This document shows positions 1 to 64,000 of a stretch of DNA of 64,000 nt, in pieces (the first letter of the stretch is position 1; each line of letters begins with the position of its first letter). Under the pieces are notes generated by a model. That model worked only from the letters and a program-made list of their open reading frames with translations. It searched no databases and was not told the origin of the DNA. The DNA is from Heteronotia binoei (taxonomy: Eukaryota): positions 42,718,001 through 42,782,000 of the forward strand of contig NC_083237.1 in assembly GCF_032191835.1 (NCBI RefSeq), read 5' to 3'. Position numbers and translations under genes: made by a program.

Positions 1-51
1 AAAGTCCTTTTACTAACTAAGATGAAAACAAGAACCCCAAGACTGCCTTAC

Positions 52-60
52 CTTAGACAT
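52..60 (-). CDS. Candidate first coding exon (Met-Ser-Lys) of an unidentified gene continuing beyond the left edge
   Basis: Minus strand reads gagaagATGTCTAAG|gtaagg, a consensus donor. Upstream are a TATA-like TTTTTAAA (~193-200) and a CCAAT box (~248-254). No downstream exon is in the window. Confidence 0.3.
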
Positions 61-299
61 CTTCTCTTCTCCTAGCAGGTCAGGCAAGGCTGAGAGAGAG
101 CAGCAGCAGCTGAGGCCAAGGACCAGTGGAGCACAATCTCTCTCACACACCAACACAGCAGCAATTGAATGGAGTCCAGCCAGGCAGACTCCTTTAAAAA
201 GTTATCTGGCCCTACACAGAGCAGTTTCAAAAATACCACTGCTCTGTGATTGGCCAGAGAACACTATTTACTTGGATACCCAAGTAAACAAAAGAACAA

Positions 300-707
300 C
301 AATGTTGCTGATGGCTGGGGAATTAGCCCAGCCATCAGCTACACAACAGCTCTGCAAAGCATGCATTTGTAATGCATTTTGCAAATGCATGCTTTGGATT
401 GGCTGCTGGGGCTCCTCTCCCCCTCCCTCCCTGATCCCAGGGAAGCTATGGGAGAGGCGGGAAAAGGCTTTCAAAGGCAGGAAAGGAGGCAAGCAGCTTC
501 CCTGAGGCTGCAGAAGCTCCTTTCCCACCTTTTCCATGGAGTTCCGTATACTTCCAAATATCTATTCGGAAGTATACAGAGAGCCGTATACGGCTCCCCG
601 TATAATGGCTTCAAAATGGATTTGGAAGTATATAGTGCCGTATACTTCTGAATCAGGGGTGATTCGGGGGTTTCTTTGATTCGACTGAACCGAATGCACA
701 CCCCTAC
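300..707. mobile_element. Truncated MITE-like repeat with internal hairpins
   Basis: Inverted repeats at 307-319/327-339 and 355-369/382-396. The right end resembles a TIR (ccgaatgcacacccta); the left TIR was not found. Confidence 0.35.
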
Positions 708-885
708 CTGTGAGGTAGGTGGGGCTGAGAGAGCTTTTACAGCAGCTGCCCTTTCAAGGACAACTCCCACAAGAGCTATGGCTGACCCAAGGCCATTCCA
801 GCAATTGCAAGTGGAGGAGTGGGGAATCAAACCCAGTTCTCCCAGATAAGAGTCCACACACTTAACCACTACACCAAACTGACTT
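707..885 (-). mobile_element. Sauria-type tRNA-derived SINE
   Basis: Reverse complement begins agtttggtgtagtggttaagtgtgtggactcttatctgggagaactgggtttgattcccc (A/B-box head) and matches the copy at 12040. Confidence 0.75.
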
Positions 886-1737
886 TCAACTTAAGAAACT
901 GGCTCTTAACTTAAGCAACTGTTTGGGGTAGCATCATTTCCATGGTTCAGATGCAATATGATGCAGACACCTGGATTTCTTAAAAACTGTGAAGGGTGCA
1001 CAGGCACAATTAGCAGATCCTATGCAGCCATGCACAAACTTAGACACATCAGGAACTCTGGGGCTGCAATCGAAAATTTCATGATCTAAGGCTATCTCAG
1101 TGAGTTTGTGAGGGTGCATCCCAAGGATTCTAATTCTGGTTGAGCCCTTGTAGTACTCCAATGACTTCTGCTGAGATTGCTAGGGCCCTTCCATACTATT
1201 TAGAGAGATGTTTCCAGAGCTGATTTCCTTCCACAGCTTGAACAATGCTGCACAGGTAATGGTAAGCCTGGCCCTGCTGGATTCTAGTTCCCTTGCAAGC
1301 TGTATTAAGTGGTACACAAAAATTGCTAAGCACATTCAGCCCTAAAAAAATTAATTTGGGAATAAAGAGAAACATCATACTGTAGACAGAAGATTGACTG
1401 ATGCATATGTGTTATGGCATTAAAATATCACCTGGGTATAAATACAGGACTGGAAGCTGCACCATAACCTCTGTATTGACAAAAGAAGTCTCAGAGAGCA
1501 GAAGCAAGAGGAGAGAAACACTTACTGGAAAATGATATTTGGGGGCAGAGAAGGGAGAGATAGTGGCAAGTGTGTTCTTTTTAATGTAGTAGCAGTTGCT
1601 GTGTTAGGAGCTCATTGAGTTGTGTTCAATTTACTGTAGTCTCAAATACAAAATCTCCATCAGGGGTCTAAAGAACATCTAAATTAGGAGCATGTAACAT
1701 TAACAAAGTCTGAAAGATCAGATGAAGTCAGTGTGCT

Positions 1738-1890
1738 GTAGTAATTTGTGTGTCACATTAGGATCTGGGAGACTCAGGTTCAAATCCCTACTCTGTCCTG
1801 GAAGACTGCCTAGATGACTTTCAGCCAGTCATACACTTTCAACCGAATCTACTTCACAACATTGTTATGAAGATAAAATGAAGAAGAAAT
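1738..1890 (+). mobile_element. Degenerate Sauria-type SINE
   Basis: gtgtgctgtagt...ggttcaaatccctactct...ctacttcacaacattgttatgaagataaaatg resembles the other copies. Confidence 0.5.
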
Positions 1891-2034
1891 GGAAATACTT
1901 TCAAGGACAGAGCCTGTACTGCTTCATTGTAAAACACTCATTCTTTTTACTAGGAACTTCCATTCTCTTGTCTAGATCAAACATCTGCTCTCCTGTTACC
2001 TGTAATTTGGAGAATTAGACACATTTTTATAGAT

Positions 2035-2200
2035 ATGTTAAGAAGAGCCTTGCTGGCTCAGACAGTGGTCCATCTAGTCTAGCATCCTGTTTCACACAGT
2101 GGCCAACCAGTTCCTTGGCTAGTCCAACAACAAGACATAAAAACCAAGGTATTCCCCTGATGTTGACTTCTGGCACCAGTATTCAGAGGATGGCTGCCTC
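2035..2200 (+). mobile_element. CR1-type LINE 3' fragment
   Basis: aagaagagccttgctggctcagac...ggtccatctagtctagcatcctg; a related piece occurs at ~14675-14950. Confidence 0.5.
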
Positions 2201-2998
2201 TAATAAACTTCCAGGACTGACTTCAAGGCTTAAAATATCACTATATATATGGTACCCCACTGAGCTTTAGCATCTAACCTCAGCTAACAAACTAAATATT
2301 GAAAAGAATGTGCATGTTTGCCCCTTAGGACAAATTTAAAAACATCAGGATTGTAGTACCTGTTATTAGGTTCTGGAAAATGGTATTTTTGTCTTGTGCT
2401 TTTCACTCTGATGAATATTAATTGATAGTAAAACAAAGGGTGGTAGATTCCCACCAGGTTTTCTGCTCAATCCTGCCCAGCCCTCCTCATTCCTAGTGAT
2501 CCTATTCTAGATGGCATGTGTTCATACAAGTTCCATAATCCTTCATATAGTTTTTTGGGGTTGTCAGAGAGGTCCTACATCCTTTTTCTTCCAGCAGAAA
2601 AGCTGGTTGGATTCCCCCCCACTGAGTCCCCATCCTCCAGATAGTGACTGGAGATCTCTTTAGATTACAATTGACCTTCAGGTAACAGAGATCAGTTCAC
2701 CTGGAGAAACTGGGTGCCTTAGAAGGTAGACTCCATGGCATTATCACCTTTGAAGCCCCCCCCCTTTTAAAACATGCCCTCCTCAAGCTCCATCCCCCAA
2801 ATATCCAGGTATTTCACAACCTAGAGCTTGCAACCCTCCCCTCAGAAATAAAGAGGATGTAAAGAGTAATAAGGGCTGAATGTGAATTATCCAAATAATC
2901 AGTGTCATGTTTTTCATACTCCCATAAAACCCCATTCGTAAGAGAATAAAAATTCTGGACTTAACGTTCTACAGGCAGTAATGCATTTATACATAAAT

Positions 2999-3946
2999 TT
3001 ATGCTGTTGCCATACATTTATTGAAAACCCTCATTCTGGCTTCAATTACCTCTTTGTTCCTCAGACTATATATGAGAGGATTGACCAAGGGTGTCAAGAC
3101 AGTGTAGAAGACAGAGAACACCTTATTCAGAGCACTCAGTGTGTTATTCTTGGGAAGCATGTAGACTACCATTACAGTACCATAGAAAATGGTCACAACA
3201 GTGAGGTGAGAAGAGCAGGTGGAAAAGGCCTTCTGCCTGCCAGTGGTGGATGGAATTCTCAGGATGGTGACTACAATACATACGTAGGAAATGAGGGTCA
3301 GCAGGAAGGGAGGCAAAGTAAACACTGCAGCCAGGATGCTGGTGACCACTTCAGTCATTTGGGTATCACTGCAGGACAGTTTCACCATAGGGGTGAAATC
3401 ACAAAAGAAATGATCAATCTCATTGGGGCCACAGAAAAATAGCTGGGAAATAAAATAAATAACTATATTGTTAGCAAGGAAGCCACTGAACCAGGAACCA
3501 GCAGCTAGCTGTAGACAAATACGGCAGTCCATAAGATTTCCATAATGCAAGGGTCTACATACCGCTAAGTACCGGTCGTATGACATTGCAGTTAAAAGGT
3601 AACATTCTGTCCCCAATAAGAAACCGAAAAAATAGTACTGAACAATGCATTCATTCACAGAAATGGTTTTTCCACCTGCAAAGAAAGTCGCTAACATTCT
3701 GGGGAGGATGGTTGAGCTGTAGAAGAATTCCAAACAGGAGAGGTTCCCCAGGAAAAAATACATGGGGGTGTGAAGGTGCCGATCAGTTATAACAAGGGTG
3801 ATGATGAAGAGATTTCCGACAATGGTTATAATATAGATTGCCAAGAATAAGAGGAAGAGAACTATTTGTGTTTCAGGCTGATCTCCAAATCCCAAGAGCA
3901 GAAATTCCTGGATGACTGTTTGGTTTTCCGTTCCTTTCTTGGCCAT
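2999..3946 (-). CDS. Olfactory receptor, class II (family 11/6-like), intact, 315 aa
   Basis: Motifs GN (TM1), LHTPMYFFLGNLS, MSYDRYLAVCRPLHY, KAFSTCSSHL and PLVNPLIYSLRN, plus an N-terminal NQT sequon. A splice acceptor (ttcacttctattag) lies just upstream of the ATG. Confidence 0.96.
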   Translation of the reverse strand: MAKKGTENQTVIQEFLLLGFGDQPETQIVLFLLFLAIYIITIVGNLFIITLVITDRHLHTPMYFFLGNLSCLEFFYSSTILPRMLATFFAGGKTISVNECIVQYYFFGFLLGTECYLLTAMSYDRYLAVCRPLHYGNLMDCRICLQLAAGSWFSGFLANNIVIYFISQLFFCGPNEIDHFFCDFTPMVKLSCSDTQMTEVVTSILAAVFTLPPFLLTLISYVCIVVTILRIPSTTGRQKAFSTCSSHLTVVTIFYGTVMVVYMLPKNNTLSALNKVFSVFYTVLTPLVNPLIYSLRNKEVIEARMRVFNKCMATA

Positions 3947-4914
3947 AGTTTCTAATACATCTAATAGAAGTGAAACAAACTGTCAAAAGATAAGATCAAA
4001 CACTTTTCAGTCCTAAGCATCTCAGGGTAAAACCAAGCTTAAATTAGGGGGAGGAACAAGTTTCAAAATGACTTCCTGGACACTGCTAAAAGCTTTTCAT
4101 CTTTGGAGTCAAGCTCGGGGGTGGGATGTGGGGTTCCAGACTGATAGTCCATTAGTCCATCATCCTCATACATACTGTGGCCAGTCAGATGGCCCCAAAG
4201 ACCTATGAGTAAGTCAAGAAGGACAAAAATCTCTCCCTGTTGATGTCCCCACACCAGTATTCCAAGGGTTACTACTTCCAAAAATAAGGGCTAGATTCCA
4301 ATAGCACCAATAAGATTTTGAGAATATAAGTTTTTGAGAGACAAACACCCTCCCACCTTCTGACTGGGATATGTCAGCCAATATGGATACCCTCTGAAAC
4401 TAGTTCTGAACATGAGGGCTCCATTTAGTCATTGTGGTAAATCTCTGATGATGTATCTGTCATTCATAATTTACTGTTTTTCACTGTCTTGTCACTACGT
4501 TGCTGTAAATATGCTGTAATTTTAGGCATGTTTGCTACAGAAGAGTGGAACCACTTTGGGATCTACATCTTGGAATAAAACTTCTGTTCAGTTTATGTTT
4601 TCTTCATAATAACGGAAGAAATAAATATGAATGTAGTGCCTGTGGTTAAAAGGCAGGCAAGTCACAAAAGAAGGAAATAGAACAACTAATAATGAACCAG
4701 TGTTTGATTTGTTGATCTGTGTTTCTGTCACTCAAATCATGAAGACAAAAGGAAGCTTTGATCATCCAGCAGGTGAAAATCTAACACTTCTCTTTGTATG
4801 TTGCATCTTTCTTTACCATATTTTGTATCCCTTCAGAGGAACAAGTGTTGATTCATAGCAGATAAAGATCTGGGCTGTTAATTTTTATCTATTGATCTGA
4901 ATTATTTCTTTAGA

Positions 4915-5133
4915 GAGTTACACCTCGCTTTTCTTCCCAACAAAGACCCCAAATGGCTTACAACATCATCCATTGTATCCTAACATCAGCATCCATGCTA
5001 TGGGGTAGGTGCAGCTGAGAGAGAGTGACTGGTTCAAGGCCACCCAATGAGCTTCCACAGCAAACTGGAAGATTTGAACCTGGGTATCCCAAATCTTAGT
5101 CCAACCCTCCAACAACTACACCACACTGGCTCT
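4915..5133 (-). mobile_element. Sauria-type SINE
   Basis: Head (reverse complement gagccagtgtggtgtagttgttgg) and body match the other copies. Confidence 0.65.
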
Positions 5134-5828
5134 CAAACAGTCATAAAACAACATCTTCGCAGTGCTATAGTATCTGATCATTGCCAAAGACCAGTTAATT
5201 CAAAAATGCTGTTAAGCAATCTTGAAAAGATCTTTTGCTCACCCAATTCTTATGTGCTTCCCTCTTTCTGATAATTAGTAATGGTACTCTCTTGATGCAT
5301 AGAACAGTTACCATCCAAAGACAACCAGTTACACATTTGTAAATTCCCTTCCCTATCCACATCTTTGACCATGTACTCAACTGCCGGGATCCTTATATTT
5401 GTGTACAAAGATTCTCTCTCCTGATACTATCAGTCTGATTGCTGATGTCTGGGGAGTTAGTGTCTCCATTTCACCTTCGATAATAATTGCTTGTTGGGTT
5501 AGCTGTTTCCTTGTGCAGCATGAACAAAGTCCACTGGTAAAAGTTTTTGTGGGAAAACATTGATTGTCAGCCTGGCTGGGGGAATTGTTAATGAGAATGT
5601 ATAGTAGCAAAATATAGTTTGCAAAGGTAGAAGAGCATGTTTAGGCAGTGTGTCTAGTGATGATACAGTAATAAGCATAATATTCTGGCAATGACTAATA
5701 GGTGCTTATGACTCAGAGCTCTACCTGTGCCACATCTATGAAAGATGGTACTCATTGTAAAATGAAGAAGCATTATCCTATTAATCTCACAAGCAATAAT
5801 GAAGGGTGTAATAAAAGCAAAGTATAGT

Positions 5829-6017
5829 CAGGACTTTTTTTAAGCAGGAACGCAGTTCCGGCTGACTTGGCATCAGGGGGTTTGGCCTAATATCCAAATT
5901 AGTTTCTGCTGGGATTTTTCCACACAAAAGCCCTGTGTGAAACAGTGGTGACATCAGGGGGTGTGGCTTAATATACAAATGAGTTCCTGCTGTGCTTTTT
6001 CTACCAAAAAAGTCCTG
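5829..6017. mobile_element. hAT-like MITE, CAGGGCTTTTT family
   Basis: TIRs caggacttttt...aaaaagtcctg; internal sequence shared with 7687, 39877, 52728 and 55449. Confidence 0.7.
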
Positions 6018-7494
6018 ATCATGTGTTCTATAAAGACCCAAGAAAGGATGACAACTGTAACATTTTAAATTGAATTTGTAATCTGTTTATTGGATATTAG
6101 AATACTAAGCACATAGATCAATGAATATTCAGCATGTAATTATTATCACACTGTGCATTACATTACATACTAATGATGAATGTAACTTCAGTTTATTTTA
6201 GAACAATTATGTGTCATATAGGCAAATGTCAAAATAATCTAATGAAGAATTATAATAGTTTGCACTAAACTACACTGATCAAAATTATTGCATGTGGTTT
6301 TTGGGGAGTCAACAAAGGACCTCTTAAGCTTCTCCATTTGCAAATTTAGATTATGTCAAAATATAATTCCAGGATTCTTCCTTTTGTTTGGTGCAAATTC
6401 CTTCTGCATATTTCAAGTCAGGGGGTTCTAAATTTCTTACCTGAATCAGTTTGAAGACAACTCATAATAAATTGTGCAAAGCATGTAAAGCAGGTGTGCT
6501 GTGCTAGTAATTTTCTTCACAGAAAATGGACTCTTCCAAGGATAGAAAATTGAATGGTCAGTTAATGTCACATAAGCATATTTTCAGATGCCCACACACA
6601 CGGGGAAAGGAGGAAGAGACAAGGGTGGAGAAGTGACTGAAAGAGGGTTCCTGTATATTTGTGTGTGTGATATAAGTGCTGCTCCTCTGCCCATGTGAAG
6701 AAGCAGTGCACGTGTACTTGTGAGAGCTACTGTCATGAATGATCACATGTGACTAGGAGAGTTGTAGTCAGTGGTGTGGCTTACTTCCTCGAGCAATCTG
6801 CTCTGTAAGTATATGCATTTAGAATTCTGCCAGGTATATATCTGATATGCAGTCTTGTATTAACTGCAGTGGAGTACATTTTAGGTATATTGTAGACCAC
6901 CTTACCATAACTTTACTCCTCACCCTGCAGGAGCAATCTGAGGATAACAAAAAAGGGATATCCTGCTTACCTAGTATACTATTGGAAGCATCTGAAAAAC
7001 TGGAAAGATAACAATAAAAATGGGCATAATAGCCTTTTTTTAGGCATTATATTTCAGGCATTCATGCAAAATTAGATCAGGTGCTACCTGCAGTCTTCTA
7101 AGGTGTGGTTACCATTTAATCTGAATCAAGTGCTGTGCATTATGAATAGTACAAACTGGTAACCACAGGATCACAAGTAGCACAAGCTCCAGGTTTGTAC
7201 AACTGGATACCCCAAAACATGATGTCAGAAAAAAGCTATTGTGTCTACGATAACAATGAAAATCCTATACTTCTCAGAATTAATGTATTTGGAATGCTTT
7301 TCATATCTGTATAGTGCAGTTCAAAAACTATCTAATATGAAGATGAGAAAGGTCTGAAATGTACCTCCAGCTATGTGATATAAAGTTAAAAACCATCTGT
7401 AAAATAATTATGGTGTGATATATAATTATAGTTCTGCTATTACAGTGAAAACACCTTGGGAAATCCAGTTGTAATGATCCAGTTTTGCTCCATC

Positions 7495-7537
7495 CTAGCG
7501 TGGCATGGTGGGTTTTCCATTGGTTCCATTCAAAGGC
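7495..7537 (-). CDS. CD8A: CD8 alpha, last coding exon ((R)PLNGTNGKPTMPR*)
   Basis: Acceptor tctcccctttttttag|G CCT. Phase 2 matches the preceding exon and completes CQCKRP. TAG stop at 7495-7497. Confidence 0.8.
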
Positions 7538-7686
7538 CTAAAAAAAGGGGAGATAAGATTAAGGCACAGTGCAGACATAAATTAGTCAGGCCAATAATGA
7601 TAGGAATTCCTAGAGAAGTCACCCTGCCACATTTTTGGAGGGGCATTGCTCTTTAATGTCCCCTGTAGTTATAGATCTATCCATAC

Positions 7687-7885
7687 CAGGGCTTTTTGTG
7701 TAGAAAAAGCCCAGCAGGAACTCATTTACGTATTAGGCCACACCTCCTGACATCACCATTGTTTCACACAGGGGTTTTTTGTAGAAAAAGCCCAGCAGGA
7801 ATTCATTTGTATATTAGGCCACACCCCCTGGTGCCAAGCCAGCTAGAACTGCATTCCTGTGCATTCCTGCTCAAAAAAGGCCTTG
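7687..7885. mobile_element. hAT-like MITE, CAGGGCTTTTT family, in the last intron of CD8A
   Basis: TIRs present; 8-bp TSD atccatac/atccttcc (6/8 match). Confidence 0.75.
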
Positions 7886-8877
7886 ATCCTTCCCCCTTTT
7901 CAGAACCTGCTCTCACTTTATTGGAAACAGCCTGGAAGCAATATAAAGGTTCAAAAAGCACAGCCCCACAAGGCTGTTCTAGAAACAGTGTCTTCCCTGA
8001 CAGGTGGAAGCAGGAGTAGGAGAAAATTAAGATTGAAATATGTTAGAAGGACTGAGGAATGGGATGGATTTCTCTATCCTTCCACTGCTGCCAGACCTTT
8101 AACCTCTCTTTCTGTCTCTCTCTTCACACACAAAGTCAGAAGTTCATGGGACATCATGGTGAGAGGGAACAGTTTAGAAATCCTCTCCCCCAGATTATCC
8201 CTTCCTACATAAACCAATGAGCTTTCAGCAGGCTTTCATCTCTCACACATAATTCTTTTTTCTTTACCTAAGTTGTGGCTATACTCAACATACTCAACCT
8301 TGCCTCCTGGAGTGTGTTCAGTCCTCAGTTGTGCATTTTGGGGTCTTTTTATCCCCAGTTTCTTTTGCTTAATCAATGAAGTCAATTTTTTCTCATACTT
8401 GGTGTAGGTAGAGGCCCCCTCACCTTGCTTGTTGGTAGCTCCACTGTTGCTATCACAGGGGCCAGACAGTTTGCTGCTAGATGTAGGGACAGAGATCTTC
8501 CTCCCTCACACATACATTGGCTCAAGATTGTGTGTCACACTCCAGTGTGATTAAAAATGGAAATCAGAGTAAGTCTATGTGGATGGAAATGGCTGTTTTT
8601 AAGAAGTCTGGGGGAGTCTGAAAGTGTCAAAATACAATCTGGTTGCCTCATTTATCAAATACTTTTGATCTATTCTTATTGAGGCTCTGTAGATCCAGCA
8701 TTTGTTTGGTGGAGTGGCTATCTTTTATCCACAGGTCATTGAACATCTGTTTATGTATTTGAGGTCACACATTAAACAGATTTAAACTCATTGAAGCCCA
8801 CAGATTTAGATGGTTTAAGTATAATTCTGTTATGCTGGGACTCTCAGCTGTAAAATGCTTTTAAAGTGGCAGAATCT

Positions 8878-9085
8878 GGAGTAGTAGTTATAATGCCAGA
8901 CTAGGTTCTGGGAGACCCAGGTTTGAATCCCTGCTCTGCCATGGAAGCTCACTGAGGAAATTTGACCCAGGTTCTTTCTCTCAACATGACGTACCTCAGA
9001 GGATTGTTGTGAGTATAAAATGGAGGAAGGGAGAATGATGTTATATACTGCTTTGGGTCCCAAGTGGGTAGAAAAGTGAGATATA
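8878..9085 (+). mobile_element. Sauria-type SINE
   Basis: gtagtagttataatgccagactaggttctgggagacccaggtttgaatccc head plus typical body. Confidence 0.6.
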
Positions 9086-10567
9086 TATAATAAGGGGCAG
9101 GGCTCTTTTTTGAGCATGGGCAAAAGCTGCATGGGCTTTTGACCAGGGCTTCAGCTCAAAAAAAGGTCTCCGGCAGAGGGAAAGCACTAGGCAACCACGT
9201 GTTCCCAGACTATGAGCTCCATTCTCTCTGCCTCCTCAAGCCTCCAACAGGCTTGCAAAGAGAATGAGAGACATGGAGCTGCCCATGAGTGGCCCCTCCC
9301 CAGGAGAAGTTGGGCCTGCTACTGCCCACTCCACCTCACATGGCTCTCTCTCTAGCTGTGTTGGGAGGGGGGCAAAACAAGATCTCTCATTAGGCTGTGT
9401 GAGAACACACATCCATGAACTGAAGCAGACAGCACTTTATTGTTCTGTGTCAATATGAGGAAAGTAACTTACTGAATGGGTGACATCACTTCTGGTGATG
9501 TCAGGGGGCATGGCCAAATATGCAAATGAATTCCCGCTAGACTTTTTTTTAAAAAAAATAAAAGCCCTGATGAGGGAGTAATTGTTATTTGTTCAGTTCA
9601 GTGGGAGATATAGTCAAAAAGTTCTTTTGCTTCTTTCGACTGGAGATGCCAAGGATCGAACCTGAGACCTTCTGCATGCCAAAATGTTCTGCCATTGAGC
9701 CACAACCACTGGGGATACCAAACTGAGCAGACAGAGGTCCAATCACTTCCACAGTCCAGTACACTCCAATACTGGCATGGCTGTCATTAACTATGAAATA
9801 CAGGCTGTCATTAACAAAGACTACTTGGAAGAGTCTCAGAAGCCATTTTTCCCCCAAGAGTAAATATACCTTGTACAATGTACATGATTATCATCTGATG
9901 TATTATAGTGCCATCCTAAATAGATTTAGTCTCTTGTAAGTCGATGGAAGCCAATGAGCTAAGAAGGTTGTAACTCTGTTGAAGATGAGGACTATTAACT
10001 ACTCTGGTAATACAGATCCCCGTTCTTCTGATATAACATTCTATGGCTGAGATCACACACGCTAAGTAGTGCACTTTTAATTCCATCAGCTGGCCTTCCT
10101 TGTTGTGACATCATGCTTTGCAGCCTTGTTGTGACATCATGTTTCACTATGGTGCTATCTTATTTATTATTACCATCATTTCTTCTTGGGTGAAAAATTA
10201 TTTTATTCTGTAAAGTGTGCCCTTCCTGTTATTTTGTTCTTGGTTTGCTAATTTTATTGTATTGTTTTTAAATTTAAATTGTAAGTTTTTATTGTTGTTC
10301 AGTTTATGTTGTGATCTGCCCTGAGCCTGTTATGGGAAAGGGCGGAATATAAACCTACTAAATAAATAAATAAATACTCTCAGAGAAGTCACTGAGCAGC
10401 AACAGTGACAGAAGACACCACATGGGAAATTTACAGTCCAATCTTCAACAGAATTGCCCCATTCAAACCCATTAACTGCGGTGGGTTTAGACGGTTGTTG
10501 CTCTGTTTAGGGCTGCACTGTAAATCAGTGGTATTGTATTCGATGAAATTCAGCCTTTAATATTCAC

Positions 10568-10604
10568 CTTTTACATTGGCATCTTCTTCTCCTCCTCCTT
10601 GGAT
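10568..10604 (-). CDS. CD8A: CD8 alpha cytoplasmic exon ((D)PRRRRRRCQCK) with CxC Lck-binding motif
   Basis: 37-nt exon, ttgaag|ATCC...AAAAG|gtgaat, phase 1 to 2. A basic stretch plus CxC is the CD8A/Lck zinc-clasp signature. Confidence 0.9.
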
Positions 10605-10780
10605 CTTCAATTAAAATTTGGGGAAAGAAAATAGCAAATCACTTTATTAATACACATGTCATTATAATGAGAGATACCTATGTAAATATAACCTTTAAGT
10701 TTGTAAATATATTATGAATTCCTTCACAAGCTCCACTTCCTCCCCAGCCCTCTTCCAGGGTTGAAAGGAAGTTGACTTAC

Positions 10781-10891
10781 CACAGCACACTGTAAAGGTG
10801 ATCACCAAGGTTATGAAGAGAAGGAAGCAGCCACTAGACAAAGGAATCCAGATGTATGGATCACAGGGGAGCATCAGACCATCATATGGAT
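10781..10891 (-). CDS. CD8A: CD8 alpha transmembrane exon ((D)PYDGLMLPCDPYIWIPLSSGCFLLFITLVITFTVCC)
   Basis: 111-nt phase 1-1 exon (ttcatag|...|gtaagt). CDxYIWxPLxxxC is the CD8A transmembrane motif. Confidence 0.93.
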
Positions 10892-12039
10892 CTATGAAGG
10901 CATGAAGAAAGCACACTGAATATGAAGCCTGAACATATTTATTTAGGATTTTCTCCCCTTTCTCACCTTAGCTAGACTTTCTCCATTTAGAACCACAATA
11001 GGACAACAAACAATATCTAAAAACTGATTTACAATAATCTCAAAAATCAGCATTCAGAACCATATGTAACTGTTAGCCCTTGTAAGCAAATATGTTTTGC
11101 GTCATTTTCTCAAAGTGTAAAGAATGGTCATAACCCCAACCAATTCAAGGAGCCCATTCATGGGTGTAGATGCCACTGCCAAAAGACAAACTAAGTATGG
11201 AGTGGTGGCACTTTCAACCTGCTTGCTAGTTAGTAAGAAGTAATCAAGAAGTAATTTTTCTCAGGATTCAAGAGGTCACGGGAGGTTAGATCCAGGCACC
11301 TTTGTCAATTTCCCTCTTTATTACATTCCTTTTTCCATGCAGCTTTTGCTCATGCAAGACTCAGAAGACCAAGCAAAGGAAACAACTCTTACTCTCTTAT
11401 GATACAAAAAGATGATTTTCCTATTGCATTCCCCATTCTTAATGTTATTTTGTGTTCCACTATCATAGAACTTAACCCTTGTATGCAACATTTGGAACAA
11501 AAAAGCACAAATGTCACTTCTTGGATGTCAAAGTAGGAGTGGTCAGAGACATCTCAATTTTTGCATTCCTTGAGTTGGACATCATGAAGATTTCCATATG
11601 CACAACCATCTTTGGGCAAGCGGAAGTGATAACATTACTCACTTTCTGTATGCACCAAGCGAAAGTGATGTGTCCCTGGTATATTTTCCATTTGCACAAG
11701 ACAGAGCTTAACATATTTCTACAGATACAGTTTCAATACTCAATGAAATAAAATTAAGCATTTTGCATTTTATTGTTTCATATGCACATAAATTAATTTT
11801 ATTAAAAACTAATTATACCATTGTATTTAGTAACAGGAAGTTCTGATCAGCATCCCAATCTGAACTGGCTTCACCATGCACTCACCCCATGGTTGATTGT
11901 TCATACTATTGCTGCAATTCAACCATGGAGCAGCCATGCAGGTGGCATCTTTTTTTTGTTTGTCTTTTATACATGCAGATAAGCATGTAACAGAAACACT
12001 GGGTCCTTTCTGACAGCTCCACAATACCTCCACAAGTAC

Positions 12040-12310
12040 AGTTTGGTGTAGTGGTTAAGTGCGTGGACTCTTATCTGGGAGAACCAGTTTTGATCCCCCA
12101 CTCCTCCACTTGCAGCTGCTGGAATGGCCTTGCTCAGCCATAGCTCTTGTAGTTGTCCTTGAAAGGGCAGCTGCTGTAAGAGCTCTCTCAGCCCCGCCCA
12201 CCTCACAGGGTGTCTGTTGTGGGGAAAGGTAAGCTAAAGGAGATTGTGACCATTCTGAGACTCTGAGATTCAGAGTATAATGCAGGATATTTTCTTCTTC
12301 TACTACTACT
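12040..12310 (+). mobile_element. Sauria-type tRNA-derived SINE, near full length
   Basis: A-box tggtgtagtgg, B-box-like ttttgatccc, conserved body and a simple-repeat tail. Confidence 0.75.
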
Positions 12311-12524
12311 GTGGCCCCTTCCAGCCTCATTGACTGTGCCTCTCTTCCTTGGTGTACATGAGGGAGAACATATAAGTATCATGCAGGCTTACAGGAGAGT
12401 AGTCCCAATGACATATAGGGTTGCCAAGTCCCCTGCTTTCTGGAGTGGGGGACTTCCTTGTGCATGAAGCACGTGCACAGTGTGATGACATCACCCAGAA
12501 GTGATGTCATCAAATGGAAGCACT

Positions 12525-13855
12525 TGTAAGAAAATACCCCTAATTTCAGAACATCTTAGTCACCCGTCTGGTTGCCAGGGTGCCTGGAGACTTAACTCAC
12601 ACACATCTGCCAAGAGAACATGGGTTTTGTCTACCAGATTGGAAAGGACTTATGAGTATTAACAGCCACAACGTTACAGCAGCAGCACTCCTTGTTTCTG
12701 GAGGAGTGTTAGCCGGGAGAACAGATGGGTTCCAGTCATTCTGTGGGATCACTATCTTGGCCGTTGCAGTGGAAGAAGTTGCACTGCCAGGAGCTATCCA
12801 GGCAAGTGGTTTCCAGCCTTGACCATAGAATCCACCTTGGAAGGCTAACACTAGCAGCAGCTATCTTCCTGCAGTGCCAGACTCCTTTACAGTGAAGCGG
12901 GAGGCTCACGTACTCAACGGATGTCACCTATGATGAGGCCATCAAGCTTATCTTAGGCATGGATCCTAAGACCACCTAAGCCTTTGTCCAACGGAACCCA
13001 AGACAAAGACTGGTGCCAATGGAAGACTGAAGAAGAGGAAGAACATCTTCACCCAGAGCCAAGTTCCTTTGGGTAGACCGGGTGTTACCTTACGTAGCAA
13101 TTTGGCCATCTATTGTCACCTTTTTAGATAAGTTTGATAGTTTTAATGACCCCCCCACCCCAGTAATTTTTCACATTCTTTCCCTTAATGGCCATCCTGG
13201 AGCCTCCCCCTTCACCCATTGTTACCTGGAAGTCCAATCAGGTAACTAAGACCAAGTCTGCTCATTGGCCAGATATGAGCATCCAATCAAGGGCTGCCAA
13301 TTAACTTGCTAATGGCTACCGCATAAGTCCAGCCCTTATGGTCATTGCAGAGCCTCCCCTTTTCCTGAGGTCATGTAACAGCTGACCTCCTGTCATCCGC
13401 TCCTGTACCTCCCATCTCCTAAGGGTTCAAGGTAGTCCTTATAACCTGTGACAGGTGTGCATCTAGCTGTACCCCAGTTCAACTGTCTAGATACATCCCC
13501 GATTCCTGATCAGTTGAGGGTCCCTTTCCCCCTAGTCTTCGTCTGTTGCCATTAGAGCCTTCCTTGAAGACTACGATCAGTAATTATCACCCTGTTTGTC
13601 CATCCTTGTGTTGTCTCTGCAACTCTCTCTGTTTTTATTAGGACTGTATGTGTGTTGTATATTTTCATTGCCTTGTATGTGTGTGCTAGATTTTTCTGGA
13701 ATAAATTTTAATTGTTTTACTTAATTAGCGTCCATGGTAAATTTAAGCAATAATTTCTGGACGTGTATCCTGAATACATAGATTCTAGATCCTTTTTAAG
13801 CCAGGTGCCCACCTGTCAATTCCCCAACCTCGTTTTGAGGGCATTTTGGCTTACA
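12525..13855 (+). mobile_element. Long solo-LTR-like element (1.33 kb) nested in a TAGGGTTGCCA MITE
   Basis: Begins TGTAAG and ends CTTACA, with AATAAA near 13700. An inverted, internally deleted copy lies at 30231-31204. TSD not clear. Confidence 0.6.
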
Positions 13856-15012
13856 TGCCTGTGTAGGGCCACTCTAGGCATTTCTGGGGAAACTCTATGA
13901 TGTCCATCATGGGATGCTCTCAAACAGCAACTCTGAATCCCTTGCCCAAAAAAACTGGGAGCCAACTAGAGACTGTTTCCATGACTTTCCAAGAAACAGG
14001 AGAAAGGGTTTTAAGGGGGATTTGCCACTCAAAAACAATTCCTTTGGGGGCTCCAAATCCTCACAGAGTATTTGGGTGCAGAAACATGCAAGTGGTGATT
14101 CAAAATCCTGGGGTGAAGATCCATTTAGTCACACATCACTGACTGATTTTTTTTTTTTTAAAGGATGCAAAAACAGAAGGGAAGGTTCAGACTTCCCAAA
14201 TGGGTAGACTTCACAACAGGGGAGTTCAGACAGCAGGAAATGCAGGGTGAAAGTGCTGACATTCATAAAAACTGGACTTTCCCCAGTGTCAAATAACAAC
14301 AATTTGAAGACAGGTCAAAACAGGGTGCCAATGACTGGGTGATGGGAGGCAGATGTTGCTGTCTGTGCACTTAAATCCAGAAGGGAACAACAATGACATT
14401 GGATCAAACTGCTCATCTGACTACAGACCTTGAAAGACCAAAGTTGATCTTCTCACACGGGAAGGCAATGGCAAACCTTGTCTGTAGGTTTCTTAAAAAC
14501 CCTACAAGACTACCGTGTCAGTTATGACTTGACTACACTTTATACACCCACAAAGTTGTGGGGGAGGACTCAGCAGCAGTTTTGACCCCAGAAGCTTATA
14601 TTTGTGGAGGCTTCTTTATTCTCTCATCCACTTCTGACTGACCCCAATATCCTTCTATGGAAATTCACATTTAAGAACACAAGAAGAGCTCTGCTGGATC
14701 ATACCATTGGGCTCTCAAGTCCAGCATTCTAGACTCATGTAAGAGGCAACTAGTTTCCCTGGAAAGCTAACAAACGGCATAGAGGTCAAGGTCTTCTCCT
14801 AAGGTTCCTCCTAGCACTGGGTTTCAGATGTTTCCTGCCTCTGAATAGGAAAGTTCCTTTTACTCATCATGACTAGTAGCCATCTCCTCCATGAACCTGT
14901 CTAACTGCCTTTTAAAGCAATCTACACTTGTGACCATAACTACACCCACTGGCAGTGAATGCCATAATTTAATTACTTGTTAAATAAAGAAGTGTTTTCT
15001 TTTGTTTGTTCA

Positions 15013-15211
15013 TAGGGCTGCCAAGCAAGGTCTGGGCAAGGAATCCCCTGCCTGGGAGGTTCCCAACCTTCCTCCTATAATGCCTAGAGCAGCTCCACAT
15101 GGGAGCTGCCACTTTTATGACATCACTTCTGGGTGATGTCATCATGCCATGCATGTGCTTCGTGTGCAAGAAAGTCCCCCACTCCAGGAAGCAGGGGACT
15201 TGGCAACCCTA
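15013..15211. mobile_element. hAT-like MITE, TAGGGTTGCCA family
   Basis: TIRs tagggctgcca...tggcaacccta; TSD tttgttca/tttgtcca. Confidence 0.75.
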
Positions 15212-15221
15212 TTTGTCCATC

Positions 15222-15480
15222 CATTGGTTATCCCTGAGTGTAATATTATGAGAGAGGGAGAAAAAGCTCTCTATTTCAATTTCTTCCACCCCATGCATGA
15301 TTTTATGAAGTTCTACCATGTCTCCCCTCAGCCTTCTTTTTTCTAAACTGAAAAGTCCCAGACTCTTCAGCCTTTCCTCATAAGAAAGGTGAGCCAACTA
15401 CTTAATTGACTTGTTTGCCCTCTTCTGTACTTTCTTCAGGACCTTCTCCAGGATTGCAATATCCTTTCGGAGATATGGTG
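15222..15480 (-). mobile_element. CR1 LINE ORF2 C-terminal fragment
   Basis: Translation [24 protein letters not shown] is the hallmark CR1 ORF2 C-terminus. Confidence 0.85.
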
Positions 15481-15630
15481 ACACACAAAAAGATAGGGAA
15501 ATACTGGAACACCGCAGAAGAATTTACTTCTCAACAGTAGAAGAAAGCATGTCATTAAAAAAACAGTTGGACCTTTGGGACCAGTTATAAAGTGCATATA
15601 TGTAGAAGCATAAGAACTACATTCACATAC

Positions 15631-15741
15631 CTGTAACTGTGTTCTCTGAACATTTATTGGGTTCACTGGTGATGTGTCGATCATTGGGGTTTAGGGGTTT
15701 TGGAGCATGCTGTTGGGTTGTGGGAGCTGGGGTGGTTGTCA
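15631..15741 (-). CDS. CD8A: CD8 alpha hinge/stalk exon ((V)TTTPAPTTQQHAPKPLNPNDRHITSEPNKCSENTVT)
   Basis: 111-nt phase 1-1 exon (ttcttcacag|...|gtatgt). Thr/Pro-rich stalk beginning TTTPAP with one Cys. Confidence 0.92.
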
Positions 15742-15974
15742 CTGTGAAGAAAATCAATTAGCAGACTTCATGGGCGTTGCAAGATATGAAGAGAAAGAAA
15801 AATGTGATTAAGCACCAACACCCTTTTAATTTAATTATTTATTAATAGCCCTCCTTTCTCACTGAGACTCAAGGCGGGCTACACAGCATAAAATGATCAA
15901 CTCGGATGGAAGATCAGGTAGGAACTTTTTTGCATCTCCTACAGTAGCTATTAAAGGTTCTTGAAAGAGCTTAC

Positions 15975-16316
15975 CTGGCAGGAAGACTGGGAGCCTTTTG
16001 CTGAGGTGTAAGGCTTGGTTGTGAAGGACACTGCAGCTATAAATGCCTTCATCTTTAGCCTTGAATGCTTTCACTGTCAGTTTGTAACTGCTGCCACTTT
16101 TTGAGATTTCATAGTCTTGATTATCTGGTACTGGTTTTGACCTTGAACTAACGTATAAGATGGATTTGGGACTGTGGTCATTTTTCTGAAGGATCCAGTA
16201 TACCCCAGCATCTGAATATTTTGCTTCACAATCCAGTTCCACCCGGGCATTGATGGCTTCAGGAGGTTTACTAATCATCTTAATTTTCATAGTAATAATT
16301 TGGGAGCTGCAGTAGC
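15975..16316 (-). CDS. CD8A: CD8 alpha Ig V-set exon
   Basis: 342-nt phase 1-1 exon (tctctccccag|...|gtaagc). Contains B-strand Cys (VELDC), C-strand Trp (GVYW), DEGIYSC and the CD8A-like end NQALHLS...PVFLP. Confidence 0.95.
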
Positions 16317-17892
16317 CTGGGGAGAGAAGAGACATCCAAAGAGCTTGTTTTACACACTGCTGTCAAAGCTTGGCTAACCTTTTCTCTCAATCTGGCCCAA
16401 TTTCCATTCTAACTACAGACCCTATCCCACATGACTTTTCTGCCTTGAGAAACCACGATCCTGGGTAAACCCTTTTTGGGTGATCAGAGTTCCTCCTTCC
16501 CTTTTCACTGATAGAAAGGCTGGGAAGACTCAACTTGTTGTTCTCAAGGTCTGATTAAATGTTTATTTCATTTATACCCACTTTCATCCCCAGTGTGGTC
16601 AAAGTGGCTTAAAATATAACCTCCTCCTCATTTTATGCTCACAACAACCCTGTGAGGTAGGTTAGGTGGGTGACTGGCTCTAGGTCATCTGAACAGCTTC
16701 CATAGAACTGTGGAGATCTGAACCTGGGTCCCCCAGATACTAGTCTGTCACTCTAACTAGTGCACCATGCTGGCTGTCATTGAAAGAAACAAATCTTTTA
16801 AGCACATTAACACATTTGGTCTGCTGACTGATCCTGAAATGTAAAGCAGCACTATATGTAAAAGTACTGATCCACCCATCCTGATGCAGGTGAACCTGCA
16901 TTGCAAAGGAGTCTCCCTTAACTTTCCATAATTAGAAGGATTCTCTTACAAATTTATCTCCTGTTTTGATGTATTTATTGCTTCAACTTGTTCCCCCTTA
17001 GTTAAATCCATGCAGTTGTTGACCCCATACACTTAACCTGTTGTTCCTGTTTGATTCCTTGCTTTGTTCAACGGCTTCAGACCAATACACCTGCCCACTT
17101 GGATCTATCTTCATCATGTTATATCAGCTTGAGTGGTTTGTTTCCATCTTATTATATCTGAAGAAGCATGTGTTACACACGAAAGCTCATCCTTCTCTTA
17201 CTACAAGGCCTATTGTAAGTTCTCGGAGGATTGGCTGCTTCGGGGGGCGGGAGGTGGGGTGAAGCTCAATATGAAAAAGAGTTCCTGCTACAAAAAAAGG
17301 CCCTGGTTGGTCTTAAAGGTGCCACTGGACTCTAACTTTATTCTATTGCTTCAGACCAACATGTCTGCCCACCTGGATCCATATAACCCTTAACCCTTTT
17401 AGGGTAAAGGCATTATTCCACTGAAGAAAGCAACTCAACCATAAATATATTTATCTGATGCAAACTCAGTGTATTTCAGTGGGATTTTCTTCCAGGTAAG
17501 GATCCCAGCCAGGTAGCAGATCTTGTCTGTCTAGTCCAACCACTGTAGTATGGATGCTAGTTTGTACCTTGGCAGTTTAGCAGCTGTTTCAATGTAACAT
17601 AGAATTGAAATACTTTTGCCTGTCAATTTAAAATTGTTGGGATCCAACCAAATTTTCTGTTGATATAAAAGGGAGAGGAGTTCATTTTTACCATTCAAAT
17701 TCTCCCTGCTGAGGATCATGAAACTGCTGGGGATCATGGGACTTGCATGGGCAAAACTTAGTTGGAGGGCTGTTTTAATAGGTATAATCACGAAAGCTAG
17801 CTGGATCCCATCCAATGATAAAATAAAGAAATAGCCTTATAGCTGTAGCTTCAGAGAGAAGCTGTGTTGATCTGCAGGATTCCAAGACTGAT

Positions 17893-18170
17893 GGTGATGG
17901 AGGAGAAGGAGAAGGAGATTTATACCCTGCCCTTTACTCAGAGTCTCAAAGTTGCTTACAATCTCCTTTTTTTCTTCTCCCTACAACAGACACCTTGTAA
18001 GATAGGTAGGACTGAGATAGCTCTTTTGAGAACTCCTCTTGAGAGAAAGCTCGAAGACTACTATGATAGGCCCACGGTCACCCAGCTAGCTGCATGTGAA
18101 GGAGCGGGGAATCCAACCCAGTTCTCCCAGATAAGAATCCATGCAATTAACCACTACACCAACCGGCTCT
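17893..18170 (-). mobile_element. Sauria-type SINE
   Basis: Head (reverse complement agagccggttggtgtagtggtt), body and (ctcctt)n tail. Confidence 0.7.
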
Positions 18171-18289
18171 CCAGATGCCTGTATCCTCCATGGTGCTTCA
18201 GAAAGGTCATCCACCAAATAAAAAAAAATTAGTTTATCAACTGTTTGCCTGCACATCTATTAACTGTGTGTGTGAAGTGCCTTCAAGGC

Positions 18290-18445
18290 ACAGCCAATTT
18301 ATAGCAACCCCAGCAAAGAGATTTCAAGGCAAGTGAGAAGCAGAGATGCTTTGCCATTGCCTTCCTCTGCAGAGTCTTTCTTGGTATATTTCCGAGAAGT
18401 GACACTGCTTAGCTTCTGAGATCTGATGAGAATGGGCTATGCCAT
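18290..18445 (-). mobile_element. 5S-derived SINE fragment with RTE-like tail
   Basis: Reverse complement ctcatcagatctcagaagctaagcag is 5S rRNA-like and is followed by aggaaggcaatggcaaagc. Confidence 0.5.
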
Positions 18446-18839
18446 GCCCAGTTCCCTCCCACATGTTTACATTAATTCAACATGTGTAATATTTTTAAGG
18501 ATCTTTAGTTATGCTAAGTTCACTTGAATAAATTACACAGATGTCTTATTTCTGGTATGCAATCCTCATTTAAAACTCAGTGGCCGTGGTCTAGCATGTT
18601 AAAACTGATTTCAGGGGTCCTGGACTCTCCTGTACAACCTTGTTCTTCACTGTAGCTACAAATCAAAGATTTGGTTGAAAGAAAAACTCACAAGCAAAAT
18701 TGAGCGTTCTTGGACTGGGGACAATCTGTTCTACTAATCCATAACAAATGCTTTAAGTCCTCAGAACCAAACATTAATATTTTCATATCTTATTTGAAAG
18801 CCTTCCTGTTTCCAGTTTTACTACCCTGTGCCATTCTGT

Positions 18840-19328
18840 TAGGGTTCCCAAGTCCAATTCAAGGAATATCTGGGGACTTTGGGGGTGGAGCCAAGAGACT
18901 TTGGGGTGGAGCCAAGAGCAAGGTTGTGACAAGCATAATTGAACTCCAAGGGAAATTCTAGCCTTCACATTTAAAGGGACCAAACACCTTTTAAATGCCT
19001 TCTCTCCATTGGAAATAATGAAGGACAGGGCTCATAGAACTGGACCCCCTGGTTCAATCTTTTTGAAACGTTGAGGATGTTTTGAGGAGAGGCACCGGAT
19101 GCTATGCTGCAAAATTTGGTGTCTCTGCCTCAGAAAACAGCCCCCAGGGCCCCAGATACCCACAAAGCAATTCTCCACTATACCCTATGGAAATTGGTAT
19201 CCATACAGAATAATGGAGTGCCCAGCAGACATTTCTCTTGCCCTGCCCGCTTTCTGATGACCCTGAAGTTGGGGAGGGCCCTCCAAACCGAGGGATCCCC
19301 TGCCCCCACCTAGGGATTGGCAACCCTA
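18840..19328. mobile_element. hAT-like MITE, TAGGGTTGCCA family
   Basis: TIRs; 8-bp TSD cattctgt/ccttctgt; closely similar to 48276-48795. Confidence 0.8.
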
Positions 19329-20037
19329 CCTTCTGTGTCACCGTAATGAGATTATACAGCATATCCCTTTCTACAAATGTGTGTTTATCCCCAAAACTAC
19401 AGATGCATCTCAAGTCCTCTTATTTCACTGGTGTTGTAGATACAACCAAGCTGTGCTCACAAGCTGAGTTTGAAATTGATTCTTTAAAAAAGTTAAAAAC
19501 CATTTGAAAGAGGGGTCATTGCTCGTACCATGGGTACATATCCCAATTTCTCTTCAGGCAAATAGGTTTCAGAAGGTTTTTGTAATATTAAAAACACAAA
19601 CCACTTTGTCTGGCAGCAAAAGTAGGAGAAAAGATCATTTATCTTCTTGTCCTTTACTCTGCTAAGCATTATACATATTGGTGGTGAGAAGTAATGAATA
19701 AATAAATGAACAAACAGTGGCTCTCTCAAATTATTTTTAGTTCTGCCTCTTTCCTGAATACACAGCTCATACGACAGAACTGCAGTACTTGTCCTTAAGC
19801 CAAGAAATTCAGTTTCAGTTTATTTTGGAAGCTCATTTTAAAAAATCTTACTTCATTTTTAATATATTCACTCTCTTTGTTCACTATTAATTAATAATTT
19901 CCCTTGTCACTAGTTATTTAGTTTGGCCTTCCTGTCAAATAGCTCCGTTCAAATGACATATCAAATTATTGCACAAAGTTTGAGTCCTTTTGCACCTTTA
20001 AGACCAACAGAATTTTGTTCAAGGAATAAACTTTTGT

Positions 20038-21447
20038 CAAAAGAGAGAGGTGGATTCCAATTACCAGATCTAAAATTGTATCATGAAGCAGTTTGTTTAG
20101 TATGGATGAAAGAATGGATAACATTGTTAAATAAAAAACTTTTAGTGTTGGAAGGCCACGGAAATAAATTTGGCTGGCATGCATACTTGTATTATGGAAA
20201 AAAGAGGATGGATGGTCTTTTCTTTCACCATTATATAAGAAGTAATCTATTAAATACATGGATAAAGTATAAGAAATATGGTGATGAGAGGAGACCTTTA
20301 TGGATAGTGCCAGCCGAAGTGATAAAGATAACGGCTAAAACAGCCGAAAAAAAATGGCTATCATATAATCAGCTATTAAAAATACAAAGTGGAAAAATAG
20401 AACTGAAAACTGCTGAAGAATTGAGTTACAAATATGATTGGTTTCAAATGCAACAAATAAAAAGTTTGGTGGAGAATGATATTAAAACCGAAGGAATGAA
20501 AGAACAAACAGAAATGGAAAGAGTTCTGCTCGGAGATAATGAGAAATTAATTTCAAAAGTATACAAATTACTTTTACAATGGTCTACAGAAGATGAAGTA
20601 GTGAAATCTCAAATGATAACATGGGCAATTAATGTAAATAAAGATGGAATCTTGGGAATATTTGTGGAAGAACTCTATGAAATTCGCAACATGCCAAAGG
20701 ATTAAAGAAAATTGTTTTAAGATGATGTATAGATGGTACATGACTCCAAAAAAATTAGCAAAGATGAACAACAAGATGCCAGACAGGTGTTGGAAATGTA
20801 AAAAGCATGAAGGTTCTTTCTGCCATATGTGGTGGACTTGTGAAAGAGCTAAAATGTTTTGGCAAATGATTCAGCAAGAGATTTCTAAGATTTTGGGATA
20901 TGAATTTAACAAAGTTGCAGAGACTTTTCTGCTGGGATTACAAATGGAAAAATTTCCAAAAGAAGATAGAACTTTAATATGGTACTTGCTCTCAGCTGCT
21001 AGGACATTGTATGCACAGCTGTGGAAGCAAGAAAAAATACCAGAGAAATGGGACTGGATTATAAAAGTTATGTCATGGAGTGAAATGGACCAATTAACAA
21101 GAAAATTAAGAGACTATGATTTGGAGCTTTTTAAGTTGGAGTGGAAGAAGTTCAGAAGATATGTAGAAAAAGAGTGGAAAATAAAAGGACGTTGGACAAT
21201 TTTTGATAATGATTAAGTTTTTCATTTTTTAAAACAAAAGTATAATTTTGTTTTTTTAATAGTTAAAGGTACCTTTAATATTTGGTTTTTTTTAAGTAAA
21301 TAACACTGGTGGGGTTAAGTAACGAGGGGAGGGGTGGGGGAAAAGTAAGATATGGGGTAGAAGAATTTCTCTTTTTTAAGTCTTTATAAGATGTAGATAT
21401 AGTTTTGCTACCATATGTTACTAATAAAAATAGTTTATTACATAAAA
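20038..21447 (+). mobile_element. 5'-truncated L1 LINE in CD8A intron 1 (antisense to CD8A)
   Basis: ORF2 C-terminus with CWKC...HMWWTC knuckle in two overlapping frames. 3'UTR with AATAAA. Perfect 17-bp TSD AAGGAATAAACTTTTGT (20021-20037 and 21448-21464). Confidence 0.92.
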
Positions 21448-21722
21448 AAGGAATAAACTTTTGTGTGCACACACTCTTCTTCAGATCTTAAATTACCATT
21501 ACTAATGACACAAAGTGGCACATTTTCAATGCAGATTCAATGCAATGCAATTAGCTCTGTGACATTTTGTGAGCTTCTTTAGACCTCCACACACACATAC
21601 TGCTACCCCAACAGTGCTACTTTAAGAACTCTCTTTTCAGAGTATGCTCCATTCAATACACTTAAACAGGATTCTGAGTAGACCAGCTTTGAATTGCTCA
21701 CTAAGATGCCTAGCAAACTGCC

Positions 21723-21868
21723 NNNNNNNNNNNNNNNNNNNNNNNNNNNNNNNNNNNNNNNNNNNNNNNNNNNNNNNNNNNNNNNNNNNNNNNNNNNNNN
21801 NNNNNNNNNNNNNNNNNNNNNNNNNNNNNNNNNNNNNNNNNNNNNNNNNNNNNNNNNNNNNNNNNNNN
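21723..21868. other. Assembly gap (N run)
   Basis: Run of N; further gaps at 24148-24287 and 26010-26148. Confidence 1.
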
Positions 21869-22800
21869 GTCTCATGACCAGAATCCAGTATAAACATAAT
21901 ATGAAAAAATAAAAACAGACATAAAATAGACATCAAAATTTAAGAACTTTTAAAATGCAATTCCTGCAGTCTAAGAATTAATGCACAAAACTCAGCAATT
22001 GAATGCGTAATCTCTGAATTCTTATCTGATAGGAACCAATTAAGTCTTGCCTTGTTTTTATTAATATAAGCAGATCTCCTATTGACTAATGGAGTAAAAA
22101 TTCTAAAATGAGCCTCCCTATAATATGGGCAACTGAAAAAGATATGCTCTACAGATTCAACCTCACTTAGAAGGCATGAGCATAGCCTTTCAGAATAGGG
22201 GATTTTATTGTACCTGCCTTGCATAACTGCAGATGGAAGGGCAGAACATCTAGCTAGAGCAAATGCCCTTCTAAAATTTCTTCCTTCCAATGAAGTCAGA
22301 TATGATGCCAGCTCAATAGTGCTTTTGATATTTAACAACACCCCAAGTTTGGATGCACTAGAGATATCAGACTGTCGCTCTATGTCCTCAGTTCTATGTT
22401 TAATTAGCCCTTTAGCTTGTCCAAGTCCATAAGATAAGAGTAACTGAGGTGAAAAACCAATTCTATAAGTATGGCTGTGGACTGCCTTGAGCCAACTGGA
22501 TTGGAAATCATCCTGGAAAATCAAAGGAAACAGGCCTTGTGGGTTAAAATGACCTTTCAAGCACATATAGATGGATAGAATACAAACCCTAGCTTCAAAC
22601 CTGAGATTACCAGACTCCAGTCGTATCCAAGCATTGGATACGCAGTTTGGAACTTGCAGAACAGCTCTTAGAAATTTGGACTGAACTATTTCTTGTGGGG
22701 CAAAGCATGAGGAGGGTGGCCCTAGAAACATTCCATAGAGCAGTTGTGCCAATGATTTGGCCTTATATAACTTCAGGGCCACCGTGAGTTTGAAAAAATT
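21869..22800 (-). mobile_element. RTE-X-like LINE 3' fragment in CD8A intron 1
   Basis: 280-aa ORF 21940..22782 with post-RT segments (ALKLYKAKSLAQLLYG, QSKFLRAVL) and C-terminal GRYNKIPYSERLCSC...EHIFFSC zinc-finger-like motif. Confidence 0.7.
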
Positions 22801-22817
22801 TCAGTATGGCATTTGCT

Positions 22818-22852
22818 GATAGATAGATAGATGATAGATTGATAGATAGATA
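22818..22852. repeat. (GATA)n microsatellite
   Basis: gatagatagatagatgatagattgatagatagata, about 50 bp into CD8A intron 1. Confidence 0.9.
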
Positions 22853-22900
22853 TTAACAAACATGAGGAAAAACGACCAACCATGGTGGTACCCTACTCAC

Positions 22901-22943
22901 ACAGAATCAGACTGAGCCTCAGGATAGAAGAAACTCTGACCAT
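22901..22943 (-). CDS. CD8A: CD8 alpha leader exon (MVRVSSILRLSLIL)
   Basis: ATG...CTG T|gtgagt donor, phase 1. Joined to the V exon it gives the signal peptide MVRVSSILRLSLILCYCSSQ. The six exons total 687 nt (228 aa plus stop) with no internal stops. Confidence 0.78.
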
Positions 22944-22994
22944 TTTCTCTTTTTGCAAGCTGGTTTCAAAGGCAGGCAGAACCAAGGCTATCTG

Positions 22995-23040
22995 AAGGCA
23001 GATGGAGCAGGATCTACTTAGTGGAAAGGATGTGGTGTCA
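22995..23040 (-). promoter_or_regulatory. Putative CD8A proximal promoter motifs
   Basis: E-box CAGATG (22999-23004) and RUNX site TGTGGT (23031-23036) within 100 bp of the ATG. Short motifs also occur by chance. Confidence 0.3.
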
Positions 23041-24287
23041 GCAGCCCCCCTAACGGAAGAGAAGTTTCTCTGTTTGCTCTTTATGGTGAACTAGAAATGA
23101 GCAAGACGAATCATGAAGAATTCCCAATTTGAATGAATTTATTGTCAGCAATCATTTTTTTCACTTTGCAATCAGACAGCTTTGATTATACTTGAAAATG
23201 CCAATTTCCATGTTGGTCTTCTTGTAAAGCCCAAAAGATGAGGAGGATGTGGAGGCAGATTGGGCTCCTGATTTGGTGAAGCAAAGCCTTTATCTGATGC
23301 TGGCAGGAAAAAAAATCCTCAGGCTGACAGAATGGGGATTTGTAGAAAGAGAACTGTAACACATCTGGATCCACAAAGACTGTTCTTGCAAGGGCATGAT
23401 GATAATAATTGCAAACATGAAAAATAAAAGAGAAAATTAGTGAACAATCACTGCAAAGGGAAAAACAAAACTTAATGTCTCTCCTCCCTCTCCCAATAAA
23501 GAACTAATTAAAGATCATGACTTTTAGCCATTGTGATTAAGTAGAAAATAAGAAGGGCTGCAGAAACAATACAAAAAGCAGGAGCAAAATTTAAAGGGTC
23601 TGTGGGCCAGTATATAGTTTTGCCACTCTGCCCTGGATAGACTAGCACTACAATGGCACTGAACCAGCTTATTCTACTATGCAGCCAGTATTTCCATAGT
23701 TTCTGTAGATCCCTGCTCCTACAAAAGTATATATAACAAGTGGCCTAATGAACCAAGGAATGTGTACGCATTTATGCCATCTAGAATAAAACCTAGGATA
23801 CATGGGTAACAACCAATTTGGAATAATAGAAGTCAAAGGGCATTGAATAAAATAGAAGAATTTTTGTTTCAGTGCCTTACCAATAAATCTTCCTAGAGAA
23901 TAGTCCTGAAAGGTTTCTGATGAGATGATGGTGTTGTCTTAAAATTTGTGATTCTCCAAAGTGCCTCTAAAAAAAAAAAAGCCTACATGTTCTGACTTTT
24001 TTGCAGTAGGTAGTAGGAAAGTCAGAGCATGCTCATAACCAAAAAGAGTTGAGAGAGAAAGCAACAAACAGCAAAGACCAAAGCAGATTTACAGGTGCTT
24101 CCAGTAAAAAACAGTTGACCAGCACTCATTATGAGTCAAAGAACATANNNNNNNNNNNNNNNNNNNNNNNNNNNNNNNNNNNNNNNNNNNNNNNNNNNNN
24201 NNNNNNNNNNNNNNNNNNNNNNNNNNNNNNNNNNNNNNNNNNNNNNNNNNNNNNNNNNNNNNNNNNNNNNNNNNNNNNNNNNNNNNN

Positions 24288-25420
24288 TCCCCGCCGAAGC
24301 AGGCTCAGGGCGGCTCACAGACATGGAGAATATCATGATTACAACAATACATTGTACAGTAAAATACATTAAAATCAATTAAATTAATTAATTAATTAAT
24401 TAATTAAAACCATTACACTTACAATTAAGGTGCTATAGTACAAAACCTATCGGATGTATGTCAGATGGCTGGATGTCATTTCAAGATTCAGTCTTGAAAG
24501 GCCATTTGAAAAAGGGTGGTTTTACAGGCCCTGCGGAACTGATTGTAGTCCCGCAGGGCTCGAACCTCCGCTGGTAATTGGTTCCACCAGTGAGGAGCCG
24601 TTACTGAGAAGGCCTGCTCTCGAGTTGTTTTCAATTTGGCCTCCCTTGGTCCAGGGATTTTTAAAAGATTTTGGGAGCTAGATCTCAGTGCTCTCTGGGG
24701 AATATATGGAGAGAGGCGGTCCCTAAGGTAGGCAGGTCCTCGGCCATATAGGGCTTTAAAGGTAATAACCAGCACCTTGTAATGAACTCGGAACACAATT
24801 GGCAGCCAGTGCAGCTCCCGCAGCCTAGGCTGCACGTGCTCCCACCATGGTAGTCCCACTAACAGCTTGGCCGCTGCATTCTGCACTAGCTGCAGTTTCC
24901 GAGTTCGGTACAGGGGCAGCCCCATGTAGAGGGCATTACAGTAGTCCAACCTCGAGGTGACCGTTGCATGGATCACTGTTGCTAGGTCGCCATGTTCCAG
25001 GAAAGGGGCCAACTGCTTCGCCCTCCTCAGATGGAAAAAGGTGGCTTTGGCAGTGGCAGCTATCTGTGCCTCCATTGTCAAAGGAGGCTCCAGTAGCACT
25101 CCCAAGCTTTTGACCCTGCGCACTGGTATCAGTGACGCACCGTCAAAGGCTGGTAGGGAGATCTCCTCCCCTGGTCCACCGCGGCCCATGCAAAGGACCT
25201 CTGTCTTCACTGGATTCAACTTCAGCCCACTCGACTTGATCCATCCTGCCACGGCTTGCAACGCTCGGTCCAGGTTTTCAGGGACGTCTCCAGTCCAGTC
25301 GCCCATCAGTAGATAGAGCTGGGTGTCATCAGCATACTGGTGACAGCCCAGCCCATACCTCTGGGCAATCTGGGCAAGGGGGCTCATGAAGATGTTAAAC
25401 AGCATCGGGGAGAGGACTGC
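24288..25420 (-). mobile_element. L2-clade LINE, 5'-truncated
   Basis: 305-aa ORF with YADDTQLY, RLDYCNALY, LQLVQNAAA and LHWLP. The 3'UTR ends in the gagccgccctgagcc tail next to a gap. Confidence 0.93.
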
Positions 25421-26433
25421 ACTGTCTCCGTCCCATGGCCCGGGCGGAAGCCGGACTGGAATGGATCTAAGGAGGAAGTGTCATCCAAGAAACCCTGTAA
25501 CTGCAACGCCACAGCCCTCTCAATAATTTTGCACTGACTTAAAGCTGGTAGTCACACTGAGTGAAATTCACTTCTGCATATGCATATACACTATTGTTCA
25601 GATTCCCTGTTAGTTGCATGCAACCCTTTCTGCTAAGAGTCCTTCTAAGTTTTTAGCTGAGAGGGAATGTTGAGGGAGATTCTCATAGGTTTCATGTCTT
25701 ATTTTGAGGTATCAGTGGAAAATGAAATATGAGAATGAGGGGTTGACAACATAATGTCTTATGTGAAATTACAAACTAGGGGCGTGCTTCAATCCCTTTC
25801 CTTTTCAAAAACCCTTGAAATGTTATGTCTTATAGTTTAAGCAATAATTCAAGGTATTTGAGCCTAAACTTCTGTTCTGGAGTGCATGGAAATTGTACTT
25901 TAAGCCACAGCTTAATTTCCACACCATGTAGGCAGTAAACATGTTCAGTTTCACATATTATGCCTGTTTATAAATTATAAATTATCCCATGCATTATGCC
26001 TGCTTAATGNNNNNNNNNNNNNNNNNNNNNNNNNNNNNNNNNNNNNNNNNNNNNNNNNNNNNNNNNNNNNNNNNNNNNNNNNNNNNNNNNNNNNNNNNNN
26101 NNNNNNNNNNNNNNNNNNNNNNNNNNNNNNNNNNNNNNNNNNNNNNNNTAAGAAAAATACAAAACAATAACAAACAGTAACCTTGTGAGGCACATTAGCC
26201 TGAGGGAGTGTGACTGGCCCAGACAGCCATGCAGCATGAGCTTCATCACAGAGTACAGGTTTCAACCATGCTCCTAGTTTAATTTTCCAACCTCTTGCAG
26301 CACACTGGATTGCATATTTCAGCTCCAGGCAGCTGCTTTGAAGATGGGGGACAGGCCATAGGCAGAAGTTCCCAGATCAACCCCCAGCATCTCTAATTAA
26401 AATCATTGGGTAGTCTGTGATGGGAAAGACCTT

Positions 26434-27196
26434 GGGTGCGGTCACACGTCACATTAAAAGTGGGTATGTAGCACTCAAATTTCAACCGCTGAATATTGAT
26501 TCGATGCAGGGACGATCAGACGAGCATCCAAGAATGCGACTCATTCTGTTGTTGAGCGATCACACATCCAATACTATCATGCTCTTTTCTTGGCGCATGC
26601 GTGATTTCTGGGAGGGGGGGTCCATTGAACATGCACCCAACTGTTTGGAGGTGGGAAATCAAATGTTGCTTCAGAGGTGGGGGAGAGGGGAAAGTTTCCA
26701 GAATTAACATTGCTGATTCAAACCAGGGAATTGCCAGGAATTACTTTCCTAGAAATTGGCAGTGACAATGGAAATCTGGAAATCCTCCACATTGAAAAAA
26801 AAAAAGATTTTTTTCCTGTTCTGAATAGTGGGATAATGTCCCCCCCCCCCCCCCCGATCCTGTGTTGATTGGAGAAGCAGAAGTGTCACCTCATATTCCT
26901 GAATGATCTGGCAATGCGCATGTCTGCTGGGGCTTTTTTTTTTTTTAAAGGTGGGAGGGGCGGTAAACATTCCAAGGGGCAGAATCACGCGTGAGCTGTC
27001 CAAACAGGAAAAAACCAATCTTGTGCTGCTTCTTTGAAAAAAGGCCAGACTTTCTGCGCTATCAAATTAATGCGGCATTGATCCACAGCAAGCCGGGATG
27101 ACATTCAATTGCCAGATGTGGATGTCTGGATGAACATATTTAATCCATCAGCGAGACAGAGCTGTGTCACCACTAATGGTACGTCTGACTGCACCC
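26434..27196. mobile_element. PIF/Harbinger-like non-autonomous element
   Basis: TIRs gggtgcggtcacacgt / acgtctgactgcaccc, 3-bp TSD CTT on both sides, no transposase. Confidence 0.65.
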
Positions 27197-30100
27197 CTTG
27201 ACTAGCATCTCTGGAGAACTACTGCCAGTTAGAAGAAGCCATTTTGAGCACGATGGGCCAAGAATCTGATAGCATAAGGCAGCGTTCCATGACATCTAGG
27301 TGAAAAGCTGTGGTTCAGTGTTATGTGCACAAAGTCCCAGTTCAACCCCGCACCCAGAAAAGAAGTGTTGCCAACTTAAGAACATAAGAGAAGCCATGTT
27401 GGATCTGTAACATAGTGGCCAAAACCTGGAGATCTCCAAGAATTACAACTCATCTCCAGACTCCAGAGATTAGTTCCCCTGGAGAAAATGGCAGGTTTGC
27501 CTGCTGAGGTCCCTCTCACTCCAAACACCACCCCCAAATCTCCAGGAATCTCCCAAACTGAAGCTTAGAGCTCTAGGTGTCAGATAATATGTGATGTGAA
27601 AGACGTCTCCCTGAGACTCTAGGCAGCCACTATTAGTCACAGAAGACAATACTGACCTTGATGGAACAAGGCTATGACTCAGAATAAGGTAGCTTAACAT
27701 ATTTGTGTATATAAGGAAGAAAACTTTTTTAAAAATCATGAATGCAAACAGAATAAAATTTCTGTGAATATACAATAGGAAGGGATCGTATACCACCCTG
27801 AGTGAGACTGAGTAGGTTGATTATATGGTAGATGGATAATCAGCTTTATAAACACCATACCAGATTCTGATCATGAACATTTTGGTGACATGAAAGTTTT
27901 GGCCCCTTCAGCTATGCCTATTTTGTTTATATCAAAATGAAAAGTGTATTGTTCTATGAAGCCTCTGGTGCTTGAATTTTTTTTTTTAAAAAAAAAACCC
28001 TTTGTATAGTGTACAAAGAAACCATCTGTTATCTGGCACATTGAAGGCTTTTTAGAAAACGTTGACTTGGTGAAGAGAAGACCCTATCCAGACCACCAGT
28101 ACAGCATTCTCAGGTGGTTGAACATAGCGATGGGGGGGGGGTCGTCAAAGTGGAAAACCCACCAAGCATATCTCTCAAGATATTTCAAATGTTGTGGTTT
28201 TCTTCACCACTGTGGTTTCCACCCTTTGTGAGAAGCATGTATGCAGCTGTGTACGGGGAATATGTTTTGCTGAACTTAGCAGGTGGTTCAGTAAAGTGAG
28301 TGGAAGTTTACAGTCAAAACATTCTTGTCCCATTTTTTTTTTTTTTTTGCATCCTGAAGGCCTATCATCAATGTGAGGAAGCATCATATTTATAAACAGA
28401 AGCAGATTTGAATAAAAGCTATTCCTCTCTGTTTCTCTTATCAGACTCATCAGCAGGATTTGATACAGCAGGCCATGTCATCCTGTTGAAATGCTTGGAA
28501 GTAGGATCAGTGATTAAGAAATTGGATTGGTTCAAATCATTGCTTAAAGGCAAGACATTTTTACAGTGTAGGATCTGCTGTCAGGCCTCCCCCCTGAGTA
28601 CTCAATAAACAGTCCATAGTATTTCTCATGGTTCAATTTATTAAGAATTTCAGGTGAGATATACCCCAGACCTCGGTCTGAGCCAGAACTAACATTCATC
28701 AATAATATAGGTTCAGCAAAAGGCACAGCATAGTGCCCTCCCTCCCTTGTTAACTTTTCCCAACCACTGCTTTGGACTTTTGGTTTCCCTTCCCATCATG
28801 TCCAAAATTGCAGTCTTGATACAATGTTCCCAGGCAGTGGCCTCCAGACACAATATCCAGGCCCAGCAAGCAGGTGCGAAGCATGAGAAACAATAGACAA
28901 CAACAGTTGTAGAAATATGCAGTAGAAAGACAAGTACAGTAAATCAGTAACCCTTTCATGGCAAACCTTTGACATCTGCCTTGTTTGGTTTCAGTGTACT
29001 CAGTCTTGTTCCCATGCTATTCAATACTTATGTAAAGGCCAACTATTTTAGCTAAGTGGCTTCCTTTTCTGGATTACTGCCTGGTCCTTTTTAACTGAAG
29101 ATGTCAGGGAGTGAACCTGGGACCTTCTGCATGCCAAGCAGAGGCTCTGCCACTGAGCCATAGTCCCTTCCCATGTTCAACCCACTAGGACTGGGGAGAC
29201 CTGGGTTCTTATAAACTATGGTAACTTGAAACTTTCAATTTAGGCAATGAAAGTAGTCCCTGAAAACTATTTGTATAGCTGAGGCCAATATGTAAAACTA
29301 TAAGGTAACACAGTCCCTTAAATACTATGTCGTAGAGTTTAAACAGCCCTTATCCAGCTCACAAAACCACAGTTTACGTTTCAGTCAATACCAGAAAAGT
29401 CAAGCATCAACTACTCAGTTGTTTGGTTCCTTCAATTTTTTTCCATATTCTCTGATGTAAAATGCTATGGCCAGAGATAATTCAATTTGAAACTGAAATC
29501 TTTATTTTTATAGTTCCATTGTGATACCTTTTTGTAACATAGAAATGAGAAGCGATGCAGCACACTTGGAAGATTCTTTTCAATCCATATTTATCTCAGT
29601 AATTCTCCCTTTGTTATTCAGCTGTTGCACAAGATCCAAGTGTCTCTAATCAAACACGTACTTCCTCTCAAAGAAAATTCTGCTCAAAAGCTTGTAATAA
29701 TGTAGAAACTAATGCCTTCAATATAAAAGTTTGCCTTTTTTCAATCCTTATTTAGGACTTAGGTGACTCTCACGCCTTCTAGTAAATGAAGGGCATTATG
29801 GTGGTCAGTCCCCTAGTAAAATTCTTACTGTTAGATTTACTACTAGAGGAAAGACTGCAGAATTTCTTGAGTGTCTACCTGGGAAAAATCAAATTGACCT
29901 GGATAGTGACAATGTATAAGTGATATGTATGACCTCATGTACAGAATGAGCAGTGACCTCTACACAAGTTTTTTCCAGTACACATTAGCACCATTTTGTC
30001 TGAAAGGTGCAGCAGTGAAACCACACATGGTAAGAAGATATGCATCACATTTAACCTTTATGTATGGTTAAACATAACACCTGAAAAGGCTCTGCATACA

Positions 30101-30230
30101 GTACTTAGTATTAAGACTTGATTTATACCTTTGTTAAATAACTATTAATCATATCACTCTGTTTAAAAAAACTTACAGAAACATGCACAGGAATTATCAG
30201 CTCCTCTTGGCCTTTTTGTTTGTAATCAAC

Positions 30231-31204
30231 TGTAAGCCAAAATGCCCACAAACGAGGTTGGAGAATTGACAGGTGGGCACCTTTGGCTTAAAAAGGATCT
30301 AGAATCTATGTATACAAGATTCCACTTCCTGAAATTATTGCTTAAATCTACCAAGGAAATTAATTAAGTAAAACAATTAAAAAATTATTACAGAAAAATA
30401 TAGAACAAACATACAAGGTAATGAATACATACAACACACATACAGTCCTAATAAAAATAGGGAGAAATGCAGAGATAACACAAGGATGGACAAACAGGGT
30501 GATAATTAGCGATTGTAGTCTTCGAGGAAGGCTCCAATGGCGACAAACGAGGACGATGGGGAAGAGGACCTTCAACTGGCCAAGAATCAGGGATGTATCT
30601 AAGCAGCAGGAATGGGGTACTGCTAGATCCACACCTGTGGGTAGTTGGGACTGTGGTTATAAGGACTACCTTGAGCCCTTAGGGGGTAGGAGATACAGGG
30701 GCGGATGACAGGTGGTCAGCTGGTACACGACCTCAGAAAAAGGGGAGGCTCCACAATGACCATAAGGGCTGGACTTATGTGGTAGCCAATAGCCAGTTTA
30801 TTGGGTGCACCTGATTGGATGCCCATACCTGGCCAATGAGCACACTTGGCCCTGGTTACCTGATTGGACTTCCAGGTAACAATGGGCCAAAAAGGGGAGG
30901 CTCCAGGATGACTATTAACCGCTTGCCCGGACAGTTCCTGGTGGTGCAACTTCTTCCACTGCAACGGCCGAGATGGTGATCACACGGAGTGACTGAAAAC
31001 CTATCTGTTCTCCTGGTTAGCACTCTTCCAGAGACACGGAGTGCTGCTGCAATGTTGTGGCTGTTAGCACTCACATAAGTCCCTTACAGTCTAGTAGACA
31101 AAAATCATGTTCTCCTGGCAAATGTGTGTGAGCTGAGTCTCCAGGCACCCTGGCAACCAAACGGGTGACTATGATGTTCTGAAATTAGGGGTCTTTTCCT
31201 CACA
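30231..31204 (-). mobile_element. Second copy of the long solo-LTR-like element (internally deleted)
   Basis: Reverse-complement match to 12525-13855 at both ends; flanks caac/aaac. Confidence 0.6.
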
Positions 31205-31532
31205 AAACAAGCCCATAGCTATGAGGGGGCCTGTGGGGGCACAGCCCTCCCACTTCTGGATGGGGCCCCCACCAGCATGCAGGAGCTCTGGTCTCCTTCC
31301 CGCCGCCCTCCCTTCCCTGGCACCAAAATCCTATGCGGGGGTGGATGGCAGAAGCATCCCCCAGCCAGTTAAAGGACCCGTTGATCAGCTGATCCATGGG
31401 CCCTTTAACTGGCACGGAAGGCTGGGACTGCTTCTGCTGCCCGTTAGCCCATGTGCGCTATTTGAGTGGCAGGGAAGGGAGGGCAATCCCTTCCTTCCCT
31501 GCCACCAGGCCTGACCTGTGGAGTTCTCCCAC

Positions 31533-31910
31533 CAGCGCTGGAAAGAGGAATTGCCATTTTTCCTTGGCTTTAAAGCCAAGAAAAAACATTTGTCAGTTTC
31601 TCTCTGAAGCACTCGCCGAGTTCAGCCAGTGCAGGAGAGGGGAATCGCCATTTTCCCTTGGATTTAAGGAGGGGGTTCCCCCCACCCCTTAAAGCCAAGG
31701 AAAAACACTTGTCAGTTTCCCTCTGCAGCACAGGGCCGAGTTCAACCAGAGCAGGAGAGGGGAATTGCCCTTTTTCCCTTGGCTTTAAGGAGGGGGGACT
31801 CCCCCCTCCCCTTAAAGCCAAGGAAAAAATACTTGTCAGTTTCCCTCTGCAGCATGGTCCAAGTTCAGCCAGTGCAGGAGAGGGGAATTGCCATTTTTCC
31901 TTGGCTTTAT
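31533..31910. repeat. ~120-bp tandem array with internal hairpins
   Basis: Units start near 31535, 31633, 31753 and 31877 (ggagaggggaat...). The two complete units contain ttttcccttggctttaaggagggg...ccccttaaagccaaggaaaaa. Confidence 0.85.
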
Positions 31911-32547
31911 AGGCCCCCCAACCTTCCAAATCCTGGCTACAGCCCTGGTAATCAACAAAACAATGAGAATGCGGCCCTCCCCGACCGCGCCGCCGCAGGT
32001 GGCTGTGGGCGGGGGCCGTGTTTGCCTCCCCGGATGGAGCGAGGCAGCGCTTCCCGCCCATACGGGGATTTGCAGGGCGGGGGCTGGGGCTTTATAAGCC
32101 CAGCCTCGCCCTCCTACACGCACTTCGCCGCGTGTTTTGGTCTTACCAGATCGGGCTCTCGTCTTTTTTCCCGACGAGGCCTGTGGCGGCGGAGGCAGTT
32201 AGCTGTTCCTCCTTGGCTTGACTTCGGAGCTTTGGCGTGCCTCTCTCTCAGCAGAGCCGTCCTTCGAGCTGCCTTGCCTTGCGTAGCGGCAGCGCGCAAG
32301 CCGCACCTTGCTTTTCCTCGCGTTGTTTTCGGCTGCTCCAGCTGATCGTCGGGGAGAGGTCGGGCTGTATAAGCGGCGTTCGAGCAGGCTTGTTTGAGCC
32401 GCGGCCTGCTTCTTGCGGCGGCGCGCGAGCCGCGCCTTGCTTTTCGGCCCAGACTCAGTCTGCTCCAGCCGGTCGCGGAGCGAAGAGGCGGTAAAAGCGG
32501 CTTTTGAGCTGCTGGGGTGGGGGGGCTTCCCTTGTTCCCTTGAGATT

Positions 32548-32759
32548 GGGAGGGACGGTGGCTCAGTTTTAGAGCACCTGCTTTGTTAGCAGTAGGTCCC
32601 AGGTTCAATTCCCAGCATCTCCAACTGAAAAGGGTCCTAGGCATGTAGGCATGGAAAACCTCAGCTCGAGACCCTGGAGAGCTGCTGCCAGTCTGGGTAG
32701 ACAGTGCTGACTTCGATGGACCCTGGGTCTGATTCAGTATATGGCAGCTTCATACGTTC
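32548..32759 (+). mobile_element. tRNA-derived SINE (Squam3-like) inside the Ngaro element
   Basis: gggagggacggtggctcag...ggttcaattccc...ggcagcttcatacgttc; same family as 45289-45498. Confidence 0.85.
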
Positions 32760-33036
32760 TCCATATTTTCTCTGTGGGTCTGGGGCTGGTGCCTCTGGGC
32801 TTCCTTGAAGTCGGGTGGGGACTGATTCAGTAGAAGGCAGCCTCATTTTGTAGGGGGTTGTCCCCCCCCCCTTTTTGCTAGGAGTTCTTTCTTGGCCTGG
32901 GTTAGCCTGGTGATTTGAACTTAGCCTGGTTGGGCAGCGGCAGCCCTTTACTATCCCTGGTGTTGGGACAATGCCTCCCAGGCATTCGGGCTGCAGGCTT
33001 ATTGCTCAGTGGGGCTTTCAGCCTGCTGTTTGGAAA

Positions 33037-34270
33037 TGGCTTCCAAAACGGCTAGGGGACTTCCAAGGGCAAGTAGCCTGCTAAGGCACAGGGTAAAAGG
33101 CCTGTCCCCTCCAGGCCCTGGGTTTGAGTAGGAGACCAACACCTGGCTGCCCATTGTTGAATGTTTGTCCGCTCTGGAGTGCCAATACTCGGATTCTGAA
33201 GATGGGTGGGTTCCTGCTGAGGCCCCTGCGCGTCCTGTGGATTGCAGCGCTGCACCTGTTGTGCTTGCTGTGGCGTACCCGGTCAAAAGGTAAGCTGGAT
33301 GGGCCTGGGCCGATTGGCGCTTGGCCTTGGGGTGTGCGGCCCCACTTTTTCAGCCTGCAGCTTCCCTGCTGGCAACCGCGGGTGGCCCATGTGCAGCTTC
33401 TGGGTCCTCGGGATCCACGGCGCCAACTGACGGTTGGGGAACTTGCGGGCAGGGACAGATTCTCCCGTGGGGCGCTACGTTTGCCTCCTCAACGCCCAGT
33501 GCTATGTCTATGTCCCAAGGGTTTAGAGGTCAGGTCACGCAGGGTGGACCTTTGCCATGGGCCAGTTGTGGGTAGGTCTGGCCTCTCGATTGGCCCTGCA
33601 CCTCCAGCTGTTTTGGGGGTTGCCCCCCCAGCCTTATTGGGGTCGGTCCCGTTTCAGTGTCGCCCCCGTTGGGGTCACGGCCGGGTCGCCGGGTGATCAC
33701 TTGATGGTGGCCACTTGCGAGAGGATATTTAAGGGCGTGTATGTGGCGTCTTTGGCCTTCTTATAGGGAACTGGAGAAGTAGGATAAAGATGAACTGGAT
33801 GAGAGGGACAAGGAAAGGATTAAACGGAGGAAGGTGGAAAGAAATTGGGTTAACTGGTAGCCCGGATTTCTGATCTATGCTGGTGTTATAGCGCGTGCAC
33901 AGCCTTTATGGGCTGCACCGCTATTCCAGTATTGTGATATTGTCTGCAAGGCGTATACGGACCCCTCGGGTGCTGCATGGTTGCAGTTCGACTAGGAGTT
34001 CCGGATGAGGGCTGCCCTCCACCCTTCTATGCCTTGGGTCCAAATTACTCAGCAGCTTTGGCTGCAGCACATGTCCCCCGCTAAGCCTAATGCCGGGGAC
34101 AGGTCTGACAGTGGGCACCTGGTTAGTAGGCAGGCTGGTCCGTCTGGTCCCCGCATTTGCGCGGGGTAGTCGGCCAACCCCGGCTCTTGTGCTGGGAGTA
34201 CTCGTCCCGGGAGGTTTGCAATCGTAAGACCTGCAAGTACAAGCATGAGGCCCACTGTGTGGGGGTCGCA
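33037..34270 (+). pseudogene. Ngaro gag-like ORF1 (disrupted)
   Basis: Fragments NWVNW*PGFLIYAGVIARAQP, AWLQFD*EFRMRAA and CWEYSSREVCNRKTCKYKHE (CCCH-like finger); stops and frameshifts. Confidence 0.7.
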
Positions 34271-34329
34271 TGCCTTGTCTGCATGCAGCAAGCCCCAGCC
34301 CCTGAGTGGCACCAGGAGGCTCGGGGAGG

Positions 34330-35330
34330 GGGACGGAGCCCATGGTTCTGGTAAAGGGTCCCAGCCCCATCAAAGTGAGAGTTCTCATCAAAATGTTAGC
34401 CAGCTACCCTAGGGTAAGCAATAGAGATTACTTACGTGAAGGTTTTTGTTTGGTTCATCCCATTAGGGTCCTCGTGGACCCTGTATGGCAAAGAATTTAT
34501 TGTCTGTAGTGGTATGGAGTGAGTTGTTAGAGAAAAGATTTCAAAGGAGAGGGCCGAGGGCAGGGTGTCGGGCCCTTTCGATGCCTCTCCTGTTCCTAAG
34601 TTGCGGGTTTCACCTTTGGGTGTGGTTCCCAAAGGCCCCTGGTGAATTTCGGTTACTTCCCTACTTATCTTTCCCTAGGGGTGGGTCGGTGAATGACCCT
34701 ATTCCCGATTTCCGTTCCACGGTCCGATATACGTCCTGCGACCAGGCTGTCAAGGTCGTCCGGCGTGGGTGGACTTGCGCTCAGCTAGCTAAGTGCAACA
34801 CAAAGTCTGCATTTCGCCTGTCACTGGTTCACCTGGATGATGTTGAGCTCCTGGGCTTTATGTTCGACGGCAAGTTTTTACCGGGACCGGGCACTGCCCA
34901 TGGGGTGTGCTGTTTCGTGTTCGGCTTTCGACCGTGTTAGCACTTTCTTGGAATCGATGTGCAGATGATGTCCGACGCTGCTGGTACTGTTGGTTTTGGG
35001 GTCTATTTCCGTGGCCGATGGTGTGCTGAGTTGTGACCCGCCACGTGGTTGGATATGGCCTTTGCCGTAATTCAACGTTTTAGAATTTTCCTAATCGCAG
35101 TTGCGGTGCGATTGGGGGTAGGATTTGGCCAACCATGTTGTTCACTGTTGGTGTGACTACATGGCTGTGGTCTAGGTGATTTACTCCCTCATGCCCAAGT
35201 CGGTCCCGGTTATGTTCCTTGTTCGCTTTTTTACCTTGTGTTGTGTAAGGTTAAACATTTTGTTCCTTTGCCACGCATTGCCCGGTGTGCAACGGGGTCG
35301 CGGACGCGTTGTCGCATCGTTAGATGGAGC
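34330..35330 (+). pseudogene. Ngaro reverse transcriptase/RNase H (internally deleted)
   Basis: KAPGEFRLLPYLSFPRGGSVND and LAKCNTKSAFRL..LLGF..DGKF, then a jump near 34953 to RNase H MSDAAGTVGFGVYF. The YxDD region is absent. Confidence 0.85.
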
Positions 35331-35389
35331 GGTTTCGACTTATCGCACCAGGGGCGGACCTCCTGCCGGCTCGGATGCCCCCAGAGATG

Positions 35390-36280
35390 TGGCGGCTTGG
35401 AGAGTCGAGGCCAACCGGGCCAGGATGCTTTCCCTAACCCCCTCTATCCGCAAGGTCTATGATCGCTCTGTTGAGCAGTTCGGCCTTCAGTGAGCAGGTA
35501 GTATTGGCAGACCTTTGGCCGATTCCGGCGGCTCATCTCATGCAGTTCTGCGTTGAGCTGAAAGGTAAGTGGTTGGTGGTAAGGACCATTTGAGCCAAGT
35601 CGGCTGCACTGGCGTTCACCAACAAGGTGAAGGGGTCATCTGACGCCTCTGATGATTTAGAATTCGTAAAATATTGGAGGGCGGGGCCCGTGAGCAAGGC
35701 TCGCGGCCTGATACACGGCACCCCCCCCCTTCGCCTGACATCATTGCCAGCGGTTTGTTTTTTCCCTAAACTCGAGGCTGTTTTGCTTCAGGCAGCCGCC
35801 ATGACCGCCTCCTTTTGGTGCGCTTAGAGTCAGGGAGTTGGTGGTCCGCTCGCTGAAGGATTGTTCTGGCCGAGTTCTCCATGCTGGAGATGTTAAAAAT
35901 TACTGGGGACTCCGCAGCCTTAAGGGTGCGTGGGTCTTGGACTGACCAGAGGCAGCGGGACGTCACGATTACATAGGGCTCGTGCCATGGTCGTGATCCA
36001 GCCCTGTTTTAGCTTTGGCCGAGACATTGCTGTGCAGGGTACTATGCCGGCCCCCCCCTTTTTTCCCGGCACGAGGACGGGTCCTCGTTAACTACAGTCC
36101 AATTTTGGTCCGTGACCAGCCACGCCTCGGACAGGCTTGGGCTGTCGGGATTTTGGTCTGGGACCCATTTATTTGGGTTGGGGCGGCATCAATTCCTGCA
36201 GCCATGGGGTCATTGGGCCGGCCATTCAACAGGTTGGGAGATGGCGGTCCCCGGCGTACATGGACTACGTTCGTCCTGTG
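35390..36280 (+). pseudogene. Ngaro tyrosine recombinase (disrupted)
   Basis: FGALRVRELV (catalytic Arg), a degenerate HSFRIG box (GTHLF/WVGAAS) and IQQVGRWRSPAYMDYVRP (catalytic Tyr). Confidence 0.85.
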
Positions 36281-36344
36281 TTGCCTGGCGAGTTTTGCTG
36301 GGTTTCACATTGTTATTTTCTCTGTTACAGGTGCTGTGGCGCAG

Positions 36345-36900
36345 GGCGAGAGGCAGAGGATACTGATCGCCGGCCACGGCATGGTTTTGGGGCCGCCCTC
36401 CAAGCCCGACTCGAGTTTGGGTTCGCAGTTGGGGCTTAGTGATGGGCGGCCGTTGAGTGGCAGGGCCGTCGGGGCCTTCGCTGGGACGGGCTCCTGCCAC
36501 TCTTGTTTTGGGGAGGAATGGTCCTCCGCCACTCACCTTGCTTATTCTCCTGGGAGGCAACGATTTGGGCCTGGTGCAGGGGAGGGCCCTGTCACTTTGG
36601 CAGTCGTTGGCCTCAAGGTGATCCGGAGCAGGTGGCCCGAGGTGCGGTTACATTGGTCCGCCATTCTTCCACGGCGGGTGTGGTGAGGGCTTAGGACCCC
36701 CTTTTGGGTTGAGAGAGCCAGGCGCAGGGCCAGCAGAGCGATCCGGAATGCGCTCCGAGGGGGCCTTTGCCTTTTTGTTTCACACCCGGCCATCAGGTCG
36801 GACCGGGCGGACCTGTACCGGCAGGACGGAGCCACCTGTCCATTTCTGGGAACAGGGCATTTTTGGGTCGAGTTACAGCTGGGGCTTCGGCAGGCTTTAG
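36345..36900 (+). pseudogene. Ngaro SGNH-hydrolase-like ORF (disrupted)
   Basis: RILIAGHGMV (block I, Ser replaced by Gly), QLGL...VEWQGRRGLRWDGLLP across frameshifts, and LYRQDG..HLS. Confidence 0.7.
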
Positions 36901-38173
36901 GCCTGCCGGTGGGCCCAGGGGCCTAAGCTGAGGCTTGGCCCTGGGGTGGCGGGTGTTTAAGTTGGTTTGCAGGTTCCGGTGAGCACCCACGGTTTTCCCT
37001 GATTTAAGGAAGTAGCGGGATGGGACAGTAGCGGGGTTCTACGGCCCTCTGCTGTCTTGCCCGCTATCGGGTCACCTCTTCGGGCAGGCCGTCCCTGGGT
37101 GGGCAGCCGTGCCGTGGGGTGTAAACCTGGCCGGTGCCGGCCTGGCAGCAGCCGCTTTCAGCTGGCTGCGGCCAGGGGCAGGGTGGCTCGCCCTTCCGGA
37201 CAGGGAAGGGTCCTGGGGTGCCTCCCTTGGCCTGTCCGGTAGCTGGTAAGTTGCCCATGCTGTTTAACTCAATAAAGTTGCCCTGTTTTCCATCCAACTT
37301 TGGCGTTGTCTCGTTCTTCCGACTGGGGGGGCAATGCGGCCCTCCCCGACCGCGCCGCCGCAGGTGGCTGTGGGCGGGGGCCGTGTTTGCCTCCCCGGAT
37401 GGAGCGAGGCAGCGCTTCCCGCCCATACGGGGATTTGCAGGGCGGGGGCTGGGGCTTTATAAGCCCAGCCTCGCCCTCCTACACGCACTTCGCCGCGTGT
37501 TTTGACCCTCCCTCCCTCCCTTTAATAGTACAGGTTTTTCGGTCGCTGTTTTTACGGGGCCAGGTAGGAATTTTTTCATCCCAGCTGATTGGCCTTTGCT
37601 GGGATGTTTTTCGCCTACCTTGTACTATTTGACTGTAGGTTGGGTCTTTAATTGGTAACTTTATTGGCGGGTGTTTAAGTTGGTTTGCAGGTTCCGGTGA
37701 GCACCCACGGTTTCCCCTGATTTAAGGAAGTAGCGGGATGGGACAGTAGCGGGGTTCTACGGCCCTCTGCTGTCTTGCCCGCTATCGGGTCACCTCTTCG
37801 GGCAGGCCGTCCCTGGGTGGGCGGCCGTGCCGTGGGGTGTAAACCTGGCCGGTGCCGGCCTGGCAGCAGCCGCTTTCAGCTGGCTGCGGCCAGGGGCAGG
37901 GTGGCTCGCCCTTCCGGACAGGGAAGGGTCCTGGGGTGCCTCCCTTGGCCTGTCCGGTAGCTGGTAAGTTGCCCATGCTGTTTAACTCAATAAAGTTGCC
38001 CTGTTTTCCATCCAACTTTGGCGTTGTCTCGTTCTTCCGACTGGGGGGGCAATCAACAATTATCGGCTTGGACTACTACCTTTTTTAAATTACTTGAAGA
38101 CTACTTACGAAAGCACCATGAATTTTGTGTTCACCCAACAAAGAATTCCAGGTTAAAAAAGTCATAAAGCCCA

Positions 38174-38525
38174 TAAAGCCAAGGAAAAATACTTGTCAGC
38201 TTCCCTCTGCAGTGCCTGCCAAGTTCAGTCAGTGCTCTAGTAGCTGTTGCCCTCCCTTCCCCATCACCCAAATCATGTAGGGCAGTTCTATTTGAAGGGA
38301 GTGGGAGGGAAGACTATAGGGTGGGGCCATTGAGTGCCCCCTGAAAAATTTATAGGCCCCCCAACCTTCCAAATCTTGGCTACGGCCCTGGTAATCAACA
38401 AATCAATGAGAATCAACAATTATCAACTTGGACTACTACCTTTTTGAAATTACTTGAAGACTACTTATGAAAGCACCATGAATTTTGTGTTCACCCAACA
38501 AAGGAGAATTCCAGGTTAAAAAAGT
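38174..38525 (+). repeat. Local duplicate of the Ngaro target region (empty site)
   Basis: 38351-38415 matches 31906-31970 and 38416-38525 matches 38054-38160, joined with no element between them. Confidence 0.9.
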
Positions 38526-39708
38526 AACAGGCTATCAAGTGTGGGGAAGAAAACACTGTGGAAATTAAACACTGTCAATTCTTTGGGGCATCTAAAAACC
38601 CCCGCAGGTAGGCGTTCTTACTGGATGTCCTGGTTTAGCAGTCAGAGTTTTATTACTTATTATTGGCTTGGAAGCAACATTGTTTTGTGTGTGTGTATGT
38701 GTGTTTTTAGCAAACTATAAGTACCCTCCCAAAGCAGATGCTGCCTTTCTAAATCTGTTGACGTCCATAGGCTTAGAAGGGTATATCAGTGTTTAGGATG
38801 ACCCCATATATTACCAAAACCTTAGAACTTGCATCATTTGAGTTGGATCAGTTTTTTTTTTTAATAATTGAATTGGGAGAGATGCATACCATGAGATAAC
38901 TAGAAATGGATTTGCATATTATAGTTAAGTGGGCAGTATAGAGAATCACAAGTATGTTGCACTCCCCTGTTTTGTGATTTTGATGTAATGAACAAAAATG
39001 AATTTGGGAGGGTGAGATGTATTAGGTGGTCCCACATCCGGAGTTTGCAAACTTCACTTATTTTTTTACCATGTTCCACTGGAAGGATGAAAAGAGAAAG
39101 AGCAGCCTAGGCTTCCCCTCCTCCGCTTCTTCACTGAAATGTGTGAAATTGCCCTGGCTTGAGATAACCACAGAAGTCTGTTTTTTTTTACTGAACAAGA
39201 AGTTGTATTTATTTCAAATGGTAGCTTCCAGCACAAACCAGAGGAAATTGCCTCACTTAATATGCAAACAACTTTCATATAAATTCAGACCATGTCAAGT
39301 CTATCTAACCTGACATTTACTTTGGTGATAAGGACTCTCCAGGAATTCAGGCAGGGAAAGATTTTTCTTAACACTTGCTCTGAGATCCTTTTACTGGAGT
39401 TGAACCTCGTTGCAAATGTATACTTCAGCATACTTTCCCACTACTTTCCCCCTAAAAATAGTCCTCAATGCAGTTTACAAAGTTTAAAACATAAGCTGTA
39501 TGTAATACCACCATGAAAAACACTCTAGGACTGTGTTTAAACCACAAAGAAGAATATATTAACAATGTCAGCTTCAAAATCAGCAGTCACCATCCTACAG
39601 CATTCTAATTCAAAGGTCTTCTGAAAAAGAAAGGTCTTCAACTTAATCCAGAAGACCTCTAGGGGTGGTGCTACTATTAATCCCCAGAGGGAAAGAATTC
39701 CTTTTTTC

Positions 39709-39843
39709 CAGGGGTGGCCAACTGTAGCTCTCCAGATGTTTTTGCCTACAACTCCCATCAGCCCCAGCCAGCATGGCTGATGGCTGGGGCTGATGGGAGT
39801 TATAGGCAAAAAACATCTGGAGAGCTACAGTTGGCCACCCCTG
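39709..39843. mobile_element. 135-bp palindromic hAT (Charlie-like) MITE
   Basis: caggggtggccaa...ttggccacccctg, almost fully self-complementary; TSD cttttttc/ctttattc. Confidence 0.9.
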
Positions 39844-39876
39844 CTTTATTCTATCCCATCCAAATACATGTATATC

Positions 39877-40075
39877 CAGGGCTTTTTTTGAGCAGGAACA
39901 CACAGGAACGCAGTTCCAGCTGACTAGGCATCAGGGGGTGTGGCCTAATATGTAAAGGAGTTCCTGCTGGGCTTTTTCTACAAGAAAGCCCTGTGGGAAA
40001 CAATGATGATGTCAGGGGGTGTAGCCTAATATGCAAATGAGTTTCTGCTGGGCTTTTTCTACAAGAAAAGCCCTG
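39877..40075. mobile_element. hAT-like MITE, CAGGGCTTTTT family
   Basis: TIRs; TSD tgtatatc/tatatatt; ATGCAAAT at 40031-40038. Confidence 0.75.
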
Positions 40076-41022
40076 TATATATTTATAGTTTATTGGTGGA
40101 AAAAACTCTCTTTAAGCTTGCAGTCTCATTTTAACAATTTACTTAAGCCCAGAGGTAGTAGGACTTAATATGGGTTTTGATAATTTAACATAAACAGGAA
40201 GCGTGATGTAATGTGAATTGTGGTCATTCAGGAGAGGGTAGCTGAACAGCCTACTTTTTGTTACATCTGATAGTGTTACTTCCTGTTCAAAAGGCCACCA
40301 GAAGAAAAGCTGTTGTGGGCAAGTTGTGTACTGGTTGGATAAGAGCTGGGGATCCCCACTCAGCTGCAAGATCTAGGGACATTCATTATTTCTCACAGGA
40401 ACTTACCTCACAGGGTTGGATTTGTGATAACAACAGGTGAGGTGAAAGCTGTGTATACCATCTTGACCTCCTTGAAGGAAAAATGGGTTTAAAAATATTT
40501 AAGATTTTAGATTGGAAACTTGGGTGAGGAGAGAGTTCAGCTACCCCTTCCTTCCACTTAAGAATCAATAGAATCTAGAATTTATTCATGGGGCTGCTCT
40601 TTTTCCATGTGGTTATGCTCTATGAATAGCCAATTTTTGCCAGCTCGAAGTTAGGAAGTCCCTAGATGTTTTGGGGGTACTGCCTGCAGAGGGCAGGATT
40701 TAAGGAAGGGAAGGGGCTTCAGTGGGGCATAGTGCCATACAGTCCACCTTCCAAAGTTGCCATTTTCTCCAGGTGAACTGATCTCTGTTGCCAGGAGATC
40801 AGGAGATCTCCAGCCACCACCTAGAGGTTGGCAACCCAATAATAACCCATAGAAATAATTAGTGATGTCATATATATTTGCTTGCACTCTCTTGCATGTT
40901 TTTTTTTTCTTTTCAAAGTAGCATTTTTGAGATTTATGTTTGCTCACTGGTTCTTTCAGTACAGCTGGAAAGAGAGGCCATAGAACAAGGAATGTTGATA
41001 CTTGAGCCCTATCTATAGAGGC

Positions 41023-44000
41023 CTATCCATGTGGTCAGTTCTTATGAGTGAACAAAGCTACCATTCTGGTTCTAAATACATAAGATAGAGCCAATGTTCA
41101 AAATCCTATTTAAGGCCCCCAGTGTTTAAAATTAGACAAATATATTTGATACTTTGTGATATATTCTGGATCCTATCTGTGTAATATTTATTTATTTATC
41201 ATTTTATATCCCACCCTCCCCTGACAGGCTCAGGGCGGCTAACAACAGTTTAAAAACATTAGCAATTAACAAACATATCATATTAAAAAGGAAATATATA
41301 ACAAAACATTTCCATACGTAATACTACCAAATAGGCCTATTAGATCCTTTCACATAGGAATTTAGATAGTATAAATGAGCATACAAACTAATAAAATGTA
41401 TGCATAGATAGCATACTGTAATTTGTTTAAGTCGTTCTAGAGAGATTGCTGCCAAAAGCTACATTGCTGCCAAAAGCCACCAAAAGGGTGGCGATTGGGG
41501 GAGAGCTATCTCAGAGGCACCCACTCGATTGTGGGGTGCCTCAGGGGGCAGTTCTCTCCCCAATGTTATTTAACATCTTTATGCGCCCCCTTGCCCAGAT
41601 TGCCCGGGGACATGGGCTGGGTTGCCACCAGTACGCTGATGACACCCAGCTCTACCTATTGATGGGAGACCGGGCCGTTGATGATGTCCCTATAGATCTG
41701 GACCGGGCCTTGCAAGCAGTTGCCAATTGGATCAAGCTGAGCGGGCTGAAATTGAATCCAGTGAAGACAGAGGTCCTTTGCCTGGGTCGCAGCGCCCCAA
41801 AAGGAGGGATTCCCCTTCCAGCTTTTGACGGGACGCCATTGGTACCAGTGCGTGAAGTCAGGAGCTTGGGAGTGCTACTGGAGTCCTCCTTGACAATGGA
41901 GGCCCAGATAGCGGCCACTGCCAAATCCGCCTTTTTTCATCTTAGACGGGCAAGGCAGCTGGCCCCCTTCTTGGAGCGAGGTGACCTGGCAACAGTGATC
42001 CATGCAACGGTCACCTCGAGATTAGACTACTGTAATGCCCTCTACATGGGGCTGCCCTTGTACCGAACGCGGAAGCTACAGCTAGTGCAGAACGCAGCAG
42101 CCAGGCTGCTACTGGGACTACCTCGGTGGGAACACGTGTGGCCTGGGCTGCGAGAACTGCACTGGCTGCCAATAGTGTACCGGGTTCGCTACAAGGTGCT
42201 GGTTATTACCTATAAGATAAGATAAGATAAATTTATTTTTATATCCCGCCCTCCCCCGCCAATGGCGGGCTAAGGGCGGCTCACAGACACGGAACACCGT
42301 GATATAAGTAAAATACAATATAAAACAAACAATTTTAAAATACAATTCAGTTACAAATTCAATCACATAATTAGATGGATAAAACGGTGCTATAAAGTGC
42401 AATAGATCGCGATCATGTACAGGAAAGCCCTATATGGCCAAGGACCTGCCTACCTCAGGGACCACCTCTCTCCATATGTTCCCCAGAGGGCACTGCGTTC
42501 CAGCTCACAAAATCTTCTGGAAATCCTTGGGCCTAAGGAGGCCAAACTTAAAACAACTAGAGAGCTGGCCTTCACCATAAAAGCGCCCCAATGGTAGAAC
42601 CAGCTCCCGGAGGAGGTGCGGGCCCTGCGGGACCTTAACCAGTTCCGCAGGGCCTGAAAAACTGCCCTCTTCCAAGAAGCCTTCAAGACGTGACCAGACT
42701 GAATATTACGCCGCCAGGATAAACAGAGATTGTAGCACCATACTGTTTTTAGCTTTTAATATTAATGTATATTTATATTTGTATTTATTGTGAACTGATT
42801 TTACTTGTATTGTCACTTCATGATATTATATCATGACATATTGTAAGCTGCCCTGAGCCTGCCTCGGCGGGGAGGGCGGGGTAGAAATAAAATTTATTAT
42901 TATTATTATTATTATTATTACATCCATCTTTCTACAAATGAAGAGGACATTGCCATGAGAAATGTCTATGAGAGACTGATCACTAAAGTTAACATCAGTG
43001 AAGCCACTGCAAAATTAACAGGAAGGAGAGGACAACTGAAAACTGAAACAGCAAGGAATTGTAACTTTGAACAATTTGTTATCTTAGTGATCATCAACAG
43101 AGGGCTAAACCACACTATGCTTTTTTTTTTTTTTAATTAAGCCGGCTCCAGACCCAACTTTCTTTCTCAACAGCTGCACAGAAGCTGCATGGGGTGTCAT
43201 TCTAAAATATCAGCAGGATCCTGAACTGGTCAGATCTGCAGTGTGGGGAAAACAAGAACTCTCCCCCACCCATGTAATTTTCCTGAGTCCAAATGGCTCT
43301 GGAATGAAGTTAGCTACACAACTTTGGAGCTGCATGTGGAGTATTGTTAGCCTTTTTAAAATGGCATGGCTGTGGGGGAAACAACGCATCAAAAATATTG
43401 TGTAGTTTGGCTGATGGAACTAAGCCTACTTTCTGACAAGATTTACTTGCATGAAACCATGGGACCTAGGTTTGTAGATGGCTGAGAAGGAGACTGGCAG
43501 GTACCTCAGCAATTTAGGGTATCTCTCCCATGCCATCATGCTTAGAAGATGTGTTTGTGTTTGCAGAGGGGCTGTGGCTCTGTAGAAGAGCCTCTGCTTT
43601 GCATGCAGAAGGTATGAGGTTCAATCCCTGACATCTCCAGCTAAAAAAACCAGGCAACAGGTGATGTGAAAGATCTCAGTCTGAGCAGACAATACTGACC
43701 TTGATGAACCTTGATTTTTAACTTTTTTCAAAATGTCCTAAAACAAAGACAATCGATTGGAAATTGAATTTTAAATGGAATAAAGCAAGAAACAATGGGT
43801 TTTGTTGCAGCCAGTTTTTCTGCTGGTGAGAAAGGGTGGAGGCACTGGAAAGCATTTCATTTGACCACCAAAAAAGGGTATGCTACATATCAGTACCTAT
43901 CAGACCTAAGAGACCCAGCTGCAATTAAAAGCAGTGTGTCTGTACTCTTTAATCCCATATTAATGCATCATCTCTGTAATTCTGAGGAATCATTTATTCC

Positions 44001-45140
44001 AGATAGAAATGAATATGTTTGAGGGAAATCAAAGTCACTAGCTTCAAATCTGACTTCCAGGATTTCAAGATGCCATTTCCAATGGAATCCACAAACAATC
44101 CATTTTTCCATACCTGTTGTGTGGGAGTTATCTAGGTACATTCAGGTATACACATTTTATTTGTTTTAGTACATTTCCATCCTGCCCACCTGTTACAGTA
44201 CCATTCCTTGCTGGGAAACTCCCTTAGATAAATGGCTCCCTGGAAAGTACCCTCACCACTACTACATGTGGTCAGTTTTTATGAGTGAACAAAGCTTGAG
44301 ATAGGGCCAGTACTCCAAACCTCAGTATTCTGGGCTATTTATGCTCCCCAAAGTTTGAAATCCTCTGGTGTTTTGTGTTATATTCCAGATTGCAATTACC
44401 AAAGGGGCTAATTAGATCCTTTCACATAGGAATTTAGATAGTCTAAATGAGGATCCAAACTAATATAATGTATAGGTAGATGACATACTATAGAGAGATT
44501 GCTGCCAAAAGCTATATCCAGCTTTCTACGAATGAGGAGGACATTACTGTGACAAATGTCTATGAGAGACTGACCACCAAAGTTAATGTCACCTCAAAAT
44601 TAACAGGTAAGGAGAGGACAATGAAAAAGAGAGACAGCAAAGAATTGTAACGTTGAACAATTCCTTATCTTAGTGTTCATCAACAGAAGGCCAAACCACA
44701 CAATCCTTTTTTGGCAAGTTGGCTCCAGACCCAACTTTCTTTTTGTATAGCTTTACAGAAGCTGCATGGGATGTCATTCTAAAAACAACAGCAGGATCCT
44801 GATCCGGTTAGAACTGCAGCATGGGGAAAACAAGGGCTCCTATCTTTCCCCCACCTATGCAATTTTCCTGAGTTAAAATGGCTCTGGAATGAAGTTAGCT
44901 GCAAAGCTTTGAAGCTGCATGTGGAGTATTGTGAACATTTTTAAAATAGCATTCTCCACAACTGCTGTGTGGCTGTAGGGAAAATAACTCACCAAAAAAA
45001 ATTCTGTAGTTTGGCTGATGAAAGTAAGCCTACTTTTGGACAAGATTTACTTGTGTGAAACTATGCGACTTAGGTCTATAGATGGCTCAGAAGAAGAGTG
45101 TTAGTTACCTCTCTTCCATGTCATCTTGCTTAGAATAGCA
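41023..45140 (+). repeat. Diverged tandem duplication upstream of the second OR gene
   Basis: 41023-43550 (minus the L2 insert) aligns with 44263-45140, e.g. attagatcctttcacataggaatttagatagt and aaatgtctatgagagactga. Confidence 0.85.
41478..42919 (+). mobile_element. L2-clade LINE, 5'-truncated, with a nested antisense L2 tail (42214-42423)
   Basis: CGVPQGAVLSPMLFNIF, YADDTQLY and LHWLP. The frame breaks at ITY| and resumes KALYG. (att)n tail. Absent from the paralogous unit at 44500. Confidence 0.93.
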
Positions 45141-45288
45141 AATAAGCTCTATGATAATGTGGGGCAATTGAACAGGTAAGATACTCTGCCATAGGGTAGA
45201 ATCCCCAAACCCAAGGGTGAACATCTACCTTTAGCAAGGCTCCTAAGATCCTGCATCTCAAGGTCTCTTACTACAGCAGGATGAAATT

Positions 45289-45498
45289 GAACATATGAAG
45301 CTGCCTTATACTGAATCAGACCCTTGGTCCATCAAAGTCAGTATTGTCTACTCAGACTGGCAGCGGCTCTCCAGGGTCTCAAGTTGAGGTTTTTCACATC
45401 TATTTGCCTGGACCCTTTTTTGGAGATGCCAGGGATTGAACCTGGGACCTTTTGCTTACCAAGCAGATGCTCTACCACTGAGCCACCGTCCCTCCCCC
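45289..45498 (-). mobile_element. tRNA-derived SINE (Squam3-like), well preserved
   Basis: A box tggctcagtggtag, B box ggttcaatccc, 3' end ggcagcttcatatgttc. Confidence 0.88.
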
Positions 45499-46572
45499 AT
45501 TCATGAAGTGGAAAATTCACTCATGTAGTGGAAAATGTGTGATCAATAAGCTAAAAAATGTATAAATGAAGAGCAAACTAGTCTTCCAGAATGCTACACC
45601 TGAGGTAAAATGTTGCTACAGCTCATCTGCTGAATTGTGTCATGCTGTAGCTAGCTCAGATGCAGATAATCACTGTAATGCACTGATAATGGCTTTGGAG
45701 CCACTTGTGACTCTTCTCAGCACTGTTCCTCAATATGGTACCTGCCTCATGTTTCGGGAAAATGAGTACAACCCTTTCCTGATGGAGTTCGTGGCCTTTT
45801 CATCCCTAACCTAGGTTGGAGGTTCGTGGTCAGATGGTTCCCACCTTGAAACAGAGGCTGCTTGAGAAACAGGTGAGCCGCCATGAGGTGCAGGCTTCAT
45901 GCCAGAGATGGCAGTAAGCATAGCTCTTTGGGTCGATGGTAGTTGTGAATGTGGCTCTCCATAAGCCACAGAGCGCCACTGCTATAGTTGATTCATTACT
46001 CTCTCCTGTTGCATTCATTGCCTGTTCTAGCAGAAAAAGGAAACCAAAGCATACACATTCATTTTTGCTTTATGTGTTAACTCATGTACCATACGTGTGG
46101 CAGCATTTACCTAGACAGGCATTCACCAAAGGAGATTCCCTTGATTTCCTGTGCAGCAACCACCAATATTTAGTGTAGTTCTTCAAATATTTATTTATTT
46201 AATTCAGTTGTGACTGACAAGTTTACTGATTTCTGCATCCACGTGTGGCAAGGAACTGGCAATGGTTGGAGATGGTCCTGGTGTGCATAGATATTTGGGC
46301 AGTGATCTTTTTATAGCTTCCATTTCTATAATGACACTTTGTATAACTCTGACTTTATTAGGAAGGGATCATGGTTCAGCGGTAGAGCTGAAGAATCCAG
46401 GATCAATCTTTGATATCTCTCAGGAAACTAACATGTGGTAGACAAGATCTCTCTTTGCCTGACACCACGGAGAACAAATGCTAGTCAGATGGAACACTAC
46501 TTAAATTAGATTAAACCAGTGATCTGTCTCAGTATAAAGTAGTTTTGTATGCTTTTTCATTCCAGGGAATCC

Positions 46573-47526
46573 ATGAATGACATGCCAGGGACCAATCAAA
46601 CCTCAGTCACCACCTTCTTACTCTTAAGCTTCAGGCACTTGCACCAACTTCAGTTCCTTCTTTTCTTGCTGTTTCTGATTATCTACATTGTGACTGTGTC
46701 TGGCAACATTCTCATTCTGGTCTTAGTTGTGACTGATGAAAGCCTTCACATCCCCATGTACTTTTTCCTAGCTAATCTGTCCTTCTTGGAGACATTCTAC
46801 AGCTCAGTGGTGACCCCTAGGATATTGGCTGACTGCTTGTCAGAGGATGGCAGTATCTCTTTGGCTGGATGTATCACACAGCTATTTCTTTACACTAGTA
46901 TGGCTGGCACGGAATGCTTCCTTCTTGCAGTCATGGCATTTGACCGTTACCTAGCCATTTGCAAGCCACTTCACTACACAATCATAATGAACTTCAGAGT
47001 TTGCCTTCAGCTAGCGGTAGTATCCTGGTTCTCTGGCACTTTGGCCTCTGTACTTGCAATTGGGACCGTTTCCAAGTTATACTTCTGTGGCCCCAACCAG
47101 ATCGACCAATTTGTCTGTGACATGGAAGAGCTGATTAAACTGTCATGCAAGAAGAGCACTTGGACAAGGATGACTGTCTTTGCTGCCTGTTCCACTGTAA
47201 CACTGGTTCCTTTTGTGTTCATTGTTATCTCCTATGGATGCATCCTTTCAGCCATCTTGAATATTGCCTCTTCTACTGGAAGGCAGAAGGCATTTTCCAC
47301 ATGTGCTGCCCACCTTACAGTGGTGAGCCTGTATTATGGGTCCATCATTATCTTGTACGTAATCCCTAAAACAGGCCAGTCTCCAGAATTCCATAAAGGG
47401 CTCTCTGTTGTGTATACTGTTGTCACACCAATGCTGAACCCCATTGTGTACAGTCTCAGGAACAAGGAAGTAAGGGGTGCCTTTAAGAAACTGAGTTCCT
47501 CATTGTTTAAAAATAGGATAGGTTGA
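46573..47526 (+). CDS. Olfactory receptor, class II (family 11/6/10-like), intact, 317 aa
   Basis: LHIPMYFFLANLS, MAFDRYLAICKPLHY, KAFSTCAAHL and PMLNPIVYSLRN; NQT sequon. Splice acceptor ttttcattccag at 46565 makes ATG 46573 (or 46582) the likely start rather than 46549. Confidence 0.96.
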   Translation: MNDMPGTNQTSVTTFLLLSFRHLHQLQFLLFLLFLIIYIVTVSGNILILVLVVTDESLHIPMYFFLANLSFLETFYSSVVTPRILADCLSEDGSISLAGCITQLFLYTSMAGTECFLLAVMAFDRYLAICKPLHYTIIMNFRVCLQLAVVSWFSGTLASVLAIGTVSKLYFCGPNQIDQFVCDMEELIKLSCKKSTWTRMTVFAACSTVTLVPFVFIVISYGCILSAILNIASSTGRQKAFSTCAAHLTVVSLYYGSIIILYVIPKTGQSPEFHKGLSVVYTVVTPMLNPIVYSLRNKEVRGAFKKLSSSLFKNRIG

Positions 47527-48226
47527 GATTTTCAGTGGAGAATTTAGGATTATTCTACAAAGTTGATTTAAAGGAAGATAGTGAAAGTTTGTTTGCCAAG
47601 TGTGGAGAAATACATTTGTAGCTTGGGTTTGGGGCTTGACAAACCCCCACATGCAAGGGTTTTTTTAAAAAAAGATTTTCTTTGTCCTAGCAGAAGACTG
47701 GGAGGAGAGGGGAAAGTCAACTCTCTGTAAATGCTAATGGACACCTAGCTGCAGGAAAAAAATAACGGCCGACTCACACCTTAACCAGAATTTGACAGCA
47801 GGAAGTCGACAAGGGACCTGGGGGTGCAAGAGGCTAAATTGTACTTCCTGCAGATTTCAGGAAAGGATTCTAGAGGTTTGAAAAACAGAAGAGATAAAAA
47901 TCCCTTGGCATGGAAGGAGAGGGGTCCATTTTGGCTGATTCCATCTGGAGGAAAGAACTCTCACACCTAATCTCTATCTTTGATGGCTGTAAATTCTGCT
48001 ATGGTGAACATGATTCTTCTGGCCTGCAGGCCCTTTTCTGACATGCCCTTCTTAGCTTTTCTTAACACCTGGAGAGGCCTTTCTTCCACTCTTGGGTAAC
48101 TTGCCACCACCACCTGTCCTTTATATGGAATTGCCTACTGGAAGGAACAGAACTCCCCGCTTCCCTTCCAAATTTTGAGGCCTTGCCTCTGTGTCTCCTG
48201 CTACCCAGTTCTTGGTCACCATGGGA

Positions 48227-49105
48227 TAGAGCTGCCAAGCTCCCGCCAGGGCCCCAACGTGCCATCAGGGAACAGTAGGGTTGCCAAGTCCAATTCAAGG
48301 AATATCTGGGGACTTTGGGGGTGGAGCCAGGAGACTTTGGGGGTGGAGCCAGGAGACACTGGGGGCGGAGCCAGGAGCAAGGGTATGACAAGCATAATTG
48401 AACTCCAAGGGAGTTCTGGCCATCACATTTAAAGGGACAGCACACCTTTTAGAATGCCTTCCTTCCACAGAAAATAATGAAGGATAGGGGCACCTTCTTT
48501 TGGGGCTCCATAGAATTGGACCCCCTGGTCCAATCTTTTTGAAACTTGGGAGGTATTTTGGGGAGAGGCACTAGATGCTATACTGAAAATTTGGCGCCTC
48601 TACCTCAAAAAACAGCCTCCCCAGAGCCCCTGACGCCCGCGGATCAATTCCCCATCATTCCCTATGGGAATCGTTCCTGGAGGTGCATAATGGCTATGGG
48701 GGTGGAGCTTCCCCCGCTGGCCAGCTGGCTGGGGGAGGGGGGAAGCCTGTAAAACCAGGGGATCCCCCGCTGGAACCTGGGGATTGGGAAGCCTAGGGAA
48801 CAGGCCACAGAGCTCCTTCACTCCGCACCATCTCCTGTGTGATGACATCACCTGGAAGTGAAATTATTTTGCTGGGGATGTCACAATGGGGACACTCTAG
48901 AACTCATGGTAAAACACTATGTTATCATAGAGTTTTATCACAAACCTAGAGTGTCCCCAGCGCAATGCTTTAGGAATCACGGTAAAACTCTATGGTACCT
49001 AGTGTGACATCCCCGGTGCAATGACGTCAGCTATGGGTGATGTCATCATGCCCCGAGAGAGAGAACAGTCCCCCACCGCAGTAGCGGAGGGACTTGGCAA
49101 CCCTA
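48227..49105. mobile_element. hAT-like MITE containing a nested MITE of the same TIR family (48276-48795)
   Basis: Outer TSD CCATGGGA and inner TSD GGGAACAG are both perfect; TAGGGTTGCCA-type TIRs. Confidence 0.88.
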
Positions 49106-49995
49106 CCATGGGAACAGTTTACTGCCTTGTGCACTCCTAAAGGAACAGCTGCTTGCCAACTGACTGCCTTTCTCCTGGAACTCTTTTAAAAATAGTATGT
49201 CTGAGAAGGTGCAGGACTATGTGGCACAGAGAACCATGGCCAGTATCAAAAGTTATAAAGTATTTATTAAAAAGGAAATGTTTACACGCATGCTTTTAGA
49301 CCAGCAATAGACTTTAGCAACCTCCTGCCATGCTCAGAGGCATTCTGGGAGGCAACGACACCCTCAGTAAAAGTGTCCTGCCACCATACCCATGCCTCCC
49401 ATCATGCTCTCCCTCCTGAAGGGAGGGCCAGAGATCTGGGAGGGGAAAAGAAGCCTCATCATGCTTATCCTCACCAGCCCCAGTTAGTCTAAACTGGCAA
49501 AATGAAGACAACAATCAATAAGCTTCTCCTCACTAGCCCTACCATATTTGGGCCATATTTGGGGTAAAGGTTGGAACCTCTGGTCTCCTCCTTTCTGAAT
49601 GCATCATTGAGGGGGCTGCTGGGAGAGGCAAACTTCATGGGCAGTGACCCACCAGGATTTTTTCTCATAAATAGCCAATTTTTCTCAACCATGCATATTT
49701 AAACACCTTACTACATCCATTGACTTCCGTGGATTGGAATACCACCATCAATGTATTGAAAAGACATATCCATGACTTTGTTCTTTCCTGCATTTATAGA
49801 TATTGCAGAACCCCAGACTGGGACTGAGACTCTAAACAGGGCCCATACTCTGCACAGCATAACTCTCTTATTATTAACATTTAACAAAAAATTATATTTC
49901 TAATCAATGCTTGTTTTTGAGTCAAATGTGCATCAAGGACATAAACAATTGCACATCATGAAGAAAGGGTGTGAATGGCATAACAATGATGTAAA

Positions 49996-50180
49996 CAGTG
50001 TTCCCTCTAAGCTGAGCTGGTGTGAGCTAGCTCACAATTTTTTAGCCTCCGGCTTTCACATTTTTGTCTCAGCTCAGGAAATATGGCCCCAGAGCAAGCT
50101 AATTGATGCAGTAGCTCACAACTTTAATGCCAGTCGCTCAGAAAGTACAATTTTGCTCACAAGGCTTAGAGGGAACATTG
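49996..50180. mobile_element. hAT-like MITE (CAGTGTTCCCTCTAAG TIR)
   Basis: TSD gatgtaaa/gatgtaga; a second copy lies at ~58199-58392. Confidence 0.8.
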
Positions 50181-52727
50181 GATGTAGAGTTTTAAAATGA
50201 AACAAACATGGAAAAATTGTCAAACCAGGTAATCATGAGGAAAATGAGGAAATGAGGTAATCATGAGGAAAATCCTGACTATGCACAAACATGAAAAGAA
50301 ACATAAAATACATGAGAAGGATCCTGCAAGGGTTTGTGTGTTTTTTTTTTTTTTTTGGGGGGGGGGGGGGAAGGAGATGGTCCTTTTTAACAACCCCAAG
50401 ACATCATGGGACCTGACTACACAAAGACCATGTGGGGCAATGACTATAGTAAGGAGAAGAAGAATCAAGTGGAGTGAAGATTGATGGGACACAACTACAT
50501 ATTCATACACCCATTAAAGGAACATTTTGAACACAATAGGAAGCAAGATGATTCCTGCTACCAGAGCGTTGATTGATGATGAAGGGAGTGGAAAATAGAC
50601 TGATTCCCAGGCACAATTCAGTGTGCTGGCTCCAACCTTTAGAGCCACAGATAGATTGGGGCCAGGGTACATAAAGGATCATTTTCTCCCATATTGTCCA
50701 GCCCACCAGTTAAGACCTGCTCCACTAGCCCTGCTCTCTCATGAGCTTTCAGACCTGTGGCAGATGGCAACGAGACGCAGTGATTTTTCAATAGTGACAT
50801 CCCACTTACAGAACACCCCTTCCCCTTGAGGCTTGCCTGACACCTACATTGCTTTCTTTTGGAAATCAGGCCAAGATATTTCTGTTCACCCAGGCTTTTA
50901 ATTAAGGGGTTTAATTAAGAGGCTGTTATTTTATGTTTGTTTCTTAAGATCTACTTTTTAATGATGGGCTGGAATTCTTTTTAATGCTGGGATGCTGCTG
51001 TCTGGGGGCCACATCCCCGGACCAGCCCCTGGTCTCTTCTCTTCCCTCTGCTGCACATGTTCAACAACCTGACGATGCTTACAACCCCTCCAGGGGATCA
51101 CCCACCTTGCCTTCCACCTTTGGGGCTATCCAACTTGGTGGCCCAGGGAAGGAGACATCACTGAATACAGGACCCAGCTCTAGCAATCAAGATACCCCAC
51201 CCAACACCAAGGGGAAGTGCATGGGCAGCCCCCAAACAGATGAAATGACTCCTGTCAGTCACTCCCCATGGTCTGTGGGCTGATGGAGGAGGGGCGAGGT
51301 GAAGTGGGGTTGGGGATTTAACTCAGATGAAAGGCACCTGCTGGGGAGGAAGAGCCCAAGATTCCATTTGAATTGTATACTCAAAGAGAGAAAGGAAGGA
51401 GCAAGGGTGCAAGTGAAAGAGAACCAGGTGATTGAACCTCCCTTCACTCATGGTTTGAGGTGGTGCTGGTCACAATGGGAGAAACTACACACTAGAGCCC
51501 CTGACCCCTTCCTCTGCCTGCCCGAGGTTCCCCAGAGTATGACAGCTTGGTTTGAATTCGTTTGTTTGTTTGTTTGTTTTCAATTTACAGCCTGCCCTTT
51601 CCCAAATGGGCTCTGAGCGGGTAATATCTTTTCCTGTTTTGTTCTTACTATTTTTATTTTGTAAGCTGCCTCAGATGGGATCCTGGATATTTCTGAATAA
51701 AGAAATAATAAATAATTTTCCATCCTATGGTAAGTTAGCTTAACAGTAGTAGAAGTGGGTTTGTGCGTAAACCAAAAAAGCAACGCTTTAGGGTTTCTGA
51801 TCATGAAAGAACTGCATTTTAAAAAATACTAATACATTTTGGGTAATGCTATAGGCCCTCTGAACTTGATACAGCTTTGGCTTTCAGCGCGTCTTAAGCA
51901 AGTCCTGCTTACTGGTAGGGTTGCCAGCCTCCAGGTAGTGGCTGGAGAGCTCTTGCTATTACAAATGATCTCCAAATAATTGCGATTAGTTCACCTGGAG
52001 AAAATGGCCACAGGAAAGTGGACTGTATGGCACTATACCCCACTGAAGACCCTCCCTCCCCTTTCCAAACCCCACCTTTCTCAGACTCCACCCCTAAAAT
52101 CTCCAGGTAGTTCCCAACTCAGAGCTGGCAGTCTGCTTACTAGTAGTAGACTAGATTTACACAACATGTAGTAGGCTGGAGTTGCAGGAGATACACTGCT
52201 GTGGTGTGGTTAGAATGGCTGACTAGGATCAGAGAGAGCAGGTTCAAATCCCATTCCCTTTGCTAGGAATCTTAGAGGGTTCTGTCTCTGGCCCAGTCAC
52301 TCCCTTTCAGCCTAACCTGTCTCACAAGGTTATTGTGGGGATACAATGGAGGGAAGGAAGTTCTGAGCTCCTTTGGAAAAGGGTAAGAGTAAAATTTGAT
52401 AAATAATGTGCTGATTGGCCCCAAGGTCAATACCTGACAGAAAATAATAAGGAAAGCTCAGTGATAGTTTTAATGAGGGGGAAGAAATCTTTTCATGGAT
52501 ATTGAGAACAGATCTTTTTCTTATATTAGGGACATTGTTGAACTACAGCCAGTCTCATGAATTCAAATGGCTGAAAACTTTAAAATTGATTCTTCTATCA
52601 ATGGTTCAAGAGAACAAATATGATTTAGTGACTAGACAGCTGAACATAAGCTACATCCAGGGTTCAAACTCCCCTTCAGCCATAAAGTTCATTGGATGAC
52701 CCCAAACATTCTCTCTCAGTCAACCCC

Positions 52728-52843
52728 CAGGGCCTTTTTTGTAGAAAAAGCCCAGCAGGAACTCATTTGCATATTAGGCCACACCCTCGATGCCAAGCCA
52801 GCTGGAACTACATTCCTGTGCATTCTATCTCAAAAAAGCCCTG
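52728..52843. mobile_element. hAT-like MITE, short CAGGGCTTTTT variant
   Basis: TIRs; flanking 8-mer gtcaaccc repeated; ATTTGCAT at 52765-52772. Another copy at 55449-55566. Confidence 0.75.
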
Positions 52844-55597
52844 GTCAACCCTTACTGTTTTGATGGTGAATGAGGGAAAGGAACTGGGCATGCTGCTCGA
52901 TGCAGATGGGATGAAAATGGTTTTGGAAAACTGAGACAAAAGTTATAATTTCTGCAGTACCTTCAGGGATCCTTGTATCTAGAATATGTTATAGGCATCA
53001 AAAATTAAGAATGGGATAGAGCCAATTTCCTCCCAAAACTTAATATGCCCTATAACTTCACTCCCAAAAACACTTACTTAGAAAAAATTCTCCTCCCCCT
53101 GAAGGCTAATTTTAAGTAAATAGCTTTAGGATTGATTCCAAAAACAACAGTACTTATGATGGCTCACTTTCTATGGACCTGTGAACCAGCAAACTCAGCT
53201 GATAGTGTTTTTCACATGAATAACCAGAAAACCAGCTTCATAAGACTGGGTCCACCGATCAAGCTATCATGTCTTCTTCTTGTTCATATTCACCATAGCC
53301 TGTTTCCTGGACATCTGTTGGCTTCATCCTGTCAGCTTCTTCTTGGCTACTTGAAACTATGAGGTAATGGGAATCTACAGGCAAAGAAAAGTCAGCATTA
53401 GAACTCTGATTCATATGTTTGAGGTGCTAATTCTAGTAATGACTTTTAATAGTTTGTAGAGGAAGGGAGACACTCTCTAATGGTACGCGCTGGAGTGACA
53501 GCGTGCACTATGGATCAGCAGAGTTAGGAAGAAGCCTGAGCCCCATGTTCTCTAAACATGATTACCAACACCAAAGTGGTAAGATTTCCTGAAATTAGAA
53601 CCACTCACCAGACTACAGAGATCAAATTCCTTGGAGGAGATGGCACTTTTGGAGGGCACTGTATGAATTATCATAAGATCTAGGAGAAATAAAAGTCCTA
53701 GAGGGACACTGCATCCTCTCTGAACTCCCTCTCCTTCTCAAACTCTGTCCTCCTCAGATGACCAAATCTCCAGCAATTTCACCAAGCCAGAGCTCCCAAA
53801 CCTATCTCAGAAGGGCCACAAGTCTGAACTCCCACCAATGGAGTGTGAGAGAATCATAGTCCTCTTGTGCGTGCCTTCCAACAGTGAGGAAGTGATCTCT
53901 CCAGGCATTCCTGTAATACCACAGGGGAGTTTAGAAGTGTTTTCTAGTGTAGGATTGCCAGGCATTGCCAGGCAGGATTGCCTGTGCCTGGCAATCCCAG
54001 AAGGTTTGAGGAGTTGTTCCAGGATGTTTTTTGTTTAAATCTGTCTGAAAGGGCTACTAAACTCCAATTTTATTCTGCAGCTTTATAGAATCCCTAGTGA
54101 CTGAGAGTGTGACATGTCTGGCAAAATGCTGAACACGGGCATGTCAATTAACAAAAACCAATTGGTTGTGGATTTGTGTCTCTCTTTTGATTAGATAAAG
54201 TTCTTTCATATTACCTATCTACTGACTTACTCTGTCCCCTCCCAATGACTTCATCTTGAGCAACTTTGTAGTAAGATGCTGTAATAATAATCAGAACCAA
54301 AGATTTCATAACATTTACTGAGATAGTCAAAAGAAAGGCAAATGTTTTGATTGTATAGTGTCTCAGGTTCAATCCCTGACATCATCAGTTAAAAATATAT
54401 CTTGTAACAAGCTGCCAATCACAGTAGACAGTACTGACCTAGAAAGAACTGTGTTCTAGGCAGCAGTCATTTTGTAGAAAAATAGGTGGTGGAGCTCATC
54501 CATGGATTGTTATGCAGCTGCACATACTATTCAATGGACAAGGAGGTGGAACTCTCAGAAGGAGGAGGTGGAACTCTCAGAAAGGTTCAGGAGCTGTGCT
54601 CCTGTGAGCTCCCGCTGAATCTGAGGTCTGGTTCTAGGTATAAAGTCTCAGGTTCGATTTCTGGCATCACCAGTTAAAAAATATCTTCTAACAAACTGCC
54701 AATCAGAGTAGACAGTACTGACCTAGAAAGAACAGTGGCCTAACTTAGTATTACGATGTTTCTTTGATGTTACCAATCGTTATTGTTGCTTAATTATGGG
54801 TGAACTATGCTATCAACAACAACAAGGCTTCTTGTGTTTTGTTATTTGGTTAGTTAATGTCTGAATGTATATCCCCATCAACTAGTCAGCAGTGGCCATT
54901 GGGAAGAAAATTCAGATGACGAGGGAAGAGATCACAAGGATAGAACCAGAATTAACTGACCCAGAAGAAAGAGAGATGATACGTTGAAATTCAGCTAGCT
55001 TTTCTGCTGGTGAAAAAGGAGGGAATCCCTTTTGACCACCCAAAAGGCTCTGTTGGATCTCAGGAGACTTTCACAGACAAAAGTCAAATGGGGTGGGAGC
55101 TGTAATAGGAGGGGAACTGAGTGAGACTGAGCAAAAAAGCTGGCTGGTTCCAACCCAATGAGTTCTGACAAGTTCAACTGCAAGATGCTTTGGCTTTATT
55201 TCTATTTAGCCAAGTCAAGAAACAAGAGGGAAGGTTATCAGCTTAGTCCAAGAACAACCTAAATGGAGCCCCTGTGAGATCTACCCAAAAGATCTTCTGT
55301 GCTTCATTTCCTCTCCCTGTTGTCCTTGCCTGAAGAGTCACTATAAGTCCTTTTCTGGTCCACATCTGAGGTGCAATTTCCAGCCAGTACTGAAAGAGTA
55401 AAGAAGACATAACAAATCAAGGGATCTCCAAAAGTTTGGTTATTGCAGCAGGGCTTTTTTTTTGTAGAAAAAGCCCAGCAGGAACTCACTTGCATATTAG
55501 GCAACACTCCCTGCCCTCAAGCCAGCCCGACTGCGTTCCTGTGTGTTCCCGCTTTTAAAAGTCCTGAACTGCAGAGCAGATGGCCTTGGCATCTCAC

Positions 55598-55683
55598 TGT
55601 GATACATGCAATGGCTAAAAAGAAGCTAACAGCAGCAAAGATTACAGCTAAAATCAAGCCCAGTGGCATAAAGGCAGCTTTGA
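55598..55683 (-). CDS. Candidate transmembrane exon (KAAFMPLGLILAVIFAAVSFFLAIACIT)
   Basis: Hydrophobic run of ~23 aa bounded by tttcaatag| and |gtgaga. The phase-1 start is compatible with the FN2 exon. No homology recognised. Confidence 0.25.
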
Positions 55684-56189
55684 CTATTGAAAGCTCATAC
55701 AACATGAACCTTGTTGATCTTTAAGATGCTACTGGGTTCTTCTACTATAGACAAACACAGATCCCCTCTGAAACTATCGCTTAAGAACTGAGGCGGACCA
55801 TAGAAGAAATGTCTCTAAAGCTATTTAAGCAGGAACCTGGGAATTCTGTGTTAAAAGAAACCTAGCTGCACCAACATGTGGAAATACTCAGCTGAAAGCT
55901 GGGAATCAGTCTGCTTTGCCTTTTCATTAGGTCACAATTACCTATTATTAGAGCAGCATTTCAGTGCATCTGCTACTATGTCTTAAAACTGCTTTGTTCA
56001 GCGCCAGAAGCTGCTGTTCTAGTTCCACAGCACAAGAGCTATGAAATTGGCAAGTTGTTTACTAAACTGGCTTGTTTCATTGCAGAAGTAGTTCATTTTT
56101 TTTTTAAGTTAGAATTTTGTTTGGGACCCCCCCCCCCCTCGCCTTTATAAACCTTTTTTTTAAAGCAAAATGCCCTTTAAAAAAGGAAA

Positions 56190-58130
56190 ATTGATCTGAA
56201 ATGGAATGGGTTTGATGCAGTCAGTTTTTCTGCTGGTGAAAAAGTTTTGAGTGAATCACCTTTGACCACCAAAGAAAGGGTATGCTACATATCAGTACCT
56301 ATCAGACCTAAGAGACCCAGCTGCAACTAAAAAACAGTGTGTCTGTACTCTTTAATCCCATGTTAGTACATCATCTCTATAGTTCTGAGGAAACATTTAT
56401 TCCAGATATAAATGAATATGTTTGAGGAAAATCAAAGTCACTGGCTTCACATCTGACCTCCAGGGTTTCAAGATGCCATTTGTAATGGAATGACACACAA
56501 TCCATTTTCCACATTTCATGTTGTGTGTAAGGCATCTATGTACATTCAGGTACACACATTTTATTTGTTTTAGTACATTTCCATCCTGCCCTCCCATTAT
56601 GGTAAGATTGGGAAATTCAGCCCATACCCAGCCACGCCGTAACAGCGGCCGTAGGCGAGAGGGCCACGGTTGCCTCCTTGTTGGAGGAGAAGACTGCGCT
56701 GTTCCCCGGACATCTGGGGCTTACTGGCGGGCACAGCGTTGGGACTATAAGAGTCCCAGCCCTGCCCAGGCTTTGGATAAGCTGGGGCTCAAGGGGGTCA
56801 AATTTGGAACCCATTCATTTAGTATCGGAGTGGCCTCCACAGTGGTGGCGATGGGGTCCCGGGCCCTGAAATACAGAGGGTTGGCAGGTGGCATTCTGCG
56901 GCCTACCGCTCATATGTGCGTCCTTTGCTTCCTCCAGTTTAGGCACGGCTAACTTTTTCTTAACAAAGTTAGGCTGTGATGGGCATGTTTGGTTCTTGGT
57001 CGACTGTTTTTTTCCTTCCACGTGCGGTGGCTCGTCAGGAGAGGCTGCGTATCCTCATCTGCGGGCACAGTTTTGTGTTCTGGGTGGCCCACTTTGCTCG
57101 GAGGTCCTCAGTTGGTTCTCAATTGGGCCTCAGTGAATGGGCCATGGTTGAGTGGCAGGGTCGCCGTGGGCTTCATTGGCCCGGTCTACTGCCTCTCTTA
57201 TTTCAGGGGAGGAGTGTTTCTCCTCCTGATATACTGGGCATACACCTTGGAGGGAAGGACCTTGGGTGGATGAAAGGAAAAGCCTTTTCTCTGCAGGCGG
57301 TAGCGGACCTGCAGGTCATAATGGGGAGGTAGCCTGGGGTTTGCCTAGTGTGGTCCGCCATTCTGCCTCGTCGGGTCTGGTGAGGGGCGTGGGACCCAGC
57401 AGGCATCGAAAGGGCCAGGAGAAAAGCGAATCAGGCCCTTCAAAAGACAATGGAGAGTGGCCTTGGGATTTTCTTGCCGCACCCAGCAATTCAGGTCAGC
57501 TGTGGTGCGCTGTATAGACCCGACGGAGCGCATCTATCCGATGCAGGTAATAGGGCCTTTTTGGAGGAGCTTCAGCAGGGGCTTCGGGCGGCTCTGGGCT
57601 GCCCAGTGGGGCACTAATACCTAAGCAGAGGCTTGGCATTTGCATTGGCAGAATGAGCAAGGGGTTACAGAAGCCCAGGTGAGCACCCAGGGCACCGCAC
57701 CAGTTGAGTGCAAGCAATCGGCAGGAGCGGCAGATGGGCTCCATGGCTCAGTGTTGAAGAATGCCAATTGTGTGATCCCCCCCCCCACAAGACTGGCTCT
57801 TCCTGGGTGATTATGCCAGTGTGGGGTAGGATGATCTGGCCTGGCCAGCCAACCATGAGCCAAACCTGTGGCTCATGTCAGGGGCAGGGTGGCTCGCTCA
57901 CACCTGGACAAGGAAGGGTCATGGGATGACCCCGGGGCTTGTCCGGCTTCTGGTAACCCTTGCTGTGCTAGTTACAGTATAGTTATATTCAATAAAGGCC
58001 CATTTTTACCAAACATATGTTGTTAGTCTCTTCATTCCAACTTGGGGGGGCAAATGGTACTTTTCCTTGCTGGGGAATTCCCTTAAACTAAGGGTTCCCT
58101 GGAAAGTGCCTGGGTAACCAGCCCCAACCA
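56190..58130 (+). repeat. Paralogue of 43780-44260 interrupted by a Ngaro remnant
   Basis: gggtatgctacatatcagtacctatcagacctaagagacccagctgcaa is identical at ~43876 and ~56278; homology resumes after 58054. Confidence 0.85.
56605..58053 (+). mobile_element. Second, divergent Ngaro remnant (YR C-terminus, SGNH ORF, single B-type end)
   Basis: GTHSFSIGVAS...IQRVGRWHSAAYRSYVRP, ILICGHSFVFW and LYRPDGAHLS. AATAAA is followed by terminal GGGGGGGCAA, as in repeat B of the first element. Confidence 0.88.
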
Positions 58131-59219
58131 TGAGAACATCTAGACTGACCTATAGAAAAGGTAGTCTTCCAGGGTGGTACTAGAGTAATAATAACTTAGA
58201 GTGTTCCCTCTAAATTGAGTTAGTGTGAGCTAGCTCACAGATTTTTAGCCTCAAGCTCACACATTTTTGCCTAAGCTCAGGCAAAATGGCCACAGAGCAA
58301 ACTAATTTATGCAGTAGCTCACAACTTTAATGCCAGTAGCTTACAAAGTAGAATTTTTGCTCACAAGACTCTGCAGCTTAGCGGGAACACTAGACTAACC
58401 CAGCAGTCTAGTACATGGGGAAGAAATTAAAAGAAATATCCCAGGGAAATAGATTGTACTAAATGAAGCCCAAGAAAAGTCTTTATTTAAAAAAGGTTTA
58501 TCATGAATGAGGGTGGGGGAGAAAAGATAAAAAGTGTCTGGATTCAAAAAGGGTTAGGAAAACACAAAACAAAATACAAGGAATAACACACAGCAACAAT
58601 AGCACAGATACAATCACATGAAAAGCAATACTACTGAACTAATTAAGATGAACACACATTACCTATTCTGTAGCAGGTTCCTCAGAGCATGTGCAGAGTT
58701 CCTTGTAGTCCTTAATGCTTAACTAATTTCCTGTGGACCCAATTTCTACTGAAGACTGAAAACTGAAGACAAGGGAAAATCCCTAAAGTCCAGATATTTA
58801 TGCTAAATGGACTTAAACCAACCTCCTTTCTAAGTAGGATGAGATTTCTCCAAGCCCACACAAGTCCCATCTCTGATGTCAGAGTGTGCTGTTATGAATC
58901 AGAGCCATATACAGTATAGTTCCCATCTCCCTCAAGGACCTGGTAATGGCTCTGAACTTCCATGACAAATAAATGGTCTTGTCCAAACTGGATCCTCTTT
59001 TATCCAAAAGGGGTTAAGTCAGGCAGGACAGTCCAATGTGGAATAGAATAGTTCATTCTAATGGAATCTAGGGGTCCAGTCACTCTAAGTGGCACTCTTG
59101 AGCCTTAGCAAGTTTTTGGATTTCTATCACACCTCCCTCCAAGAAGCTCAAAGCAGCATACATGATTCTCTTCTTTCTTCCACTGTATCCCCATAACAAA
59201 CTTGTGAGGTAGGCAGATT

Positions 59220-60110
59220 ATTATTATTTATTACAATTAACGAATCACACTATCCCGGCTAGCACCAGGTTCCAGGTGATGAACAACAATAAAAAAATAC
59301 ATATATATATAAAATCAATTACAGTAAAAAAAAATTACAAACCCTGATGGCATCTTTAAAGTGCTCTTAGTACATCATGTCAGGGGTGGGGGGATCCCCC
59401 CAAGAGGGAATGGAGAGGAAAAGGTGCCAGCACGGCAACCGTCGCTGTCCCTATACAAAGGCTTGGTAAAACATCTCTGCCTTACAGGTCCTGTGAAACT
59501 GTAAAAGATCCCGCAGGGCCCTAATGTCTTCTGGCAGAGCGTTCCACCAAGTTGGGGCCAGGACTGAAAAAGCCCTGGCCCTTGTTGAGGACAGCCAGAC
59601 CTCTTTCGTGCCAGGGATCACCAGCAGATTTTGACTATTGGAGCGGATTGCCCTTCCAGGGACATAGTGGAGGAGGCGGTCCAGTAGATGCATCGGTCCC
59701 AGATCACTCAAGGCCTTGAAGGTCGTAACCAAAACCTTGAATCTCACCCGGTACTCAACTGGCAACCAGTGTAGCTGGCGCAGCACAGGTAGAATATGTG
59801 ACATCCATGGTGTTCTTGTCAGGACTCATGCTGCCGCATTCTGAACCCATTGGAGCTTTCGGATCAGACGCAAGGGTAGGCCAGCATAGGGTGGGTTACA
59901 GTAGTCTAGTTTGGAGGTGACCATTGCATGGATTACTGTGGCTGGGTCTGAGTGAGGGGAGCTAGCTGCCAACCTTGACGAAGATGAAAATATGCCACCT
60001 TGGCAATATGTGTGTGACCTGGGCCTCCATTGAAAGTGAGGTGTCCAGTGTCACTCCTAAGCTCTTGACTGTAGGCACGGGTGTTAGTAGCGCCCCATCA
60101 AGATAGAGAA
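59220..60110 (-). mobile_element. Degenerate L2 LINE fragment
   Basis: LRQLHWLPVEYRVRFKVLV and VKSLGVTLD..LSMEAQ; other L2 scraps at ~28400, ~29000 and ~50600-50950. Confidence 0.85.
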
Positions 60111-60625
60111 TGACTGGCCAAAGATCCCTCAGCAAATTTTGTGGCAAGTGGGGGTTTGAAGCTGGATTTCCCAAGTCGTAGTTCAATACTCTGATCCCTA
60201 CATCTCCCTGGCTCTCTATCACATATAGGATCCTATGTGAATAGCATCTTCTGGACCGGGGGTGGATGGGATGAGCATGAAGCACTTGTGTTACCCTGAT
60301 TCTCTTCCAGGTTCTCATTACTGTCTGGGACAAACTGGGCTACTGTGTTGAAGATCATCAAGCATGTTTGCTAATAGCATTGACCTCACATTATGAAGAA
60401 TGAAAATGTGCAGATAGATCTTTCAAAGACTGTAGGGGACTACAGGCATATATCATTGAGACCATAGTCTAGTATATAATGCTATTTCTGTGTCTGACCT
60501 TCCTTTTTACTTTGACTATGGACAGGTAGGAGTTCCCCATCTGCTACCTTATTCATCTTCTAGTTGAATATAAAATATTTGACATATAGTTTATCCCAGA
60601 CACTTACAAAGATGGGCAGACTTAC

Positions 60626-60790
60626 TGGTATCAGCACAGTAGCTCCATTTTTCATCTTTGTCAAAGTTGCTTGTGGTGGCACACCAAAACATCCTGGGTC
60701 TGGAGTTCTCATCTGTGCAAGTATAGAACTTTCGGTGCCGATATACAAATGGAAATACACAAGGCTTTCCATTGGAGTTCCCACCATGTT
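60626..60790 (-). CDS. Fibronectin type II domain exon (ELSPBP1/BSP-like or other FN2 protein)
   Basis: 165-nt phase 1-1 exon (cctcttaacag|...|gtaagt) encoding HGGNSNGKPCVFPFVYRHRKFYTCT...WCATTSNFDKDEKWSYCADT, with all four FN2 Cys and the conserved aromatics. Confidence 0.9.
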
Positions 60791-61051
60791 CTGTTAAGAG
60801 GTAGGAGAAGAGAAGGGGTACAATCGGTAAAATTACAACCACACTGAGTATAGAGTTAAATATCTTAAAACCTCTTCAAATGGATCCATTTAAAGGCACT
60901 GCATTAAATCATGGTGGTTGCTGCTGTTTTGGAATTGGCCTTAGAATAATTAAATGAAGGGGTTTTACCTCCCAATGGCTAATGTTAAATATTTTAGAAG
61001 CTTTAATGAGAACAATGCTGATACAATAGCTCAAGTTATCACACAAATATT

Positions 61052-61250
61052 ATAGCCCAGGCAAGCCTAATCTCGTCAGATCTCATAAACTAAGCAGGGT
61101 CGATTCTGGCAAGTACTTGGATGGGACACCTCCTTGGAATACCAGAAGTCGGGAGGTGGAGGCAGGCTTTATTCAGCCGCCTCCTTGAATATTCCCCAGA
61201 CCCTCAGTAGGGGTCAGTCACCAAAGGTTGCCATGACTTCCAGGTGCATA
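61052..61250 (+). mobile_element. 5S rRNA-derived SINE
   Basis: gcctaatctcgtcagatctc...ctaagcagggtcg...gtacttggatggga.acctcc.tggaatacc follows 5S rRNA and is then joined to a non-5S body, so it is not a functional 5S gene. Confidence 0.75.
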
Positions 61251-61644
61251 CACACACTCACACATGTACACACAGAAACACAGACATATAAATGCATGAA
61301 AATATATATATATATCACCACAGTGTTTAATAACTGGGCATTCTCGTTAGATTTATAGATCATTATCCTTAGGGTTATTATGCCCCATCAAAAAATCTAT
61401 TTAAAATCTATGTGGGGTACTGTTTGCATAGTTCAGAGCAATACAAATATTTTGTTTAAAATATGAATTTGTAAGCTTCATTGAGCTGTGGGAAAGGTGT
61501 ATTATATAAGTTTTATTTAAATAAATAAACAAATAATAATCTGAAAGCTCTATTTCCAGTTTATGTTCCAAAACCACATTGATATCTCTGTCTCAAGAAC
61601 TTGAGACCATTTTATTTCTATTGCAGACTTTCTCCTTCCAATTC

Positions 61645-64000
61645 ATTTATCTATCCTTATCATGTTCATCAACTTCTGCAATTTCGGTATTAACTCCTCT
61701 TTAAAGGTTTTAAAGTATTTAGCTGTATATCCATCTGGCCCAGGTGCCTTTCTATTTTTCATTGCATTAATTGCTGCTTCAATTTCTATTTTTTCAATTG
61801 GATCATTCAAAACTTTTCGCATATTTTCTGTTATGGGTTCTATTTTTATCTTTTGTAAATACTCATCCATCTTTTCTTTCTTTATTTTAACACCTTTAAA
61901 CAACTTGGCATAAAACAACTTTAAAAATTCCCTTTTTATTCCCTCTTGGCTAACCACCTCTTTGTCAGCTCGTATACATTGAAGTTTGCTTTATGACCTG
62001 GACTGTTTATTTACTGCCAACTAACCCCATGCCTTTTGCTATACTAACCCTAGTGTTGTAGAGGAATGTGAACGATGGCCAGGGGGGAAGCCGAAGTGCC
62101 AGCAGGCCGTTTAAAGTGCAAAACATCTCTCCGGTTCCCAGGCACCTAGCAGAGAAGGGCAGAGATGAGCAAGGTCATCACAAGGGAGGAGAGACTGTTA
62201 TGTAGGTGGGAGATAACAGATAAGCGCCCTGGCTCTCCTCAACAGAGGAGCCCCAGTTTTATTGTGGGAAATGATTTAAAACCCCTATCCTTTGATGTGT
62301 ATCCATATATGCTCATGCTTGCACCCCTTTTGTTATTACTATCAACGAACCTGCATAGTGAAATGCATTGCTGTAATCAATAAAAGGAAACTTTGTTTTT
62401 AACAAAGCCAAGCCTGTTCATTGTTGGAACTTTAATGCCCCTTCGCTGACACTCTCTTCCATCTACCACAATTTTATTGATAATTTTATTTTCTCTCTTT
62501 TTCTTCAGTTGCCAAGCCAAATATTTTCCAGGTTTGTTTGCACCCTCAAAAGATTTCTGCTGCAATCTTTTCACATTCCATTCCAATTCTTTATTTAACA
62601 AATGTCTCATTTGCGTTTGAAGTATTGTAATTTCCCTTATAATTTTCTTTTTCCCCTGGCCTTTTTTTCAACTCCCCTTCTTTTTTCTTTATTTCATTTT
62701 GAATGTCCAACATCTGTTTTTCTTTTACCCTCTTATCTTTGTTATTCAATGTAATCAATATTCCTCTCATTACTGCTTCATAAGCATCCCAGACTGTCTG
62801 AAATTCTATATCCTCTTTATCGTTTATTTGGAAGAAAGCTTTAGTTTCATTTTCTAGAGATGTCACTATTTCTTTATTATGTAGTAAATCTTCATTGAAT
62901 CTCCATCTTCTCAACTTCTTAGATAATTTTGTAACCCATATTATTGGGTTATGGTCAGTCCGAATTTTAGGTAAAATCTCTATTTTCTTTGTTATAAGGC
63001 CTAAGTCTTTTATACCTCACAACATGGCAATTCTGGAAAAAGTTTTATGTCTTGCTGAAAAAAGGTATAGTCGCGCACTTCAGGGTTAAATTTCCTGCAT
63101 ATATCCTCCAAATTTTCTTGTTTGACCAATTCAAAAAAAGACTTTGACAATTTTCCTTCTTTATTATTATTTTTTTCCCCAGACCTATCCAGTGTATTCT
63201 TAATTGTTCCATTAAAGTCCCCCATTATCAAAATTTGGTCATAAGTCAGTTCATCAAATTGTTGTGTAATGTCTTTTAAAAAAGCATCCTTTGCAACATT
63301 TGGTGCATACAGTCCCAATAACAACGTGTTTTTTTGCATTTAATATTATTTCTACTGCAACAAATCTTCCATCTTTATCTTTAAACACTAATTTCGGCTC
63401 CAATTCTTGTTTAATATAAAAAATCACTCCCCTTTTTTTCTGTTCAGCCAATGAATAAAATTCTAGTCCCAATTCTTTATTCCATAAAAATTTGTAATCC
63501 TTTTGTTTAATATGCACTTATTGTAAACAAACTATATTACAATTTTGCTTTTTAATCCAATGAAATGTTGTCCTTTTTTGTGGTGAATTGAGTCCATTTA
63601 CAATCCAGGACAATAATTTGTAATCCATCATAGTGCAAATTCTTTATGTTCTTCATAAAATCTATGTGGTTCCTGTGCATTTGTAATTGTGGTTCTTTTC
63701 CCCTGAAGTTCAAAGCTCAAACCTTCTGGTATTATCCATCAATACCTCATTTCATTTTCCCGTAATTTTTCTGTCAGTTTTTTTATATGTTCTTCTATCA
63801 TTTATCACTTGCCTTGGCAACTCCTTCATAATTCTTACTCTGATGCCTCCCACTATCAATGTCTTTTCAAAGTTTTTGTTCATGATCTTTCCCACCATTT
63901 CTTTTGTCATATATATCTTATGACAACATCTCTTGGTAAATTATTTTTTTTGGCAAAGAGTGAGTTCACTCTGTACATATAATCATACATATTCTTAGTC
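61645..64000 (-). mobile_element. L1 LINE: ORF1 end, ORF2 endonuclease and RT start; 3' part missing
   Basis: ORF2 starts ~63631 (MMDYKLLSWIVNGLNSP); GLYAPN, MGDFNG, WRFNEDLL, WDAYEAVMRG and KAPGPDGYT; several frameshifts. Confidence 0.93.
61963..62451 (+). mobile_element. Solo LTR (489 bp) inserted in L1 ORF2
   Basis: TGTCAGC...GCTGACA termini, 5-bp TSD ctctt/ctctc, AATAAA near 62379. Removing it restores the L1 frame KIVVDGR-EVVSQEG. Confidence 0.85.

Follow-up and report, generated by a model that had tools for sequence, protein, structure and literature searches.

The sequence between positions 31968 and 38053 of the analysed window (the whole stretch of 64,000 nt from Heteronotia binoei, contig NC_083237.1, positions 42,718,001 to 42,782,000 of the forward strand, to which all coordinates given here are relative) is, with a probability that we put at roughly 85%, a tyrosine-recombinase retrotransposon of the Ngaro type (DIRS order) that is non-autonomous, was inserted recently and integrated via exchange at an AAT triplet. 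Direct reading of the sequence and mapping of the repeats by two methods delineate an element of 6.1 kb whose direct repeats are split in the Ngaro manner. The filled site, a donor-type junction and an empty site lie together in this locus, which makes it a clean natural illustration of the recombination model proposed for tyrosine-recombinase retrotransposons, a model with little direct experimental support so far (PMC7192593, where circle junctions could not be amplified).

The repeats are arranged in the order A1, internal region, B1 and A2, a 160-nt spacer and B2. The elements of this architecture and the triplets at its junctions are the following, slashes marking the boundaries of AAT:

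31968–32139, plus strand: A1 repeat, 172 nt including AAT, with TATAAG at 32093–32098; 100% identical to A2
31968–31970, plus strand: AAT of the left junction, host gag/AAT/gcggccc element (sequence read)
36947–37335, plus strand: B1 repeat, 389 nt including AAT, with AATAAA at 37271–37276 (repeat mapping)
37333–37335, plus strand: AAT common to the end of B1 and the start of A2, equivalent to the circle (donor) junction, gggggggcAATgcggccc (sequence read, repeat mapping)
37333–37504, plus strand: A2 repeat (repeat mapping)
37505–37664, plus strand: spacer between A2 and B2, 160 nt, unique within the window (window self-comparison)
37665–38053, plus strand: B2 repeat, with AATAAA at 37989–37994 and the final triplet AAT at 38051–38053 (repeat mapping)

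A1 and A2 match at all 172 of 172 positions and B1 and B2 at 387 of 389, so that the pooled A and B repeats differ at 2 of 561 positions. The overlap of B1 with A2 comprises exactly 3 nt, the AAT at 37333–37335. All repeats of the element are direct, and a repeat search of the window found no inverted repeats involving its ends. CpG dinucleotides make up 5.6% in the element compared to 1.0–1.3% in the flanks.

This layout corresponds to that of vertebrate Ngaro elements, in which split direct repeats are combined with an SGNH ORF located after the recombinase (PMC9210276). As far as the original description is cited there (Goodwin and Poulter 2004 as cited in PMC9210276), DIRS-53_XT and DIRS-54_XT of Xenopus and the zebrafish Ngaro show the same A1-[ORFs]-B1A2-B2 order. 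The element at 31968–38053 further resembles the vertebrate Ngaro group in that an SGNH hydrolase ORF follows the recombinase region and in that inverted terminal repeats are absent. It differs in the sizes of the repeats (172 nt for A and 389 nt for B, compared to 236 and 152 nt in DIRS-53_XT; PMC9210276) and in its state of decay, as the copy carries stops, frameshifts and an inserted SINE and has no Y-x-DD motif. DIRS1-like elements, in contrast, possess inverted terminal repeats and an internal complementary region, neither of which is seen here, and they differ further in having a methyltransferase domain. Crypton DNA transposons are likewise mobilised by a tyrosine recombinase, and the short direct repeats flanking them represent target microhomology rather than a true duplication (PMC13465315), but they employ neither reverse transcription nor split direct repeats.

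At the right end of the element the junction reads gggggggcAAT/caacaatt with AAT at 38051–38053. The bases immediately outside the triplet do not match between the copies (G versus C before A, G versus C after B), and because of these mismatches the shared core is exactly AAT. The preliminary description of this locus had listed four junction strings and had claimed that donor junction and target have precisely this triplet in common; direct reading recovered each string at its position and upheld the claim. According to the published model, the circle has a junction of 3 bp and recombines there with a genomic triplet of the same sequence, so that no target-site duplication arises (PMC3266345, PMC7192593). 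Among the circular junctions tabulated for DIRS1-like elements, AAT is the most frequent (Table 3 in PMC3266345), and in this respect the DIRS1-like model fits the present locus, while for Ngaro elements specifically no terminal triplet was found stated in the accessible literature. At this one locus, the sequence is thus consistent with integration at a triplet common to circle junction and target that leaves no target-site duplication.

The same triplet could nevertheless have arisen as an ordinary 3-bp target-site duplication produced by staggered cutting, in which case the element proper would begin with gcggccc and finish with gggggggc, the AAT at the B1/A2 boundary being coincidental. 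One AAT at either end and a single one in the empty site would, taken alone and at a single locus, be the signature of exactly such an event. The internal triplet, however, would match by chance in only about 1 of 64 cases under a target-duplication model and therefore weighs about 64:1 against it, no ORF resembling an integrase was seen in the element, and the observed pattern is the one predicted by the published model for DIRS-order elements (PMC3266345), which together leave a staggered-cut origin very improbable. The earlier assertion that there is no target duplication accordingly stands as an outcome that fits the published model, but it goes further than the ends themselves do, since AAT flanks both of them and only the AAT at the B1/A2 junction separates the models.

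A second Ngaro copy in the window bears on the same question:

56617–58052, plus strand: second Ngaro remnant, 76%-diverged and internally deleted, with AAT at 56614–56616 and 58053–58055 (alignment)

This remnant consists of an A-like left end, a recombinase C-terminus, an SGNH ORF and one B-like repeat. The sequence is gggaAAT/tcagccc at its left end and gggggggcaAAT/ggtac at its right end; both are compatible with AAT on either side, the boundary being drawn from a 76% alignment and uncertain by about 1 nt. Such AAT-compatible ends speak against a plain 3-bp duplication at the 6.1-kb element. They also bear on a second alternative, namely that a cDNA, circular or linear, was taken up during host repair by microhomology-mediated end joining, with AAT as a chance microhomology and without any site-specific recombination. 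Three nucleotides are a typical length for microhomology, and the copy encodes no working enzyme, both of which would suit such a capture. It is nonetheless highly unlikely, as the donor is broken exactly at the boundary of the B and A repeats and nowhere else in 6 kb, neither junction shows a deletion or filler, and the remnant has the same end positions. In a metagenome scan with the leopard-gecko SGNH protein P0001, five distant SGNH loci were recovered, none of the five with a readable junction between B2 and flank; at metagenome locus L001 a 128-nt repeat is cut by the contig end.

Exchange at AAT as the preferred reading has a familiar counterpart. In phage lambda-type integration by attP x attB, strands are exchanged within a short core that the circle and its target have in common, and after integration of the circle this core is found on both sides of the insert. 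The locus is similar in that a circle would join within a short identical core that flanks both sides of the product. Compared to lambda, the core is only 3 nt long, the donor is a cDNA, and a search for arms with dyad symmetry at both the B/A junction and the target yielded nothing beyond one 6-nt pair.

The empty site lies in a second copy of the host sequence, the relevant segments being:

31809–31967, unstranded: host left flank, copy 1 of the duplicated host unit (blastn, alignment)
38054–38169, unstranded: host right flank, copy 1 of the duplicated host unit (blastn, alignment)
38170–38530, unstranded: uninterrupted copy 2 of the host unit with the empty site, a single AAT at 38411–38413, caatgagAATcaacaatt (blastn, alignment)

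On the left, 31906–31970 and 38349–38413 are identical at 62 of 65 positions (blastn E = 1.65e-24 over 65 nt). On the right, 38051–38143 and 38411–38503 agree ungapped at 89 of 93 positions, and when gaps are allowed the match extends to 38162 and 38525, respectively, with 94% identity over 115 nt (blastn E = 1.27e-45). These E-values place the homology far beyond chance. Both flank matches overlap in the paralogue on one and the same AAT (38411–38413), which confirms the empty duplicate of the host sequence about 360 bp downstream that had been reported for this locus. On the preferred reading, only one of the two host copies served as target, and the other keeps the empty site.

The paralogues are 94–96% identical and lie in a repeat-prone surrounding, where a tandem array with a 123-bp unit precedes the element at 31570–31909 and another unit opens the downstream copy (38170–38530). 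The left part of the downstream copy contains extra sequence missing from the filled copy, which occupies 85 gap columns in the alignment and, together with an adjoining poorly aligned stretch, amounts to about 115 nt, and the extent common to both copies is only about 160 + 115 bp. Because of this indel, the tandem-array unit and the limited identity, the two copies look like the outcome of an old duplication event within this repeat-prone stretch rather than a haplotype copy. The repeat-rich region with its 123-bp array could also be taken to favour an assembly artefact, for instance an insertion-free haplotype placed in tandem with the filled one. Haplotype duplicates would, however, be near-identical over read-length scales, and an artefact of this kind is hardly probable for copies with only 94–96% identity, an indel of roughly 85–115 bp and such a short common extent.

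The relative timing of duplication and insertion can be judged from divergence. The host paralogues differ at 7 of 158 positions and the repeats of the element at 2 of 561 (Fisher p = 5e-4), a contrast that is conservative because the element is CpG-rich. Together with the clean empty copy, for which duplication before insertion is the most parsimonious history, this supports the view that the host duplication predates the insertion, in agreement with the preliminary description. Tyrosine-recombinase reactions are reversible. Duplication could therefore also have followed insertion, with copy 2 losing the element by precise recombinase-mediated excision that would leave a single AAT. Such a course requires a 6.4-kb duplication and then an excision, is less parsimonious and sits poorly with a divergence about ten times higher between the host copies than between the repeats of the element; we regard it as very improbable. 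What is unusual about the locus is solely that an empty site happens to have been preserved in a paralogue beside the insertion. The co-occurrence of filled site, donor junction and empty site had been called unusual as a whole, which overstates the case, as a donor junction occurs in every complete Ngaro, which leaves the empty site in the paralogue as the one fortunate addition.

The integrated product, host-AAT-A...B-AAT-host, together with an internal B-AAT-A junction and an uninterrupted target containing one AAT, can be accommodated in the following course of events. Judging from the sequence, the RNA would start downstream of the TATA box, close to where A1 ends, and would stop past the AATAAA of B2. 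Because TATAAG lies within A (32093) and AATAAA within B (37989), this RNA would be without the greater part of A1 and the last part of B2 while retaining a complete B1-AAT-A2. According to the model in the literature, the internal B1-AAT-A2 would then serve during reverse transcription as the template that restores the ends and closes the circle with a B-AAT-A junction. The family recombinase, presumably supplied in trans, would carry out strand exchange between the circle junction and the host at the AAT present in each, giving host-AAT-A...B-AAT-host with nothing duplicated. Supply in trans is proposed because the copy has no reverse-transcriptase catalytic motif and many stops. Integration of a circular intermediate by a tyrosine recombinase, as suggested earlier for this locus, agrees with the sequence outcome that the published model predicts, the recombinase remnant of this copy having been read by eye only. 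The mechanism and the family are both already described, and the locus does not change the known mechanism.

The coding region of the element is badly decayed by stops and frameshifts, and the following parts could be placed:

32548–32759, plus strand: tRNA-derived SINE within the 5' region of the element (85.5% to 45289–45496 on the minus strand; tRNA model)
34306–34937, plus strand: pol N-terminus with the first reverse-transcriptase motifs, a remnant in broken frames (identity to P0004, protein atlas)
35438–36300, plus strand: presumed remnant of a tyrosine recombinase, interrupted by several stops and frameshifts, for example IQQVGRWRSPAYMDYVRP (by eye)
36330–36923, plus strand: SGNH/GDSL hydrolase ORF remnant, frameshifted (BLASTP to P0001)

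In the SINE, the tRNA model scores 33 bits at 32552–32623. The first reverse-transcriptase motifs at 34630–34880 show 61% identity over 82 aa to the 241-aa protein P0004, and the pol remnant matches reverse-transcriptase fragment clusters in the protein atlas at 0.95–0.97; Pfam gave no result on the pol pieces of the element or on P0004. A Y/F-x-DD motif is absent from every frame of the element and an RNase H-like stretch comes almost directly after the early reverse-transcriptase motifs, for which reasons the polymerase core is apparently deleted and the copy non-autonomous. The presumed recombinase was not recognised by Pfam, by a word search with its C-terminal piece or by PDB sequence searches, and phmmer with a 77-aa piece against 1.84 billion representative proteins returned no recombinase match. 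Two WD40 repeat proteins retrieved in the phmmer search were judged to be noise. The protein atlas offered weak leads to DUF3504, DUF3435 and Phage_int_SAM_1 for this remnant, and Pfam searches on ten and a further six ORF pieces gave nothing usable. Downstream of the presumed recombinase, three pieces of the SGNH hydrolase ORF match P0001 by BLASTP (E = 6e-14, 5e-5 and 1e-9), a protein that carries Pfam PF13472. This ORF is better preserved in the remnant at 56617–58052.

Although the copy has lost its coding capacity, its repeats are near-identical and it has kept its CpG content, which would most simply mean that it was inserted recently, by enzymes supplied in trans, with defects already present in a non-autonomous progenitor. 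The locus thereby points to a Ngaro lineage in a lizard that was mobilised in trans, probably recently; if the insertion in trans was indeed recent, so was Ngaro activity in this lizard lineage. More tentatively, and at somewhat below even odds in our estimation, this lizard may have, or may very recently have had, active Ngaro machinery that mobilises defective relatives in trans and needs little beyond a B-AAT-A junction and a target AAT. Should this hold, the two sites would constitute a minimal pair of natural substrates for the recombinase of a vertebrate retrotransposon.

The first Ngaro element lacks its polymerase core (window 34940-35020): the early reverse-transcriptase motifs give way within ~100 bp to a motif of the FLGID type and to DAAGTVGFG, which resembles the start of an RNase H domain, and a search for the catalytic motif Y-x-DD in every frame of the element found none. 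Despite this loss its terminal repeats are almost identical, and the combination of near-identical repeats with no Y-x-DD implies that the element was mobilised in trans. This element, a second Ngaro copy and the neighbouring repeats comprise the following features.

Repeats and element copies (window positions)
29075-29173, minus strand: tRNA-derived SINE copy
31570-31909: tandem array, 123-bp unit, 2.8 copies, 87% matches
32548-32759: tRNA-derived SINE copy within the 5' region of the first Ngaro element
37505-37664: A2-B2 spacer of the first Ngaro element, 160 nt, unique within the window
39709-39843: two nested inverted repeats of 35 nt, one fully (100%) and the other 94% complementary
45289-45496, minus strand: tRNA-derived SINE copy
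56617-58052: second Ngaro remnant, 76% identity to the first element within the parts common to both

In the second remnant the recombinase C-terminus directly abuts an A-like end, the B-like repeat is single and A2/B2 are missing, a layout which suggests that an internal deletion and recombination between B1 and B2 produced it. Its SGNH ORF carries only one or two breaks and is 72% identical to the leopard-gecko SGNH hydrolase protein P0001. A distant SGNH relative (36% identity) is encoded on the metagenome contig L001, where it is followed by a 128-nt direct repeat (927-1054 and 2318-2445, 1391 bp apart) that extends into the contig end; this repeat possibly represents B1 and B2 of a Ngaro-like element from a eukaryote.

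The 123-bp array is built of internally palindromic units and gives microRNA-precursor-like matches in Rfam, all of them sub-threshold, and the downstream host copy opens at 38170 with another partial unit. The nested inverted repeats are possibly a small hairpin-forming transposon. Within the SINE in the Ngaro 5' region, the tRNA model scores 33 bits at 32552-32623.
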